Positions 1-59,687 of a stretch of DNA of 59,687 nt are shown here, piece by piece; position 1 is the stretch's first letter, and the number at the start of each line of letters is the position of its first letter. The translations under genes and the position numbers were made by a program. The DNA comes from Patescibacteria group bacterium (GTDB taxonomy: Bacteria; Patescibacteriota; Patescibacteriia; SG8-24), in assembly GCA_018813785.1 (NCBI GenBank), contig JAHJAU010000081.1:1-59687 (forward strand). Reading direction: 5' to 3'. Below the pieces are notes generated by a model that was not told where the DNA came from, did not search any database, and was given only the letters and a program-made list of their open reading frames with translations.

Positions 1-30
1 AAGACGATTAGGCAGATGACCAAGCAATAG
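1..30 (+). CDS. rpmI: 3' end of ribosomal protein L35 gene (partial, continues upstream of window)
   Basis: Frame 1 is open from base 1 to TAG at 28-30 (..KTIRQMTKQ*), ending 1 nt before the rplT start. rpmI-rplT adjacency is the conserved arrangement. Only 9 codons are visible. Confidence 0.35.
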   Translation, partial: KTIRQMTKQ

Positions 31-31
31 T

Positions 32-379
32 ATGCCGAGAGTTAAGCGTGGAAAAATACATCTAAAACGGCGAAAGGGTATCCTTAAACGGACCAAGGGT
101 TTCATGTGGGGTCGTAAGAGCAAGATCAAACTTGCCAAAACTGCGGCTACCAAAGCCGGTGCTTATGCCTACCGTGACCGCCGCAACAAGAAGCGCGTAA
201 TGCGCCGCCTGTGGCAGATTCGCATCAATGCTGCTGCCAGACTGAACGGTCTATCCTACAGCAATCTGATAGATTTGCTCAAAAAGGCCAATGTGACTAT
301 TGATCGAAAGATTTTGTCCAAAATCGCAGCTGATAGACCGGTGACATTTACCAAGATTGTGGAAGCTATTAAGAAGTAA
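32..379 (+). CDS. rplT: 50S ribosomal protein L20
   Basis: 115 aa. MPRVKRG..KRRK..LK..KGF.G..SK..K.A..A..KA..YAYRDRR.KKR..R.LWI.RINAA.R is the canonical L20 sequence pattern. Confidence 0.95.
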   Translation: MPRVKRGKIHLKRRKGILKRTKGFMWGRKSKIKLAKTAATKAGAYAYRDRRNKKRVMRRLWQIRINAAARLNGLSYSNLIDLLKKANVTIDRKILSKIAADRPVTFTKIVEAIKK

Positions 380-393
380 TTGATGAAGAGTTA

Positions 394-421
394 AAAAACC
401 GCCCAGCAAGGGCGGTTTTTT
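394..421 (+). terminator. Rho-independent terminator after rplT
   Basis: A-run, stem CCGCCC (399-404) / GGGCGG (410-415), 5-nt loop, then TTTTTT (416-421). Confidence 0.8.
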
Positions 422-434
422 GGTTTATGGTTAT

Positions 435-462
435 GGGGTCGCGTCTTTAAGATTTAGTTTTT
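435..462 (+). repeat. Copy 1 of a conserved intergenic motif GGGGTCGCGTCTTTAAnATnTAGTTTT
   Basis: 26 of 28 nt are identical to 26765-26792 in the same orientation. The first 16 nt are perfect. Confidence 0.6.
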
Positions 463-616
463 TATTATTCATGTTGGTCGGTTCAACTCAAAACTCTAAC
501 AACCTAAATATGGTCTCGCTTTGTTTGCTAAAAAGCTAGCTTCATTAGCGCCTTTTCCTACCTAAAAAGATCAGATAATTAAAGCGTAGATATAACAAAA
601 TTTAGATAATTATATC

Positions 617-645
617 TTGACAGTCAGCCCTTTGTGTGGTAAGGT
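617..645 (+). promoter_or_regulatory. Sigma-70-like promoter for the GC-rich ORF
   Basis: TTGACA (617-622), 17-nt spacer to TAAGGT (640-645), with TG at 637-638 giving an extended -10. It lies about 55 nt upstream of ATG 702. Confidence 0.5.
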
Positions 646-663
646 ACTTCGTCTGAAAGACAA

Positions 664-687
664 CCGGCAGATAAACCAAACTGCCGG
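664..687 (+). promoter_or_regulatory. 5'-UTR hairpin abutting the Shine-Dalgarno of ORF 702-1268
   Basis: Perfect 7-bp stem CCGGCAG (664-670) / CTGCCGG (681-687) with a 10-nt loop. The 3' arm runs into AAGGAGG (688-694), which sits 7 nt before ATG 702. Confidence 0.4.
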
Positions 688-701
688 AAGGAGGGAGAGA
701 G

Positions 702-1268
702 ATGAGTAAGAGGCAGTATTTGATGGGAGCGGCGGTGCTGATCGTGCTGTCCGCGGGCATCACGGTGCTGGGGGTCATCGCCTATCGTCTGGCGAGAAGC
801 CCCTCGCAGTCGACGGCCGTGGTCGACAACGACGACGACGGCACAACGAGCGATCAGGTGCCGCCGGCGGCTGACGAGGTGGTGCCGGGTGAAACAGACG
901 ACGAGGCTCCGCCGGCCACCGCCAGCATCGATCAGGCGCCGAACGGAGGCAGCGACAGCCTCGCCACCCTTCCGCCGCCAGCCAAGCTGGTCGTGGATTA
1001 CACCGGCGGGGCAGTGACAGTGCGGCGGGATGGCAACCTGGAGCTGCGAGCCAAGAATGCGCCCTTCGGCTTCGGTGAACCGGCAGCGGCCAATCCCCAA
1101 GGAACGGCGCTGGCGAATGGCGACAAGCTGGTCGTCTTCTCCGCCCCCCGGGCGCTCGCCACCGACTCGACCGGCTGCAAGGCCACTCAGGTCGAGTACC
1201 GACTGCGCCCCAACGGCGACGTCGAAGTGGTGACGCGGGGTTGTACCCGCATCACCCAGTGGGAGTAG
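702..1268 (+). CDS. Hypothetical membrane-anchored protein encoded in a high-GC cassette
   Basis: 188 aa with a strong SD (AAGGAGG), its own promoter and terminator. Codons are overwhelmingly G/C-ending from about codon 8 onward. The protein has an N-terminal TM helix (AAVLIVLSAGITVLGVIAY), an acidic/Pro-rich linker, and a C-terminal domain of about 100 aa with 2 Cys. I recognise no family. Confidence 0.6.
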   Translation: MSKRQYLMGAAVLIVLSAGITVLGVIAYRLARSPSQSTAVVDNDDDGTTSDQVPPAADEVVPGETDDEAPPATASIDQAPNGGSDSLATLPPPAKLVVDYTGGAVTVRRDGNLELRAKNAPFGFGEPAAANPQGTALANGDKLVVFSAPRALATDSTGCKATQVEYRLRPNGDVEVVTRGCTRITQWE

Positions 1269-1302
1269 GTCGCCTACCCCACAACTCTCTAGTCGCACAC
1301 CG

Positions 1303-1334
1303 CGACCCCAACGCTTTGTTGGGGTCGTTTTTTT
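1303..1334 (+). terminator. Rho-independent terminator after the GC-rich ORF
   Basis: Stem CGACCCCAAC (1303-1312) / GTTGGGGTCG (1318-1327), loop GCTTT, followed by a T7 run. Confidence 0.8.
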
Positions 1335-1437
1335 GACTGAGATTAAATTTCTCCGATCGGGTACCGGGGCGGCTGCGCACCGGACTGTTCGCTGGCTCAC
1401 AGTCCTCTCGCCGCCCTTCGAATCCCTTTCATAATAT

Positions 1438-1467
1438 GAAAAAGCCTGCCTGACGGCAGTCTTTTTC
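1438..1467 (-). terminator. Hairpin terminator downstream of tRNA-Asp (bidirectional shape)
   Basis: CTGCC (1446-1450) / GGCAG (1455-1459) core with flanking A-run and T-run extensions, immediately 3' of the tRNA on the minus strand. Confidence 0.55.
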
Positions 1468-1468
1468 A

Positions 1469-1546
1469 TGGCGGATCCGAAGGGATTCGAACCCTCGATC
1501 TTCTCCGTGACAGGGAGACGTGTTAACCGGGCTACACCACGGATCC
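1469..1546 (-). tRNA. tRNA-Asp (anticodon GTC)
   Basis: The reverse complement folds as a cloverleaf: GGATCCG/CGGATCC acceptor, TCTCC-CTGTCAC-GGAGA anticodon arm, GAGGG-TTCGAAT-CCCTT T arm, discriminator G, encoded CCA. Confidence 0.9.
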
Positions 1547-1704
1547 ACTTGTTAGCAATGCCCAGTATACCCGAAGGAAAGAAAAAATCAAGAACATATC
1601 AATACTATTAACCCAATCTTAAATATTCAATCTTTTACTAAAAAATTGGCTATTTTAAACTATCTAGATTAAACTGAGCACAAATTATCAATAACCAACC
1701 ACTT

Positions 1705-1944
1705 ATGAATGAAAATAAACCGAGGAAAAACCCGGAACCACCAAACGGTATCGAATTAATTATGTCCGATCTGGAAAAAACCACGGAGCCTACCGAAATT
1801 AAAGCAACTGACTTACTGGAAAAACCAGACCTTGAAGAGGTAGAGCAAGCCATCGATGAAAGAGCTAAAAAAGAAGAAACGCAACAATTAGCCGAAGAAC
1901 TTAATGAATTGCTAGATCGAGCTGAGAAACCTAAATCAAGATAA
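1705..1944 (+). CDS. Hypothetical small acidic protein
   Basis: 79 aa, Glu/Lys-rich and likely helical, followed directly by a strong terminator. The overlapping minus-strand ORF 1650-1958 is Ser/low-complexity and looks like antisense. No clear SD. Confidence 0.4.
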   Translation: MNENKPRKNPEPPNGIELIMSDLEKTTEPTEIKATDLLEKPDLEEVEQAIDERAKKEETQQLAEELNELLDRAEKPKSR

Positions 1945-1950
1945 ATCCAA

Positions 1951-1980
1951 AAAACCACGGACTAAACCCCGTGGTTTTCT
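1951..1980 (+). terminator. Rho-independent terminator
   Basis: 10-bp stem AAAACCACGG (1951-1960) / CCGTGGTTTT (1969-1978) with an 8-nt loop and a T-rich tail. Confidence 0.75.
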
Positions 1981-2014
1981 TCCCTCAGTCAAATTAATAC
2001 AAAAAAAGCGCTGA

Positions 2015-2926
2015 TTAATAATCGGCGCTTTCGTGCTTATCCATGAGAACCAAACCACGATCTATGGTCGAAGGATGACTAGACGACGACCGCCCAAGTC
2101 CAATCGAACCATTAATAATCATCTCCCAACGACACAAAGCTTTGGCCATGTCTAGGGACGAACCAACCAACAATGCTCCTACCGCATCGGCAGCAAACTC
2201 TCCCAAATGAGACACTTCTTTTGACCAAACAGTCGTCTTTTCCCAAATCCAGAACAGTAGACCACTCGACAGCAGGAAAATCGCTAGTCTGAGCAAGAGT
2301 TCAATATCATAAAAACCACTTGCGCCAGACATGAGTAATAACACGAAAGACCACAGAACCACCACAAAGGACGTATTTAAAACCGTGATGTTGCCTAAAT
2401 TTATTTTGGTTCTAATGCTCGGCTCGCATAGCATGAAATGACCAAACTCATGCGCTAAAATGAACTTCATTAATTGCGGCCAACGATGAACAAATTCCTC
2501 AGTTAAACTTATGCAGGGTCGACCTCGACAATACCAAGCTGCACCAGGAGAAGCGTTCTCAAAAGCATCAGTCACCATAAATAATCGCGGCTTGATGCAA
2601 CTGATTTCCGCGCTAAAACGATCTAAGTGAGCGTGTATTTCCTGAAACGCGTGTGGTCCGACTAGCTCGCTACCATCCTCCAAAGCTGCTTGCGTATACA
2701 TTAAACCTTGTAGCCATTTTTGCAGATTGACTAATAGACCCATGGTAACTGAGCTGAACAAAATCAAGCCGACCGAAACGATCGCCAACCAACCAACCGG
2801 AGAAAAGATGCTCAACATGAGTATCAGTGATACGACAAGCAGTGCCTGGCGAAAAAATACACTACGCAGAATTGTAGCGCGCCGCTGGACTATCGATAAC
2901 TTTAAAACAGTCTCTCGAGTTAACAA
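2015..2926 (-). CDS. M48-family (HtpX/Ste24-like) membrane zinc metalloprotease
   Basis: 303 aa with multiple TM segments. It has the HEFGH zinc motif, a downstream GEFAADAVGA, and a C-terminal SSHPSTIDR, which is the pattern of M48 peptidases. TTG start at 2926 is preceded by AGGAG about 7 nt upstream. Confidence 0.7.
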   Translation of the reverse strand: MLTRETVLKLSIVQRRATILRSVFFRQALLVVSLILMLSIFSPVGWLAIVSVGLILFSSVTMGLLVNLQKWLQGLMYTQAALEDGSELVGPHAFQEIHAHLDRFSAEISCIKPRLFMVTDAFENASPGAAWYCRGRPCISLTEEFVHRWPQLMKFILAHEFGHFMLCEPSIRTKINLGNITVLNTSFVVVLWSFVLLLMSGASGFYDIELLLRLAIFLLSSGLLFWIWEKTTVWSKEVSHLGEFAADAVGALLVGSSLDMAKALCRWEMIINGSIGLGRSSSSHPSTIDRGLVLMDKHESADY

Positions 2927-3025
2927 GAGCCTTCTCCTTTTTAAAGAGCCTCATTTATTCATCTCGCACCATGCGGATGAGCCAGTATAAAAATCTTATT
3001 ACTCTAAACTCAAAGTCAAAGCATT

Positions 3026-4468
3026 CTAAACTTCTCTGATCTCTATTGAGTTTACTTTGCTCGAAATATCAGCTGATTCACCAGCGACAACAATAATTTT
3101 ATCACCCGACTTAACCCATTTAGTTTTTTTAAAAAAACCTATCGAGTGATCGATCAACTCCTCTGTCGTACTGCATTTGGGTAACATGAAGGGCTGTACT
3201 CCCCAAGATAAATTCGACTGCCGCAACCCACGATCGTCCAAAGTGGGTACAAAAATTGGCCTTTCTGGTCGATAACAACTAACTATTTGACCAGCCCTGT
3301 CAGAAATAGATGCAACCAAAATTAATTTGGCTTTAATGTCACGTGCCAAAAAATTGGCTAGTTCTGAAATAGCTAAACCAGCATCTTCGTGATTAAACTG
3401 ACCAGCAGTAGTCACATCGTCAAAACGCGACTCTTCTGTCTCATGAATAATCCTGCTCATCGTCTCAACTGTCTCCACTGGAAATTTACCCGTTGCCGAT
3501 TCGCCAGAGAGCATGACAGCATCAGTATGATCAATTACCGCATTGGCTACATCTGATACCTCAGCTCTGGTTGGTCTGGGATTCCGAATCATCGAATCAA
3601 GCATTTGCGTGGCCACAATCACCGGCTTGGCTTTTTTTCGACATTTATCTATGACTACTTTCTGAATAAGCGGGACTTCTTCAGCTGGCATTTCAATGCC
3701 TAAATCACCACGAGCTATCATGATTCCATCAGCCGCCTCAATTATCTCGTCAATATTTTTAACAGCCTCGTGTTTCTCAATTTTAGCTATGATCTGAATT
3801 GATGAATGATATTTACTCTTTTCAACCGACTCTTCTTCAAAACTTTCAATCAAACATCGAAGATCCCGAATTTCTTGAGCATTTCGGACAAAAGATAATG
3901 CTACTAAATCCACACCCTGTAAAATACCGAACCTCATATCTTTTTTGTCCTTCTCGGTAATGGCTGGAATTCCCAGTGTTGCTGTAGGTAAATTTAATCC
4001 CTTGTGAGAAAAAAGAGTGCCGCCAGTCATAACCTCACACTGAATATCTAAACCGGCCACAGAAACAATTTTTACTTCCAGTAAGCCATCATCTAAAAGA
4101 AGACGATCACCGGGCTGGACATCATTATGTAAAGCATCATAAGTTAATCCAATTTTTGGCAGTGATACATTTTTTTCAGTTGAAAAAACCACGAGCTTCC
4201 CAGTCTCAAGAGCTATGCCATCATTTGGTAATTCACCAACGCGAACTTTTGGCCCCTGAAGATCCTGTAAAATAGCAATCGGTTCATTAGTTTCTTCGCT
4301 AGCACGGCGAATTAACTGAATTAGTTCCGCGTGATTCTTATGTTCGCCATGCGAAAAATTAAGCCGGGCTACATTCATCCCAGCTTGAATCATCTTCTTT
4401 AGAATCACTAAATCATTAGATGACGGGCCAATGGTGCAAACAATTTTTGTTCGCTTTCTCTGTTTCAT
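3026..4468 (-). CDS. pyk: Pyruvate kinase
   Basis: 480 aa. TKIVCTIGP...GMNVARLNFSHGEH, IIAKIE, MIARGDLGIE and the MLSGESA motif series are all present. Confidence 0.95.
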   Translation of the reverse strand: MKQRKRTKIVCTIGPSSNDLVILKKMIQAGMNVARLNFSHGEHKNHAELIQLIRRASEETNEPIAILQDLQGPKVRVGELPNDGIALETGKLVVFSTEKNVSLPKIGLTYDALHNDVQPGDRLLLDDGLLEVKIVSVAGLDIQCEVMTGGTLFSHKGLNLPTATLGIPAITEKDKKDMRFGILQGVDLVALSFVRNAQEIRDLRCLIESFEEESVEKSKYHSSIQIIAKIEKHEAVKNIDEIIEAADGIMIARGDLGIEMPAEEVPLIQKVVIDKCRKKAKPVIVATQMLDSMIRNPRPTRAEVSDVANAVIDHTDAVMLSGESATGKFPVETVETMSRIIHETEESRFDDVTTAGQFNHEDAGLAISELANFLARDIKAKLILVASISDRAGQIVSCYRPERPIFVPTLDDRGLRQSNLSWGVQPFMLPKCSTTEELIDHSIGFFKKTKWVKSGDKIIVVAGESADISSKVNSIEIREV

Positions 4469-4560
4469 AAAAATATCTCTGAATCAAATAACACCTTGAT
4501 CTTAGGCAAAAAAGACATTCATCCCAATTCAATTCTTAAAAACAAAAAACTTTTACCATT

Positions 4561-5031
4561 TCAAACATTTTTAATGGGAAGTTTTTCCAATTCATCACGA
4601 AAAGATTGAACATCTTCAAAAGATCTATAGACGGAGGCAAATCTCACATAAGCAACTAGATCAAAATCTCGCAAATGTTTCATTACAATTTCACCGATTT
4701 CACTACTAGGAACTTCTGATTTACGGCGCCGTTGGATGTCACGCTCGATGATACCAACCAATCCTCGAAAACGATCGGGTGTGCAAGGACGCTTCTCCAG
4801 CGCGCGACGCAGTCCGGATTCTAGTTTATCACGCTGATATGACTCTCGACGAGAGTCGCTTTTTATCACTATTAAGTCAAAAATCTCGACGGCTTCAACC
4901 GTCGAGAATCGATAATCACAGGTAGTACACTCGCGTCGTCGTCGCACTCCAAGACCATCGGCCGACACACGGGAATCAACCACTTTCGTTTCCTCACTCG
5001 AGCAAATCAGACAACGCATGATCGTGTCCAA
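4561..5031 (-). CDS. nrdR: Transcriptional repressor NrdR
   Basis: MRCLICSSEETKVVDSR...RRRRECTTCDYRFSTVE zinc ribbon plus an ATP-cone. The start could instead be the MRC methionine at 5019. Confidence 0.93.
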   Translation of the reverse strand: MDTIMRCLICSSEETKVVDSRVSADGLGVRRRRECTTCDYRFSTVEAVEIFDLIVIKSDSRRESYQRDKLESGLRRALEKRPCTPDRFRGLVGIIERDIQRRRKSEVPSSEIGEIVMKHLRDFDLVAYVRFASVYRSFEDVQSFRDELEKLPIKNV

Positions 5032-5032
5032 T

Positions 5033-6280
5033 CTAAGGTAATTTTCGGCGAATAAAAGCCGGAATCTCTAAATCTTCAGCCTCATCAACAGCTGCTGTTA
5101 CAATCTGCTTTTCACCTCTCGCTTTTTTTTCAGTTAGCGGTTTCCGGATAAAGGCGCTAATACCATCGACTGCGTCCCGGACAATATTTTCATGATCCAT
5201 TGATGAGGATTCATCTCTGATCGATTCAAACTCTGCCGCCCGAACTTTTTCCGATTCTTCATCATTTTTTTTGCTAAATCTATCAGCAGCAAAAAAACCG
5301 GAATCAACCTTCTGCTCCAGCCTCCGGCCGCCATTAAATCCGGTAGCGATAACACACACCTTGACCTCGTCTTCCAAGCGTTCATCAATAACTGTGCCAA
5401 AAATAACTTTAGCGTCGCTATCAGCATTGCTGGTAATTAACTTGGCCGCTTCATCAAATTCATGCATAGATAAATCCGGTCCACCAGTAATAGTAAAAAG
5501 AATTCCTTTGGCTCCGTCAATTGAAAGTTCCAGCAATGGACTAGAGATAGCTTGCTTGGCCGCAGCAACCACACGATTCTCTCCGGTCGCCATACCAATA
5601 CCCATTAAAGCTGAGCCAGTATTAGACATAATCGATTTTACATCGGCAAAATCAACATTAACCAGACCCGGAATGGTGATGACTTCAGAGATGCTTTGGA
5701 CACCTTGACGCAAAACATCATCAACAGCATCAAAAGCGTTAACTAATGTTGTCTTCTTGTCGGTAATTGTCAGCACTCGATCATTCGGTATAACAATGAT
5801 CGTATCTACTCGCGAAGCCAAGTCATCGAAAGCTTTTTCGGCAATATTTCGTCTTTGTAAACCCTCAAAGCTAAATGGTTTGGTAACCACAGCTACTGTA
5901 AGTGCACCGCAGTCGCGAGCGATATCAGCTATAACCGGTGAGGCACCACTCCCAGTTCCACCACCTAAGCCGCAGGTAATAAACACCATATCAGCACCAT
6001 TCAATACTTCCCGAATCTCATTTTGACTTTCTTCAGCTGATTGGCGACCAACATCCGGATTCATACCCGCACCAAGACCGCGAGTTATAGATTTACCTAG
6101 TTGTATTTTTTTCGTTGCTTGTGAATTGTGTAGAGCTTGGACATCCGTATTAGCTACGATAAATTCAACACCCTTGATCTTAGATTTGATCATGCGGTTA
6201 ATTGCGGAACCTCCTGAACCACCAACACCAATTACCTTTATTTTGGCGAACGATTCAATTGCGGGCTTTACCTCTGCCAT
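5033..6280 (-). CDS. ftsZ: Cell division protein FtsZ
   Basis: 415 aa. It has [17 protein letters not shown], the tubulin signature [13 protein letters not shown], and the C-terminal peptide [11 protein letters not shown]. Confidence 0.97.
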
Positions 6281-6502
6281 AATATTGTCTCAGTTAGTGG
6301 TGTGCGACAGTTTATTCGGGTCGACCCGAACTGTCGAAAAAATCGAATGATTTAATTTATACTATAAATGTATTGGAGCATGAACACTCCGTCAAGCGAA
6401 TATTAATGTAATTGAACACAAAAATTGTTCGTTTGATTCGAATATCTAAGCGCCGGCGTTTGTACGCCGGCGATCATCCCCCAGTTGCTAATAGAGCCAT
6501 TA

Positions 6503-7756
6503 TTAATGCGTTACTGCTCCGAACAATTTTCTGATCCCCTTCGCCATCTTTTCCATTGGCTTATAGCGTTTCCAAATACGGTTTCTTCGACTGTCAGTTG
6601 GTGTCTCATTAGCTCCCCATTGAACTAAGCCAAGAGCAGTTGCAAACGATAAATCATTAACTCGATCAGTAATGCTGGTTAAACCAACTGGATAACCCAA
6701 AGCGACCGGTAATCGCAATTTTTCTTTAGCCAACTCAACCATGCCCGGTAACTTGGCTCCGCCGCCAGTTAATATAATACCGGCCGGCAAAAGACCGCTC
6801 CGACCAATAGCTTTCAATTCTCGGTCAACTTTCTCTAAAAGCTCTTCGCAACGAGCTTCAACGATTTGTGAAATATATTTTAATGATACTTCTTCACTAT
6901 CCTGTACACCCAACTCTTTCAAATCTATCTTGTCATTTTTTCCAAAAGATTTCGGTAATGCTGAGGCATACTGTAACTTAACTCTTTCAGCTACATCAAT
7001 TGAAGTACGCAGACCGATAGCTATATCAGCGGTTATATGATCTGACCCCAGCGGCAAGGATGTCACGTGAAGAATGTCCCCGTGTTCAAAAACTGCCAGA
7101 CTGGTTGAAGCCCCGCCTAAATTAACTACCGCCACCCCCAATTCTTTCTGTCGCGGAGAGATCACAACTTCAGCTGTGGCTAATACTCCCAAAACCAGCC
7201 TTTCAATATTAACCCCCGTCCGATAAACACACTTGGTTAAATTTTTGATGTGTGAAGTCAGACCTTGAATAATCTGTGTATCTACTTCCAACCGAATACC
7301 GGTCATACCAAGCGGATCTTTGATGTCTTTCTGTCCATCTACCGCAAACGTTCTAGGTATAACATGAATGATCTCGTAATTAACCGGTGTGGCTACGGTC
7401 TGAGCAGCATCAACTGCTCGTTCTACATCTTCATCACGAATCTCCCCGTCCGGACGAGAAATAGCCACCACTCCCTTACTCTCAATCATGTTAACGTGAG
7501 ATCCCGAAATAGAAACCCAAACGGAACCAACGGGCATACCGGTAACCCGCTCAACTTTCTCGATACAAGCCGAAACAGAAGAAACAGCGTCTTCAATTGA
7601 ATTGATTACGCCTCGGTTTATACCTTCAGATGTAGTTTCAGCCGCCCCAATGATGTGTATCTGCCCCCGTTCTGAGGCAGGCATTTTCTGACCAACCGCG
7701 ATGCGAACCGCGGTTGAACCGATATCAATTCCGGCGAACAAAGATTCGTTCGACAT
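6503..7756 (-). CDS. ftsA: Cell division protein FtsA
   Basis: 417 aa actin-like ATPase (GIDIGSTAVRIAVG, VNLGGASTSLAVF, ILTGGGAKLPG), located immediately upstream of ftsZ. Confidence 0.93.
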   Translation of the reverse strand: MSNESLFAGIDIGSTAVRIAVGQKMPASERGQIHIIGAAETTSEGINRGVINSIEDAVSSVSACIEKVERVTGMPVGSVWVSISGSHVNMIESKGVVAISRPDGEIRDEDVERAVDAAQTVATPVNYEIIHVIPRTFAVDGQKDIKDPLGMTGIRLEVDTQIIQGLTSHIKNLTKCVYRTGVNIERLVLGVLATAEVVISPRQKELGVAVVNLGGASTSLAVFEHGDILHVTSLPLGSDHITADIAIGLRTSIDVAERVKLQYASALPKSFGKNDKIDLKELGVQDSEEVSLKYISQIVEARCEELLEKVDRELKAIGRSGLLPAGIILTGGGAKLPGMVELAKEKLRLPVALGYPVGLTSITDRVNDLSFATALGLVQWGANETPTDSRRNRIWKRYKPMEKMAKGIRKLFGAVTH

Positions 7757-7759
7757 ACT

Positions 7760-8128
7760 TTAGCCGAACAGCCAATTTAATAAATATGGCCACATTATTA
7801 AGACACCAACCAGCACGGCGGCTACCGCAGCAACCAGCACCGTACCGGCCATGACGTCTTTGACTTCTTTAACATGAAGATGAACTCGTGGCTTTAACAA
7901 ATCCACCACCCGTTCAACTATACTGTTCATCAACTCTAACACAAGAACCATGGCTATAGCAAGCGTCAAAATCGCCCTCTCAACTCCACTTAGATCAAAA
8001 ACAAACATGGCACAAATTATCAGTACTGCGACGAATAATTGAATCCTAAAATTTTGCTCTTCGCGCCAGACACGAATTATTCCAGCGCTGGCGTAAGAAA
8101 AACTTTTTTGTAATTGTTTGATGTTCAT
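7760..8128 (-). CDS. dgkA: Diacylglycerol/undecaprenol kinase (DgkA family)
   Basis: SFSYASAGI...EQNFRIQ...LELMNSIVERVVD...VKDVMAGTVL fits the prokaryotic DAGK family with 3 TM segments. I prefer the MNIKQL start at 8128. The ORF is open to 8170, which would overlap ybeY by 11 nt. Confidence 0.85.
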   Translation of the reverse strand: MNIKQLQKSFSYASAGIIRVWREEQNFRIQLFVAVLIICAMFVFDLSGVERAILTLAIAMVLVLELMNSIVERVVDLLKPRVHLHVKEVKDVMAGTVLVAAVAAVLVGVLIMWPYLLNWLFG

Positions 8129-8159
8129 GACTGCTGATAAATTAGCTAAAATTAGCCAA

Positions 8160-8633
8160 TTATTCTCCATTAATCAGATTCATTATTCTTTGTTGTAAGC
8201 TAAACATCTCAATTTCATCCTGGGTGGTAGTGTGATCATGACCCATCAAATGAAGTACTCCATGAACCAGCATAAGAGCAAATTCCTGCAATATTTCACA
8301 TTTCTTTTCGATTGCCTGTCGATGAATTTGTTCACTGGATATTACTATCTCCCCCAGCAAGGACGGACTGGATTCATCGGTAGCATCAATAAAAATACCA
8401 CTGCTGTCGTCAATATATGAAAAAGATAGAACATCTGTCGTGCTATCCACTCCGCGATATATTCGATTCAAACGCTGCATCTCTTGATCGGTCACAATTG
8501 AAATATCAACGTGAACTGCCTGATATCCAGCGGAGCTTTGATAAGCCAAATCAATTATTTTTTTAACGAAATTCGCCGTAACTCCCGACGGCAATTGTCC
8601 GGAAATATCTGCGCTGACCATATCAACCTTCAT
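8160..8633 (-). CDS. ybeY: rRNA maturation endoribonuclease YbeY
   Basis: HGVLHLMGHDH metal-binding motif and TDVLSF. The ORF is open to 8717, but that extension overlaps the upstream gene. Plausible starts are ATG 8633 or ATG 8621, the latter 1 nt after the upstream TGA at 8623-8625. Confidence 0.88.
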   Translation of the reverse strand: MKVDMVSADISGQLPSGVTANFVKKIIDLAYQSSAGYQAVHVDISIVTDQEMQRLNRIYRGVDSTTDVLSFSYIDDSSGIFIDATDESSPSLLGEIVISSEQIHRQAIEKKCEILQEFALMLVHGVLHLMGHDHTTTQDEIEMFSLQQRIMNLINGE

Positions 8634-9927
8634 CTGCTGCGCCTTCAGTCGACGAACCTTCTTCGATTTGATTAAAAGACGGAGAAGACGGCAGGACAGA
8701 TGTTGCCCCTTCAGCATCGCTCGGTTCGATTATCTTGGCTTCTCCAATAAATTCCAAACTATTGGCCATCATGGATAATGTAACGCGATAACGAATCTTT
8801 AATTCACTGGCCAAATCGTAAGTTAAACCGACCACCATTCCGTCGTTAGAGACAAAAACTGTTCGTCGATCTGGTGTAATAATTTGTTCGTAGCCCTTAC
8901 GATTAATCAAATTCTCAAAACGATCAACTTTGACCAAACCTTCTATCGGAGCTTTAGCAAACCAATCGGCTAATGATTCTTGTGGTGATTTTCGATAAAG
9001 CGTAACTTTAATATTCTCGCTGGTGGCTGAAGTAAATTGAACTGTTTGTTCAGCTGGAATATCTCGAACATTCCAGGACTTAGGTCGATACATCTGGATG
9101 CCATAATCCTCATTGCGATAAACAGTAATCCCTGGATTATCAATCAAGCGAGCGGGATCACGCTTAGCCGGATCAAACAAATTCAAAACTTCATTCAGGT
9201 CAACATAACTGTCGCCATCACTATTGGCGCTATTCGGGTCACTGCCAAAAATCTCATTCTCTTCAACATCAGTTAAACCATCGCTATCGGTATCGAGAGC
9301 TTGTTCCGGCGGTGGTGGTTCGCAATCCTGCGGACAGTTAGCAAACGTCTCGCCTCGATTTTCCTCACACTTATCATCACCACAAACTGGCGGTGGTGGT
9401 TCGCAATCTTTAGGACAAGACTCGAAAGTCTCGCCGGCCTCGCAAGAACGGTCGCCACAAACTGGCGGTGGTGGTTCGCAATCATCAGGACAAGAAAAAT
9501 GATTCTCTGATTTTTCACACTTATCATCACCACAAACTGGCGGTGGTGGTTCGCAATCTTTGGGACAAGACTCAAAAGTCTCTGGCATGCTACACGTGCC
9601 ATCACCACAAACCGCTTTTTGTTTAGAAAAAAACAGAACATAGGCAGCCGTGCCGCCAGCTAAAAGCAAAATAATTATCGCCAATAATACGATTAATACG
9701 CCTAATTTACCCTTCTTGCCCTCGGCTGTAATGTTCGGTTCGGACGATCGTCCTTCGGTGTTCGGCTGACCGGCCGACGACTCCGTTCTTCTGGTCGGTT
9801 TAAGTTTTGCTGGCGCACCATAAAACGCATCGGGGATAACATGGATCTCCGTGTCTTCCTTGCTTGGACCTGATACACCCGAAGGTTTATCCAGCCCTAA
9901 CCCTGATGGTTTTAGTTCATCAACCAT
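8623..9927 (-). CDS. Type II membrane protein with four tandem CGDxxC..CPxDCEPPPPV modules, TSP3-like Asp repeats and a C-terminal globular domain
   Basis: 434 aa. It has a disordered N-terminus and one TM helix (LGVLIVLLAIIILLLAGGTAAYVLFF). Four Cys modules of 25-27 aa follow, then DTDSDGLTDVEE / NSDGDSYVD calcium-binding-type repeats. Confidence 0.8.
   Translation of the reverse strand: MVDELKPSGLGLDKPSGVSGPSKEDTEIHVIPDAFYGAPAKLKPTRRTESSAGQPNTEGRSSEPNITAEGKKGKLGVLIVLLAIIILLLAGGTAAYVLFFSKQKAVCGDGTCSMPETFESCPKDCEPPPPVCGDDKCEKSENHFSCPDDCEPPPPVCGDRSCEAGETFESCPKDCEPPPPVCGDDKCEENRGETFANCPQDCEPPPPEQALDTDSDGLTDVEENEIFGSDPNSANSDGDSYVDLNEVLNLFDPAKRDPARLIDNPGITVYRNEDYGIQMYRPKSWNVRDIPAEQTVQFTSATSENIKVTLYRKSPQESLADWFAKAPIEGLVKVDRFENLINRKGYEQIITPDRRTVFVSNDGMVVGLTYDLASELKIRYRVTLSMMANSLEFIGEAKIIEPSDAEGATSVLPSSPSFNQIEEGSSTEGAADEG
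9290..9612 (-). repeat. In-frame tandem DNA repeat (4 units of 75-81 bp) inside CDS 8623-9927
   Basis: The 20-mer GGCGGTGGTGGTTCGCAATC occurs at 9308, 9389, 9464 and 9539 (plus-strand coordinates). It encodes the CEPPPP ends of the Cys modules. Confidence 0.9.
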
Positions 9928-9942
9928 AAATTCCAGCCAAGA

Positions 9943-10695
9943 TTATTGGGGTAGATTGAGCAACTTACCCTCGCCATTCGGATTATATCCGGCCTTAACT
10001 TCTTCGCCATCGATATAACCATCGTCATCCGTGTCAGGTTTAGTCGGATCGGTATTGTATAAAAACACCTCTTCCCGATCAGATAAACCATCGGAATCGG
10101 TGTCAGCACTCTGCGGATTAGTACCGCGTTGCCGCTCTTCCTCATCACTTAAACCATCATTGTCGGAATCAAGCGGTTGATTAGCTGGTTCCGGTTCAAT
10201 AACCGGCTCGGTTGGTGTAGGCGGACAATCCGCTGGACAATCAATAGTTGTTTCTGAATTGTCGCAAACACCATTGCCACACAAAACACTCGCCGCCAAC
10301 TGACAATCACTCGGACAAATTATTTCCTCTCCTGGTTCGCAAATGGTATTACCACAAATTGAATCGACTGGTGGTTCCGGTTCAGGTGGTGTTCCCTCGA
10401 CTGGAACAGTGACCTGATTATTGGTCGGAGCTTCATTGGTCAAATTCAATAACTCCGAATCAGCGCTTGTATCACGCAAATAAAAATACCAAACTCCACC
10501 CCCGATCAAAGCCACAACGACAAGAGCGATCGCGATGAACAACAATTTAGATGGACCACGCGAGGCGACTGAATTCGAGGATGATTGCTGATCGGTAGGA
10601 GCGGACACTCTGGTCGCCGAAGACGAACCGGCTGAATCCTTAGCTGGGTCAATTTCGGCAAAAATATCTTCTGGCTGATTTTGTTCGTCGAACAT
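9943..10695 (-). CDS. Type II membrane protein with Cys modules and thrombospondin type-3-like calcium-binding repeats
   Basis: 250 aa. It has a disordered N-terminus and a TM helix (LLFIAIALVVVALIGGGVWYF). CGNTICEPGEEIICPSDC and CGNGVCDNSETTIDCPADC modules follow, then DSDNDGLSDEEE, DTDSDGLSDREE and DTDDDGYIDGEE. Confidence 0.8.
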   Translation of the reverse strand: MFDEQNQPEDIFAEIDPAKDSAGSSSATRVSAPTDQQSSSNSVASRGPSKLLFIAIALVVVALIGGGVWYFYLRDTSADSELLNLTNEAPTNNQVTVPVEGTPPEPEPPVDSICGNTICEPGEEIICPSDCQLAASVLCGNGVCDNSETTIDCPADCPPTPTEPVIEPEPANQPLDSDNDGLSDEEERQRGTNPQSADTDSDGLSDREEVFLYNTDPTKPDTDDDGYIDGEEVKAGYNPNGEGKLLNLPQ

Positions 10696-10719
10696 ACAAC
10701 TTAAAAAAATAATATTATT

Positions 10720-11277
10720 TTATTCTCCTTCTGACTCTGGCGCTGATAAATAATGGCCAATAAACTCATGCTCCGAACCACTTTCTTCGCGTCCGCGAAA
10801 ACGTAAAAAAATAATTTTATCTTCTGGAACATCCAGAATCTCAATCTCGTGCGTAGTTGTCATTTCATCTTTTTTGATACTCCCGAGTTCATAATCAAGC
10901 GTTCGGCCATAATCAACGATCGAAGTCATGGGAATGGTTGTTGTCCAAGACAGAACAAATTTTCCTGCTCCACTTTCAACAAACTTAAACTCAGAAAATA
11001 TGTCGTAACTGACGCAATCAGAAAAACAAATTTTAACGCTTTCGTCTGGCGAACAGATCCCGTCTCCACATACACCCCTTTTCACCTGGATACCTTCATC
11101 TTTAACCCCTGAATTTAGACCTGAGTCTCTTTCAGTGGCACCAGTCGGACTTTTGGTTTGAGATATTGTTTTGTCCGAAAATAAATCACTTCTTCTTAAA
11201 ACAACAATAGCACTAATAACAACCAATAGAGCTGCAGCCAGTACTACTACAATAATGATTAAATTTTTATTGCTCAT
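10720..11277 (-). CDS. Type II membrane protein with one Cys module and an Fn3-like beta domain
   Basis: 185 aa. It has an N-terminal TM helix (LIIIVVVLAAALLVVISAIVVL), a CGDGICSPDESVKICFSDC module, then FVLSWTTTIPMTSIVDYG... typical of Fn3/PAP-N-like sandwiches. Confidence 0.75.
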   Translation of the reverse strand: MSNKNLIIIVVVLAAALLVVISAIVVLRRSDLFSDKTISQTKSPTGATERDSGLNSGVKDEGIQVKRGVCGDGICSPDESVKICFSDCVSYDIFSEFKFVESGAGKFVLSWTTTIPMTSIVDYGRTLDYELGSIKKDEMTTTHEIEILDVPEDKIIFLRFRGREESGSEHEFIGHYLSAPESEGE

Positions 11278-11310
11278 AAATAAACGTGATCGAATACGTT
11301 GACAACGATA

Positions 11311-14300
11311 CTACTCTTCACCACACACTTTTTGGAAAATTGTACGCGCCAAAGTGTCGGCATTAATCGAACGACAAATATCAACAAATCTAGCAGATCT
11401 AGGCGTATCAAATTCATTTATCGGTTCGGGTAGGGCTGATTCCCACAAAGGTCTATGATTTGAGCATCCCCTATTACCACCCCTTGAAAGCACGAATAAC
11501 TCGACGTAGTCTTCGGCTGTATCACAACCGGGTAACGTGCAGTTCCTGGCCGCTTCAGCCACTATTTCAAGATTGACACTCGCTAAAGCGCTTTCTGGTA
11601 CAGGTACTAAACCATTACCAGCCGGAGGTGGTTCATCAGTCACTACCACAACATAAGGATGGGCGTTACGCCGCCAGGAAATACCATAGTCCCAGCCGTA
11701 ATCATTGTCTGGCCTCATCAAGGCATAGGCAGCGGCATAACTTGCCTCAACCCCCATATCATCTCTCCCGGGATCAAACTTACTTAATCTTGGACGGTCA
11801 CGATTCCAATCAATAAAAGTTTGTGGATCCTTATCACAAACCGGTCTGACTACATCATCATCCCACGCCCGCCAACAAAAAGAGTACATATTTCTTAGGG
11901 CAGTCTCAAACTCTGCAAAACTAACTAAATCCTGAAACGAGTGAGGTAGATATCGAGGACCTTGCCGAATATTCAATGTATTTAACTCCTTTTGTGAAAT
12001 AGTAACGAAACCGAATCTATGGTCACCTGTGCCAGCCGCGTTAACTTGTCGGGCTAAATCGCTCAAAGCATTTATAACGGAATCTATAACGTTATTCATT
12101 GTTCCAGTTACATCTATTACGAAAACCATGTCTACGCGATTGCGCAAATGTAGAGCGTCATCAGCTCTAGCATTACAATCATTATCAATGCCGTCGCAGC
12201 TGGTTTCCAAACCAGCTGGCACTACAATACCGGTATCAGGGATTAAATAGCGTGGATGAGCAGTGGCGTTATCCTTTACACAATCAAAATCATCTGGCAC
12301 ACCATCGTTGTCATCATCTGGATCGCATGAATCAGGCAGACGAGTTTCTTGAGTCTCATCAACAAGCCAGTGTTGCCGTTCTACACAAAATTCTCGCAAT
12401 TGAGGATCAAAAACCGTATCACATCTTTCTAGTGGTGCAGGGCCACTCCCAATAACGTAGGCTCTACAGGCAGGGCAATCGAGATTGTCCGAGCCGCCAA
12501 TTACAGCCAGCCCTGATTCTATTTCACATATCTCTGATTCTCTATCTGCACAATCTAAGACACAAGACGCATCAGAACAAATAGCGTAGCCAGTTTGTGC
12601 ACCAAAACTTTGGTCTTGTAGCCGAGTACTTACACACAGACGACTTGAATTGGGAGTATATAAAACCGGCTCGCATATTTCTGGTCCGGCTGGAATAGAT
12701 GCAGGTCCTTGGATATCACCATCACCGCAATATGGACCGGAGACCGTGCCAATTCGGCAGGCCGGGGTGCAATAAGTACACAGTCGACCATAGGTCGGCG
12801 TACAACGCGTGCCGTTACGCGCTCCGTCGTCACACAACTCACCACCCGCCCAATTAACAAAACCGTCACCACAAACATTGTTGCGACAGGTGTTGGTGCA
12901 AGTGTCGTTATTTTCGATGTTACCGTCATCGCACTCCTCGCCGGTTTCTCGCATACCATTGCCACAGCGCCCCGGCGCAGTACAAGCCCAAGCACTCCAC
13001 TGACAGGCAGTGGGGTCATCACGATCAGAGGCCGGATTATTCGCTCCACAAGATCGAGTAAACCGCTGATCGACCGTCGGGCAAAAGACACACAAACCAC
13101 CATCTTCGGCACAATCAGCATTAGTGGCACAAGCACGACCATTGGGTCGTCGAACGTCACCACTGGTACCGATGCAAGCACCGCGACTGGTTTGAATACC
13201 ACCGTCGCATTGTTCAGTTCCGTTTATAATACCGTCTCCACAACGCGGTGCCGGACCACGACAATCCCAGGAACAGCTATCAACGTTGACTCCTCTGACA
13301 GCTCCCCCGGCACACGCAACTCCAGAACCAGCCAAAATACCATTCAAATAATAACGACCATTGCTCGCTCCACAATCACAAACTTCACTTGGGTGTGGTA
13401 AACCATCCCCGCAACGGAAACCAAGAGTCTTACAATTGGTACTGCAATAGCCGTATCTTCCATTCAACGCACCATCATCGCACCTTTCCTCCCGACTACC
13501 CTGAATAACACCATCACCACAATAACCCACCTCACAAGTCGCGGGATCGGGATTAACCGGAATAAATTCACGACAGGCGCGCGGCCCTTCGGTCTGACAA
13601 ATTTCCTCGCGAGTTCCCTCAACATCTCGCAACACGCCTTCAATTTCGGCCGAAACGTTACAAGCACCAACTCGTCGCTGACCAACTTCACAAATTTCGG
13701 GATCAACATCTGACTCATTGAGTATGCCATTACCACACTCGGCTCCTTCACCAAGCGGCACACCAGTACACGAATCGATCCCCCGATAACCACTCAACCA
13801 AATCTTCGTATCGGCATAGTTGCAGGCACCACCACTCCACTTACAACCCCTGGCCAGACAACTCTCCGAGTCAACCGGATCCAAACAAGTTTCACCCCCG
13901 AACTGCCAACTGGCGGCCCGACCGGCATCATTTAAATATTCCAAATCAGCATTAAGCTGTACCCCGCCACTCAACATGGAATATTTATAGATATGAGAAT
14001 GATCGCCGCAACGGAATTCACGCTCAGTTGAATTCCAGCAGGTATCGGCCTCAAAACCGGCTTCAACCGGACAAGCGGCAATATTATTTAAAGGATCTTT
14101 AGGTAAATTAACCCTAAGCCCTGACCCAAGAACCGCATCCCAAGATGGCCAAATACTATAAGTTCGCGACCGCAAAAATGTCCCCTCGCGCAAGGCTGGC
14201 GGCGAAGCAACCTGATTAATCGTCCGCCTCATATTTTGCAAATCCGCCCAACGTCGAACATCATGTTTAAATTTCGACTCCGGCACATCACAGGTGCCTA

Positions 14301-17300
14301 AGGGGCAATCAGCATCAATCTTACAGATAATATTATCTTCGCTGTCTTCGAGATGTGCGGCTGAGCCATCGTTGAGGCGACAAATATAAGTGTCGGCTAG
14401 ATTAGCATTAAAATCTAAACGACTGAGAATTTGATTAAAGACTGAGACGGTCTCGGCAGACGCACCATCGCTATAAGACATGACATAAACATTGGTGAAT
14501 AGGTTTATGCCACTCTGAGCACCAGCGTTCACGTACACCGTCCGTCCATCACGTAAACCGTCGTAACCGGCGACCGATAAAGATGAAGGCGAACCACGGA
14601 AGCCACGATCAACATACCAGTCAGCAATACCGCTATGTGTTCGATTGGCAGCGATTCTTAGACCAAAAGCATCATCACGCCAGACACCGTCCCTGCTCCT
14701 GACTGGATCGAAAGTAAAAAGATACTCTCGCATGATTCCTGGTGCCGGATCAGTCAAGCGAACAATTGATCGACCGCTGTCAGCCGGAGCCGTACCAACG
14801 GGATCTTCAATATTAAGATATGGTAATAGTCCACCAGCATCACCGGCACGCACCCCATCACGACAGTAATAGAACTCGACATTAGTCCAACGATCCAAGA
14901 ACGGGTACCAGACCCGAGAGTTCGGCGCACAATGATGAATTGGTGCTGGACCCAAGCCACCACCGTCATTTTGTTCCCAAGGCAATGAAACTTCACCAGT
15001 TGCAGAACAAGCCCGCCACTCCGGCCAAGGGTTGTTACACAACATCACCACTACATTACTACGACCGGCATATCTGGCATCTAGATCACCTAGGGTGGAT
15101 TCGGTAATAGTAATAGCTGCCTCCACCACTGCCTTCCCATCCTGAGCAATATAATCTTCTGGCCTGTCTCCCCGACGGCTACCCCTGACCCTGACCCGAG
15201 CTTGATTTGGTGTCAAAGGAAAAATTTCTTCAGCTGGAATTTCATCTTCCACTACTATCGGAGAAACTGGACCATCCTCAAGATCCCCACCATCCGGCTG
15301 TTCAGTCCAAGACAAATTCCAGGCATAAATTCCAGGCATGCTAACGATAGGCATGTCACCATCACTATGTACCTCAGCGGTAAACGCGTGTTCATCTTCA
15401 ATAGAAGAAAACAAATCTGATTCCGGATCAACACTAACCCGACGCACGCGACAAATCTCATCTCTGGTACCAAAATGAGCGATATTCGACTGAATCGTTA
15501 CTCCATGAGTAGACTTGGCGCCTGGTAAAACACGAACACGAAGCCAGGCATCAGCCGGATAAGGCTCACTCGGCCAAAATTCGGCCTCAGTGGCGCTAGG
15601 TGTCACCACCTGACCATTAACTAAGCAAAAATCAGCTACTGCTGGCAATGGAATGGCCGGTGCACCAAAAACTGGGCTGATAATACGCTGAACAAAACCA
15701 ACGACGTGCTGCCAAAGCCTGGCTAGTAGTCCGCGCGGTTGACCGCCCACCTCGGCTATGGCTATCGGCCGGACAACTTCTACGCCTTCACCACAACCGT
15801 CAGCATTATAGTAACCAACCTTTAGGTTCTGTTTAACGGACACTGAATCCATTGGTTGATCGAAAAAGACGCTAATAATTCCATTACGGCAAATATCGTC
15901 CCGACCAGCGACTGGGTCATAGGACAAAACTCTAGGCTTGGCCACGCAACAACCAGATACAGCACAACCCAACGGTTCATCTGGCAGGGGACCAGGAAGT
16001 TCACCTAGCCGGATCGCATCAACGATAGCTGCGCAATGCGCGTCACCATCAACTGCCACTCCACAGGTACAAGCGAGCGTTACTCGTGAATTACCCTCTT
16101 GTCCGGCTGGCACTTCAGGATGATCAGCGGTTACTGTACTAGTAGCCAAGGCGGGATCGTCAGTATCGTTATCACGTGACATAACCACCTGATAAGTATC
16201 GGTAAATCCGTCAGGCCCCAACATTCGACCATCACAACGCGGATGCTCGGCTGGCGCATTCAGGACACCATCACCACAAAATGAAGGTGTGTCATGAAAA
16301 GCAGATGAACCTTCGCGCAGACAACGATCACTGCAACCGTCATTATTACTGGCATTGCCATCATCACAGGCTTCACCAAAGCCTGCCTCCACAACACCAT
16401 TACCACAACAATTCATTGGTGGTGGATCACCAGGAACTGGAGGAGGACAAGCACCAACCAAAGCACCTTCATACAAGCAGTTGGCACTACAACCATCTCC
16501 GCGATTAGTATTGCCATCATCACATTCTTCGCCTGGTTCTGTTAAACCATTACCACAAGAACTAACGCAAAGCTCACCGGCTGGTGTGGCTATTGTACAA
16601 AGCTGAACAGTGCCTTCATTCAAACAGTCTCGACTACAGCCATCACCATCGCGAGTATTGCCATCGTCACAGGCTTCGCCATCAGCCCGAATTCTATCAC
16701 CACAAGTCGAACGACCGGCGGTTGATCCGAGCAAGATACAGCCCCAGCCTTCGGGTCGACCGTCGCCATTATAATCCTGCCTAGGATCCATACAGCCACG
16801 TGGGAAGACCAAAGCCCCGCCAGCTAATGGATCGGGAAGTGCATCACAGTTTTCTCCGACATTTATAGCTCCGTTACCACAAGCAGGCGGCTCGGTTCCG
16901 CTGACTAAACAATTACTGCTGCAACCATCACCATCCAATACGTTGCCATCGTCACAATCTTCACCGCGCTCTGCTGGCAGACCATTACCACAGGCCGGTA
17001 CATTGGGTAATGATCCGGTCATTAGACAACGATCGGTACATCCGCGAGGCAAGGTCGAGTCAGTATCCACCGTGGTCGTATCATCAACACGTAACGGCCA
17101 ACCTGCGGCGCTGACAAAACCACGCAAAACTGGATTGGGATTAATACCCCACTCCCAATCATACTCATCGGCTACCAATTCCAAACCGTCCGGATCACAA
17201 GTATTCGGCCGACTACGAGCGGTTAAATTCAAACCCAACCGCTGACCAACATAGTAAAGTGTGGCGTAATTTGGTCGCAACTCAACCCGACCAATAGCAC

Positions 17301-20300
17301 AACCTTCCGCGTCTTCCACCGTTCGGAATGACCACTGATACCAACCAGCGGTATTAAGACCGGTTAAAGGCACTAAACTAATCGAGGTAATTCCAGTTTC
17401 ATCTCCGCCTTTCAAACGAACAACGTAATGCGTTAATGGTCGCAAACGACCGCGTGGAACAATCGTCACTCGCATCATGCCCCGAGCCGGGTCGGCTGGA
17501 ACAGCCGGAGCGTCGGCCACCACAGCAAATGGAATGAGGTTAAAAGGCGGATTGCAAGAAGGATTTCGACATTCAAAAAGCTGGACATTGCCCGGAGCGG
17601 TCAAAGATCCTTCGTTCATTGGAACATTAAATTGTGCGTAAATCAGGGCGTTCGTGCAGGCTTCTTCGCAACCATCAGCCGGAGAAACCTTGGTCACTGT
17701 CGGATCAGCAAAAGCCACTCTAACTAGTGATACACCGCGTAGTGGCAGCTCACCATCATCCGGTGTCAAAGCACAAAACAGTCGATCTGATTCACCTTCT
17801 GGGGTTTCACGCTCGCCACTGGCATAGTACACGCAGTGAGCCCGAGGATGAGCAGGTGGTCTTGGCGCTGGGCTGATATGACCACCATCAATTGACCAAT
17901 CAATTCGATAGCCACCACCAGCAACACACTCCAACTCCACACATCTACCGTCTGTTGGAACGGCTTCAAACACGGTGTTTGGTACTCCTTGATGCTCGAT
18001 CGTGGCTCGTCCAGGATTCACAAAAACACCAGCAATCTCGCACGGCGTTCGATCCTGTTTAGCTCTAAAAAACCAACTGTAATCACCGCCCGGACGACGA
18101 TCAAAATTCCCATCCAAATAACGACCATCCATGTCTACGATACCAAAACCCTCGCCGGGGTTTGATCTTAAGGTAACTCGATACCAATAACCTGGACGGA
18201 GCTGTCTGTTCCCCGGTAAATCGTCGGGGTCAGCCGGATCATCCGGCGGGTAAGCACCGGCTTGTGGTCGAAAAGCAATTACGGTTCGTCGACCAGCTTC
18301 ATCCGCTTCAACAGCGATATTTATGGTTGCTCGATCAATTGGAACCAGCTCTCCCCCTGAACAGTCTAATGAATCACCGTTGCCACATTCCTCAAATAAA
18401 ATGCTGGCTGGATCTCTTAAAGATTCAGGCAACATTTCAGTCGTGAAAGCGACAGCGACCTGCGCATCCAAACAGACGTTGGTCAGTCGATCAGCCGGTG
18501 TGGGACTCTGACGAACTGGATGATCGACACCCAAAACGCAACTTCGCCGCAAAACCCGTGGGTAATTCGGTAAAACATTTGTACTAAAAAGCCAGCCAAA
18601 GGCACTATTTCGTTCATCCTGACAAGGATCGTCCGGCGTATGACAAGACCCGTCTCGACAACAAGTTGTACCCTCAGCACAAGTATTATCGACATTGCAA
18701 TTTTGAACATTAAACGGAATGGGGTTCCTGGCCCAAACGTTTTCAGCTACAACGTGAACCGGCCCGGAAACTGGCCAAGTTGCCGGGTTCCCCCGATCAC
18801 CAGGAACAACTGCTCGCAAACTGGTACCACCCCACGCCGGATACAGACCAGAGGCCATTGAAACATAGTCTGGTCTAGGCAAAAGATCCGACATGACTCC
18901 ACGCAAATAAAACCGCAATGAATTTTCTGGTCGGGCTGGGTTAAAAGCCCCACCCATAGCTGCCACATTGCCAGGGCCTGTACCAAACCCCTCACCTTGA
19001 ACTGTTATGACCGTGCCCGGCGGACCAGAAACAGGTGAAATCGAACACATTCCCGGCGGCACCGCAGCATCGGTCACTTCAAAACCAACTCGATTACTGG
19101 GCTGACCGGAGACACTCGTTATAACTTGAACTTGATAATCACCCTCTTCAACAAACAGTTCACCCTCGTTTTCTTCGATAATTTCCTGAGTTAGTCCAGG
19201 AGTACGCGGCACTTTAACCACAATATAATTGTCGTGCCAATTGTCTGCACAAATCGGCTCAAGACCCAGGGCAATATCATCACCAACTTCTGGCAGGAAA
19301 TAAACCTGACCACGCCGATTGCCAAACCCCGATCCTAAAATAGTTACATATGACCCAACCGGACCGGTAGCCGGACGAATTTCTTCTATTCTGGGACCAC
19401 CGGCTGAAGAGGATAAGCGTAAAGTAAAATTAGCTGGATTTGACGGCCTGACCCCACCCACAACAACCCGCACCGGATAGATGCCTTCACGAAGAACCGT
19501 TGGAACAATCGCTGTAATTAAATTAGCTGCCCAAGTCATGCCACCTCGTCCAATATCTACACCATCCATTCTGACCAAACTATCGCCTATCGCCGCTCCA
19601 AAACCACTACCATGAATATTGAAAGCACTACCAGAGGATCCAACTGACGGTTCCAGATAACAAATACCCGGCAACACATCAGCGGTAACAGTAAAATCAT
19701 GAACTGGATCACCAAATTCGTCGTCAGTTCTGTCAGCTGGTCCGGCGGCAGTAATTAACATCAATGGACCAGAAACTGCTGCCGCTGGCACAGCCACGAT
19801 AACTTCGTTGTGTTGCCAAGCAGCTGGATCGCAGGCTTCAACTGTAACATCATCAGCCTCACCTTCTGCACCCAAGAATACTATCCGACCGGGACGACTG
19901 CCAAAAAACCTACCACTAATAGTAATGAGACTACCTGGTCCGGCATCAAGGGGTGTTACGTCAGTAATAATCGGACGATCCTCGCATCGACCGGTATCTG
20001 GGTTGCAATAACCAGACGCGCAATCTTCGTGGGTCGTGCAGGCGCTACCTGGACAGCCTCGACACTCACCACCACAATCTTCTCCTTCTTCGCCCTGATC
20101 TGCGTCTATTACGCCATTGCAACAATGAGCCGGATTGATATAAAACTTGCGACCAGTCATAGCACCGGACTGCGGTACTCCATCAGCAGCCACTGCAGTC
20201 AAAGTATGTGGGACACCTGTTTCCAAACCTCGAGCGTCGATATAAATATCGTCTTGAATTTCAAAAACCTCAAAAGGATCTACAGGAGAACTATTGAAGA

Positions 20301-21348
20301 CAGTAGCTTCACCAGGATATGGATCAAAAAACTCATCGACCAGATTAGCTGCTCCACCATTAAGTCTAAAACTGACTAAGGTTGGCAGAAAATCATCTCT
20401 GGCTGTAGCCCGGATCTCAATCTGCTCACTGCAATAGGCTGGATAAGACACCGGTGAACCGATGCTGACTGTAGGAGGTGTAATATCAACCTGATTACTG
20501 AAAGCCATGGCCCGATCACATAGATATCGATCAGCTTCCGGTGAAGAAATATCACCCAGAGTCGGCCAACAAATTAATCGTCGGCCGCGAGTATCTTGTA
20601 GACCATCATTTACAGAAACGCGATACCAATAATCATGTTCAAAATAAGTCGGATCTTCTTCTGGACTGGCGTTCGGTCTAAAAATTATCCGATTTGACTC
20701 AATAGCACGAGTGCCAACAACTTCAACATCGCAGTCCGCCTCATTAAACGGCCGCGGCTCATCACCTGAGAGTCTGGGATTACAGCGTGTAACCGCAAAA
20801 GAGGCCGGGCTGACAGAGCCGGGAAAAATATCGGCTGTGAATGCTACTTGAATGGCGTAATTCTTTGGCCAACCATTATTTCGTGGACCAGAACCAATCG
20901 GTGCCACGCCAGCCACACTAAAAACACTGCGACTGCCAGGTATTCCTCCGCCACCCGGGCCACCTGGTCCACCGGCACCCTCACCCAAAGTTCCGCGCTG
21001 AATTGCACCCAGTATAAAAGAGGCAATGGCGTAGGCCGACATAATAATCACCAATCCAATAACTCCATTGCGCATCCAGGCCTTGGCCTTATCTATCTGC
21101 TGACTATCGCCACCAGCAGTCATCCACAAAAAGCCCGCATATAATATAAGAAGAACAGCAACGATACCAAGAAGTCCCAGAAATGCATTTATTATTCGAC
21201 CGATAGTAATCCGAATATCGGTCGAGGTTAAACCTAGACTCTCCCCATACTCCAAACCCAAATCAACCTGAGCCAAAGCCGGCAGGGCAAATATTGCTAT
21301 TCCAAACAGCAATATGATCAGAAATGTAAATCGTTTAGTTCTTGGCAT
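11311..21348 (-). CDS. Giant (3,345 aa) multidomain surface protein
   Basis: Single uninterrupted 10,038-nt ORF. Reading N- to C-terminus: pilin-like 2-TM N-terminal module, Ig-like segments, IPT/TIG units, two blocks of Cys-rich repeats, then a C-terminal VWA domain. Motif series and coordinates are given in the findings. Opposite-strand and off-frame ORFs inside it are low-complexity artefacts. Confidence 0.9.
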
Positions 21349-21366
21349 TAAATTAATAACTATCTA

Positions 21367-23607
21367 TTACAATCCAATGGGACAGGAAAATGGATCGCTG
21401 CCAGTGGCATTACAACAAGAAGCATGGCCACCCATATCACAACGAATATATCGACTAGGATAAAAACAATTCTGGCGTGAATCCTTAATACGAGCGCCGA
21501 CAACTGGTTCGTACAGCGGAATTCCTTCGTCGTGCCCAGCTGCTATTTCATCTAAAGTGAAGCCCAAATCGTTGGCTGTCAAAAAATCACGATGTAAAAT
21601 ATTCATTCTGGTAACTCTCACATCACCAATCACAACCGGTCCATCCCCGACACCAATAAAAAAGGCGGGGGGTGGAAGTGGTGGCAATGTTCGGCATGGT
21701 TCGGCCGGATCAGTACAATCCGCGGTTCGATCTTCCTTCTCGAGTTCGCGCGAGCGCAGAGCTATAGTTGTTCTCGAATCAATGAACAGCTCATCATCAC
21801 CCGGAGCGGCTGTTTCATTATAAGCACCACTGCGCATAGAACCGATGCCCATAACCTTGCTCCAAGTTATAGTAATCGGAAGATTGACCGGCACATTTGA
21901 TGGTCCGTCCGGATGCAAATCGTCAGCGTCTGGTGGGGGGACCTCTGCTAATGGATCTATTTGCGTAATCACCGGTTCAGTTAAATCAATAGTCGAGCCT
22001 ACATGGTACAACCAGCGAACCGAATCACCGTCACCGACTCGAGTATTAAGTATGTAATCACTAACACGTGGACCTTCGGCAACACCATTACTGTTACCAT
22101 CCAATGAATTTCCGACCATGTCGAGCGGGCCGTTGGGAGCAGCTGCTTTGGGTGGATCAGTACTCAAAGTCGCTGCCAGCGCCCGAACCCGAATTTCAAT
22201 ATTTCTGGGTAAACAATAAACCGGGTCACCACAGGAGTTAACGCTCACTCCCTCGCACGGTATGCTCGAGATAAACTCGACTGCTCTATAGCGTGGCCCC
22301 ATATTTACCGCGCCAGGAATTGTCATGAACGATTCGCAAGTGTCACCGGGAATCCAACAGTCGCAATCCGCACCAGGCAAACAACGTCCTTCCACTAAAA
22401 TATTGGTCAGACCTCGATCTGTCCGACCACTGCTGGTTGTTGGATCCATCGGTTCATTGAAATAAATTTGAAGCAACTGATTTCGTGGCAATATTTCTCT
22501 TTCAAGGGCTGGATTTATCACTGCCTCTGGCTCAACCGACAAAATCTGAGGTGGGGTTAAGTCCAGGGTTGTACCCGTGGTAAATGGCCAATAATAACCG
22601 CCATCAGCGTTCATTGAATCAAAAGCGTTTTCGACTTCTGGTTCTCCTTCTTCCTCACCTGGAACCCAAACTCTGACGCCGTTGTCACCACCACGAATAG
22701 CTACACGATATGTAACATCAGCAGTGGAACTTCCTAAATAATCTGTTGGCAGAATAACCAACGTCTGAAGATCCTGTGGATCAAACTCAGCCGCGACCAT
22801 CGAAACACGTGCTGTGGGTGGTGCTATCAATCCAGCGTCTGGATAACGTGAATTGAACCGATCATCTGGAACGGATCCTTCTACTGCACCCAAAGATTCA
22901 TTTGGAATTACTTTAAAATTGTCAGTGTTTAATTGCAAAACTTCAGGAATGATATCATCAGCTGTATCGTAGGTTCCATTGTCTTCGTAATCCATGAAAA
23001 CGGTGGATAGCACGAACGGTCGTTTAAATGTAATCGAAATATTCGTGTTTCTCGGTACATCAGTCTGCCCAACTTCTGGATAATGATATTCGATTATTCC
23101 ATTGCCTAAAATATGAGAACTACCACCACGCAATGAAGACAAGGATGATGAAGACCCGCCTCTTCCACCTCCACCCAGTAATGAAGCTCCAGTAATAGCC
23201 TGAAAAATAAAAGCGGTGATGGCATAAGCGGCCATTATGATGGCTAAACCAATCACTACGTTTATCATTAATTTTTTGGCTTGATCAACTTTTGAAGAAT
23301 CGCCGCCAGCGGTCATGTATAAATAGCCGGCGTAAATAAACAGACTAACTGCCAACAACCCCAACAGACCCAAAAAAGCGTTGATAACCCTGGCAACTAT
23401 CGTCCTGATGTCAGTTGTTGTTAAACCTATCTCAGCGGCATACTGCAACCCAACATCAGATGTCGTTAGCTGCGCAAAAGCCGCTATTGGAATGATTAGT
23501 AAACAAAAAAAACATGCACTAAATAACAGCACCTTGATAGCACTGCGCTTGGTACATTTCTGGCGATCCTGTTCGGACCAAACTAATGTCTTAAGCCTCC
23601 TTAGCAT
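21367..23607 (-). CDS. 746-aa surface protein with a pilin-like 2-TM N-terminal module and Ig-like (Big_5-type) domains
   Basis: The N-terminal module is closely paralogous to that of the giant ORF ([57 protein letters not shown]). A Gly/Ser linker follows, then repeated P..G.TDVP.N..I.I.F segments. Confidence 0.85.
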   Translation of the reverse strand: MLRRLKTLVWSEQDRQKCTKRSAIKVLLFSACFFCLLIIPIAAFAQLTTSDVGLQYAAEIGLTTTDIRTIVARVINAFLGLLGLLAVSLFIYAGYLYMTAGGDSSKVDQAKKLMINVVIGLAIIMAAYAITAFIFQAITGASLLGGGGRGGSSSSLSSLRGGSSHILGNGIIEYHYPEVGQTDVPRNTNISITFKRPFVLSTVFMDYEDNGTYDTADDIIPEVLQLNTDNFKVIPNESLGAVEGSVPDDRFNSRYPDAGLIAPPTARVSMVAAEFDPQDLQTLVILPTDYLGSSTADVTYRVAIRGGDNGVRVWVPGEEEGEPEVENAFDSMNADGGYYWPFTTGTTLDLTPPQILSVEPEAVINPALEREILPRNQLLQIYFNEPMDPTTSSGRTDRGLTNILVEGRCLPGADCDCWIPGDTCESFMTIPGAVNMGPRYRAVEFISSIPCEGVSVNSCGDPVYCLPRNIEIRVRALAATLSTDPPKAAAPNGPLDMVGNSLDGNSNGVAEGPRVSDYILNTRVGDGDSVRWLYHVGSTIDLTEPVITQIDPLAEVPPPDADDLHPDGPSNVPVNLPITITWSKVMGIGSMRSGAYNETAAPGDDELFIDSRTTIALRSRELEKEDRTADCTDPAEPCRTLPPLPPPAFFIGVGDGPVVIGDVRVTRMNILHRDFLTANDLGFTLDEIAAGHDEGIPLYEPVVGARIKDSRQNCFYPSRYIRCDMGGHASCCNATGSDPFSCPIGL

Positions 23608-23725
23608 GGAGAGAGGTTGTTCTTTCTAAATTATCCCCCTGCTACTCAATTATATATGAAAAGCACTATAAGAGGTAAGGGGGCGCCCCTTATTTATCCC
23701 CGCAAAAATAAACTGGTCATTAAAA

Positions 23726-24169
23726 CTACTTAAGATGCTCTTTGACCAGCGCACTTATCTTATTTCCTTCAGCCTTTCCTTTGGCGACTTTCATCACCTC
23801 TGACATGACTCGACCGAAGTCTGCCGGAGTTACCTCACCCAGCTCTAAAATCTTACTCTTAACCAACTCGCTCAATTCTTGATCACTCAATTGTTCCGGT
23901 AGGTACTGCTCAAGTATTTTAATTTCTTTCTCCGCTTTTTCGGATAAATCTTCTCGTCCACCTAACTTAAATGACTCGAGCGAATCCTTTATTTTTTTCA
24001 TCTCTTTACCAACAATATCTAACACCTCTGTTTCTTCAAGCTTGGATCTTTTATCTATTTCCGCGTTTTTCAGAGCAGCACGAAGCATTCGCAGTGCAGA
24101 AACTACGAATGCATCACGTGCCTTGACCGAGCTAATAAAATCTTTATCGATTCTTTCGAAAGTATTCAT
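23726..24169 (-). CDS. yqeY: GatB/YqeY domain protein
   Basis: 147 aa. SALRMLRAALKNAEIDK...EEIKILEQYLPEQLSDQEL...GKAEGNKISALVKEHL matches the YqeY family. Confidence 0.85.
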   Translation of the reverse strand: MNTFERIDKDFISSVKARDAFVVSALRMLRAALKNAEIDKRSKLEETEVLDIVGKEMKKIKDSLESFKLGGREDLSEKAEKEIKILEQYLPEQLSDQELSELVKSKILELGEVTPADFGRVMSEVMKVAKGKAEGNKISALVKEHLK

Positions 24170-24198
24170 TCGGTTTGGCGATATTACTGATGATTAGC

Positions 24199-24450
24199 TT
24201 ACCGGCGACGACGCCCAGTACGACGAAAGTCTTCTTCTGTCGCCTGACCACTCTTAATTAAGAACTCGCGCTTTTCACGCAGCTCTTCACGCCTCAAAGC
24301 TGAAGCCTTGCCGGCGTTCTTGCTTGGTTGGGCTGCATGATACCTAATCTTTCGTGCCTGCAAAAGCCGCCCACTATCTTGCACTCGTCGACTAAATCGA
24401 CGCAACAAGCTCTCAAAGCTTTCACCTTTTTTTCTCTTAACTTCAATCAC
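24199..24450 (-). CDS. rpsU: 30S ribosomal protein S21
   Basis: 83 aa. It has ESFESLLRRFSRRVQDSGRLLQARKIRYH..PS and a basic C-terminal tail. The GTG start is preceded by a perfect AAGGAGGTGA 6 nt upstream. Confidence 0.9.
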   Translation of the reverse strand: MIEVKRKKGESFESLLRRFSRRVQDSGRLLQARKIRYHAAQPSKNAGKASALRREELREKREFLIKSGQATEEDFRRTGRRRR

Positions 24451-24558
24451 GGTGAGTCACCTCCTTTTGAGATTATCAGTATTTATTGGTTGCCTGTGGC
24501 AAACCTCCTCTTGCCTGCGACATATTACCCAAAACTGACCAGAGAGTCAAATCTCCGA

Positions 24559-26010
24559 TCAACTCTTAACTATCTTCTTTTTGAGATCGCTAACGGCTTT
24601 TTTATAATCAACTATCTCTTGCATGCCGGATTCCATATCACGAATAAGAATCGTTTCATCTATCACCTCTTGCTGACCAAGAATGACAGTGTATTTTGCC
24701 CCCAAGCGATTGGCGATTTCCAGCTGGGCCTTAAGTGAATTCTTGGTGAAATTACCGGCAATGCGCAGGCCAGCGTCGCGTAACTCTTCAAACAAGGCAA
24801 AGGCCTTGCGTCGAGCACTGTCACCTAACTGTGCAACAAATACATCTGGTATGCTGTCGTCCGGTGGATCTATCTCTTGAGCCTTCATCTGCAATATGGC
24901 TCGCTCAAGTCCAATACCAAAACCACAGGCTGGAGTTGGACGACCGCCCAACTGCTCAACTAAGTTATCGTATCGACCGCCACCACCAAGTGAAGCAGTT
25001 TTATTATCACCATCCTCTGGTATAAGCTCGAAGACGGTTCGAGTGTAATAATCAAAACCACGCACCAAGTGCGGATCAAGCACGTAGGGAACCTGTAAAT
25101 CATCCAGATACTCAAGCACTCGCATTAGATGTTCTTTGCATGAGTCATCCAAACTATCAACAAGCTGAGGTGCTTCATCTTTTAGAGCAGCACAACCTTC
25201 TTCTTTGCAATCAAGTAAGCGTAATGGATTTTTTGATAATCGTCTTTTACAATCATCGCATAACTGCGAGCGCTTCGGTCGAAAATAATTGATCAACTCC
25301 TCCCGATAGGTGGGACGACATTCGTTGCAGCCCAAACTGTTAATGCGCACAATAGAACTAATTCCAAGTTCTTTATAAAACAAATACGCCAGCAGGGCGA
25401 CTTCGGCATCAAGAATCGGATTGTCATCGCCGAAAACCTCAACACCAAATTGGTGATGCTGCCGATATCTACCTTGCTGTGGCCGCTCATAACGAAACAT
25501 TGGTCCTATATAATAGAGCTTTACTGGTTGAGGTAAATTGACCATGCCGTGATTGACGTAGGCTCTGACTACTGGAGCTGTGCCCTCTGGTCGGAGAGTA
25601 ACATTGTCACCACCACGATCAATAAATGAAAACATTTCCTTTTCAATTACATCAGTTTGTGTACCGGCGGAACGCACAAACAATGAGGTCATCTCTAATA
25701 TTGGAGTATCAATGCACTCAAATCCGTAAGCTTGAGCCAAAGCCTCGGCCACACTTTTAACTCGTCGCCAAAACTTTTGCTCCAACGGCAAAGTATCTTT
25801 CATTCCGCGCAATGATTGTGGCATACCTTTAATTCGCGGAACGCTAGCAACTGCTGCGGTCGGAGCAGCCGGCGCCGCCTTCTTGTTGACTGTAGACCTG
25901 CCTGCTGTGACTGCCGCAACTTTTTGTTTTTTTGCAACTTTTTTAACGGCCGTCTTAGTGCCGGATTTTCCTTTAGCTTTTACCTTGGGTGACTTTTTTG
26001 ATGGAGCCAT
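24559..26010 (-). CDS. hisS: Histidine--tRNA ligase with a Lys/Ala-rich N-terminal extension of about 60 aa
   Basis: LRGMKDTLP, the class II motifs and a C-terminal anticodon-binding domain are present. The canonical HisRS body begins near MPQSLRGMKD (ATG at 25824). The open frame extends to ATG 26010. Confidence 0.9.
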   Translation of the reverse strand: MAPSKKSPKVKAKGKSGTKTAVKKVAKKQKVAAVTAGRSTVNKKAAPAAPTAAVASVPRIKGMPQSLRGMKDTLPLEQKFWRRVKSVAEALAQAYGFECIDTPILEMTSLFVRSAGTQTDVIEKEMFSFIDRGGDNVTLRPEGTAPVVRAYVNHGMVNLPQPVKLYYIGPMFRYERPQQGRYRQHHQFGVEVFGDDNPILDAEVALLAYLFYKELGISSIVRINSLGCNECRPTYREELINYFRPKRSQLCDDCKRRLSKNPLRLLDCKEEGCAALKDEAPQLVDSLDDSCKEHLMRVLEYLDDLQVPYVLDPHLVRGFDYYTRTVFELIPEDGDNKTASLGGGGRYDNLVEQLGGRPTPACGFGIGLERAILQMKAQEIDPPDDSIPDVFVAQLGDSARRKAFALFEELRDAGLRIAGNFTKNSLKAQLEIANRLGAKYTVILGQQEVIDETILIRDMESGMQEIVDYKKAVSDLKKKIVKS

Positions 26011-26114
26011 ATTCTGTGAATGGTTGAATTAATCGAGAGTCTTCTTTTTCGTCATTAGATGCTAATACGCCTGTCTGGTGCCAAACCAGCCGCTACTCAG
26101 ACGATAAAAAATTA

Positions 26115-26756
26115 TTATTCAGATGATATGTCGTATTCGACACCCTCAGTAAAAAAACGCATTTTTTCTGGAGGCCAGCCACGAAACAACACCTTTCCAA
26201 CTATAAACCGCTGAGGCACAGGTCCAAAAATCCGCGAATCCATGCTAGCTGTTCGATTGTCGCCCATTAAAAAATACTCATTATCTCCCAAGAGCATACT
26301 CTTCTCACCTGGAGTATAGGAGTTAACTAGATAGTCATTTTCCTCAAGACGATATCCATCGGGATATGCTTCATCATAGAGATAGACCCCGCCTCGAGAA
26401 ATTTCTATATGCTCGTTTGGCAAACCGATGATCCGTTTGATAAAAAACTGCCGCGGATCGTCCGGATAGCGAAAAACAACAATATCACCTCTCTCTGGCT
26501 GACCAAAACGATAACTAATTTCATCAATGATCAAATACTCATGATCGTGAAAATTTGGCTCCATCGAAGCCCCCTTAACGTAAAAAGGCTGAATCAAAAA
26601 ATATCTAATTGGCAAAATGATAGCTAGAGAAATAACTACAACATGCAACAGCTCACCAAAAAAATTTAATGTCCGCCGAAAAAAACTTGGTGCTTCCGAG
26701 TCATTTTGATCAGATACACTGATATCATCATTTATTTTGACAAAATCATCTTCCAT
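26115..26756 (-). CDS. lepB: Signal peptidase I
   Basis: GASMEPNF (catalytic Ser box), GDIVVF, KRIIGLPNE (Lys box), GDNRTASMDSR, and one N-terminal TM helix. Confidence 0.93.
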   Translation of the reverse strand: MEDDFVKINDDISVSDQNDSEAPSFFRRTLNFFGELLHVVVISLAIILPIRYFLIQPFYVKGASMEPNFHDHEYLIIDEISYRFGQPERGDIVVFRYPDDPRQFFIKRIIGLPNEHIEISRGGVYLYDEAYPDGYRLEENDYLVNSYTPGEKSMLLGDNEYFLMGDNRTASMDSRIFGPVPQRFIVGKVLFRGWPPEKMRFFTEGVEYDISSE

Positions 26757-26764
26757 AAATAAAG

Positions 26765-26792
26765 GGGGTCGCGTCTTTAATATCTAGTTTTA
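26765..26792 (+). repeat. Copy 2 of the conserved intergenic motif GGGGTCGCGTCTTTAAnATnTAGTTTT
   Basis: 26 of 28 nt match 435-462. It lies 9 nt from the lepB start codon, on the opposite strand to lepB. Confidence 0.6.
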
Positions 26793-26873
26793 AAACTAAT
26801 AAATCTGGCCGGAGTCAGTAATTTTAAACTAGCTGATCTATTAAACTATTTATGTTTGGGTTGAAGCTTTAGC

Positions 26874-26950
26874 TGGTGGACGATGAAGGATTTGAACCTT
26901 CGGCCTCTGTCGTGTGAGGACAGCGCTCTAACCAACTGAGCTAATCGTCC
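26874..26950 (-). tRNA. tRNA-Val (anticodon CAC)
   Basis: The reverse complement GGACGATTAGCTCAGTTGGTTAGAGCG-CTGTC-CTCACAC-GACAG-...GAAGGTTCAAATCCTTC-ATCGTCC-A-CCA is a 77-nt canonical cloverleaf. Confidence 0.92.
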
Positions 26951-27135
26951 TTAAATTAATTGGAAGTCAAACAAACCATCATAATTTGACCTCGGTATCC
27001 CCCTCCTTAAACAGTCAGCGGACCATAAATGTCCGCAAAGTAAGGCTAGCATAGCACTAATTTTCAAATCTGCAAAGACCGCTAGCCAGGACCTAATTAG
27101 TCAAATATTTAAGCTACTTGTCCTCACAGAAGGCC

Positions 27136-27163
27136 TTGCAAAACGCGTCTACTACCCTATTAT
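27136..27163 (+). promoter_or_regulatory. Sigma-70-like promoter upstream of the LCP gene
   Basis: TTGCAA (27136-27141), 16-nt spacer, TATTAT (27158-27163), about 90 nt upstream of ATG 27254. Confidence 0.45.
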
Positions 27164-27253
27164 GATAGTGTGTTGTATAAAGAAGATCGCTAGGTTAATT
27201 CCAATCAAATGTATTCCTGATGTGATGACTGAAAATTGTGACTAAATGACTTC

Positions 27254-28663
27254 ATGAAAAATTTGAACGTAAACTTATTAAGTAGAAAAATGTCCCCGGC
27301 TTCACCGGGAAAGTCCGGCAATTTGCCGGTAAAATTTTTTATTTCACCACTAGCGGTGGCTATTGTCTTTATTTTGGCCTTTGTTCTAGGTCGCATTTCA
27401 CAGTCAGAAGCTGCCTCACTTGCCTTGGCTGAACTTGATAGATTGCCGCTCCTCGGACAAATGAGTCATTTGATAAGTAGTCCGGATAGAAAGTTGATTG
27501 GTGAAAATGATGATCGCATCAATATTCTCTTGATCGGTATGGGTGGAGAAGGTCACGATGGTCCCAATCTCACGGACACCTTAATTGTGATCGGAATCCG
27601 TCCATCAGATAACAATGTAGCCATGCTCTCCGTGCCACGCGACCTACTGGTACCGGTCACTGGACACGGTTGGAGAAAAATAAACTCAGTTAATGCTTAC
27701 GGAGAAATGGAATCACCTGGACGTGGCGGTGAACTAATCAGAACTACCATGGAAGGATTGCTGGGCATTGATATCCCCTATTACGTTCGAATTGATTTTG
27801 ATGGTTTCAGATCGGTAATCGATGCTATTGGTGGTATAGATGTATTTGTGGAAAGAAGCTTTATCGATTATAACTACCCCACTTACGACCATGGCGTGCA
27901 AAAAATTTCTTATGACGAAGGCTGGCAGCATTTAGATGGTGAGTCGGCGCTAAAATTTGCCCGCTCACGACATGGTAACAATGGTGAAGGAAATGATTTC
28001 GCTCGATCCAAACGACAGCAGAAAGTATTAACCGCACTGAAAGACCAGTTACTATCCTTTAAAACTTTTCGCAGTCCATCTGCTATTGCCAATACACTGT
28101 CGGCACTACAATCCAACATCATCACTAATCTGAATATTGGTGAGATACTGCGCTTGGCACGCCTGGCCACCGCGATTGATCGAGAAAACATTCGACATCA
28201 AATACTCGACAATGGTGTCGACTCACCTCTCGTAGACAAGCTCGTCAACGGTGCTTACGTCTTGTTACCCAAAAACAATGACTGGAACTTGCTTCGCGAA
28301 ACAGCAGCTAATCTATTTGATACTGCGGAAACAGCGGTGGCGGAAGAGCTGACTTCACCACCTAAGGAGGCTCAAGTTAATTCCACAGTGGACATAAAAA
28401 ACGGCAACGGCCAGAGTGGATTAGCACGCGAAGCAGCTGAGAAACTTTCAAAACATGGATTTCGAGTCATAAAAATTGGCAATGCCGACTCATTCGACTA
28501 TGATCGCACTATTATTTACGATTTAACCTACGGTCAGGACAAAGTGTCGCTGAAACTTCTCCAACAAACTTTCCCCGAGGCAAAAGTGGCGAGTAGTAAA
28601 GTAACCGCTGCCCAAGTCTCGCCTTCCGGCGCCAACTTTCTGATTATTCTGGGTCAAGAATAA
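27254..28663 (+). CDS. LytR-CpsA-Psr (LCP) family cell-envelope transferase with a LytR_C domain
   Basis: It has an N-terminal TM helix, then INILLIGMGGEGHDGPNLTDTLIV...LSVPRDL...KINSVNAYG...ALKFARSRH. The C-terminal VDIKNGNGQSGLAREAAEKL..GF segment is LytR_C-like. Confidence 0.88.
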   Translation: MKNLNVNLLSRKMSPASPGKSGNLPVKFFISPLAVAIVFILAFVLGRISQSEAASLALAELDRLPLLGQMSHLISSPDRKLIGENDDRINILLIGMGGEGHDGPNLTDTLIVIGIRPSDNNVAMLSVPRDLLVPVTGHGWRKINSVNAYGEMESPGRGGELIRTTMEGLLGIDIPYYVRIDFDGFRSVIDAIGGIDVFVERSFIDYNYPTYDHGVQKISYDEGWQHLDGESALKFARSRHGNNGEGNDFARSKRQQKVLTALKDQLLSFKTFRSPSAIANTLSALQSNIITNLNIGEILRLARLATAIDRENIRHQILDNGVDSPLVDKLVNGAYVLLPKNNDWNLLRETAANLFDTAETAVAEELTSPPKEAQVNSTVDIKNGNGQSGLAREAAEKLSKHGFRVIKIGNADSFDYDRTIIYDLTYGQDKVSLKLLQQTFPEAKVASSKVTAAQVSPSGANFLIILGQE

Positions 28664-28677
28664 AACAATATACCTAC

Positions 28678-30069
28678 ATGAAAAATCAACCCAAACTCAC
28701 CCCGACTATAGCCTTAGTTGGTCGAACGAACGTCGGAAAATCGACGCTTTTTAATCGTCTAATAGAAAAAAGAAAGGCAATAACCTCTTCGGTCGAGGGA
28801 ACAACACAAGATATAAACTTTGGACATTGTCATTGGCGCGACCAAGTTATAACAATCATCGATACGGCTGGGTTGGATTTAACCTCCAAGAAAGCGACCG
28901 ATGACAACATTAAACGTCAGGCTGACTTAGCAATGCATAAGGCTGATATTATAATCATGTTGGTTGATGTACATGAATGGCCTCTACCTCAAGACTTGGC
29001 GCTGGCTAAACGATTACAAAAATCTGATAAAAAAGTTCTACTGGTTGCCAATAAGGCTGATAATCCAAAGATGCGACAACGGGCGGCACGAAAAGAATGG
29101 TTACAGCTTGGTTTAGGTGAACCATCACCAGTGTCATCAATTAACGGTTCTGGTGTTGGAGATCTGTTGGATGATTTATTGCAGTACCTAAAAAAGGCCG
29201 GACTAACCAGTCGTCCGATACCAGAACCAGATGTTCGTGTGGCTATAATTGGTCGCCCCAATGTCGGCAAATCATCTCTATTGAATGCCCTGGCCGGCGA
29301 AGAGCGAGTTATTGTTAGTGAAGTGCCACACACCACGCGCGAACCGCAGGATACCATGCTTTCTTACACTGAGCCTGATGGCACTGAGCACAACATTTTG
29401 CTTATTGATACGGTTGGAATTCGGAAAAAGGCCAAGGTGAAGGGCGGCCTAGAACATATCGGTATTAGTTTGAGTGTTAACGAGATGGAGCGAGCAGATG
29501 TCGCTTTTCTAATGGTAGACGCTAGCATTGGTATCGATGCCCAGGAACGAAAACTGGCTGGCCTAATTGAGAGAAAAAACGTTGGAGTGCTCATCGTTGT
29601 AAATAAATGGGATTTAGCTGATGAACATAATTTGGGTAGTGGAGATGACTTTCGTAAATATGTCACCGCTGAATTACCATTCCTAAAATTTGCTCCGGTG
29701 GCATTTATCTCGGCTAAAACCGGAAACAGAGTCAATAAACTGTTGCAGTTTGCAATTAATATCGCTCAACAACGCAAGCGTGAATTAACACAAGACCAGC
29801 TGGATAATTTCGTCGAGATGCTAAAGAAAAAACATCATGCAATCATCGGTGGAGGTAGAAATAAGGAAAGCAATCGACCAAAGGTACACGGCATTAGACA
29901 GGTCGGGACTAAACCACCAACCTTCATGCTCATCGCTAATAAGCGTGAAAATGTTCATCCCAATTTTTTAAAATTTGTTGAGAATCGACTACGTGAAGAG
30001 TTTGATTTTGAGGGAACGCCAATCACGGTTGTCTCTCGCGAGATTCGAGCCAAGTCACGAAAAAAATAA
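28678..30069 (+). CDS. der: Ribosome-associated GTPase Der (EngA)
   Basis: Two tandem GTPase domains (VGRTNVGKSTLFN and IGRPNVGKSSLLN P-loops, DTAG and DTVG) plus a KH-like C-terminus. Confidence 0.95.
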   Translation: MKNQPKLTPTIALVGRTNVGKSTLFNRLIEKRKAITSSVEGTTQDINFGHCHWRDQVITIIDTAGLDLTSKKATDDNIKRQADLAMHKADIIIMLVDVHEWPLPQDLALAKRLQKSDKKVLLVANKADNPKMRQRAARKEWLQLGLGEPSPVSSINGSGVGDLLDDLLQYLKKAGLTSRPIPEPDVRVAIIGRPNVGKSSLLNALAGEERVIVSEVPHTTREPQDTMLSYTEPDGTEHNILLIDTVGIRKKAKVKGGLEHIGISLSVNEMERADVAFLMVDASIGIDAQERKLAGLIERKNVGVLIVVNKWDLADEHNLGSGDDFRKYVTAELPFLKFAPVAFISAKTGNRVNKLLQFAINIAQQRKRELTQDQLDNFVEMLKKKHHAIIGGGRNKESNRPKVHGIRQVGTKPPTFMLIANKRENVHPNFLKFVENRLREEFDFEGTPITVVSREIRAKSRKK

Positions 30070-30114
30070 AACTGCGACCAAAATACGCCATTACCAATTT
30101 GAATCGCTGGTTAT

Positions 30115-30681
30115 ATGAAACTAATCGTCGGTCTGGGTAACCCGGGAACCAAATATGAATCAACTCGTCACAATGTCGGTTTTCGTGTTGTGCGAGCCTG
30201 GCATGCAATGCACGCGCTGGACTTTGATGGTTGGAAAAATAAATTTCAAGGTTTGGTATCCGAGGGACGCATTGGCAATGAAAAAATTGCCCTACTGTTG
30301 CCACAAACATACATGAACGAGTCCGGTCGAGCCGTACGCGAGGCTGTCGACTTCTGGAAAATCGAGCCGACAGATATCATCTTGGTGTCAGATGACTTTT
30401 CCCTGCCGCTGGGCAAGCTGCGTTTACGACGAGAAGGTTCAGCTGGTGGACACAATGGACTAAAATCAATCTTTGTTCTGCTGGGCACAGAAGAAATTCC
30501 ACGTCTACGCCTCGGGATTGGTAATGAATTGCTGGAGCACCTGCCAGCTGAAAAATTTGTACTCGAACCATTTGCTGAAAATGAATTGGAGCCCTTAATT
30601 GCGACTCTGCGTAGCGCAGTTGAAGCCCTGAACATTATTTTGATGGAGGGTCTTGAGGAGGCAATGAATCGGTATAATTAA
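30115..30681 (+). CDS. pth: Peptidyl-tRNA hydrolase
   Basis: MKLIVGLGNPGTKYESTRHNVGF...GGHNGLKS signature. Confidence 0.95.
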   Translation: MKLIVGLGNPGTKYESTRHNVGFRVVRAWHAMHALDFDGWKNKFQGLVSEGRIGNEKIALLLPQTYMNESGRAVREAVDFWKIEPTDIILVSDDFSLPLGKLRLRREGSAGGHNGLKSIFVLLGTEEIPRLRLGIGNELLEHLPAEKFVLEPFAENELEPLIATLRSAVEALNIILMEGLEEAMNRYN

Positions 30682-30759
30682 TCTGGAACAACCCCGATAA
30701 AGGAGGCTGATTGCAACGAGAGTGATCGTCGTGACTCCACACCAATAACTCCAGTCAAT

Positions 30760-30787
30760 AAAAAACCCGAATCGTCGGGCTTTTTTA
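30760..30787 (+). terminator. Rho-independent terminator after pth
   Basis: A-run, CCCGA / TCGGG stem (30766-30779), then a T6 run. Confidence 0.6.
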
Positions 30788-30843
30788 ATTAAAAAAGATA
30801 ATTTGACAAATTTATACTATCTTGGTTACGGTTGGCCGCGCTT

Positions 30844-31722
30844 ATGACAGACATTCATAAAATTCAGCACACCGCCTCGACCTATCCACCACTACTCACC
30901 CAACTGAAAGATCGAAAAGACCGACCGGAACAGCTATATGTGCGTGGCAATCTGGACACCTTAACACAGCTACCGATGGTGGCAGTCGTTGGTACACGAA
31001 AAATCACACCGTATGGTCGAGCGGTCATAAAAAGAATGGTGCCAACCTGGGTACGACATGGCCTTACTATTGTGAGTGGTCTAGCACTCGGCACAGATGC
31101 ACTCGTACACGAAGAAACATTAAATGCTGGAGGGAAAACCGTAGCTGTTCTGGCTTCAGGGGTTGATGATCCTCATATCAGCCCACGAACAAATTTCTGC
31201 TTAGCTCAACGCTTGTTGTCTGAAAACGGAGTATTAGTTTCTGAATACTCACCTGGCACCACAGCAGATGCCTTTAGATTTCCGGAACGTAATCGAATTG
31301 TGGCTGGATTATCTCAGGTGGTAGTAGTAACCGAAGGCACCATGAAATCTGGCACACTAATTACGGCTAAGTGGGCCCTGGAATACGGCCGCGACGTCTT
31401 TGCTGTTCCCGGACCAATCACAACTGAAATCAGCAACGCTCCAAACTGGCTAATCTCTCAGGGTGCGCACCCCCTGCTTCAACCGGAAGATCTCCTTGAA
31501 TATCTGGAGATTGATACGCAAAAACAACCCCAAAAAAATAAACAACAACTTAGCCTAAATGCCGCACTAATTTACTCTAAATTAAAAACCGGCCCAGCAT
31601 CAGCTGACAATCTCATCATCAGCTCAAAACTTGACACCAAGACAGTTCTTGCGGCAATATCTGAACTCGAAATAAATGAGCTGATCTTTTGTTCGGGAGA
31701 CTTGTACACGACTAGGGTTTGA
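30844..31722 (+). CDS. dprA: DNA processing protein DprA (Smf)
   Basis: VAVVGTRKITPYG...SGLALGTDALVHE...VAVLASGVD...FPERNRIVAGLS Rossmann-like DprA core. I chose ATG 30844. An in-frame TTG at 30832 is the alternative. Confidence 0.9.
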   Translation: MTDIHKIQHTASTYPPLLTQLKDRKDRPEQLYVRGNLDTLTQLPMVAVVGTRKITPYGRAVIKRMVPTWVRHGLTIVSGLALGTDALVHEETLNAGGKTVAVLASGVDDPHISPRTNFCLAQRLLSENGVLVSEYSPGTTADAFRFPERNRIVAGLSQVVVVTEGTMKSGTLITAKWALEYGRDVFAVPGPITTEISNAPNWLISQGAHPLLQPEDLLEYLEIDTQKQPQKNKQQLSLNAALIYSKLKTGPASADNLIISSKLDTKTVLAAISELEINELIFCSGDLYTTRV

Positions 31723-31803
31723 CGAGTAAACAATCGACCGCTAACCTATTTAACATATATATAATAAAGAAGCTGATACCCATACTCTTTGTGCCACTCT
31801 ATT

Positions 31804-34047
31804 ATGAAAAAAATTGTAATCGTTGAATCACCGACCAAGGCCAAAACTATCTCTAAATTTCTTGGACGAGGCTATAAAGTACTCTCGTCCTTTGGCCATG
31901 TCCGTGATCTGCCAAAAAATGATTTGGGTGTTGATGTAGAAAACGATTTCTCTCCGCGCTATGTTATTCCGACAAAATCGCGCAAGGTTGCTTCTGAATT
32001 AAAAAAAGCGGTCAAAAACGTAGATATGGTTTATTTGGCTACTGATGAAGACCGTGAGGGGGAAGCTATTTCTTGGCACTTAGATCAATTGTTTGGGCTA
32101 GCGCCGGACAAAGTACGTCGTATTAGCTTCCATGAAATTACTGCTACCGCAATTAAGCAGGCTCTCGAAAACCCCCGTGATATAAATAATCATCTGGTCG
32201 ATGCACAGCAGGCACGTCGAGTTTTGGATCGGCTGGTTGGCTATAAGCTGTCCCCCTTTCTCTGGCGCAAGGTTGCACGTGGTTTATCAGCTGGGCGTGT
32301 TCAATCAGTAGTTGTGCGGTTAATTGTTGAGCGCGAACGCGAAATTGAGAGTTTTAAGCCACAGGAATATTGGACGGTTGAAGCCCTGCTCAAAAAAACA
32401 GAAAATGAAGAACAATTCCTGACCAAGCTTCACCTAAAAAATGGTGAAACGCTCGATAAATTTTTTCTAGCTGATGAACCAGCAGCTCAGACCGTTGTAT
32501 CGGATGTAAAAGAAGCGACCTGGAAAGTTTCTAAAATCGAACGAAAAACGGTGCATAAAAAACCACATCCTCCTTTCACTACCTCAACCCTGCAACAAGA
32601 AGCTAATAATCGTCTCGGTTTTTCCTCAAAACAAACCATGACTTTGGCCCAGCAGTTGTATGAAGGTGTAGAGATAGGTACACATGGACAGACTGGTCTC
32701 ATCACCTATATGAGAACTGATTCGGTTAATATCTCAGAAAAATTTATTGAGGAAGCACGACAGTGGCTTAAAGAAAATTTTAGTCAGGAGATATTGCCGA
32801 ATGTGGTCAGAAAATATCAAACTAAAGCTAAGGGTGCGCAGGAGGCTCACGAAGCAATTCGTCCAACTGACGTAAGTTTACAGCCTAAAATCACTGCAAA
32901 ATATCTTGATTCCCGGCAACAAAAACTTTATGAATTGATTTGGCGCCGAGCTGTAGCCTCACAGATGATTGATGCAGAAGTGAACACAGTAACCGTCGAT
33001 TCGGAAACTCAGGCTGACGGTAAACCAACCTACACGTTTAGAGCCACTGGCACCACCTTAGTAAAAAAGGGGTTCCTGGAGATTTATCAATCGGAAACTA
33101 AGGAAAACCTGTTGCCGGAGCTAAATGTTGATGAAATGTTAGAAGCTCTGTCAATTAATCCCGAACAACACTTTACCGAACCCCCACCTCGTTATACTGA
33201 GGCCACCTTAGTTAAAACACTGGAAGAAAATGGTATTGGTCGCCCCTCAACTTATGCGCCAACTATCGGTACAGTGGTAGATCGTGGCTATGTAGAAAAA
33301 GATGGTCGAAAACTAAAACCAACCGACTTAGCTAAACTGGTGAACGATCTGCTAATTCAACATTTTCCAAATATCGTTGACTTTGGATTTACAGCTAAAA
33401 TGGAAGAAGATTTAGATGATGTTGCTGCTGGTCAAAAAGATTGGGTACCGGTTATCCGAGATTTTTATGTGCCATTTGCTGAAAATCTAAGTGCCAAAGA
33501 AAAAGAGGTTAACAAAAAAGATGTAGCCGAAGAAAAAACGGATGAAATCTGCGAAAAGTGTAGCTCGCCAATGGTAATCAAAATCGGTCGTTTTGGAAAA
33601 TTTTTAGCCTGCACTGGATTTCCGGATTGCCGCAATACTAAAACCCTGACAGCTGATGGGGCTGAAGTCGTAAAAGGAGAAGCGGAGGGCACGGATGAAA
33701 AATGTGAAAATTGCGGATCATCAATGATAATTAAACGCGGACGCTTTGGTCCATTCTTAAGTTGTTCTGATTACCCAAATTGTAAAACGGTTAAATCAAT
33801 TCAAAAAAAGGTTGGGGTTAAATGTCCGGGCTGTGGTCAGGGAGAGATAATAGAAAAAAAGACCCGCAAAGGTAAAATGTTTTTCGCCTGTTCACGCTAT
33901 CCAAAATGTGATTTTGCTCTCTGGAATCGACCGACTGGTGAAAATTGTCCGACCTGCGGCGCCTTATTGATCCTGGCCAAAGCTAATACAGCACGCTGCT
34001 CCAATCAAGAATGTAAATTTGAACGAACGATAGATAAAGAAGATTAA
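31804..34047 (+). CDS. topA: DNA topoisomerase I
   Basis: It has the TOPRIM N-terminus (KIVIVESPTKAKTI, LATDEDREGEAI), the catalytic region (GLITYMRTDS), and four C-terminal Cys4 zinc ribbons. I chose ATG 31804 (MKKIVIVESP). The ORF is open to TTG 31789. Confidence 0.95.
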   Translation: MKKIVIVESPTKAKTISKFLGRGYKVLSSFGHVRDLPKNDLGVDVENDFSPRYVIPTKSRKVASELKKAVKNVDMVYLATDEDREGEAISWHLDQLFGLAPDKVRRISFHEITATAIKQALENPRDINNHLVDAQQARRVLDRLVGYKLSPFLWRKVARGLSAGRVQSVVVRLIVEREREIESFKPQEYWTVEALLKKTENEEQFLTKLHLKNGETLDKFFLADEPAAQTVVSDVKEATWKVSKIERKTVHKKPHPPFTTSTLQQEANNRLGFSSKQTMTLAQQLYEGVEIGTHGQTGLITYMRTDSVNISEKFIEEARQWLKENFSQEILPNVVRKYQTKAKGAQEAHEAIRPTDVSLQPKITAKYLDSRQQKLYELIWRRAVASQMIDAEVNTVTVDSETQADGKPTYTFRATGTTLVKKGFLEIYQSETKENLLPELNVDEMLEALSINPEQHFTEPPPRYTEATLVKTLEENGIGRPSTYAPTIGTVVDRGYVEKDGRKLKPTDLAKLVNDLLIQHFPNIVDFGFTAKMEEDLDDVAAGQKDWVPVIRDFYVPFAENLSAKEKEVNKKDVAEEKTDEICEKCSSPMVIKIGRFGKFLACTGFPDCRNTKTLTADGAEVVKGEAEGTDEKCENCGSSMIIKRGRFGPFLSCSDYPNCKTVKSIQKKVGVKCPGCGQGEIIEKKTRKGKMFFACSRYPKCDFALWNRPTGENCPTCGALLILAKANTARCSNQECKFERTIDKED

Positions 34048-34059
34048 TAGAAATTATTT

Positions 34060-34089
34060 AAAGGACGAATCGCGAGGTTCGTCCTTTTG
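34060..34089 (+). terminator. Rho-independent terminator after topA
   Basis: 8-bp stem AGGACGAA (34062-34069) / TTCGTCCT (34078-34085), then a T-run. Confidence 0.8.
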
Positions 34090-34209
34090 ATTATGCAGGC
34101 GCTAATCCGGACGCAATACGCTTAAACTACTGTTTCCAACCCAGATAATTTATCGAGTGATGAAGACTAAACGAAACTTAGTAGCCAATCTTTACAGCGA
34201 AGAGGTAAG

Positions 34210-35733
34210 ATGGTAATGTTGTTGGTTGAAAGTATGCAATCTATTAGTGTCGACAACTTAATCAAAAAAGTACTGACTTATCAGCCGGGTGCAGATGTAG
34301 ATATGATACGTCTGGCTTTTGAGTTCGCCCGCGATGCACATGAGGGGCAAGTGCGAAAATCAGGAGAACCCTATATCAACCATCCCTTAGCCACAGCCGA
34401 ACTATTGGCTGACATGAAAGTACCAACATCGATCATCGTTGCCGCACTATTACACGATGTACCTGAAGATACCATCGTGACAGTTGAAGATATCAGAAAA
34501 AATTTTGGTGATGATATCGCCTCAATAGTCGCCGGCATCACCAAACTCGGAAAAATAAAATATCGTGGAATTGATCGATATGTCGAGAATCTTAGAAAAA
34601 TGTTTATCGCTATGGCTTCGGACCTGAGAGTTATTCTAATCAAATTTGCGGATCGTATTCATAATTTGAGCACACTAAACGCTCTACCGCCTCATAAACG
34701 ATTACGCGTTGCCTTGGAATCAATGCAAATCTATGCGCCCATCGCTAACCGCCTGGGAGTGAATGAAATGCGGGCTCAGCTGGAAGATCTGGCTTTCGCC
34801 CATGTTATGCCCAAAGAGTATGAATGGGTTACCGGGCTGATGGAGCAAGCCATCCGGGTCAAAAAAACCTATGTAGATCGAGTGCGCAATATCATTGAGC
34901 AGGAAATAAAGGCCAATGATATTGAGGTGCTTGATATCCACGGGCGCGTGAAACATAAATATAGCTTGTACAAAAAATTACTCAAATACGAGCGCGATAT
35001 GGTACAAATCCACGATCTGGTCGCTCTGCGAATTATTGTGCCTAAAATAAGTGATTGTTATGCGGTACTGGGTATTATTCACCAAAAATGGAAGCCATTA
35101 AAAGGCCGCATCAAAGACTACATCGCTCAACCCAAACCAAACGGTTACCAATCCTTGCATACCACAGTTTTTTGCGAAGAGGGTGAAATTGTAGAATTTC
35201 AAATCAGAACTGAACAAATGCACGACGAGGCCGAGCTAGGCATCGCCGCTCACTGGCAATACGATGAAGATGGAAAAACCGCCTCCCCCAAGGTTCGCAA
35301 ACAAATGGCTTGGGTAAAAGATCTGGCAGAGCGACAAAAATTTCTAAAAAGCGGTCCCGAATTCATGGAATCATTGGAGTCAATTAAAATTGATGTTTTT
35401 CAAAATCGTATTTTTGTCTTTACGCCAGAGGGTGATGTTATTGATTTGCCAGAGGATGCTACACCGGTTGATTTTGCCTACGCCATTCATTCACAAATTG
35501 GTAATACTTGTGTCGGTGCCAGGATAAACGATCATATCGTTAGTCTTGATACGAAATTATGTTCGGGTGATTGTTGTGAAATTATCGTTGATAAAAACCG
35601 GACAGGTCCTAATCCAGACTGGTTATCTTTTGTTAAAACTTCCACTGCTAAATATCACATAAAAAGTCGAGCTAAATCACGACTAACCAGATGGATAAGA
35701 AATATCAATCTGGAATCTGGAAAGGATAATTAA
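34210..35733 (+). CDS. rel: RelA/SpoT-family (p)ppGpp synthetase/hydrolase, short form (HD + synthetase + TGS, no ACT)
   Basis: It has an HD domain (HPLATA...LLHDVPEDT), a RelA_SpoT synthetase region (YKSLHT-like GYQSLHTTV...EFQIRT), and TGS (VFTPEGDVIDLPEDATPVDFAYAIHSQIG). At 507 aa it ends soon after TGS. GAGG lies 6-9 nt before the ATG. Confidence 0.9.
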   Translation: MVMLLVESMQSISVDNLIKKVLTYQPGADVDMIRLAFEFARDAHEGQVRKSGEPYINHPLATAELLADMKVPTSIIVAALLHDVPEDTIVTVEDIRKNFGDDIASIVAGITKLGKIKYRGIDRYVENLRKMFIAMASDLRVILIKFADRIHNLSTLNALPPHKRLRVALESMQIYAPIANRLGVNEMRAQLEDLAFAHVMPKEYEWVTGLMEQAIRVKKTYVDRVRNIIEQEIKANDIEVLDIHGRVKHKYSLYKKLLKYERDMVQIHDLVALRIIVPKISDCYAVLGIIHQKWKPLKGRIKDYIAQPKPNGYQSLHTTVFCEEGEIVEFQIRTEQMHDEAELGIAAHWQYDEDGKTASPKVRKQMAWVKDLAERQKFLKSGPEFMESLESIKIDVFQNRIFVFTPEGDVIDLPEDATPVDFAYAIHSQIGNTCVGARINDHIVSLDTKLCSGDCCEIIVDKNRTGPNPDWLSFVKTSTAKYHIKSRAKSRLTRWIRNINLESGKDN

Positions 35734-35759
35734 ACCCCGGTTCACCAGAACCGGGGTTT
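35732..35759. terminator. Bidirectional hairpin between convergent rel and parB
   Basis: 12-bp perfect stem AAACCCCGGTTC / GAACCGGGGTTT with a 4-nt loop. Flanking T/A runs are weak. Confidence 0.6.
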
Positions 35760-35780
35760 AATCCATCCACTAAATAAACT

Positions 35781-36695
35781 TCAACTAAGTAATTTTTGTA
35801 AAAGGGAATTGTATTCCTCCTCGGAAAAAAAATGTAATACTATTTTGCCTTTACCTTTACGATTCGTAACTGAAACCTTCGTGCCATAAGCACTGCGCAA
35901 ATTTTCTTCGGCTGCCAACATCTCAGAACTCTTTTTAAGTCTGGTTGAGGTTTTTTGTACGCTAGCTTCGGCCTCTCTAACAGTCACGCCGCCTGCTAAC
36001 ATCTTACGAAACATCTTTGCCTGAACTTTTGGTTCGGTAATAGCCAACAATGCTCGCGCATTACCAGCACTGACGACCCCAGTTGCTACGGCATCAAGCA
36101 TATCAGATGGTAAATCCAATAAACGCATGGTATTAGCCACCGTGGAGCGGGCTTTACCAACCTGTTTTGAGATGTTTTCCTGAGTTAAGCCAAATTCCTC
36201 TGTTAATCGCCGATAGGCTCGAGCTTCTTCTACGGGGTTTAAATCTTCACGCTGAATATTCTCAATTAATGCTAAAACAAATTTTTCAATATCCTTTTCT
36301 ACTGGTCGAATTATGGCTGGAACGGATTTCAGGCCTGCCAGTCGAGCTGCTCGTAAACGTCGCTCCCCTGCTATAACTTCGTAACCTCCATCCGGCCTAG
36401 GCGCAAGTGCTAGAGGCTGAAGAATTCCATGTTGGCGGATCGATTCAGTTAACTCCTCCATGCCCTGATGACCGAAAATTGTCCGAGGTTGACTGGGGTT
36501 AGTTTGAATCAAAGATAGATTGATTTCTGCTACACCTGACCCGGACTGTCGGACAGTCTCACTACGACTACTTCGAGTCATTAAACCACTCCCAGTTTGC
36601 GGTACATCGACTGTGGCGGTTTTAGCACCCGCCTGCGGAATCAAGGCACCCAAACCGCGCCCGAGTCCTGATTTTTTCTTAGCCATCATACTCAA
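35781..36695 (-). CDS. parB: Chromosome partitioning protein ParB/Spo0J
   Basis: GLGRGLGALIP, the ParB box IAGERRLRAA, and an HTH (LTQENISKQVGKARSTVANTMRLL). Confidence 0.93.
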   Translation of the reverse strand: MSMMAKKKSGLGRGLGALIPQAGAKTATVDVPQTGSGLMTRSSRSETVRQSGSGVAEINLSLIQTNPSQPRTIFGHQGMEELTESIRQHGILQPLALAPRPDGGYEVIAGERRLRAARLAGLKSVPAIIRPVEKDIEKFVLALIENIQREDLNPVEEARAYRRLTEEFGLTQENISKQVGKARSTVANTMRLLDLPSDMLDAVATGVVSAGNARALLAITEPKVQAKMFRKMLAGGVTVREAEASVQKTSTRLKKSSEMLAAEENLRSAYGTKVSVTNRKGKGKIVLHFFSEEEYNSLLQKLLS

Positions 36696-37462
36696 TACGA
36701 ATGCTCAAGATCTATTATTTCTTTGGTCAAACGCTCATATGCTTTGGCGCCCTTAGACCATGGATCGTACTCCATAATTGGCCGGCCAAAACTTGGTGCC
36801 TCGGCCAATCGCACATTTCGAGGAATAACCGAACGAAAAACACGATTGGGGAAATGAGTGTGTAATTCTTCTACTACGTCGTTAGCCAATCGATTTCGTC
36901 CATCATACATAGTTACCACCGCACCTAAAACTTCTAAATCCGGGTTTAAAACTTCTTTGACCATGCCAATCGTCCGTAACAGCTGACTCAAACCCTCTAA
37001 TGCATAATATTCAGCCTGTACTGGAATGATTAATTTATCTACGGCAGTTAGACCATTGATGGTCAACAAACCAAGTGACGGAGGACAATCTACCAAAATA
37101 TAATCATAATCATTCCTGACTTCCAGTAGTAGGTTGGCCAGACGGTGTTCACGTTGTTCCAAATCTTTCAGTTCGATTGCTGCCCCAGCCAGCGAAGGTG
37201 TCGAGGGGGCCAATTTCAATCCTTCGATCTGAGTTGAAACCGTAGCTTCTCGCAGTGTGCTTTCACCGATTAGTGCCTCATAGGTGCCGCACTCAATCTG
37301 ACTCGGATCCAGTCCTAACCCGGAAGTGGCATTTGATTGTGGATCCAGATCAACTAATAAAACAAACTTACCGTGGGCAGCCAAATAAGCACCCAGGTTG
37401 ATTGCTGTGGTGGTTTTACCCACCCCTCCCTTCTGATTAACTACGGCTAAGATATAAGCCAT
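36692..37462 (-). CDS. parA: Chromosome partitioning ATPase ParA/Soj
   Basis: MAYILAVVNQKGGVGKTTT deviant Walker A. I chose the start at 37462. The ORF-track extension to 37582 is Cys/Arg-rich and runs over the tRNA-Leu promoter and gene. There is a 4-nt ATGA overlap with parB. Confidence 0.9.
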   Translation of the reverse strand: MAYILAVVNQKGGVGKTTTAINLGAYLAAHGKFVLLVDLDPQSNATSGLGLDPSQIECGTYEALIGESTLREATVSTQIEGLKLAPSTPSLAGAAIELKDLEQREHRLANLLLEVRNDYDYILVDCPPSLGLLTINGLTAVDKLIIPVQAEYYALEGLSQLLRTIGMVKEVLNPDLEVLGAVVTMYDGRNRLANDVVEELHTHFPNRVFRSVIPRNVRLAEAPSFGRPIMEYDPWSKGAKAYERLTKEIIDLEHSY

Positions 37463-37494
37463 AACAGCATGTACTTTACAACATCGATCAACCT

Positions 37495-37523
37495 TTGACA
37501 ATACGATTTCTGAAGTATAGTAT
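37495..37523 (+). promoter_or_regulatory. Sigma-70-like promoter for tRNA-Leu
   Basis: TTGACA (37495-37500), 17-nt spacer, TAGTAT (37518-37523), about 30 nt upstream of the tRNA 5' end. Confidence 0.5.
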
Positions 37524-37552
37524 AAGCCAGTAACCACTGGTCTTTGGCTCCA

Positions 37553-37639
37553 GCCGCGGTGGCGGAACTGGCAGACGCACACGACTCAAAATCGTGCGGG
37601 AGTAATCCCATGAGGGTTCGATTCCCTCCCGCGGCACCA
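37553..37639 (+). tRNA. tRNA-Leu (anticodon CAA)
   Basis: 87 nt with a long variable arm. It has a GCCGCGG/CCGCGGC acceptor, CACGA-CTCAAAA-TCGTG anticodon arm, GAGGG-TTCGATT-CCCTC T arm, and encoded CCA. Confidence 0.92.
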
Positions 37640-37680
37640 AATCCGGCAGCCCCACAAAGTGAGACTGCCGGATTTATTAT
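37640..37680 (+). terminator. Hairpin terminator after tRNA-Leu
   Basis: 10-bp stem AATCCGGCAG (37640-37649) / CTGCCGGATT (37665-37674), followed by TTATTATT. Confidence 0.65.
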
Positions 37681-37741
37681 TAAATATTTTTCAGACTCGA
37701 TGGAGCAATTTGCTTATTCCCTCCTTAAATCAGGAAACAGA

Positions 37742-38236
37742 TCAGAGAATCAATTTCAATAAAACCACTATCACTACAGCCTGGATCAAATAACCGTATT
37801 TCAACGGAACATCTCCTCGAAAAAATTTCTTTATTAAGAACACGTGATTTCTCATGTGCCAATCATGAAACTTGGTCAGCTGACGACCGGACCAACGAGT
37901 TCCTTTGGGTTGGGTGAGCTCGAATAGAGCGACCAGTAAGTCTGGCAATAAACCACCGACAATGCCAGCAGCCACTGCTATTTCTGCTGAAATCATGTGC
38001 CCTAAAGAGAAAATGATTGTGAGCATGATGACAACCATCAAAGCATCGAGGCTGGTGTGTATTATTGCTTTTCTAATTCCCCTTCTCTTTTTATAACCTT
38101 CATAAACTACCAGGTCACCATGCGGGATCATGTCGAGTAAAAAATGCAAAAGAAAACTCAAAGAAAAGGCGGCAGCCGGACTACCAACAGCGTTGCCCAC
38201 GAGAGCTCCAACCGAAGCATGAATAACTAAAAACAT
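37742..38236 (-). CDS. Integral membrane protein, possibly a DUF457/YdjM-like metal-dependent hydrolase
   Basis: 164 aa with 4-5 TM segments. His/Asp-rich loop motifs (HASVG, HFLLDMIPHGD, FHDWHMRNH) are present. The family assignment is tentative. Confidence 0.6.
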   Translation of the reverse strand: MFLVIHASVGALVGNAVGSPAAAFSLSFLLHFLLDMIPHGDLVVYEGYKKRRGIRKAIIHTSLDALMVVIMLTIIFSLGHMISAEIAVAAGIVGGLLPDLLVALFELTQPKGTRWSGRQLTKFHDWHMRNHVFLIKKFFRGDVPLKYGYLIQAVVIVVLLKLIL

Positions 38237-38450
38237 AAGTAAGATTACTACTAGGCACTAGATTACCAGATACACCTCATATAGCCAATTATCGATCGGT
38301 CTAACTTAAAGTTAGACCAGTCACATCCGTCTTCTAAGTCGCGCTCATTAGCTCCCATCTAACACAATTTATCCCAGTGTCTTGATAATTTTAACCTGCT
38401 GTGTTAAGGTATAGTGTGATAGAAGGAAATATCGAATTTTTGGCTAAAAT

Positions 38451-38708
38451 ATGCGAAAAAAGAAGCACAATAGTGACGAAATTCGATTCTGCCAGTCGCG
38501 GCTGCACAAGTGTCTCTACGAATTCAAAAACGGTGAGACATGTTATTTGGTTGCTGTTGAGTGGGATGGCGGACGCCCTCTGCGCATGGTGGTTTGCGGT
38601 GATTGCGCTCAAGCTGGTTTTGGAACATTGATTAAAGAAATTGTCATCGACAACCCGCGAATGCCCACGGCCAGTACGCAAGAGAGTTCAGCTACATCCA
38701 TGGTTTAA
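38451..38708 (+). CDS. Hypothetical small Cys-containing protein
   Basis: 85 aa with an ATG start and several Cys, including CGDC. It competes with overlapping ORFs 38401-38631(+) and 38391-38681(-). There is no SD and I recognise no family. Confidence 0.3.
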   Translation: MRKKKHNSDEIRFCQSRLHKCLYEFKNGETCYLVAVEWDGGRPLRMVVCGDCAQAGFGTLIKEIVIDNPRMPTASTQESSATSMV

Positions 38709-38740
38709 TCCATGGATCATGACTCTTTAGGTTGTTTTGC

Positions 38741-38770
38741 TTGCCTCCGCTTCGCGGGTTTTGATATCAT
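38741..38770 (+). promoter_or_regulatory. Candidate extended -10 promoter for the CAT tRNA
   Basis: TTGCCT (38741-38746), 18-nt spacer, TGaTATCAT (38762-38770), about 20 nt upstream of the tRNA 5' end. Confidence 0.4.
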
Positions 38771-38790
38771 AGCGAAAGATGTTTAAGCAA

Positions 38791-38867
38791 GGCGAGGTAG
38801 CTCAGTTGGTTAGAGCGAAGGACTCATAAGCCTTAGGTCGTGGGTTCGATTCCCACCCTCGCTACCA
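38791..38867 (+). tRNA. tRNA with CAT anticodon, elongator type (Met, or Ile2 if lysidine-modified)
   Basis: 77 nt. It has a GGCGAGG/CCTCGCT acceptor (G1-U72), AAGGA-CTCATAA-GCCTT anticodon arm (A31/G39 unpaired), GTGGG-TTCGATT-CCCAC T arm, and encoded CCA. Confidence 0.85.
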
Positions 38868-38905
38868 GAAAGGACGCCCCAAGAATCCTTCGGACGTCCT
38901 TTTTG
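38868..38905 (+). terminator. Terminator-like hairpin after the tRNA
   Basis: AGGACG (38871-38876) / CGTCCT (38895-38900), followed by a T5 run. The loop is large. Confidence 0.5.
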
Positions 38906-38922
38906 TTTCGCAACTCTAAGGC

Positions 38923-39261
38923 TTGTGCGAGCGGAAAGATGCTCCGCTGCGCTCCGCAAGACATCTCCATAATTGTCGCCTGGCGACAGCTGCTTTAAGT
39001 TCTGGTGAACTAATTTCCGTAGATGCTGGTCTATTAACCATACGCACTGAAAGCGGCGGATCGAAATTGATTATCTTAACCGATGAAACTGTCATAACAA
39101 AATCCATGAATATTAAACTAGATAATCTTGAAATCGGAGATGTCCTCATGATAAATGGTGATTCGGGAACCGATGGTTCTATCATGACCAATAATATTCA
39201 AATTAGACCAAAAAATTTCTTTCCGAACACAGATAATTCTTCTGAAACAACAAATAATTGA
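38923..39261 (+). CDS. Hypothetical protein, DUF5666-like beta fragment (possibly a gene remnant)
   Basis: 112 aa from a TTG start with no signal peptide and no SD. GELISVDAGLLTIRTESGGSKLIILTDETVITKS...LEIGDVLMINGDSGTDGSIMTNNIQI resembles DUF5666-type repeats. A strong terminator follows. Confidence 0.3.
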   Translation: MCERKDAPLRSARHLHNCRLATAALSSGELISVDAGLLTIRTESGGSKLIILTDETVITKSMNIKLDNLEIGDVLMINGDSGTDGSIMTNNIQIRPKNFFPNTDNSSETTNN

Positions 39262-39308
39262 GCCTTTCTGTTTGGTCTTGGTTTAGATTTAACATTGCTG
39301 TACTCATA

Positions 39309-39341
39309 AAAAATACCGCATAAATTATGCGGTATTTTTAT
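39309..39341. terminator. Bidirectional rho-independent terminator between convergent genes
   Basis: 9-bp stem ATACCGCAT (39313-39321) / ATGCGGTAT (39327-39335), loop AAATT, with an A-run before and a T-run after. Confidence 0.8.
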
Positions 39342-39363
39342 TCCAGATTTAAATTAAATTCAG

Positions 39364-42300
39364 CTAAAAAGTTGCAGTAGCGATAAACGTCAACGTATCT
39401 GAGTAATCATCGTGCGCCTCAGTAAGAGCTGATATAGCCGCTGAACCAGAAATCACTGCACGACCACCAGAAATTGGTCCAGAAACAGTTAGTAGGCTAG
39501 CAGCTGTGGTGGAGAGTGCTTTGACTGCATTGCCATCAGCCTGATCGGCACAGGTGCCACTGGTGTAATTACCAGCCTTGGACAAGTTGGAACCAGATGA
39601 TTGGCTGACTTGCTGAACACAAAAACCATAATTTTCAGTACCAGTAGACATGGAATCGGTCTGACTGATTACGGTATCAGATGATGAAGCTGAAACCAAA
39701 CCAGAGGCACCATTGGCATTCTGTATGGTGATAACCACACCACTGGTGGCATTGGTCTCGATATCTAAAGCAATATAATTAATCGAATCTTCACCGGAAA
39801 CATTTGTGGTTGCTACATCTAGCGTGCCAAAAGCAACCGAATATGGAGCAGAGGTGTCAGCCGAAGTCGTTGTTGAGGTATCGATATCAAACGTTAAGAC
39901 TGGATCAACATCCGATGACACAGTTACCTGATCGCTATCAACAATATAAACAACAACTTTTCCTGGATCGTCATTGGTCCAATGAATTACATAGGCACCT
40001 GGAGTAACTGGATTGTGAACCAAGGCACCACTTAACCAAATAGGTTCTGTGGTAGGACAAGTCTGCGCATTACCCTTGCGGGCAGTAATAACTTTACTTG
40101 TATCATCTATATTGAATTGATCGAGGCAAGCGTGACCGGTTACTGAGCCCTCTGAAGATTCGTATAGTGTGAAAGCAGCCGGAAAAAAGATGGTTAAAGT
40201 TCCAGCGTCGAACTCATTCTGTAAAGTAAACTCCAAATAGAGTGAAGCATCCGTATCGGCTGCTAACCGTGATAGCAATACTTGATTATTGATGGTTGCG
40301 TCATCGGTTGGATCCATGGCCTCACCGTAAATAGCATAACTATTTAATGGCTCGCCAGCATTGGTCAAACGGAAACAATACACTCCATAAGGTCGAGAAA
40401 ATTCAGTCGTTTGGACTGAAAACTCAACCTCAGTAAACTCTGATTCACCAAGTGATATTTCTGGCGTGCGAGAACTGGTAGTCATGACGTAACCACGATG
40501 AAATGACGCATTGCCATCGGTTAATCCACCAACTAAATTAGTGGTCGGTGTTGCATTGGCTAACGGAGCTCCTGAGTACATGGAAAAATGTTCTTCATTC
40601 TCAGTTACTTCAACTGGTACATTACCCCAGGTCGTTATATCAGCACATTGTTCCTCAGTCTTTTCACTAAATTGAAGCTGGAACTCATATTTTGGCGCAA
40701 CTGAAATCTTGAAAATTGTACTTGGATTCGCATACGAGGCAAAGTAAGCGTAGCCACCCTGAGTGTCCATAACCGCCGTCCAAAGTCTATCCTCACCACT
40801 GGCTAAGGTTAATGTTTCAACTCGGGTCATGTCAGATAACCGAATCTTGATTACCTTTCCTGGAAACTCCCAGAAAGTACTCCAATAGGCAAAACCGTTG
40901 GCTGGATCGATAACACCATCGCCGGGATAATTTTCACCGCCGGCAAAAGTTAAAGCACTATCTCGACTAAAATTAGATAAGTTTATCTTCACTACCCGAC
41001 CAGGAGTCGTAAAAGTACTAAAATAAGCTGTTCCATTGGTTGTATTTATAACCGCTGAATTCAAATTGTTCTCTCCGCTCTCAAGTGAGAGAAAACCTAC
41101 CCGAGTAAAACTAGCCAAGTTAACTTTAATTATTTGCCCTGGTGTAGTGTAAGTACCGAAATAAGCAAAACCACTACTAGTATCGATTACAGCTGCGCCA
41201 TAGTTTCTATCCTCACCTGACTGCATGGTTATCGAGCCAACCCGACTAAAAGAAGTGAGATTTATCTTTACCACCATCATCGGCGCTGTATAAGTCGCGA
41301 AATAAGCAAAGTGGGTCGAACCTGAAATATCAATCACTGCTCCGTTAAGTTTATCCTCACCGCTCGATAAGGTAAGAGCCGCCACCCTGGTTAAATTAGA
41401 TAAACGAACTTTTATAATTTTTCCTGGAGAAGTGCTGGTGCCGAAATAAACAAAACCATTGGCCTCATCAAGCACTGCTGACTGAATATCATCCTCTCCA
41501 GCAGGCAGGGTCAACGAACCCATAACAGTCAGGTTGGCTAAATTAATTTTAACTACCTTAGCTGGTTTAGTATCAGTACCGAAATAGCCATAAGTTCCAT
41601 TGGAATCAACAACTCCAGCCCCAAATCTATTTTGACCACCGCCGCCATTAGACAAGGCATCGATCCGAGTCAAATCCGACGCGCGCACCTTTACAATCTT
41701 CCCGGGTAAATTTTGATAAGTACCAAAATAAACAAATCCATTAGTGGTATCCATTACTGCAGCGAACAAATGAGGTTCATCACTGTTTAGTGTGATAGAA
41801 CTCATCCGAGAAAAAGTTGATAAATTTACTTTAATTACTTGACCAGGTGAAGTACTAGTACCAAAGTAGGCGTAATGCGTAGCACTACTCGTATCAATAA
41901 CTGCACTAACCAACGAATTCTCACCACTATTAAGTGCTAAGACTGAGTCTCGATAAAAACCGTTCAAACTTACCCGCACTATCTGTCCTGGAAAAGTGAA
42001 AGTTGTAAAATAGGCGTAGCCAGATGACTCATCCATCAGTGCTCGGTAAAGAAATGATTCGCCGGAATTTAAAGTAATCGCCGCATCGCGTTCAAATGTA
42101 TCTAGAACGATTCTAATAACACGACCCGGTGAGGTGTTGGTACCAAAATAGGCGTAAGAGGAATCATGAACGGCCGACAACAAATTATCTTCTCCGGAGT
42201 TTAAAGTAATCGCACTGGTTCGTGTAAAGGTCGAAAGATTAATCTTTACAACCTTACCTGGACTGGTACGCGTGCCGAAATAAGCCTGACCGGCGCTAGT

Positions 42301-42909
42301 ATCAATCGTTGCAGCTTCAGGAAAATCTTCACCGGCGGCTAAAGTTAAAGTGCCGCCATGCGTAAAAGAAGTTAAATTAACTCGAACCACTTTACCGGGG
42401 CTAGTTCCTAAACCGAAATAAGCATAATTATTGGCGCTATCAATCACTGCTGAAGAACACTCGTTCTCCCCAGCTGTCAACTGTAAGCTACCAACACGTG
42501 TAAAATTCGATAACTGAACTTTCACAATTTGACAGGGCTGGGTATACGTACCAAAGTACGCAAAACCATTCGCCTGATCAATGACAGCTGGCCAAAAATA
42601 ATCTTCGCCCAAGCCAACTTTTTGAGCGGCCTGCTTGAGTAGCTCGGTATCGCTACCAGAGTTCGATACACCCATTCTAAGACGACGACTATCGCCGCGG
42701 GCAAAGTCTTCAATGGACACATTTTCCTCTGCGGCCCAACTAGCACTCACCTCATTGCCATTATTTAAACGCCAACGAAAATTATCCTGTGTTTCAGCCT
42801 GGATAACTGGCAAAATTTGTAAAATAAAACCGTTCATCAGTATGGTGACGGTTAATATACAGGCCAGTGACCTGTGATTCCAGCTCTTTTTCGCATGCCT
42901 ATTTGACAT
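39364..42909 (-). CDS. 1,181-aa secreted/anchored protein with 14 tandem beta-propeller-blade-like repeats and a beta-rich C-terminal region
   Basis: It has an N-terminal hydrophobic signal/anchor (LACILTVTILMNGFILQILPVIQA). Fourteen (F/Y)AYFGT.T.PG.(V/I)VK(I/V)NLS.F.R...(L/I)TL..GE..L.SAVID units follow. The C-terminal 440 aa or so is Thr/Ser-rich beta-type and ends YSDTLTFIATATF. Confidence 0.88.
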   Translation of the reverse strand: MSNRHAKKSWNHRSLACILTVTILMNGFILQILPVIQAETQDNFRWRLNNGNEVSASWAAEENVSIEDFARGDSRRLRMGVSNSGSDTELLKQAAQKVGLGEDYFWPAVIDQANGFAYFGTYTQPCQIVKVQLSNFTRVGSLQLTAGENECSSAVIDSANNYAYFGLGTSPGKVVRVNLTSFTHGGTLTLAAGEDFPEAATIDTSAGQAYFGTRTSPGKVVKINLSTFTRTSAITLNSGEDNLLSAVHDSSYAYFGTNTSPGRVIRIVLDTFERDAAITLNSGESFLYRALMDESSGYAYFTTFTFPGQIVRVSLNGFYRDSVLALNSGENSLVSAVIDTSSATHYAYFGTSTSPGQVIKVNLSTFSRMSSITLNSDEPHLFAAVMDTTNGFVYFGTYQNLPGKIVKVRASDLTRIDALSNGGGGQNRFGAGVVDSNGTYGYFGTDTKPAKVVKINLANLTVMGSLTLPAGEDDIQSAVLDEANGFVYFGTSTSPGKIIKVRLSNLTRVAALTLSSGEDKLNGAVIDISGSTHFAYFATYTAPMMVVKINLTSFSRVGSITMQSGEDRNYGAAVIDTSSGFAYFGTYTTPGQIIKVNLASFTRVGFLSLESGENNLNSAVINTTNGTAYFSTFTTPGRVVKINLSNFSRDSALTFAGGENYPGDGVIDPANGFAYWSTFWEFPGKVIKIRLSDMTRVETLTLASGEDRLWTAVMDTQGGYAYFASYANPSTIFKISVAPKYEFQLQFSEKTEEQCADITTWGNVPVEVTENEEHFSMYSGAPLANATPTTNLVGGLTDGNASFHRGYVMTTSSRTPEISLGESEFTEVEFSVQTTEFSRPYGVYCFRLTNAGEPLNSYAIYGEAMDPTDDATINNQVLLSRLAADTDASLYLEFTLQNEFDAGTLTIFFPAAFTLYESSEGSVTGHACLDQFNIDDTSKVITARKGNAQTCPTTEPIWLSGALVHNPVTPGAYVIHWTNDDPGKVVVYIVDSDQVTVSSDVDPVLTFDIDTSTTTSADTSAPYSVAFGTLDVATTNVSGEDSINYIALDIETNATSGVVITIQNANGASGLVSASSSDTVISQTDSMSTGTENYGFCVQQVSQSSGSNLSKAGNYTSGTCADQADGNAVKALSTTAASLLTVSGPISGGRAVISGSAAISALTEAHDDYSDTLTFIATATF
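40699..42612 (-). repeat. Protein-level tandem repeat array (14 units, period 44-48 aa) within CDS 39364-42909
   Basis: The Y(F/W) of the AYFG motif falls at residues 119, 165, 211, 255, 301, 349, 395, 443, 489, 537, 584, 630, 676 and 723 by my count. Confidence 0.85.
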
Positions 42910-43108
42910 GGTAAAAATTTTTTTGTATTTATTTCTACTTATATCTTATCAAAAAAATGGCCTTTTAACCAGGTGGGGCGTGTGTGGATAAATCAAATTC
43001 TTGGCTAATTTACTGCTTAATGAGCATGGATGAAAAATAGGTACGGTATTACAAAAAATCGTTTTTAAACAAACAAAAATGCCACAACATGAATTGAGGC
43101 ACTTTTAT

Positions 43109-43183
43109 TGGTTGCGGGGCCGGGATTCGAACCCGGGATCTCGAGGTTATGGGCCTCGCGAGATGCCACTTCTCCACCCCGCG
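43109..43183 (-). tRNA. Initiator-type tRNA-fMet (anticodon CAT)
   Basis: The reverse complement is CGCGGGG-TG-GAGA-AGTGGCA-TCTC-G-CGAGG-CCCATAA-CCTCG-AGATC-CCGGG-TTCGAAT-CCCGG-CCCCGCA-ACCA. The C1xA72 mismatch is the bacterial initiator hallmark. CCA is encoded. Confidence 0.88.
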
Positions 43184-43317
43184 ATATATTTTTATCGCTT
43201 GGACTATAATAACCTTTGTTTAAGGGGCTGTCAAGGTATATTGCCTGTCAAAAATAGCTTTATCCGCAAACAACCCTAGATAAACAAAGCCCATAAATTG
43301 CTGAAATCTAAATACCC

Positions 43318-43815
43318 TTAAGACAATGGGGAGATAAACAAAAAATCTAAAAAAGACAATGCTCCCGTGGTAACCAACGAAACAATTACCGCCGCGATAA
43401 TCGCCCCGAGAGCGATAAATGGTAGAGCGCGCTTTAATGACACACCAAAAAGAAAAGCTGCCACAGTTCCAGTCCAGACCCCAGTCATGGGTAGTGGTAT
43501 AGCTACAAATAAGGATAGTGCCAATAAACCATATTTCTCATATTTTCCATCATTGAATACTTTTCTAGATCGACGAATTACTCCTTGCGTTAATCGGTGT
43601 AGAACACCCTGATGTCTTTCATTCCAGTCAATCCATAATTGACCAAGCCAATAAATTAAAAAAGCTGGAATTAAATTACCAATTACTGATAATATCGCGG
43701 CCCAGCAAATCGTCATATTAAAAACCCCGACTGCCAGTGGAATGGATCCGCGCAGCTCGACAATCGGTGCTGCTGCTACGGTTAAAATAAGTATTTCAGG
43801 TGGGATGTTCAACAT
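43318..43815 (-). CDS. Small membrane protein, putative small multidrug export protein family (COG2426-like)
   Basis: 165 aa with 4-5 TM segments. The N-terminal PIVELRGSIPLAV motif is characteristic of that family. The assignment comes from memory of the family pattern. Confidence 0.6.
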   Translation of the reverse strand: MLNIPPEILILTVAAAPIVELRGSIPLAVGVFNMTICWAAILSVIGNLIPAFLIYWLGQLWIDWNERHQGVLHRLTQGVIRRSRKVFNDGKYEKYGLLALSLFVAIPLPMTGVWTGTVAAFLFGVSLKRALPFIALGAIIAAVIVSLVTTGALSFLDFLFISPLS

Positions 43816-43852
43816 GCTTAAATTTAAACTAAATTAAAAACTTATGCTGAAT

Positions 43853-44788
43853 TTATTTAGACCAAGAATAAGCGTCAAAGGTCCAATACATCAAAGCACT
43901 TACTTCATCAAATCTGGCCTTCTTACTTGATGCACCAAGAACCACGGCCACTATTTGATCACCTTGACTGTTCTTGGCAGCAGCACCAAAACAATAACCC
44001 GCTTCTTCAAGAAAACCTGTCTTGCCGCCCAAAAATCCGTACGGAGGCTGAGCAATACTGCTACCCAAAAGTGCGTCAGTGCTGACCAAACTATGATGCA
44101 ATCCGGTCAGCGCATCAAATTCGTAGCTATCTTTAAGAACAATTTCCCGGACGATTTTATTTTGTAAAGCGTACTTAATCAAGATAGCCACATCTTTGGC
44201 GCTGGCTACATTCCGTGCACTCAATCCGGTCGACTCCGCAAAACTTGCACTGTTCATTCCAATTCTGACAGCGAAACTATTCATGGCTGCCACAAACTCT
44301 TCATGACTAAGCCCGATAGATCTGGAGAGAGCTACCGCAGCACCATTAGCAGATGATATTAAACTAGCATGCAACAAATCTATAATTTTAATCTTCTCGC
44401 CGGGTACAACATATGGAATGCCTCCAGGTCGGGAATCGCTGGAAAGAATTTCAATCGGATCATCGAGTCCGACATTCGACTCTAGCACCACCAAAGCCGT
44501 AACTAACTTAGTAATGGAAGCGATCGGCAAGGCTTCATCACCATTTTTTCTAAATAAAAACTTATTAGTGTTCCAGTCCATGACAACTGCAGCCCTTGAT
44601 TCGGTTTCTATCCCCAAACGAGTTGGATCTTTCTTAATCGGTGCTAACGGATCAATAATTGGTTGTTCGACTGTCTTGGCTGCAGGTAAAAAGGAACGCG
44701 AAGAAAAACCTAAATCAGCCAAGGCCAGTGCCGGAGTAGTTTGTCCGGCTAAAACATACAAAGTTAAGGCTAAAATCCAGGAAAACAT
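43853..44788 (-). CDS. D-alanyl-D-alanine carboxypeptidase (peptidase S11, PBP5-like)
   Basis: It has a signal peptide and the three active-site motifs SITK (SxxK), SSAN (SxN) and KTG in GGKTGFLEEAGYC. Confidence 0.88.
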   Translation of the reverse strand: MFSWILALTLYVLAGQTTPALALADLGFSSRSFLPAAKTVEQPIIDPLAPIKKDPTRLGIETESRAAVVMDWNTNKFLFRKNGDEALPIASITKLVTALVVLESNVGLDDPIEILSSDSRPGGIPYVVPGEKIKIIDLLHASLISSANGAAVALSRSIGLSHEEFVAAMNSFAVRIGMNSASFAESTGLSARNVASAKDVAILIKYALQNKIVREIVLKDSYEFDALTGLHHSLVSTDALLGSSIAQPPYGFLGGKTGFLEEAGYCFGAAAKNSQGDQIVAVVLGASSKKARFDEVSALMYWTFDAYSWSK

Positions 44789-44841
44789 CTGAAGAAAATA
44801 ACACTTTTTAATTGCTGGTCATTTTTAATTCCGCGGATTAA

Positions 44842-45411
44842 TTACGCCGCGGCATCATTCTTCTCACCTTCTAAAACTCGCTCTACGTTCTCATTTGATC
44901 GCAATTTTTCGTAATCAGGTAGCTCTTCTACTGAAGACACGCCGAGAAAACGCAAAAAATCCATACCGACCTGAAAAACAGTCAGCGGGTTTCCGACTTC
45001 ACCTCGGGCTTCGACTAAACCGCGCATCATCAAATTGCGCAAGATTAAACTACAATTGACACCTCGAATTTGCTCTAGTTCGGTCTTAGTTATTGGTCCG
45101 CGATAACCAATTATCGTCAATGTTTCAAGTGATGGCTTGGTAAGCTCACCGGAAGTCTCATCTTTTAAGTATTCGCGTACCAACTCAGCTGTGTCACCAG
45201 CTGTGGCCAACTGAACATTATCACCGTGACGCAATAAACGAATTCCGGAATTACGATCGGCGTAATCTTTTGTCAGCTCATCCACAGCCTTGGTCACCGC
45301 ATCTTTTTTCTTTTCATCACAAATCTCCGCCAGCTTTGATATAGATAACGGACGGTTCGTAACAAACAAAATACTTTCAATTTTGGCTTTTAGCATAAGA
45401 TTATCTGACAT
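44842..45411 (-). CDS. scpB: Segregation and condensation protein B
   Basis: IESILFVTNRPLSISKLAEI...ETLTIIGYRGPITKTELEQIRGV winged-helix pair, adjacent to scpA. Confidence 0.9.
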   Translation of the reverse strand: MSDNLMLKAKIESILFVTNRPLSISKLAEICDEKKKDAVTKAVDELTKDYADRNSGIRLLRHGDNVQLATAGDTAELVREYLKDETSGELTKPSLETLTIIGYRGPITKTELEQIRGVNCSLILRNLMMRGLVEARGEVGNPLTVFQVGMDFLRFLGVSSVEELPDYEKLRSNENVERVLEGEKNDAAA

Positions 45412-45415
45412 TTGA

Positions 45416-46135
45416 TCAAGATGACTTATTCAATTTTGGTGATTTAACGATAGTTATATCAGAAAATCGCCCGGATTGTGTAACATACACATTACGTTGC
45501 TTAACCAGTTCCAACAGAGCCAAAAAACTGATAATTATTTCCATGCGAGTCGTGGCCGAATTCATCAATGCACTAAATTTAATTTGTTTGGTGCGTGATA
45601 TTAGATCTCTAATCTGAGTAATCTTATCGTGAATGGAAACCGTGCGCTCCAACGCTTCGCGTTTCGGTTGAACTAACGGCTCTAACCGTTTAATGATACC
45701 CAAAAACAGCTCTCGCATCTGATCGAGAGTCAGATTGTGCGGTGGTGAAAAACCAATTTCAGTTTTTGGCAGCTTGTCATGTACATATAAAAAACGACGC
45801 CGCCCCACCATCTTTTCAAGAATCTTTGAAGCCTCAAGATAACTTTTGTAAATGCGAAGCTGTGATTCCAAATCCAGACCGTCATCTTCTTCGGTATTGA
45901 GTTGAAGATAAGGTAATAATAATTTAGATTTGATGAGCAACAGTCGAGAGGCAATAACTAAAAAATCCGCCAGTTCTTCCGGTGGAATATCGGGGTTAGC
46001 CTCCAGTAAAGTAAGGTAATCATCCGTCACCTGAGACAAGGATACTTCCGAAATATCCAATTTTTCTGCCTCAATCAACTGAAGTAGTAAATTCAATGGA
46101 CCTTCGAATTGTTCCAGCTTGACGGTGTACGACAT
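45416..46135 (-). CDS. scpA: Segregation and condensation protein A
   Basis: FEGPLNLLLQLIEAEKLDISEVSLSQVTDDYL kleisin N-terminus, 239 aa. Confidence 0.9.
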   Translation of the reverse strand: MSYTVKLEQFEGPLNLLLQLIEAEKLDISEVSLSQVTDDYLTLLEANPDIPPEELADFLVIASRLLLIKSKLLLPYLQLNTEEDDGLDLESQLRIYKSYLEASKILEKMVGRRRFLYVHDKLPKTEIGFSPPHNLTLDQMRELFLGIIKRLEPLVQPKREALERTVSIHDKITQIRDLISRTKQIKFSALMNSATTRMEIIISFLALLELVKQRNVYVTQSGRFSDITIVKSPKLNKSS

Positions 46136-46158
46136 AACAATCGCCCGGGATGATCTGA

Positions 46159-46773
46159 TTATCTTTTTTTCATTCGACTGGCAACTTTCTTAGCCACTTT
46201 TTTCTTAAAAGATTTTCTCTTTTTGCCGGAAACTTTAGCCTTCTTGCTTTTAGTCGATCGTCGTTGGAGCTTCAAGGTATTCTTCTTGCCAACACTAGCG
46301 ACAATCGCCTGCTCCAACTCCACCAAATCCTTAACTTTTAGCTTCAGTGACTCGATAAATGATTCTGCGCCAACAATAGCATGTTTAGCCTTTACGACTC
46401 CTTTATCGACTAATACGCCAAAATCATTCAAGCTACCAAACGGCGACACTGCCCCAGGCTCGAGACCAAACTTTTTAAAAATTTTTTCCGGAGCCAGCTC
46501 AACTTTCTTTGCTTTCAAAGCTTTCTTCACCTTCTGCAAATCAACATGGTAGGACGCTAGCACGACAACAATATAAAAAACACCTTTCTTTTTAACTTCT
46601 GGTAACTCCACCTTTACTAATAAGGTCTTGGCAATTTCATCCAACTTAGTACCGATAGTCTGCGCTAAATCATAGGCTGTATAAACCTTCTTGTGTGGTA
46701 CGAGTTCGAATTTAACACCTTGTTTTTCAAGATATTTAGTAATTTTTTTAGCGGCTGTTTTTTCTTTGGCCAT
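46159..46773 (-). CDS. YbaK/EbsC-type aminoacyl-tRNA editing domain protein with a Lys-rich C-terminal tail
   Basis: It has a YbaK-like core (VPHKKVYTAYDLAQ...KTLLVK...GAVSPFG) followed by a basic tail of about 35 aa (RRSTKSKKAKVSGKKRKSFKKKVAKKVASRMKKR). Confidence 0.75.
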   Translation of the reverse strand: MAKEKTAAKKITKYLEKQGVKFELVPHKKVYTAYDLAQTIGTKLDEIAKTLLVKVELPEVKKKGVFYIVVVLASYHVDLQKVKKALKAKKVELAPEKIFKKFGLEPGAVSPFGSLNDFGVLVDKGVVKAKHAIVGAESFIESLKLKVKDLVELEQAIVASVGKKNTLKLQRRSTKSKKAKVSGKKRKSFKKKVAKKVASRMKKR

Positions 46774-46801
46774 AAATAAAACTGATTAAAGGACTGGTAA
46801 T

Positions 46802-48187
46802 TTAAACGTCTTTGGCTATATTCGCCTCTTTCAAGCGACTTGGCGGCAGATCAGATGGAGCACCCATCAACGGACAACGGGCGTCACCGGTTTTAGGGAA
46901 TGGAATAATCTCGCGAATGTTAGGTTCGCCTGCCAAGAGCATTACCAAACGATCGATACCTGGCGCCATGCCGCCATGCGGTGGAGCACCATACTCAAAC
47001 GCTTCAAGCAGATGACCAAAACGTGAATTGATGGTCTCCTCCTCTAAACCAAGCATTCGAAAAATTTTATCCTGTAACTCGCGCTGATGGATGCGGATGG
47101 AACCAGATGACAATTCGTAACCGTTCAACACCAAATCGTATGTCCAACCACGTACTTTTAGCGGATCAGTGTCGAGTAATTCCATATCCTCTGGGTTGGG
47201 TCGGCAAAACGGATGATGTGCAGCCTGTAGTGTTCCGTTATCACCTTTCTCAAACAAAGGAAAATCAACTATCCAACAAAAAGCCAGCTCATTTGGATCG
47301 TTCTTATCCTGACGCAAATCGGGCTTATCTGAGCCATATTTCTCGATAGCTTCAGCATATGGAATACGCGGAAACGGCAATGTGGTTATACGTTTATCTG
47401 GTGTAATTGTTTTAACCATGTCAATCATCATGCGCTCATTTAACTCCAATATGTCTTCCTGTTCGACAAACGACATTTCTAAGTCAAGTTGAGTGAACTC
47501 CGGCTGACGATCACCGCGCTGATCCTCATCACGATAGCAACGAGCGATTTGAAAATAACGTTCCACGCCAGCCACCATAAGCAACTGTTTGAATTGCTGA
47601 GGTGATTGCGGTAGGACGTAAAACTTCCCCGAATGAATACGGGACGGGACAATAAATTCACGTGCACCTTCTGGTGTACCCTTGGTTAGCGTCGGTGTCT
47701 CCACTTCAATAAAACCCTCACCGCGCAACCACTCCCGAAAAAATCCAACTACTCGATCACGCAATAACAAGTTACGATGCAGGCGCTCACTTCGTAAATC
47801 CAAATAGCGATACTTTAAACGTAATTCCTCACCCACCGACATGGTGTCCTTATCTAATTCAAACGGCGGAGTCTTAGACTCATTTAAAATCTCCAGCTCT
47901 TCAGCCAACATCTCTACGCCACCAGTGATCATATTCGGGTTGCGCATTTTCTCTGGTCGCTCGTTAATCTGACCCTTAATCTGTACACAAAACTCTGGTC
48001 GGAGGGCATTGGCTTGCGTCAATAAATCCTTGTTGTTCGGTGCGAAAACAACCTGCAACAATCCCGTGCTGTCGCGCAAGTCAATAAAAATAATTTTGCC
48101 CATATCCCGGCGGGCATGAACCCAACCAGCCGCTGTTACTTTTTCTCCGATTTTTTTACCGGTTTCCGCAATGTAAATCTTTTTCAT
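46802..48187 (-). CDS. aspS: Aspartate--tRNA ligase, bacterial type but lacking the GAD insertion domain
   Basis: It has an OB N-domain and FQIARCYRDEDQRGDRQPEFTQLDLEMSF (motif 2 region). YGSDKPDLRQ is followed within about 15 aa by WIVDFPLFE, and GGMAPGIDR follows. It is 461 aa versus about 590 for typical bacterial AspRS. Confidence 0.9.
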   Translation of the reverse strand: MKKIYIAETGKKIGEKVTAAGWVHARRDMGKIIFIDLRDSTGLLQVVFAPNNKDLLTQANALRPEFCVQIKGQINERPEKMRNPNMITGGVEMLAEELEILNESKTPPFELDKDTMSVGEELRLKYRYLDLRSERLHRNLLLRDRVVGFFREWLRGEGFIEVETPTLTKGTPEGAREFIVPSRIHSGKFYVLPQSPQQFKQLLMVAGVERYFQIARCYRDEDQRGDRQPEFTQLDLEMSFVEQEDILELNERMMIDMVKTITPDKRITTLPFPRIPYAEAIEKYGSDKPDLRQDKNDPNELAFCWIVDFPLFEKGDNGTLQAAHHPFCRPNPEDMELLDTDPLKVRGWTYDLVLNGYELSSGSIRIHQRELQDKIFRMLGLEEETINSRFGHLLEAFEYGAPPHGGMAPGIDRLVMLLAGEPNIREIIPFPKTGDARCPLMGAPSDLPPSRLKEANIAKDV

Positions 48188-48217
48188 AAAAATGATTTCT
48201 GGACTGTCAGCTGACAG

Positions 48218-49402
48218 CTATCTTTTACTAACTATGCCTATATAATCAATTCCCAGGAAGTCTGCATCTGGATACTGACCAGATCGACGGGCTACACTAA
48301 CTATTTTACTGTCTTTAGCTGAAATTAGTTGTAATTCGTTATCACGATCAACTACCAAATTATTACTATCCGGTAACCAATCGAGCAGTCGACCAGAAAT
48401 TATTCTCCGTTCATGACCAGCAACTTCCAAGTCACTGACCCAAACATCAGCCTGACCATTCGATAAAGTATAAGCTACCTGCTTGGCGTTGGGTGATAAA
48501 CGTGGTTGGCCAAATGATAAATGTTCATCTGAATGTAGCTCCACACTATTACCACTAAGCAAGTCGACTAGATAAAGTGCCGAAGGGCCAGTGCCACAAT
48601 CTTCCAATCCTCGACATTCGTAGGTCGCTCCGACCAAACGACTGGCGGATATATCCAGATCAATATCGTACAATTTTAGTTCTCTAACGGCCAAGATCTC
48701 TTCGGTTTCGCCAGTCGTGGTATTTAGTCGCCATAGACCAGCCGTGGGTAAATCGCCCTCAGAAACTTTTTTTAAATAGAGATTATTCGATTGCTCATCC
48801 CAAACGACTGGTATAAAAGCATCCGATCCTAAATCATATTCCATCGGCAAACTGTCGCCTGCCATTATGATCACTCGACCAGACACCCAATCATAATAAG
48901 CAATTTTTTGACCAGTGGATGAAGGTAGGCCGTTCCAGATGATATCTTCGGTCTCATCTTCAGTGGAGCGCAGCTTGTTACCAGAAACATCTATCCAAGC
49001 TGCTTCAACTGGATCATTATCACGTCGGGCAAAAAGTAATGTGTCATTAGATACTTGTCGCATCCACGGCGTTCCCACACCAGAATCAATGCGCTTCCGT
49101 TCGATGCTGATAATACTCTCGCTGCGCAAAGCCGAACCATCCAAGGGATAACGGAAAAAATCATAGGCCACCGTATCGTCATTGGGCCATTCCTGAATTC
49201 CACGCGATAAAACACGATAGGAACGATAAACCAAATACTGACGATTAGCTGTGGTTCCACTGATGCCAATATCTTTCCCGGTGATGGGCGGTTTGATGAT
49301 GTTGGCTATATACCACCCTAAAAATAAAACGAAAAGCGTTAAGGCGGCAGCTAAAGCTACGCCAGGCAAAGTATAGTCTCGTTTTTTATCTTGTCTGATC
49401 AT
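48218..49402 (-). CDS. Membrane-anchored hypothetical protein, TolB/PD40-like beta-propeller suspected
   Basis: 394 aa with an N-terminal TM helix (VALAAALTLFVLFLGWYIANI). Later segments resemble PD40 blades (PRLSPNAKQVAYTLSNGQADVWVSDL). The fold call is weak. Confidence 0.6.
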   Translation of the reverse strand: MIRQDKKRDYTLPGVALAAALTLFVLFLGWYIANIIKPPITGKDIGISGTTANRQYLVYRSYRVLSRGIQEWPNDDTVAYDFFRYPLDGSALRSESIISIERKRIDSGVGTPWMRQVSNDTLLFARRDNDPVEAAWIDVSGNKLRSTEDETEDIIWNGLPSSTGQKIAYYDWVSGRVIIMAGDSLPMEYDLGSDAFIPVVWDEQSNNLYLKKVSEGDLPTAGLWRLNTTTGETEEILAVRELKLYDIDLDISASRLVGATYECRGLEDCGTGPSALYLVDLLSGNSVELHSDEHLSFGQPRLSPNAKQVAYTLSNGQADVWVSDLEVAGHERRIISGRLLDWLPDSNNLVVDRDNELQLISAKDSKIVSVARRSGQYPDADFLGIDYIGIVSKR

Positions 49403-49410
49403 TGAAATTT

Positions 49411-50703
49411 CTACGGGTTAATTCTATTGAGCAATCGCGGGAAGGGTATGGTTTCACGAACGTGTTCCAAGCCACAGATCCACGCCACCGTGCGCTCTAA
49501 CCCGATACCAAAACCGGCGTGCGGAACCGAACCATAACGACGCAAATCCATATACCAGCCAAAGGCCTCTTCTGGGAGTTTATGTTCGGAAATACGTTGT
49601 TTAAGTAGGCTCAGGTCGGAAACACGCTGAGACCCACCAATAATTTCGCCGTAGCCTTCTGGCGCCAACAAATCATTACATAGCGCATAAGTTGAGTCAG
49701 TTGGGTCTGGTTCCATATAAAACGCTTTGATGGCCGACGGATAATGATGAATGAAAACCGGTCGATCAAACTCTTTAGTTAAAATAGTTTCATCATCACC
49801 ACCTAAATCTTCACCGGCCTTAACATCAGATCCCAACTTCTGTAAACGTTCGATGGCTTCAGTATATGAAACCCGTGGGAAATTACCGGCGATGGTATTT
49901 TTCAAATGGGTTAAATCACGCCCCAGTTCAGTTAACTCGCACTCGTGTTGAGCCAGCACCTGTTGCACAGTAAATACAACCAAATCTTCCTGCAGCTGGA
50001 TGTTCTCCTCCCAATTCATATACGACGCCTCGGCTTCAAGCATCCAAAACTCAGTTAAATGACGACGTGTCTTTGATTTTTCGGAACGGAATGTCGGCCC
50101 AAAACAATAAGTTTTACCAAGCGCGGCACTGGTCGCCTCCTGATATAACTGACCGGATTGTGATAGATAGGCTTTGTCATCAAAATATTTCACCTCAAAA
50201 AGATCGGTTGTTCCTTCACAGGCACTTGGCGTAAAAATCGGCGAGTCGGCCAAGACAAAGCCACGCTGTCGCATAAAATCACGGAAAGCGAACTCAATGG
50301 TGTCACGAACACGCATAATGGAAGCTTGTCGCTCAGAACGAAGCCAAAGATGACGGTTGTTCAATAAAAAATCTGGACCATGCTCTTTCTTCCCGATTGG
50401 ATATTCCTCAGCAATTTGCACCGGCTCGACTTCTTCAATTGTAAGTTCGAAGCCACTTGGTGCACGCTCGTCAGTCCGCACTAATCCACGCACGATAACC
50501 GATGACTCAATCGTCAACTTTTGAATTAACGCCCAAACCTGTTCCCCAACTTCATTTTTAACTGCCACACCCTGAATTCGACCGGTTCCATCACGCAATT
50601 GTAAAAAGGCAATCTTTCCGGAAGATCGTAAATTATGACACCAGCCGCGAATCTCGACTTTTTGGCCTGACTTAGCGGAAATTTCAGCTATGTTTGTAGA
50701 CAT
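49411..50703 (-). CDS. asnS: Asparagine--tRNA ligase
   Basis: FRSEKSKTRRHLTEFWMLEAE and GGSQR...WYMDLRRYGSVPHAGFGIGLER are AsnRS-type signatures. 430 aa. Confidence 0.9.
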   Translation of the reverse strand: MSTNIAEISAKSGQKVEIRGWCHNLRSSGKIAFLQLRDGTGRIQGVAVKNEVGEQVWALIQKLTIESSVIVRGLVRTDERAPSGFELTIEEVEPVQIAEEYPIGKKEHGPDFLLNNRHLWLRSERQASIMRVRDTIEFAFRDFMRQRGFVLADSPIFTPSACEGTTDLFEVKYFDDKAYLSQSGQLYQEATSAALGKTYCFGPTFRSEKSKTRRHLTEFWMLEAEASYMNWEENIQLQEDLVVFTVQQVLAQHECELTELGRDLTHLKNTIAGNFPRVSYTEAIERLQKLGSDVKAGEDLGGDDETILTKEFDRPVFIHHYPSAIKAFYMEPDPTDSTYALCNDLLAPEGYGEIIGGSQRVSDLSLLKQRISEHKLPEEAFGWYMDLRRYGSVPHAGFGIGLERTVAWICGLEHVRETIPFPRLLNRINP

Positions 50704-50792
50704 ATTTTTAGTTCAATTTACCGCCTTATTTTGCCTAATTTGGCTTAAATATGCAATACGAAAAGCTGGAATTATCTAATTTAGCTCAAACC

Positions 50793-50818
50793 AAAAACGA
50801 CCCGTTTGGTCGTTTTTT
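50793..50818 (-). terminator. Rho-independent terminator after recO
   Basis: On the minus strand AACGACC-AAACG-GGTCGTT is followed by a T-run. It begins at the recO stop codon. Confidence 0.7.
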
Positions 50819-51572
50819 AAATTCGAACGGAGTTCATGTACCGCAACGGATCGAATTTAGCTTCAAGATGAGAAGTAAGAAGTATGTCAGTCAAAAAGGC
50901 GACTTGCTGACGAACGGGTAATTCAAGCCGAAGAGCTGGTATAACTTTCAATGACGTAGTGCGGATAAAACGCAAAACCTTAATAGTGTCACCAGATATT
51001 GTTATAGAGCTGCCACTACGACAATTCAGACACTCAATTCCGCCGCGCAATATATTCAAGGCATTGCCATCAAACTCAAAACACTGCCGACAGGAAACAC
51101 AAACATCCAGTTCTAAACCATGTCCCAGAATATCAAGCAGCTTTAATACCGCTGCATCAAAAATAATGGTTCTGGCCGACAAAACATCTTCAGATAAAGA
51201 AGCGACCACTTGCATAAAATCCTGTAGAAGCAAAAAAATTCGGGGTTCAGGATATTCTTGGCGTGTCAAACTATCTACAGCCAATAAAAATGATTGTGTT
51301 ATAGCGGAGCGTGGCAAAGATTCTAAAAGTTCACGATGTGGTTCCAATAGATTGGCGCCAGCCAATCGATCAAACACCTTGCCACGGGCCACCATAATTT
51401 CAACTACACCCAAAGCTGCCATGTGTGGTGACATTTTACTTCGGGTTCGGCGCAGACCTTTGGCCAGAAGTGTCACCTTGCCATGATCAGCCGTAAATAC
51501 CGTGTAATAACGGTCATGATCGTGCAAGCCGCGCATCCGTAACACAATTGCCTGATCTCGATAGGTAGCCAT
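50817..51572 (-). CDS. recO: DNA repair protein RecO
   Basis: It has an OB-fold N-terminus (AIVLRMRGLHDHDRYYTVFTADHGKVTLLAKG) and a CVSC...CLNC zinc motif. 251 aa. Confidence 0.88.
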   Translation of the reverse strand: MATYRDQAIVLRMRGLHDHDRYYTVFTADHGKVTLLAKGLRRTRSKMSPHMAALGVVEIMVARGKVFDRLAGANLLEPHRELLESLPRSAITQSFLLAVDSLTRQEYPEPRIFLLLQDFMQVVASLSEDVLSARTIIFDAAVLKLLDILGHGLELDVCVSCRQCFEFDGNALNILRGGIECLNCRSGSSITISGDTIKVLRFIRTTSLKVIPALRLELPVRQQVAFLTDILLTSHLEAKFDPLRYMNSVRI

Positions 51573-51682
51573 TCTAAAAAATAGTGATAATAAAATTTAT
51601 TCCTGCCTATCTGACTAAAAAATGTTGGGTAGGGGGCAAGCTTTGGCAGCTACATGGTTGAGATTCAAATTGAGAGTAGTTT

Positions 51683-52096
51683 TTACTGCAACCTTTCTAT
51701 ATATGTCTCTAACATCACTGCTGCTGCCACCGCATCTCGGTCAAATTTCTTCCGGGAGCTGGTTCCAAATTCGCGATGCATTCGATCAGCTATAACCGTA
51801 GTCAAACGCTCATCTTCAGCGCAGACTTCAAGTGGTGTTATTTGCTCTAATTCTTCGATAAAAACGCGAACCTTCTCAGCTGTTTCACCACCTTCGTGCC
51901 CGGCGAGCGACACAGGCAAACCAACTACAATCATTTCTGCGCCTTCTTCAATTGCCGCCTCGGCTACTCGTTGAGCTGCACCCTCGCCACCTTCAATTGT
52001 CTTTAGTGGTTCAACAAAAAATGGCGCCGTATCGCCGATAGCTAGACCAACTCTTTTGGTTCCGTAATCTACTCCAAGTAAACGCATAATCTTCAA
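51683..52096 (-). CDS. ruvX: Holliday-junction resolvase-like nuclease RuvX (YqgF)
   Basis: MRLLGVDYGTKRVGLAIGD N-terminus and the ...DERLTT... motif. It overlaps the map stop by 4 nt. Confidence 0.9.
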   Translation of the reverse strand: MKIMRLLGVDYGTKRVGLAIGDTAPFFVEPLKTIEGGEGAAQRVAEAAIEEGAEMIVVGLPVSLAGHEGGETAEKVRVFIEELEQITPLEVCAEDERLTTVIADRMHREFGTSSRKKFDRDAVAAAVMLETYIERLQ

Positions 52097-52875
52097 ACAT
52101 TGTCGGGTAAAGGAGTTACTCGCAGCGTACCGTCTTCGGTAATGGCTAATGTCTCTTCAAAATGAGCTGAACGACGACCATCGGCTGTGATGATTGTCCA
52201 GCCGTCAGACATCAGGCGCACCGCATCCACACCTGCATTAATCATGGGCTCAATAGCAAAAGTCATACCCGGTATAAACTTAACTGGAGACAATGATGGA
52301 TCAAAATAATTTGGGATGCGCGGATCTTCGTGTACTTCTCGACCAACACCATGCCCAACCAAATCCTTCACGGTTGAAAAACCATGTCGCTGCACGTGCT
52401 TATCGATGGCCCGACCAACGTCGCTTACCCAACCGCCGGCCACTGATTTGCGAATACCAATCGCTAAAGCTTCTTTGGTAACCTGGATTAACTTTTTTGT
52501 CTCAGTATCTACCTCCCCCACTATAATAGTGGCGGCCATGTCAGTGCACATACCAGCCAACCACATACCCATATCAATTTTTAAAATATCACCCGACTTC
52601 AATTTGCGTCCAGGTGTGGCGGGTGCGTGTACTACCTCTTGATTGATACAAGTACAAAGCGCGGAAGAGAATGGCGGATCACCCGGATCAGATTGATAAT
52701 CCTTGAAAGAGGGTCCATCGCCCTCAGCTCGCATTCGCCGTTCAGCCAATGCGTCTAGCTCGTCAGTGGTGATGCCTGGCTCAACCATATCAGCCAGCTC
52801 ATGCATAATATCTGCCAAAATTGCCCCACCTTCGCGCAGTGCTTCAATCTCAATTTTTGTCTTAAGTAAAATCAT
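52093..52875 (-). CDS. map: Methionine aminopeptidase type I
   Basis: The pita-bread metal ligand pattern is present (GDILKIDMG, HGVGREVHE, FAIEPM, FEET). 260 aa. Confidence 0.93.
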   Translation of the reverse strand: MILLKTKIEIEALREGGAILADIMHELADMVEPGITTDELDALAERRMRAEGDGPSFKDYQSDPGDPPFSSALCTCINQEVVHAPATPGRKLKSGDILKIDMGMWLAGMCTDMAATIIVGEVDTETKKLIQVTKEALAIGIRKSVAGGWVSDVGRAIDKHVQRHGFSTVKDLVGHGVGREVHEDPRIPNYFDPSLSPVKFIPGMTFAIEPMINAGVDAVRLMSDGWTIITADGRRSAHFEETLAITEDGTLRVTPLPDNV

Positions 52876-53024
52876 GCGGTCAGTTTAGGGAAAAGATTGG
52901 TTGGGGGCAAGCGACAAAAAATCTGGCGGCATTGTTTAAATAAATCTCCAATTATTCTGATGAAAAAATTAATAAAAAAAACCGCTTAAGTTAGCGGTTA
53001 TTTTGCGTAGTTGAATCAAGCTTA

Positions 53025-53636
53025 CTAACCAGAAAATTTGGAACTGTGCCGAAGAATGAATGACTTGATCCACTGCTCGAACTCAGCCAATGTACCATCG
53101 TTGCAATAAAGATTTTCCGGATCAACTAAGGCCAGACAGCGATCAACCTGTTGGCCAGCAATAGGCTGACCAATACCGCGATCACGATCATCCATCTTCA
53201 AAAAACCCTCAAGTTCAGCCGGGTCGCCACCTTGCTGACGCTTCATAGCACGTTGATAACGCAACCAGGTTGGTGCAGTGATACCAACTAAAACGAAACG
53301 CGAACTAACCAGTCGTTGCAACGTTTCAATTTCACCCGGATTGCGCAAGCCATTAATGGCTGTCTGCCGATTATTTTCCTGGGCTTGCATCTCAAGCAGG
53401 CGTCCGGCCCAATAACCATTGTCACCGGAATGCTTCCGTCCCCAATCACCCACATCCATGAGTTGTTCCACGGACGGATCGGTGATGCCTCGACTGGCAC
53501 ACTCCTCACGAACCGCATCTGAAACACGACGCACGTTAAAACCATGCGTTTTTAAAACCCGCGATAATTCATCCTTGCCGCCGGCTTTCAAACCGGTGAT
53601 ACCGACCACTAGATCAAAATTGTCTATCAGACTCAT
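53025..53636 (-). CDS. P-loop nucleotide kinase-like protein (dephospho-CoA-kinase-like / archaeal UPF0200-like)
   Basis: It has a VVGITGLKAGGKD P-loop, INGLRNPGEIETL, and MDDRDRGIG with a late NDGTLAEF. The layout resembles UPF0200/CoaE-like small kinases. I chose ATG 53636 (MSLIDNF). The ORF is open to 53669. Confidence 0.65.
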   Translation of the reverse strand: MSLIDNFDLVVGITGLKAGGKDELSRVLKTHGFNVRRVSDAVREECASRGITDPSVEQLMDVGDWGRKHSGDNGYWAGRLLEMQAQENNRQTAINGLRNPGEIETLQRLVSSRFVLVGITAPTWLRYQRAMKRQQGGDPAELEGFLKMDDRDRGIGQPIAGQQVDRCLALVDPENLYCNDGTLAEFEQWIKSFILRHSSKFSG

Positions 53637-53719
53637 GTTGCCTCCAGGATAATTAAAAGATCCTATCAATAATTAACCCGATTTGGGACCTAATTTCAAA
53701 TGCTTGAAATTAGACTGAT

Positions 53720-54376
53720 TTAGATACCAATGGCCGCGACTATCGCTGTCTCGACATTGATAATTGATTGCTCTCCTTCAACCTCGCGCAATACTCCAGC
53801 CCGGCGATAAAACTCAATCAGTGGAGCTGTTTCAGAATGATACACCTCAAGACGATGCTTAATTGTATCAACTGTATCATCATCACGTTGCATCAAATCA
53901 TTTCCACAACGATCACATTTATTCGGATCTTTCTGCGGTGGATTGAACTCAACATGATAACTAGCTTCACATTTTTTATTCGAACAGACTCGACGACCAG
54001 ATAAACGCCGCATCGCTTCTTCGTCAGAAATACGAATAAATACCACATCAGTTAATACTCGACCAGCATCTTCTAAAATCTTGGTTAACGATTCGGCTTG
54101 CCCGATATTTCGCGGATAACCATCGAGAATGAAACCACGCAAAGCATCATCTTCAGCGATGCGCTCACTAATGGCTTGGTCGACAATGGCCGGTGGAATC
54201 AATTCCCCAGCTTCAACATATTTAGCGATTTCGAGACCTAAACCAGTTCGACGTTCGATTTCCGCTCGAAAAAGATTTCCGGTGGAAACCGCAGGAATAC
54301 CTAAACGAGATGATAATAATTCAGCTTGAGTACCTTTACCCGAACCCTGAATGCCGAGCATGATGATATTGTACAT
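53720..54376 (-). CDS. adk: Adenylate kinase (zinc-lid type)
   Basis: It has a GIQGSGKGTQA P-loop, GFILDGYPRN, and a Cys4 lid (CSNKKC...CDRCGNDL). Confidence 0.95.
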   Translation of the reverse strand: MYNIIMLGIQGSGKGTQAELLSSRLGIPAVSTGNLFRAEIERRTGLGLEIAKYVEAGELIPPAIVDQAISERIAEDDALRGFILDGYPRNIGQAESLTKILEDAGRVLTDVVFIRISDEEAMRRLSGRRVCSNKKCEASYHVEFNPPQKDPNKCDRCGNDLMQRDDDTVDTIKHRLEVYHSETAPLIEFYRRAGVLREVEGEQSIINVETAIVAAIGI

Positions 54377-54390
54377 AGACTCTCGATAAG

Positions 54391-55266
54391 TTAACGAATG
54401 AATAATGCAAAGGCGTAACCAACGATTAAACCAGCTACAATGGGTGGCAGTGCCGGCATGGGTCGACGCAGCTTCTGCTTCAGAAATAAAACGTTCATGA
54501 ACAAAAATCCGACCACTGCCCCAATAACCACCGGCATAGCTGACCTGATTCCTTGAGTTGAAACAACGGAAACTAAAAACAAGACAGGGAGAACTAGATC
54601 ACCAGTGCCCAAAAAAGCATAATCCGGCCGAATACTAACCTTAGAAATTCGGCTCATTAAATTTGCCGGATTAACCGGAAGAATCATGGCAAAAAAAACT
54701 TTTCGCCGCAATAAAGATCGGGCTAATTTTATCATGTGCTTGGTAAAATAAACGGCGATCACATCATAAATGCTTAACAAAACCAAAATAACCAATAAAA
54801 CGACCGGATTAAAACCTGATCCGATAGCGGCTGCCACCCCCGATAAACCAAAAGACACAATTAAATTAAAAACTATAACCGGAGGATTGGTGTAATAAAT
54901 AAATGCACCAACACAAAATATCAACACACCAACCGAAGGGCCAAAGAAGGCATCAGCGATCGAACTGGCACCAACCAAAATAGCCACAGCAAAAAGCGCT
55001 CCCAATAATTTACTTCCGCGAGTTGATCTAACCAAAAACAAAACGAATAAAGTCATCGCGAAAAAGACTACTAAAAAATTTAAAGATGAAAATGACCCCC
55101 GGCTGATTCCGTTGATTCCATTAATCATTGGATCAATTCGGCTAGCAGTGGCGATAGACAAAAAACTTATTAGAAGTAAATAAAACACTCCTTGAATAAC
55201 TATAAAAACCGAGTTTTTATTTTTAATCTTTTGACTTATGGTGGATGGTTCTTGGTTGGCAGACAT
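54391..55266 (-). CDS. Presenilin / signal-peptide-peptidase-like intramembrane aspartyl protease
   Basis: 291 aa with about 8-9 TM segments. All three family signatures are present in the right order: SIYD(168)VIAVYFTKHMIKLA, FLGTGD(223)LVLP, and P(271)ALPP near the C-terminus. Confidence 0.8.
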   Translation of the reverse strand: MSANQEPSTISQKIKNKNSVFIVIQGVFYLLLISFLSIATASRIDPMINGINGISRGSFSSLNFLVVFFAMTLFVLFLVRSTRGSKLLGALFAVAILVGASSIADAFFGPSVGVLIFCVGAFIYYTNPPVIVFNLIVSFGLSGVAAAIGSGFNPVVLLVILVLLSIYDVIAVYFTKHMIKLARSLLRRKVFFAMILPVNPANLMSRISKVSIRPDYAFLGTGDLVLPVLFLVSVVSTQGIRSAMPVVIGAVVGFLFMNVLFLKQKLRRPMPALPPIVAGLIVGYAFALFIR

Positions 55267-55437
55267 GATAAAGATGAAAAAATATAGAAAAATGTGAGGG
55301 CTCTCCCATCAGGTGAATCCGAATATCGGAATATTCAGAATATAAAGAGTTACTATAGTGACCGGAATTAGATATTCGACCAAATCCTACCTGCCTCGCA
55401 TTATCCGACCTTTAGCTTTCCTCAGTATACCAAAAAA

Positions 55438-55461
55438 GACGGCTTTTCAGCCGACCTTTTT
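55438..55461. terminator. Short bidirectional terminator-like hairpin
   Basis: An A6 run, CGGCT (55440-55444) / AGCCG (55449-55453), then a T5 run. On the minus strand it follows the repeat-containing spacer downstream of secY. Confidence 0.45.
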
Positions 55462-55483
55462 ATTTACTAGCTAATTGATGTTT

Positions 55484-55513
55484 GCAGGAAGCGACATGCA
55501 GATCGCTCAGCCT
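55484..55513. repeat. 30-nt direct repeat, copy 1 (GCAGGAAGCGACATGCAGATCGCTCAGCCT)
   Basis: Identical 30-mer at 55611-55640. Internal segments are complementary to 55534-55541, 55552-55558 and 55597-55606. Confidence 0.9.
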
Positions 55514-55610
55514 AAGAAGATCTGGCCAATTTCAGGCTGAGATGAGCTGTGTGTCGCTGGACTAAGTGAGAGCGTGAAGCGCACTGGTGTGGTGCGCTGA
55601 GCGATCGAAC

Positions 55611-55640
55611 GCAGGAAGCGACATGCAGATCGCTCAGCCT
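55611..55640. repeat. 30-nt direct repeat, copy 2
   Basis: Perfect copy of 55484-55513, 127 bp downstream. It ends 12 nt from the secY stop codon. Confidence 0.9.
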
Positions 55641-55652
55641 GGAATTGGCTCC

Positions 55653-56930
55653 TTATAGTTGTTCGTATTCACGCATGGTCAACTGCGAATTTACCTGATT
55701 GACTATCTCAATTGCCACTGATACCACGATCAACAAGCTGGAACCGCCAATCGCCATCGTTGCTGTACCAAGAGATTCTTGCATAATAATCGGCAATACC
55801 GCGATCGTTGCCAAGAAAAACGCGCCAGCCGGCATAATACGGTTGATGGTCCGCTGAATAAACTCAGCTGTTGGTCGGCCTGGACGAATACCCGGAACAT
55901 AACCTCCTTGCTTCTGAATATTATCTGCTACCCGATCCGGATGAAAAATAACGGCCGTGTAAAAATAGGTAAAACCAAATACTAAAACAAAATACAAAAT
56001 ACCGTAAAATAGCTGATTTTGAAACAATCCAATGGTTTTTAGAGACAAATCAGCCAACCATTCAGTCTTAGCCCGCGTAAATAATTGAGCCACCATGGTT
56101 GGAATCAACACAATGGAAATGGCGAAGATAATCGGTATTACACCAGCCATGTTCACCCGCAAAGGCAAGAAAGTCTGAGATCCACCAACTGACCTAGCTC
56201 CACGCATGCGCTTAGCATAAACGATGGGTACATTTCTCTGACCTTCGGTGATAAACACTACACCGGCAACAGTCAAAATCGCCAGCACGGCAAAAGCAGC
56301 CCAGTACACCACCTGTGATGAATCAAAGGTAACCAATGCCTGCTGTAGTGTAGTTGGTAGGTTGGCAATAATGCCCGCGAAGATAAGAATGGAAATACCA
56401 TTACCGATTTTCCGCTCTGAAATAAGCTCACCTAACCACATCAAGAAAATCGTTCCACAAGACATGGTAATCATCATCAACACCAGCTCAAACATGCCTA
56501 AATTTGAAGAAATTATTCCGCTACCAGCCTGTCGAAGCAGAGTGATAATACCGTAAGACTGTAGTAACGCCAGCGGCACTGTGGCCAGTCTAGTATATTG
56601 GTTTATTTTCTCCTGACCGGACTGGCCTTCTTTCTGCATCTCCTCCAGACGCGGAACTATCATCGCGAGAAGCTGAAAGATAATCGAAGCTGTAATATAA
56701 GGACCGACACCCAATGCCACCACGGAGAATGTTTCCATTGCTCCGCCGGAAAACATGTTATAAAGTCCGAGAATTTGATTTGAAGCAAAGTAATCCTTCA
56801 GGGCAACTGTGTCCACCCCAGGAATCGGTATATGCGCTGCTGCCCGAAAAAGAACGAGCATTAACAATATAAAACCAATGCTGTTCCGAAGGTCTTTGGT
56901 CTTCCAGATTTGCTGGAGAGTCTTCATCAT
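55653..56930 (-). CDS. secY: Preprotein translocase subunit SecY
   Basis: 425 aa with 10 TM segments. It has LRNSIGFILLMLVLFR..AHIPIPG, the GISILIFAGI plug/ring region, and GGYVPGIRPGRPT. Confidence 0.95.
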   Translation of the reverse strand: MMKTLQQIWKTKDLRNSIGFILLMLVLFRAAAHIPIPGVDTVALKDYFASNQILGLYNMFSGGAMETFSVVALGVGPYITASIIFQLLAMIVPRLEEMQKEGQSGQEKINQYTRLATVPLALLQSYGIITLLRQAGSGIISSNLGMFELVLMMITMSCGTIFLMWLGELISERKIGNGISILIFAGIIANLPTTLQQALVTFDSSQVVYWAAFAVLAILTVAGVVFITEGQRNVPIVYAKRMRGARSVGGSQTFLPLRVNMAGVIPIIFAISIVLIPTMVAQLFTRAKTEWLADLSLKTIGLFQNQLFYGILYFVLVFGFTYFYTAVIFHPDRVADNIQKQGGYVPGIRPGRPTAEFIQRTINRIMPAGAFFLATIAVLPIIMQESLGTATMAIGGSSLLIVVSVAIEIVNQVNSQLTMREYEQL

Positions 56931-57036
56931 AAAGAGACTTTCAATAATTGCCAGATAGCATTTGTAGTCAGACTAGCGCATAATCGCGGCGCTGACTACA
57001 GCCGTAAGGAATGATAGCACGAGAAAACAGGTGATG

Positions 57037-57483
57037 CTATTTCACTTGCCCACCCGCTTCTTCCACCGACCGACGCGCGCCGGCCGTAATGGAACACTCA
57101 TCAGAAATAATCAATTTTTTCTTTAATTTAGCTGATCCAATAATCTTCACACCGTAGCGCACCTCATCAATCAACCCAGCCTTAAGCAAGGAGGTCGGGC
57201 TGACCTCTGTTCCACTAGGAAAAATCGTAGCGACTACAGCCACGCTAACCGCTGTTGGTTTGGGTCTAAAACTCTTAAAACCACGCAACTTTGGAGTAGC
57301 CAACATGATCGATCGAAGTCCACGCAATTTCCGGCGATTTCTGCCACCGGTACGAGCAGCTTGTCCTTTGGTGCCTCGACCGGCAGTAGTACCTTTTCCA
57401 GAAGCATTGCCACGACCAACACGTTTGGACTTTCCTCTCGAGCCCGTGGATGATTTTAGGTTGTGCATTTTTAACGCTGCCAT
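57037..57483 (-). CDS. rplO: 50S ribosomal protein L15
   Basis: 148 aa. KRVGRGNASGKGTTAGRGTKGQAAR is the Gly/Arg-rich L15 N-terminus. Confidence 0.93.
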   Translation of the reverse strand: MAALKMHNLKSSTGSRGKSKRVGRGNASGKGTTAGRGTKGQAARTGGRNRRKLRGLRSIMLATPKLRGFKSFRPKPTAVSVAVVATIFPSGTEVSPTSLLKAGLIDEVRYGVKIIGSAKLKKKLIISDECSITAGARRSVEEAGGQVK

Positions 57484-57495
57484 AAATCCACTAAG

Positions 57496-58092
57496 TTAGG
57501 CTTTCTTCATATCTGAAGCCCCCTTGGCCACCACTATTGGCCTGATCTTTGATCGACCCTCTTCTCGAAGACGAGGAACTGGCTTACTCGGAACCGATTT
57601 ACTTGCACCACGCAACCCCAGTAGAGCTCGAATAGTTGCCTTGGCATTATTAATCTTGCTGTTTGAACCCATGATCTTGGCTACAATATTTGGGATACCG
57701 GCCATTTCTAAAACCACACGTGCCGCACCACCGGCTTTGATACCAGTACCTTCAGGGGCAGGTTTGATTAAAACTTGAGCCGCAGAAAACTTCATTAACA
57801 TTTCGTGTGGAATGGTGCCGTTAACTACCAAAACTTTAACCATATTCTTTCTAGCTTGATTGGAAGCCTTGGCTACACTTTGCTGAACATCAGCCCCTTT
57901 GGCTATACCATAACCAACACGCCCCTTACGATCACCGATAATGACGCAGGCACGAAATCTCATGCGCTTACCACCCTTGGTAACACGTGTCACGCGAGCC
58001 AAATCCAGAATGACGGAGTCAAACTCCTTCTTCTCTTCCGGCCTTCTTGGTCGCGGACCTCTAGTTATTTTTTCCTTGTTCTCGTTAGTCAT
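57496..58092 (-). CDS. rpsE: 30S ribosomal protein S5 (with basic N- and C-terminal extensions)
   Basis: It has the RVTRVTKGGKRMRFRACVIIGDRKGRVGYGIAKG and GTGIKAGGAARVVLEMAGI cores. 198 aa. Confidence 0.93.
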   Translation of the reverse strand: MTNENKEKITRGPRPRRPEEKKEFDSVILDLARVTRVTKGGKRMRFRACVIIGDRKGRVGYGIAKGADVQQSVAKASNQARKNMVKVLVVNGTIPHEMLMKFSAAQVLIKPAPEGTGIKAGGAARVVLEMAGIPNIVAKIMGSNSKINNAKATIRALLGLRGASKSVPSKPVPRLREEGRSKIRPIVVAKGASDMKKA

Positions 58093-58104
58093 AATCTTTC
58101 CGTA

Positions 58105-58500
58105 TTAAAACTCGAGACCGCTTTCTCGGACACCGTCAGCCAAAGCTGCCACACGACCTGTGTAAGAATATCCACCACGATCAAATACAATCTTGGTTAT
58201 GCCGGCAACTCGAGCTTTTTCGCCCAAAATCTTACCAACAGCGAAAGCTATGGAACATTTTCCGCGACGATCTTTATCGCCCTTGATGAGCTTTTCGTGT
58301 GTCTTGGCGTCCAATTCATGTTCGGTTGCAGCAACTATGGTTTTGTTGGTTTGATCATCAATAATCTGACCAGAGATGTATTTACTACTCCGAAAAACTG
58401 ACAGTCTGGGTCTTTCGACTGTACCTGAAACCTTGGCCCTCACCCGACGATGACGACTAATTCGAGACAGTCTCTTCTTTTGTGCATTTATGTCTGCCAT
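58105..58500 (-). CDS. rplR: 50S ribosomal protein L18
   Basis: RHRRVRAKVSGT..RPRLSVFRSSKYISGQIIDD...VFDRGGYSYTGRVAALADGVRESGLEF. Confidence 0.93.
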   Translation of the reverse strand: MADINAQKKRLSRISRHRRVRAKVSGTVERPRLSVFRSSKYISGQIIDDQTNKTIVAATEHELDAKTHEKLIKGDKDRRGKCSIAFAVGKILGEKARVAGITKIVFDRGGYSYTGRVAALADGVRESGLEF

Positions 58501-58586
58501 ATTTCTTAAACTATTGAGTTGTCGAGCTAATTATCAAGTGAAAACACTTAGCAGCCCCGCAATCTCAAGCTTAACAGTCTGTTACT

Positions 58587-59132
58587 TTAAGCACCGGCTT
58601 TACCCGCCTTTCCAGCTTTACGGGCAATTATCTCTTCTTGATATTTAATGCCCTTGCCTTTATAAGGTTCCGGTTTCCTGATACGTCGAATGCGCGCTGC
58701 AACCTCACCAACTACTTGCTTGTCATTACCACTCACTGTAATTATATTTTTTTCAACCGAAACATTCACTTCTTCCGGGATGACAAAGTCAACCTCATGC
58801 GAAAAACCAACATCCAACTTCAACACCTTGCCTTGAACACTTACCTTGTAGCCAATACCATTCACTTCTAATTTTTTTTCAAAACCTTGGGTGATTCCGG
58901 TCAGCATATTACTTATAAGCCGAGCGAATAACCCCCAAAGAGATCGTTGTGTAACATCGGTTTCATCGCCGATGCCAATCTGAATTTCGTTGTCTTTAAT
59001 ACCAACACTAACTAGAGGATGAATTTTCTGCTCTAGTGTTCCCTTCGGTCCTTTGACGATGATCTTGTCACCGTCCAGTTTAACTTCGGTTCCCGCTGGG
59101 ATTTGAATTGGTTTTTTTCCGACTCTGGACAT
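58587..59132 (-). CDS. rplF: 50S ribosomal protein L6
   Basis: MSRVGKKPIQIPAGTEVKLDG..I.VKGPKGTL...GIGYK...PEPYKGKGIKY. Confidence 0.93.
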   Translation of the reverse strand: MSRVGKKPIQIPAGTEVKLDGDKIIVKGPKGTLEQKIHPLVSVGIKDNEIQIGIGDETDVTQRSLWGLFARLISNMLTGITQGFEKKLEVNGIGYKVSVQGKVLKLDVGFSHEVDFVIPEEVNVSVEKNIITVSGNDKQVVGEVAARIRRIRKPEPYKGKGIKYQEEIIARKAGKAGKAGA

Positions 59133-59156
59133 AAGCCTTCTTTACTTTCGTGATCT

Positions 59157-59549
59157 TTAATAGATCTCGCACAGCACCTCGCCGCCCAATCTACGTTTTC
59201 GGGCTTCCCCATTGGTCATAATACCTTGCGAGGTTGAAATGATGGCGATACCGTGATCAGACCTGACCCGCGGTAGAGAACGACAACCAGCGTACTCCCG
59301 GCGGCCAGGTTTAGAAATGCGCTTGATATTACTAACAGCAGCAGCACCACCCTGGTCATATTTGAGAACAATGCGAATTTCGCCGAACCCAGTATCGACC
59401 TTTTCAATTGCGGATGCAAAACCTTCGCTCGCGAGAATCTTCGCGATCGCGAATTTCATATTAGAATACGGGATGCTTACTTCAGGCTTTTTAACCCGAT
59501 AAGCATTTCGTATTCTTGTCAGCATGTCGGAGATAGGATCTGTTATCAT
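59157..59549 (-). CDS. rpsH: 30S ribosomal protein S8
   Basis: MITDPISDMLTRIRNA...STSQGIMT...RRLGGEVLCEIY. Confidence 0.93.
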   Translation of the reverse strand: MITDPISDMLTRIRNAYRVKKPEVSIPYSNMKFAIAKILASEGFASAIEKVDTGFGEIRIVLKYDQGGAAAVSNIKRISKPGRREYAGCRSLPRVRSDHGIAIISTSQGIMTNGEARKRRLGGEVLCEIY

Positions 59550-59570
59550 ATAAGATTCTCTCCTTTCTTC

Positions 59571-59687
59571 TTACCAAGAAGCCTTTCTTATGCCTGGAAT
59601 TTCTCCATTCCTGGCCATTTCTCTAAAACAAATGCGGCACAATTCAAAATCTCTTATATAGCCATGACGACGCCCGCATTTCCAGCA
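59571..59687 (-). CDS. rpsN: 30S ribosomal protein S14 type Z, C-terminal part (partial, continues beyond window end)
   Basis: The reverse complement reads [38 protein letters not shown], the zinc-ribbon S14 C-terminus. Stop codon is at 59571-59573. Confidence 0.85.

Follow-up and report, generated by a model that had tools for sequence, protein, structure and literature searches.

Directly downstream of secY in this Patescibacteria genome lies a GC-rich spacer in which a perfect 30-nt repeat occurs twice, and the question raised by this locus is whether the spacer encodes a regulator of its own, built around the repeat, or belongs to something more widespread. The first-pass annotation of the window (the whole 59,687-nt stretch of DNA analyzed here) had favored the former and proposed alternative folds in the style of a switch or attenuator, or a structured 3′ UTR or small RNA released after secY. 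The analysis described below leads us to a different reading: the spacer is probably a full copy (55522-55652), together with a 30-nt duplicate, of a dispersed REP/ERIC/MITE-like hairpin family of about 130 nt in Patescibacteria. The host assembly (1.19 Mb, 84 contigs) is from a Candidatus Uhrbacteria-like member of the Patescibacteria, and the gene order on the - strand is L6, L18, S5, L15, SecY, presenilin/SPP-type protease, Adk, small P-loop protein, and Map. The features of the spacer and its neighbors are as follows.

54391-55266, - strand: gene for the presenilin/SPP-type protease (Pfam PF06550, 1.4e-14).
55424-55432, - strand: TGGTATACT, an extended -10-like box read from the sequence, directly after the terminator T-tract.
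55438-55461, - strand: intrinsic terminator of the secY transcription unit (A-run, stem, T-run).
55484-55513, + strand: 30-mer copy 1, a displaced perfect duplicate (100% identity) of a segment of the hairpin 3′ arm, 10 nt 5′ of the hairpin.
55522-55652, + strand (antisense to secY): complete member of the gene-end hairpin family, a rod-like hairpin of 131 nt defined by folding and by covariance model R2.
55578-55598, + strand: apical stem-loop AGCGCAC / GTGCGCT with tandem G.A loops on either side, within the class-wide conserved core.
55611-55640, + strand: 30-mer copy 2, integral to the hairpin 3′ arm (about model positions 90-119).
55653-56930, - strand: secY (Pfam SecY, 4.3e-103).

The primary description of the spacer was confirmed. 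The 30-mer, GCAGGAAGCGACATGCAGATCGCTCAGCCT, occurs exactly at both positions with 0 mismatches between the copies, and no third copy at up to 3 mismatches is present in the window (0 expected in shuffled sequence). The local G+C content is 0.55-0.59 in the spacer versus 0.28-0.45 in the flanks. All segments complementary to the repeat that had been described between the two copies were found, namely AGGCTGAG at 55534-55541, the TGTCGCT region at 55544-55558, and GCTGAGCGATC at 55596-55606, as were the AGCGCAC/GTGCGCT pairing segment at 55578-55598 and the terminator-like hairpin (stem 55440-55453, T-runs on both strands), which looks bidirectional. The two mini-ORFs of 14 and 11 aa with a shared MQIAQP start also read as claimed from the + strand, giving MQIAQPKKIWPISG and MQIAQPGIGSL. 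An assembly artifact was considered, as 30 equals k-1 for k = 31, and was excluded: the same element sequence was recovered from four other assemblies, NCBI MAGs in two cases and ENA MEGAHIT assemblies of k127 and k141 in the others, all of which also encode a SecY identical to that of the window. Because the sequence is the same in the k127 and k141 assemblies and in two MAGs, we take the spacer to be real DNA.

Folding of both strands, which had been suggested as a check, revealed strong structure relative to chance (z = -7.2 for the + strand and -5.7 for the - strand) and one dominant hairpin. This hairpin, 55522-55652, has 50 base pairs, 7 G.U pairs, and purine-rich internal loops with tandem G.A on the + strand, and its fold energy is -80.2 kcal/mol on the + strand versus -57.8 kcal/mol on the - (secY-sense) strand. 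The three complementary segments thus exist as described, but they are not independent partners of the repeat; they are parts of the 5′ arm and upper stem of this one hairpin, whose 3′ arm contains copy 2. The TAA stop of secY (55653-55655) abuts the hairpin with 0 nt between them. A superficial likeness to the hammerhead ribozyme (a conserved GAUGAG box resembling the CUGAUGA core) was rejected, as the rod-like fold has no three-way junction, the bases ahead of the box are unsuitable, and no Rfam ribozyme was matched.

DNA similarity searches first suggested a single-copy orphan. BLAST-type searches, blastn-short at word size 7 included, found no second copy in the own genome and nothing beyond chance in 60 relatives, while the exact 22-mer core had 0 matches in 185,579 species genomes and JGI metagenome contigs. 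In Rfam 15, the sole match to the window region at E<=1 was a sub-threshold STnc50 (24.5 versus 55 bits), and the corresponding search of seven relatives' loci returned only a tRNA and a sub-threshold Leu_leader match. Covariance models overturned the orphan reading. A model of the window's + strand hairpin (R1) gave full-length, strand-specific, multi-copy matches in genomes of the same family. These matches are not generic hairpins because, in the R1 alignments, the loop and apical sequences are conserved while the stems are variable yet compensated. A second model (R2), constructed from 43 relatives' copies with the window copy left out, scored the secY element at 123.5 bits (E about 1e-27, model positions 1-131, + strand) and recognized further copies in the own genome at C58:176-305, C36:20933-21063, C45:1-110, C3:1843-1971, and C22:23650-23782. 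This brings the own genome (G000) to at least 6 diverged copies; G001, of the same genus, and G007 have 4 each. At E<=1e-5, 29 of 150 relatives were positive with R2, with as many as 22 copies in G016, 13 in G022, 10 in G020, and 11 in G128, which belongs to another family of the class; sister genera reach 22 or more per genome, and roughly 100 copies can be located with this model. The 5′-arm motif occurs 30 times in G016 versus 0 times for the reversed control. The family is absent from Rfam, and as literature searches gave no description of it in CPR genomes, it is apparently undescribed. In the same own-genome sequence, an inverted-repeat prefilter brought up other palindromic families (a GTAG-type family A, a 160-nt family B, and a family C), and no relation of the element to any of these three was found.

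The 30-mer itself had been put forward for a genome-wide search, on the reasoning that many dispersed copies would make it a REP/MITE-like repeat rather than a locus-specific RNA. The outcome was divided: the 30-mer is not dispersed, whereas REP/MITE-like dispersal is evident at the level of the family. The 30-mer is not shared among family copies because the copies are too diverged, with pairwise identities of 53-74% accompanied by compensatory changes.

The alignment of the family (46 rows) supports a conserved fold, with the caution that it was fitted to the model structure and contains related copies, so that its statistics are inflated: 90.1% of the cells were paired versus 69.1% when shuffled, 45 of the 50 pairs had changed on both sides, and the covariation score was 0.60 versus 0.23 for shuffled and about 0.1 for slid partners. 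Shared sequence is concentrated in the elements GATGAG.. / ..CTGGA.. / cGAggCGyAC-loop-GTrCGncGAg / ..CAGATCGC, to which the window copy aligns and the third of which includes its apical stem-loop; across the class the core reads GATGAGATG..tGGAg..cGAggCGTAC-loop-GTACGncGAg..agCAGATCGC. The fold also has a preferred strand. G.U combinations outnumber A.C combinations in the family pairs by 243 to 48, or by 114 to 47 without four pairs that most copies form as G.U and that would turn into A.C mismatches on the other strand. These conserved G.U pairs are present in 32-37 of 43 copies (33-38 of the 46 alignment rows), and 85% of the internal-loop residues are purines on the model strand. For each of the six clear own-genome copies, the model strand gives the more stable fold, with a margin of 10-27 kcal/mol. 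At the locus under study, structural selection acts on the strand antisense to secY.

Placement at gene ends is the second family-wide property. An ORF test showed that at least 16 of 44 relatives' copies have the stop codon of an opposite-strand ORF within 4 nt of the element's 3′ end, and junctions read by eye add further stop-flush copies, for example behind the S10 gene in three genomes and behind IF-1. In a second placement class, the element abuts a reverse-complemented terminator T-tract. Within the window's bacterial family, each copy is separated by 0-9 nt from the stop or terminator of a housekeeping gene on the opposite strand, the abutting genes encoding SecY, MreB, EF-G, S10, IF-1, LepA, ArgRS, TyrRS, ProRS, GyrA, MurF, H+-PPase, and CorA. 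All 6 own-genome copies follow this antisense gene-end rule; two are stop-flush (SecY at distance 0, MreB at distance 5), and the other four are terminator-flush. Two of the 6 have the model strand on the G-rich, majority-coding strand and are still antisense to the abutting gene, which suggests, in this small sample, an orientation tied to the gene and not to the strand of replication; an explanation by replication strand is weakened to that extent. The antisense rule is not universal, as some copies in distant genomes precede same-strand tRNA, rplK-like, or rpmH-like genes by a few nucleotides. What all placements share, given these same-strand exceptions, is that the 3′ end of the element lies flush with a gene boundary.

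Comparison of the secY locus with its relatives shows how the spacer differs here. The layout of stop, terminator, and TTTTGGTATAnT is also found in relatives, which keep the motif TTTTGGTATA[C/A]T at the position of the TGGTATACT box; this box is presumed to be the promoter of the presenilin/SPP-type gene, a function suggested by its sequence and position. The secY stop-to-terminator distance is about 25-70 nt in relatives versus about 195 nt here, so that about 170 nt are extra between the stop and the terminator and box (55424-55461). The spacers of the 12 nearest secY relatives, read by eye and including the same genus and the contigs with 84-89%-identical SecY, are without the element. 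Among 31 other secY loci, R2 found copies at only 2, both from distant relatives: G035 (77.9 bits) and G005 (a weak match, 31.2 bits). Both are antisense to secY, and in G035 the stop codon lies inside the lower stem. The G035 copy, at 64% identity, is no nearer to the window copy than unrelated family members are (53-74%); the secY and mreB sites have been re-used across bacterial families. By its position between the stop and the conserved terminator, the element is presumably part of the secY 3′ UTR, and the presenilin/SPP-type gene has its own presumed promoter and no structural link to the element. The proposal of a structured secY 3′ UTR is thus borne out with regard to structure and position, but not with regard to a locus-specific RNA or sRNA.

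Orthologous copies could be compared between sister species, and they are conserved in place. At the rpsJ site, the copies are 82% identical versus 57% for the flank; at the tRNA site, 89% versus 65%; and at site 4, 77% versus 60%, with third codon positions at 69%. Between orthologous copies we counted 12 compensatory double changes, 10 changes between Watson-Crick and G.U pairs, and 3 between Watson-Crick and A.C. This in-place conservation exceeds what a purely selfish repeat predicts and points to a host-level or structural constraint; a host function and structural maintenance (for example, arm-to-arm correction) are both compatible with it. There is turnover as well. A different family member, 61-64% identical, has taken the place of the resident copy at the rpsJ and fusA sites, and the old 5′ arm sometimes survives such a replacement as a remnant. 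Arm remnants and tandem copies are frequent. Full copies stand in tandem at locus L089 and on contig C7 of G001, partial arm copies adjoin full ones (at L105:3921, a duplicated 3′ arm plus the gene end), and stop-distal copies have decayed while the stop-proximal copy is intact. The extra 30-mer of the window, a 3′-arm duplicate on the stop-distal side, fits this remnant and tandem pattern, and we read copy 1 as the remnant of a tandem or partial duplication.

From these observations we infer the following course of events. A copy of the family would have been inserted between the secY stop and the terminator and would have made the 3′ UTR about 170 nt longer. The 30-mer repeat would be a recent by-product, arising by tandem duplication or by re-insertion at the gene end followed by partial loss. 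Propagation and maintenance may act on the folded single strand, either ssDNA or possibly an antisense RNA. The secY mRNA would carry the reverse complement, a weaker hairpin (about -58 kcal/mol) after the stop, which might be at most a 3′-end stabilizer or a passenger.

Several other explanations were weighed against this one. A locus-specific switch, attenuator, or sRNA in which the duplicated 30-mer controls read-through into the downstream gene would suit an element located between a stop codon and a terminator, and the duplication does permit mutually exclusive pairings, since copy 1 paired with the 5′ arm on both strands when copy 2 was blocked in folding. This alternative fold is, however, 26-30 kcal/mol worse on either strand, and the terminator stem takes part in neither the dominant nor the alternative fold on either strand. 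Moreover, the nearest relatives lack the element at secY, beyond the terminator lies a conserved promoter-like box belonging to the downstream gene, structural selection acts on the antisense strand, no Rfam riboswitch or other family matched, and the hairpin is a member of a family dispersed behind unrelated genes. The switch or attenuator proposed in the first-pass annotation is, in our judgment, highly improbable. We give as little credence to its second proposal, that two + strand peptides of 14 and 11 aa are translated from AGGAAG-N4-ATG modules in the 30-mers. Both mini-ORFs exist, family members commonly have a purine-rich GGGAAG-like box 5-8 nt ahead of an ATG or GTG, and 34 of 45 copies have one of these two codons in the ATG column of the 30-mer. 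These nucleotides, however, lie in the conserved paired 3′ arm and purine loop, which accounts for their conservation; the sequence downstream varies by compensatory stem changes and not codon-wise, neither a promoter nor a terminator was detected on the + strand in the sequence around the element, and the frame in most copies would run antisense into the neighboring gene. Translation found no independent support, the start-codon conservation being explained by the stem.

Two further explanations assign the hairpin a role in the host, and they differ in the strand on which it acts. In one, the element is a host-maintained cis element in the mRNA, on the gene-sense strand, that would shield the 3′ end from exonucleases, mark a site of processing between cistrons, or insulate translation termination; it would spread rarely, and selection would keep the copies at each gene end. 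Its position flush behind the stops of highly expressed housekeeping genes, several of them in ribosomal or translation operons, argues for such a role, as do the conservation of orthologous copies above their flanks and third codon positions, the decay of stop-distal copies while the stop-proximal one stays intact, and an orientation that, in the 2 informative cases of 6, tracks the abutting gene and not the strand of replication. Yet structural selection is seen on the opposite strand, so that in the mRNA the hairpin contains A.C and pyrimidine mismatches and loses about 20 kcal/mol; many copies lie beyond the terminator T-tract, where the upstream mRNA should have ended; and some lie upstream of same-strand tRNA or r-protein genes. 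We consider a role in the mRNA unlikely. In the other, the model strand acts as a single-stranded element with a host role, either as an antisense RNA made against gene 3′ ends or as a site of folded ssDNA on which a recombinase, nuclease, or replication factor would act, much like the folded bottom strand of integron attC sites. The conserved G.U pairs (243 versus 48 A.C) and the class-wide purine-loop core favor this strand, as does the excess of Watson-Crick to G.U changes (10 versus 3 involving A.C) among the in-place substitutions, and a folded strand antisense behind ORFs mirrors attC geometry. Against it, the model strand has no conserved promoter 5′ nor terminator 3′ of the element, there are no attC R''/R' cores, the flanking genes are core housekeeping genes and not cassettes, and no co-occurring enzyme was found; we regard it as doubtful.

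Taken together, these results favor a dispersed, gene-end hairpin repeat, and they offer a testable reading in place of a secY riboswitch or attenuator. In CPR/Patescibacteria, whose genomes are tiny and streamlined, a 130-nt hairpin that BLAST does not see and Rfam does not contain is present in tens of copies, and genome scans will mistake such elements for locus-specific regulatory RNAs, whereas covariance models recognize them. Textbook REP/MITE behavior does not account for the combination of flush gene-end siting with compensatory conservation on the antisense strand. We tentatively raise the less likely possibility that the gene-end hairpins are more than selfish repeats, namely a maintained strand-specific single-stranded element, a folded template-strand DNA site or an antisense RNA, and constitute a new gene-boundary class. 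If so, they could have a role in recombination or repair targeting, at transcription-unit ends, or in antisense control, and the 30-mer duplicate of the window would be the footprint of new copies laid down at the stop codon. The family also provides a handle on single-strand DNA/RNA processes and 3′-end biology in an uncultivated phylum.

The comparison with known mobile and repeat systems begins with the enzymes. The own genome encodes four Y1 transposases (PF01797; including C58:23255-23602 and C13:20753-21118) as well as tyrosine recombinases, and the element is absent from the flanks of its Y1 genes. The presence of Y1 does not track the element among the genomes: G015 has 5 copies and no Y1, and G021 has Y1 and no copy at E<=1e-5 (two weak matches, 8.2e-6 and 0.118). 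The TnpB domain PF07282 was not found in the own genome, arm-motif scans of 5 genomes gave no autonomous or split gene-carrying version, and no target-site duplication or sequence-defined target was recognized at the junctions read. The inverted arms are present, the whole element being a hairpin.

With REP, BIME, and REPIN sequences the family shares the character of extragenic palindromes at gene 3′ ends, the hairpin doublets, and the tandem or mosaic arrangements, and recognition as a single strand is plausible for it; as in REP/RAYT systems, the own genome has Y1 transposases and a separate GTAG-headed REP-like family. In contrast to REP, the element is one 130-nt rod and not a set of 20-40-nt units, there is no GTAG/CGTC head in the consensus or termini, no RAYT flanked by the element was found, and Y1 does not follow it. 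Integron attC sites (57-141 nt) are similar in being imperfect palindromes behind an ORF stop with the folding strand antisense to the ORF, and in combining variable sequence with a conserved structure that includes unpaired bases. Membership in this class was rejected on the basis of core sites and cassette context: the ends are GGCAGRC...GYCTGCC-like with no RYYYAAC/GTTRRRY core sites, and the neighbors are housekeeping genes in ribosomal and translation operons rather than promoterless cassette arrays, with no integron integrase context seen.

MITEs (Correia, RUP, BOX) and IS200/IS605-derived PATEs resemble the family as short, non-coding, hairpin-capable, multi-copy repeats that show insertion polymorphism between relatives and are co-transcribed with neighboring genes. 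They differ in that no matching autonomous IS or target-site duplication was found for the family, and in that the in-place conservation of its orthologous copies exceeds what neutrality predicts. The ERIC or IRU sequences of Enterobacteria are imperfect palindromes of about 127 bp. They are like the family in size, in forming a single long imperfect hairpin, in lying in transcribed spacers near stop codons, in the different fold stability of their two strands, and in their patchy presence at orthologous sites. This likeness, one of size, shape, and location, spans different phyla, and no TA target duplication was seen here. The Patescibacteria copies are, in addition, far more diverged from one another (53-74% identity, with compensatory changes), and in the window's bacterial family the strand with the better fold is systematically the one antisense to the gene that the element abuts.

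The spacer downstream of secY carries, at window positions 55424-55461, a terminator whose T-tract runs straight into an extended -10-like box (TTTTGGTATA[C/A]T), and the same arrangement was found at the equivalent place behind secY in eight relatives' loci (L024, L026, L028, L030, L031, L033, L063, and L064). Judged from sequence, it is a predicted compact terminator-promoter junction, and it turns up repeatedly after secY in this bacterial family. In two further relatives (L027 of genome G008 and L032 of G015), the spacer was filled by other long GC-rich palindromes, unrelated to the gene-end hairpin and located just past the secY stop or terminator. The palindrome behind secY in genome G005 (L029) is a weak member of the gene-end hairpin family, scoring 31.2 bits.

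The presenilin/SPP-type gene that comes next has three tandem 9-mers (TCCGAATAT, TCGGAATAT, and TCAGAATAT) in its 5' leader, at 55318-55343; they carry overlapping inverted repeats and are possibly an operator or leader structure. In L057 and L058, loci on JGI contigs that represent the closest SecY relative (89% identical), the presenilin/SPP-type gene was absent and adk directly followed secY; the intervening SPP gene is therefore variably present in the lineage.

In the window's own genome (G000), three copies of the gene-end hairpin are each preceded, at about 15 nt on the 5' side, by the common motif ACTCCCCAGGCTGAYG, which hints that some copies are part of a longer composite unit. In the more distant genomes G047 and G114, only about 66 nt of the hairpin, its apical core at model positions 33-100, was matched (for example, G047:C38:1132-1197 and G114:C78:10930-10994), suggesting a short form of the element there.

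Other elements were present in G000, as follows (C-numbers are its contigs).

Elements of G000, with the motif 5' of the hairpin
C58:306-335, C3:1813-1842, C26:16366-16395: motif ACTCCCCAGGCTGAYG
C58:~380-540, C4:~5680-5840, C33:~9610-9770, C42:~8850-9010: 160-nt hairpin family, 4 copies (GAGACCTCTGCAAAAGTCGC...GAGGTCTC)
C63:12478, C1:7036, C8:25071, C13:34966, C45:14169, C37:303: third family, with palindromes CCTGTCACCCTCGACAGG / GGGACAGGTA as building blocks
C58:23255-23602, C13:20753-21118, C1:23435-23728, C1:3645-3971: Y1 transposase genes (IS200/IS605-type or RAYT-type)
C36:25231, C70:1940, C73:3510, C55:7833, C28:7179, C20:3348, C80:1476: GTAG-head family, example copies (GTAGCTGCAGAGTTTATCTCTGCCC ... 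GGGCGGAGGCAAGCTCCGCAGCTAC)

One strand of the 160-nt family folds far better than the other (e.g., -88 versus -68 kcal/mol), a trait shared with the gene-end hairpin, and one copy adjoins the C58 copy of that hairpin. Some copies of the third family form near-perfect long hairpins. Internal stops interrupt one of the four Y1 transposase genes. The C58 gene and the one at C1:23435 have common flanks and are therefore two copies of one IS200-like element.

The palindromes with a GTAG head are dispersed over the G000 contigs and are separate from the gene-end hairpin; a related palindrome lies within the SPP 5' UTR of the relative's locus L063. A nested CCACGTCGCTCGCGAGCGACGTGG hairpin is frequent inside the G000 copies, and tandem copies in some cases generate direct repeats of 30-34 nt about 100 nt apart. 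This GTAG-head family of G000 looks like a classical REP/REPIN-type family.
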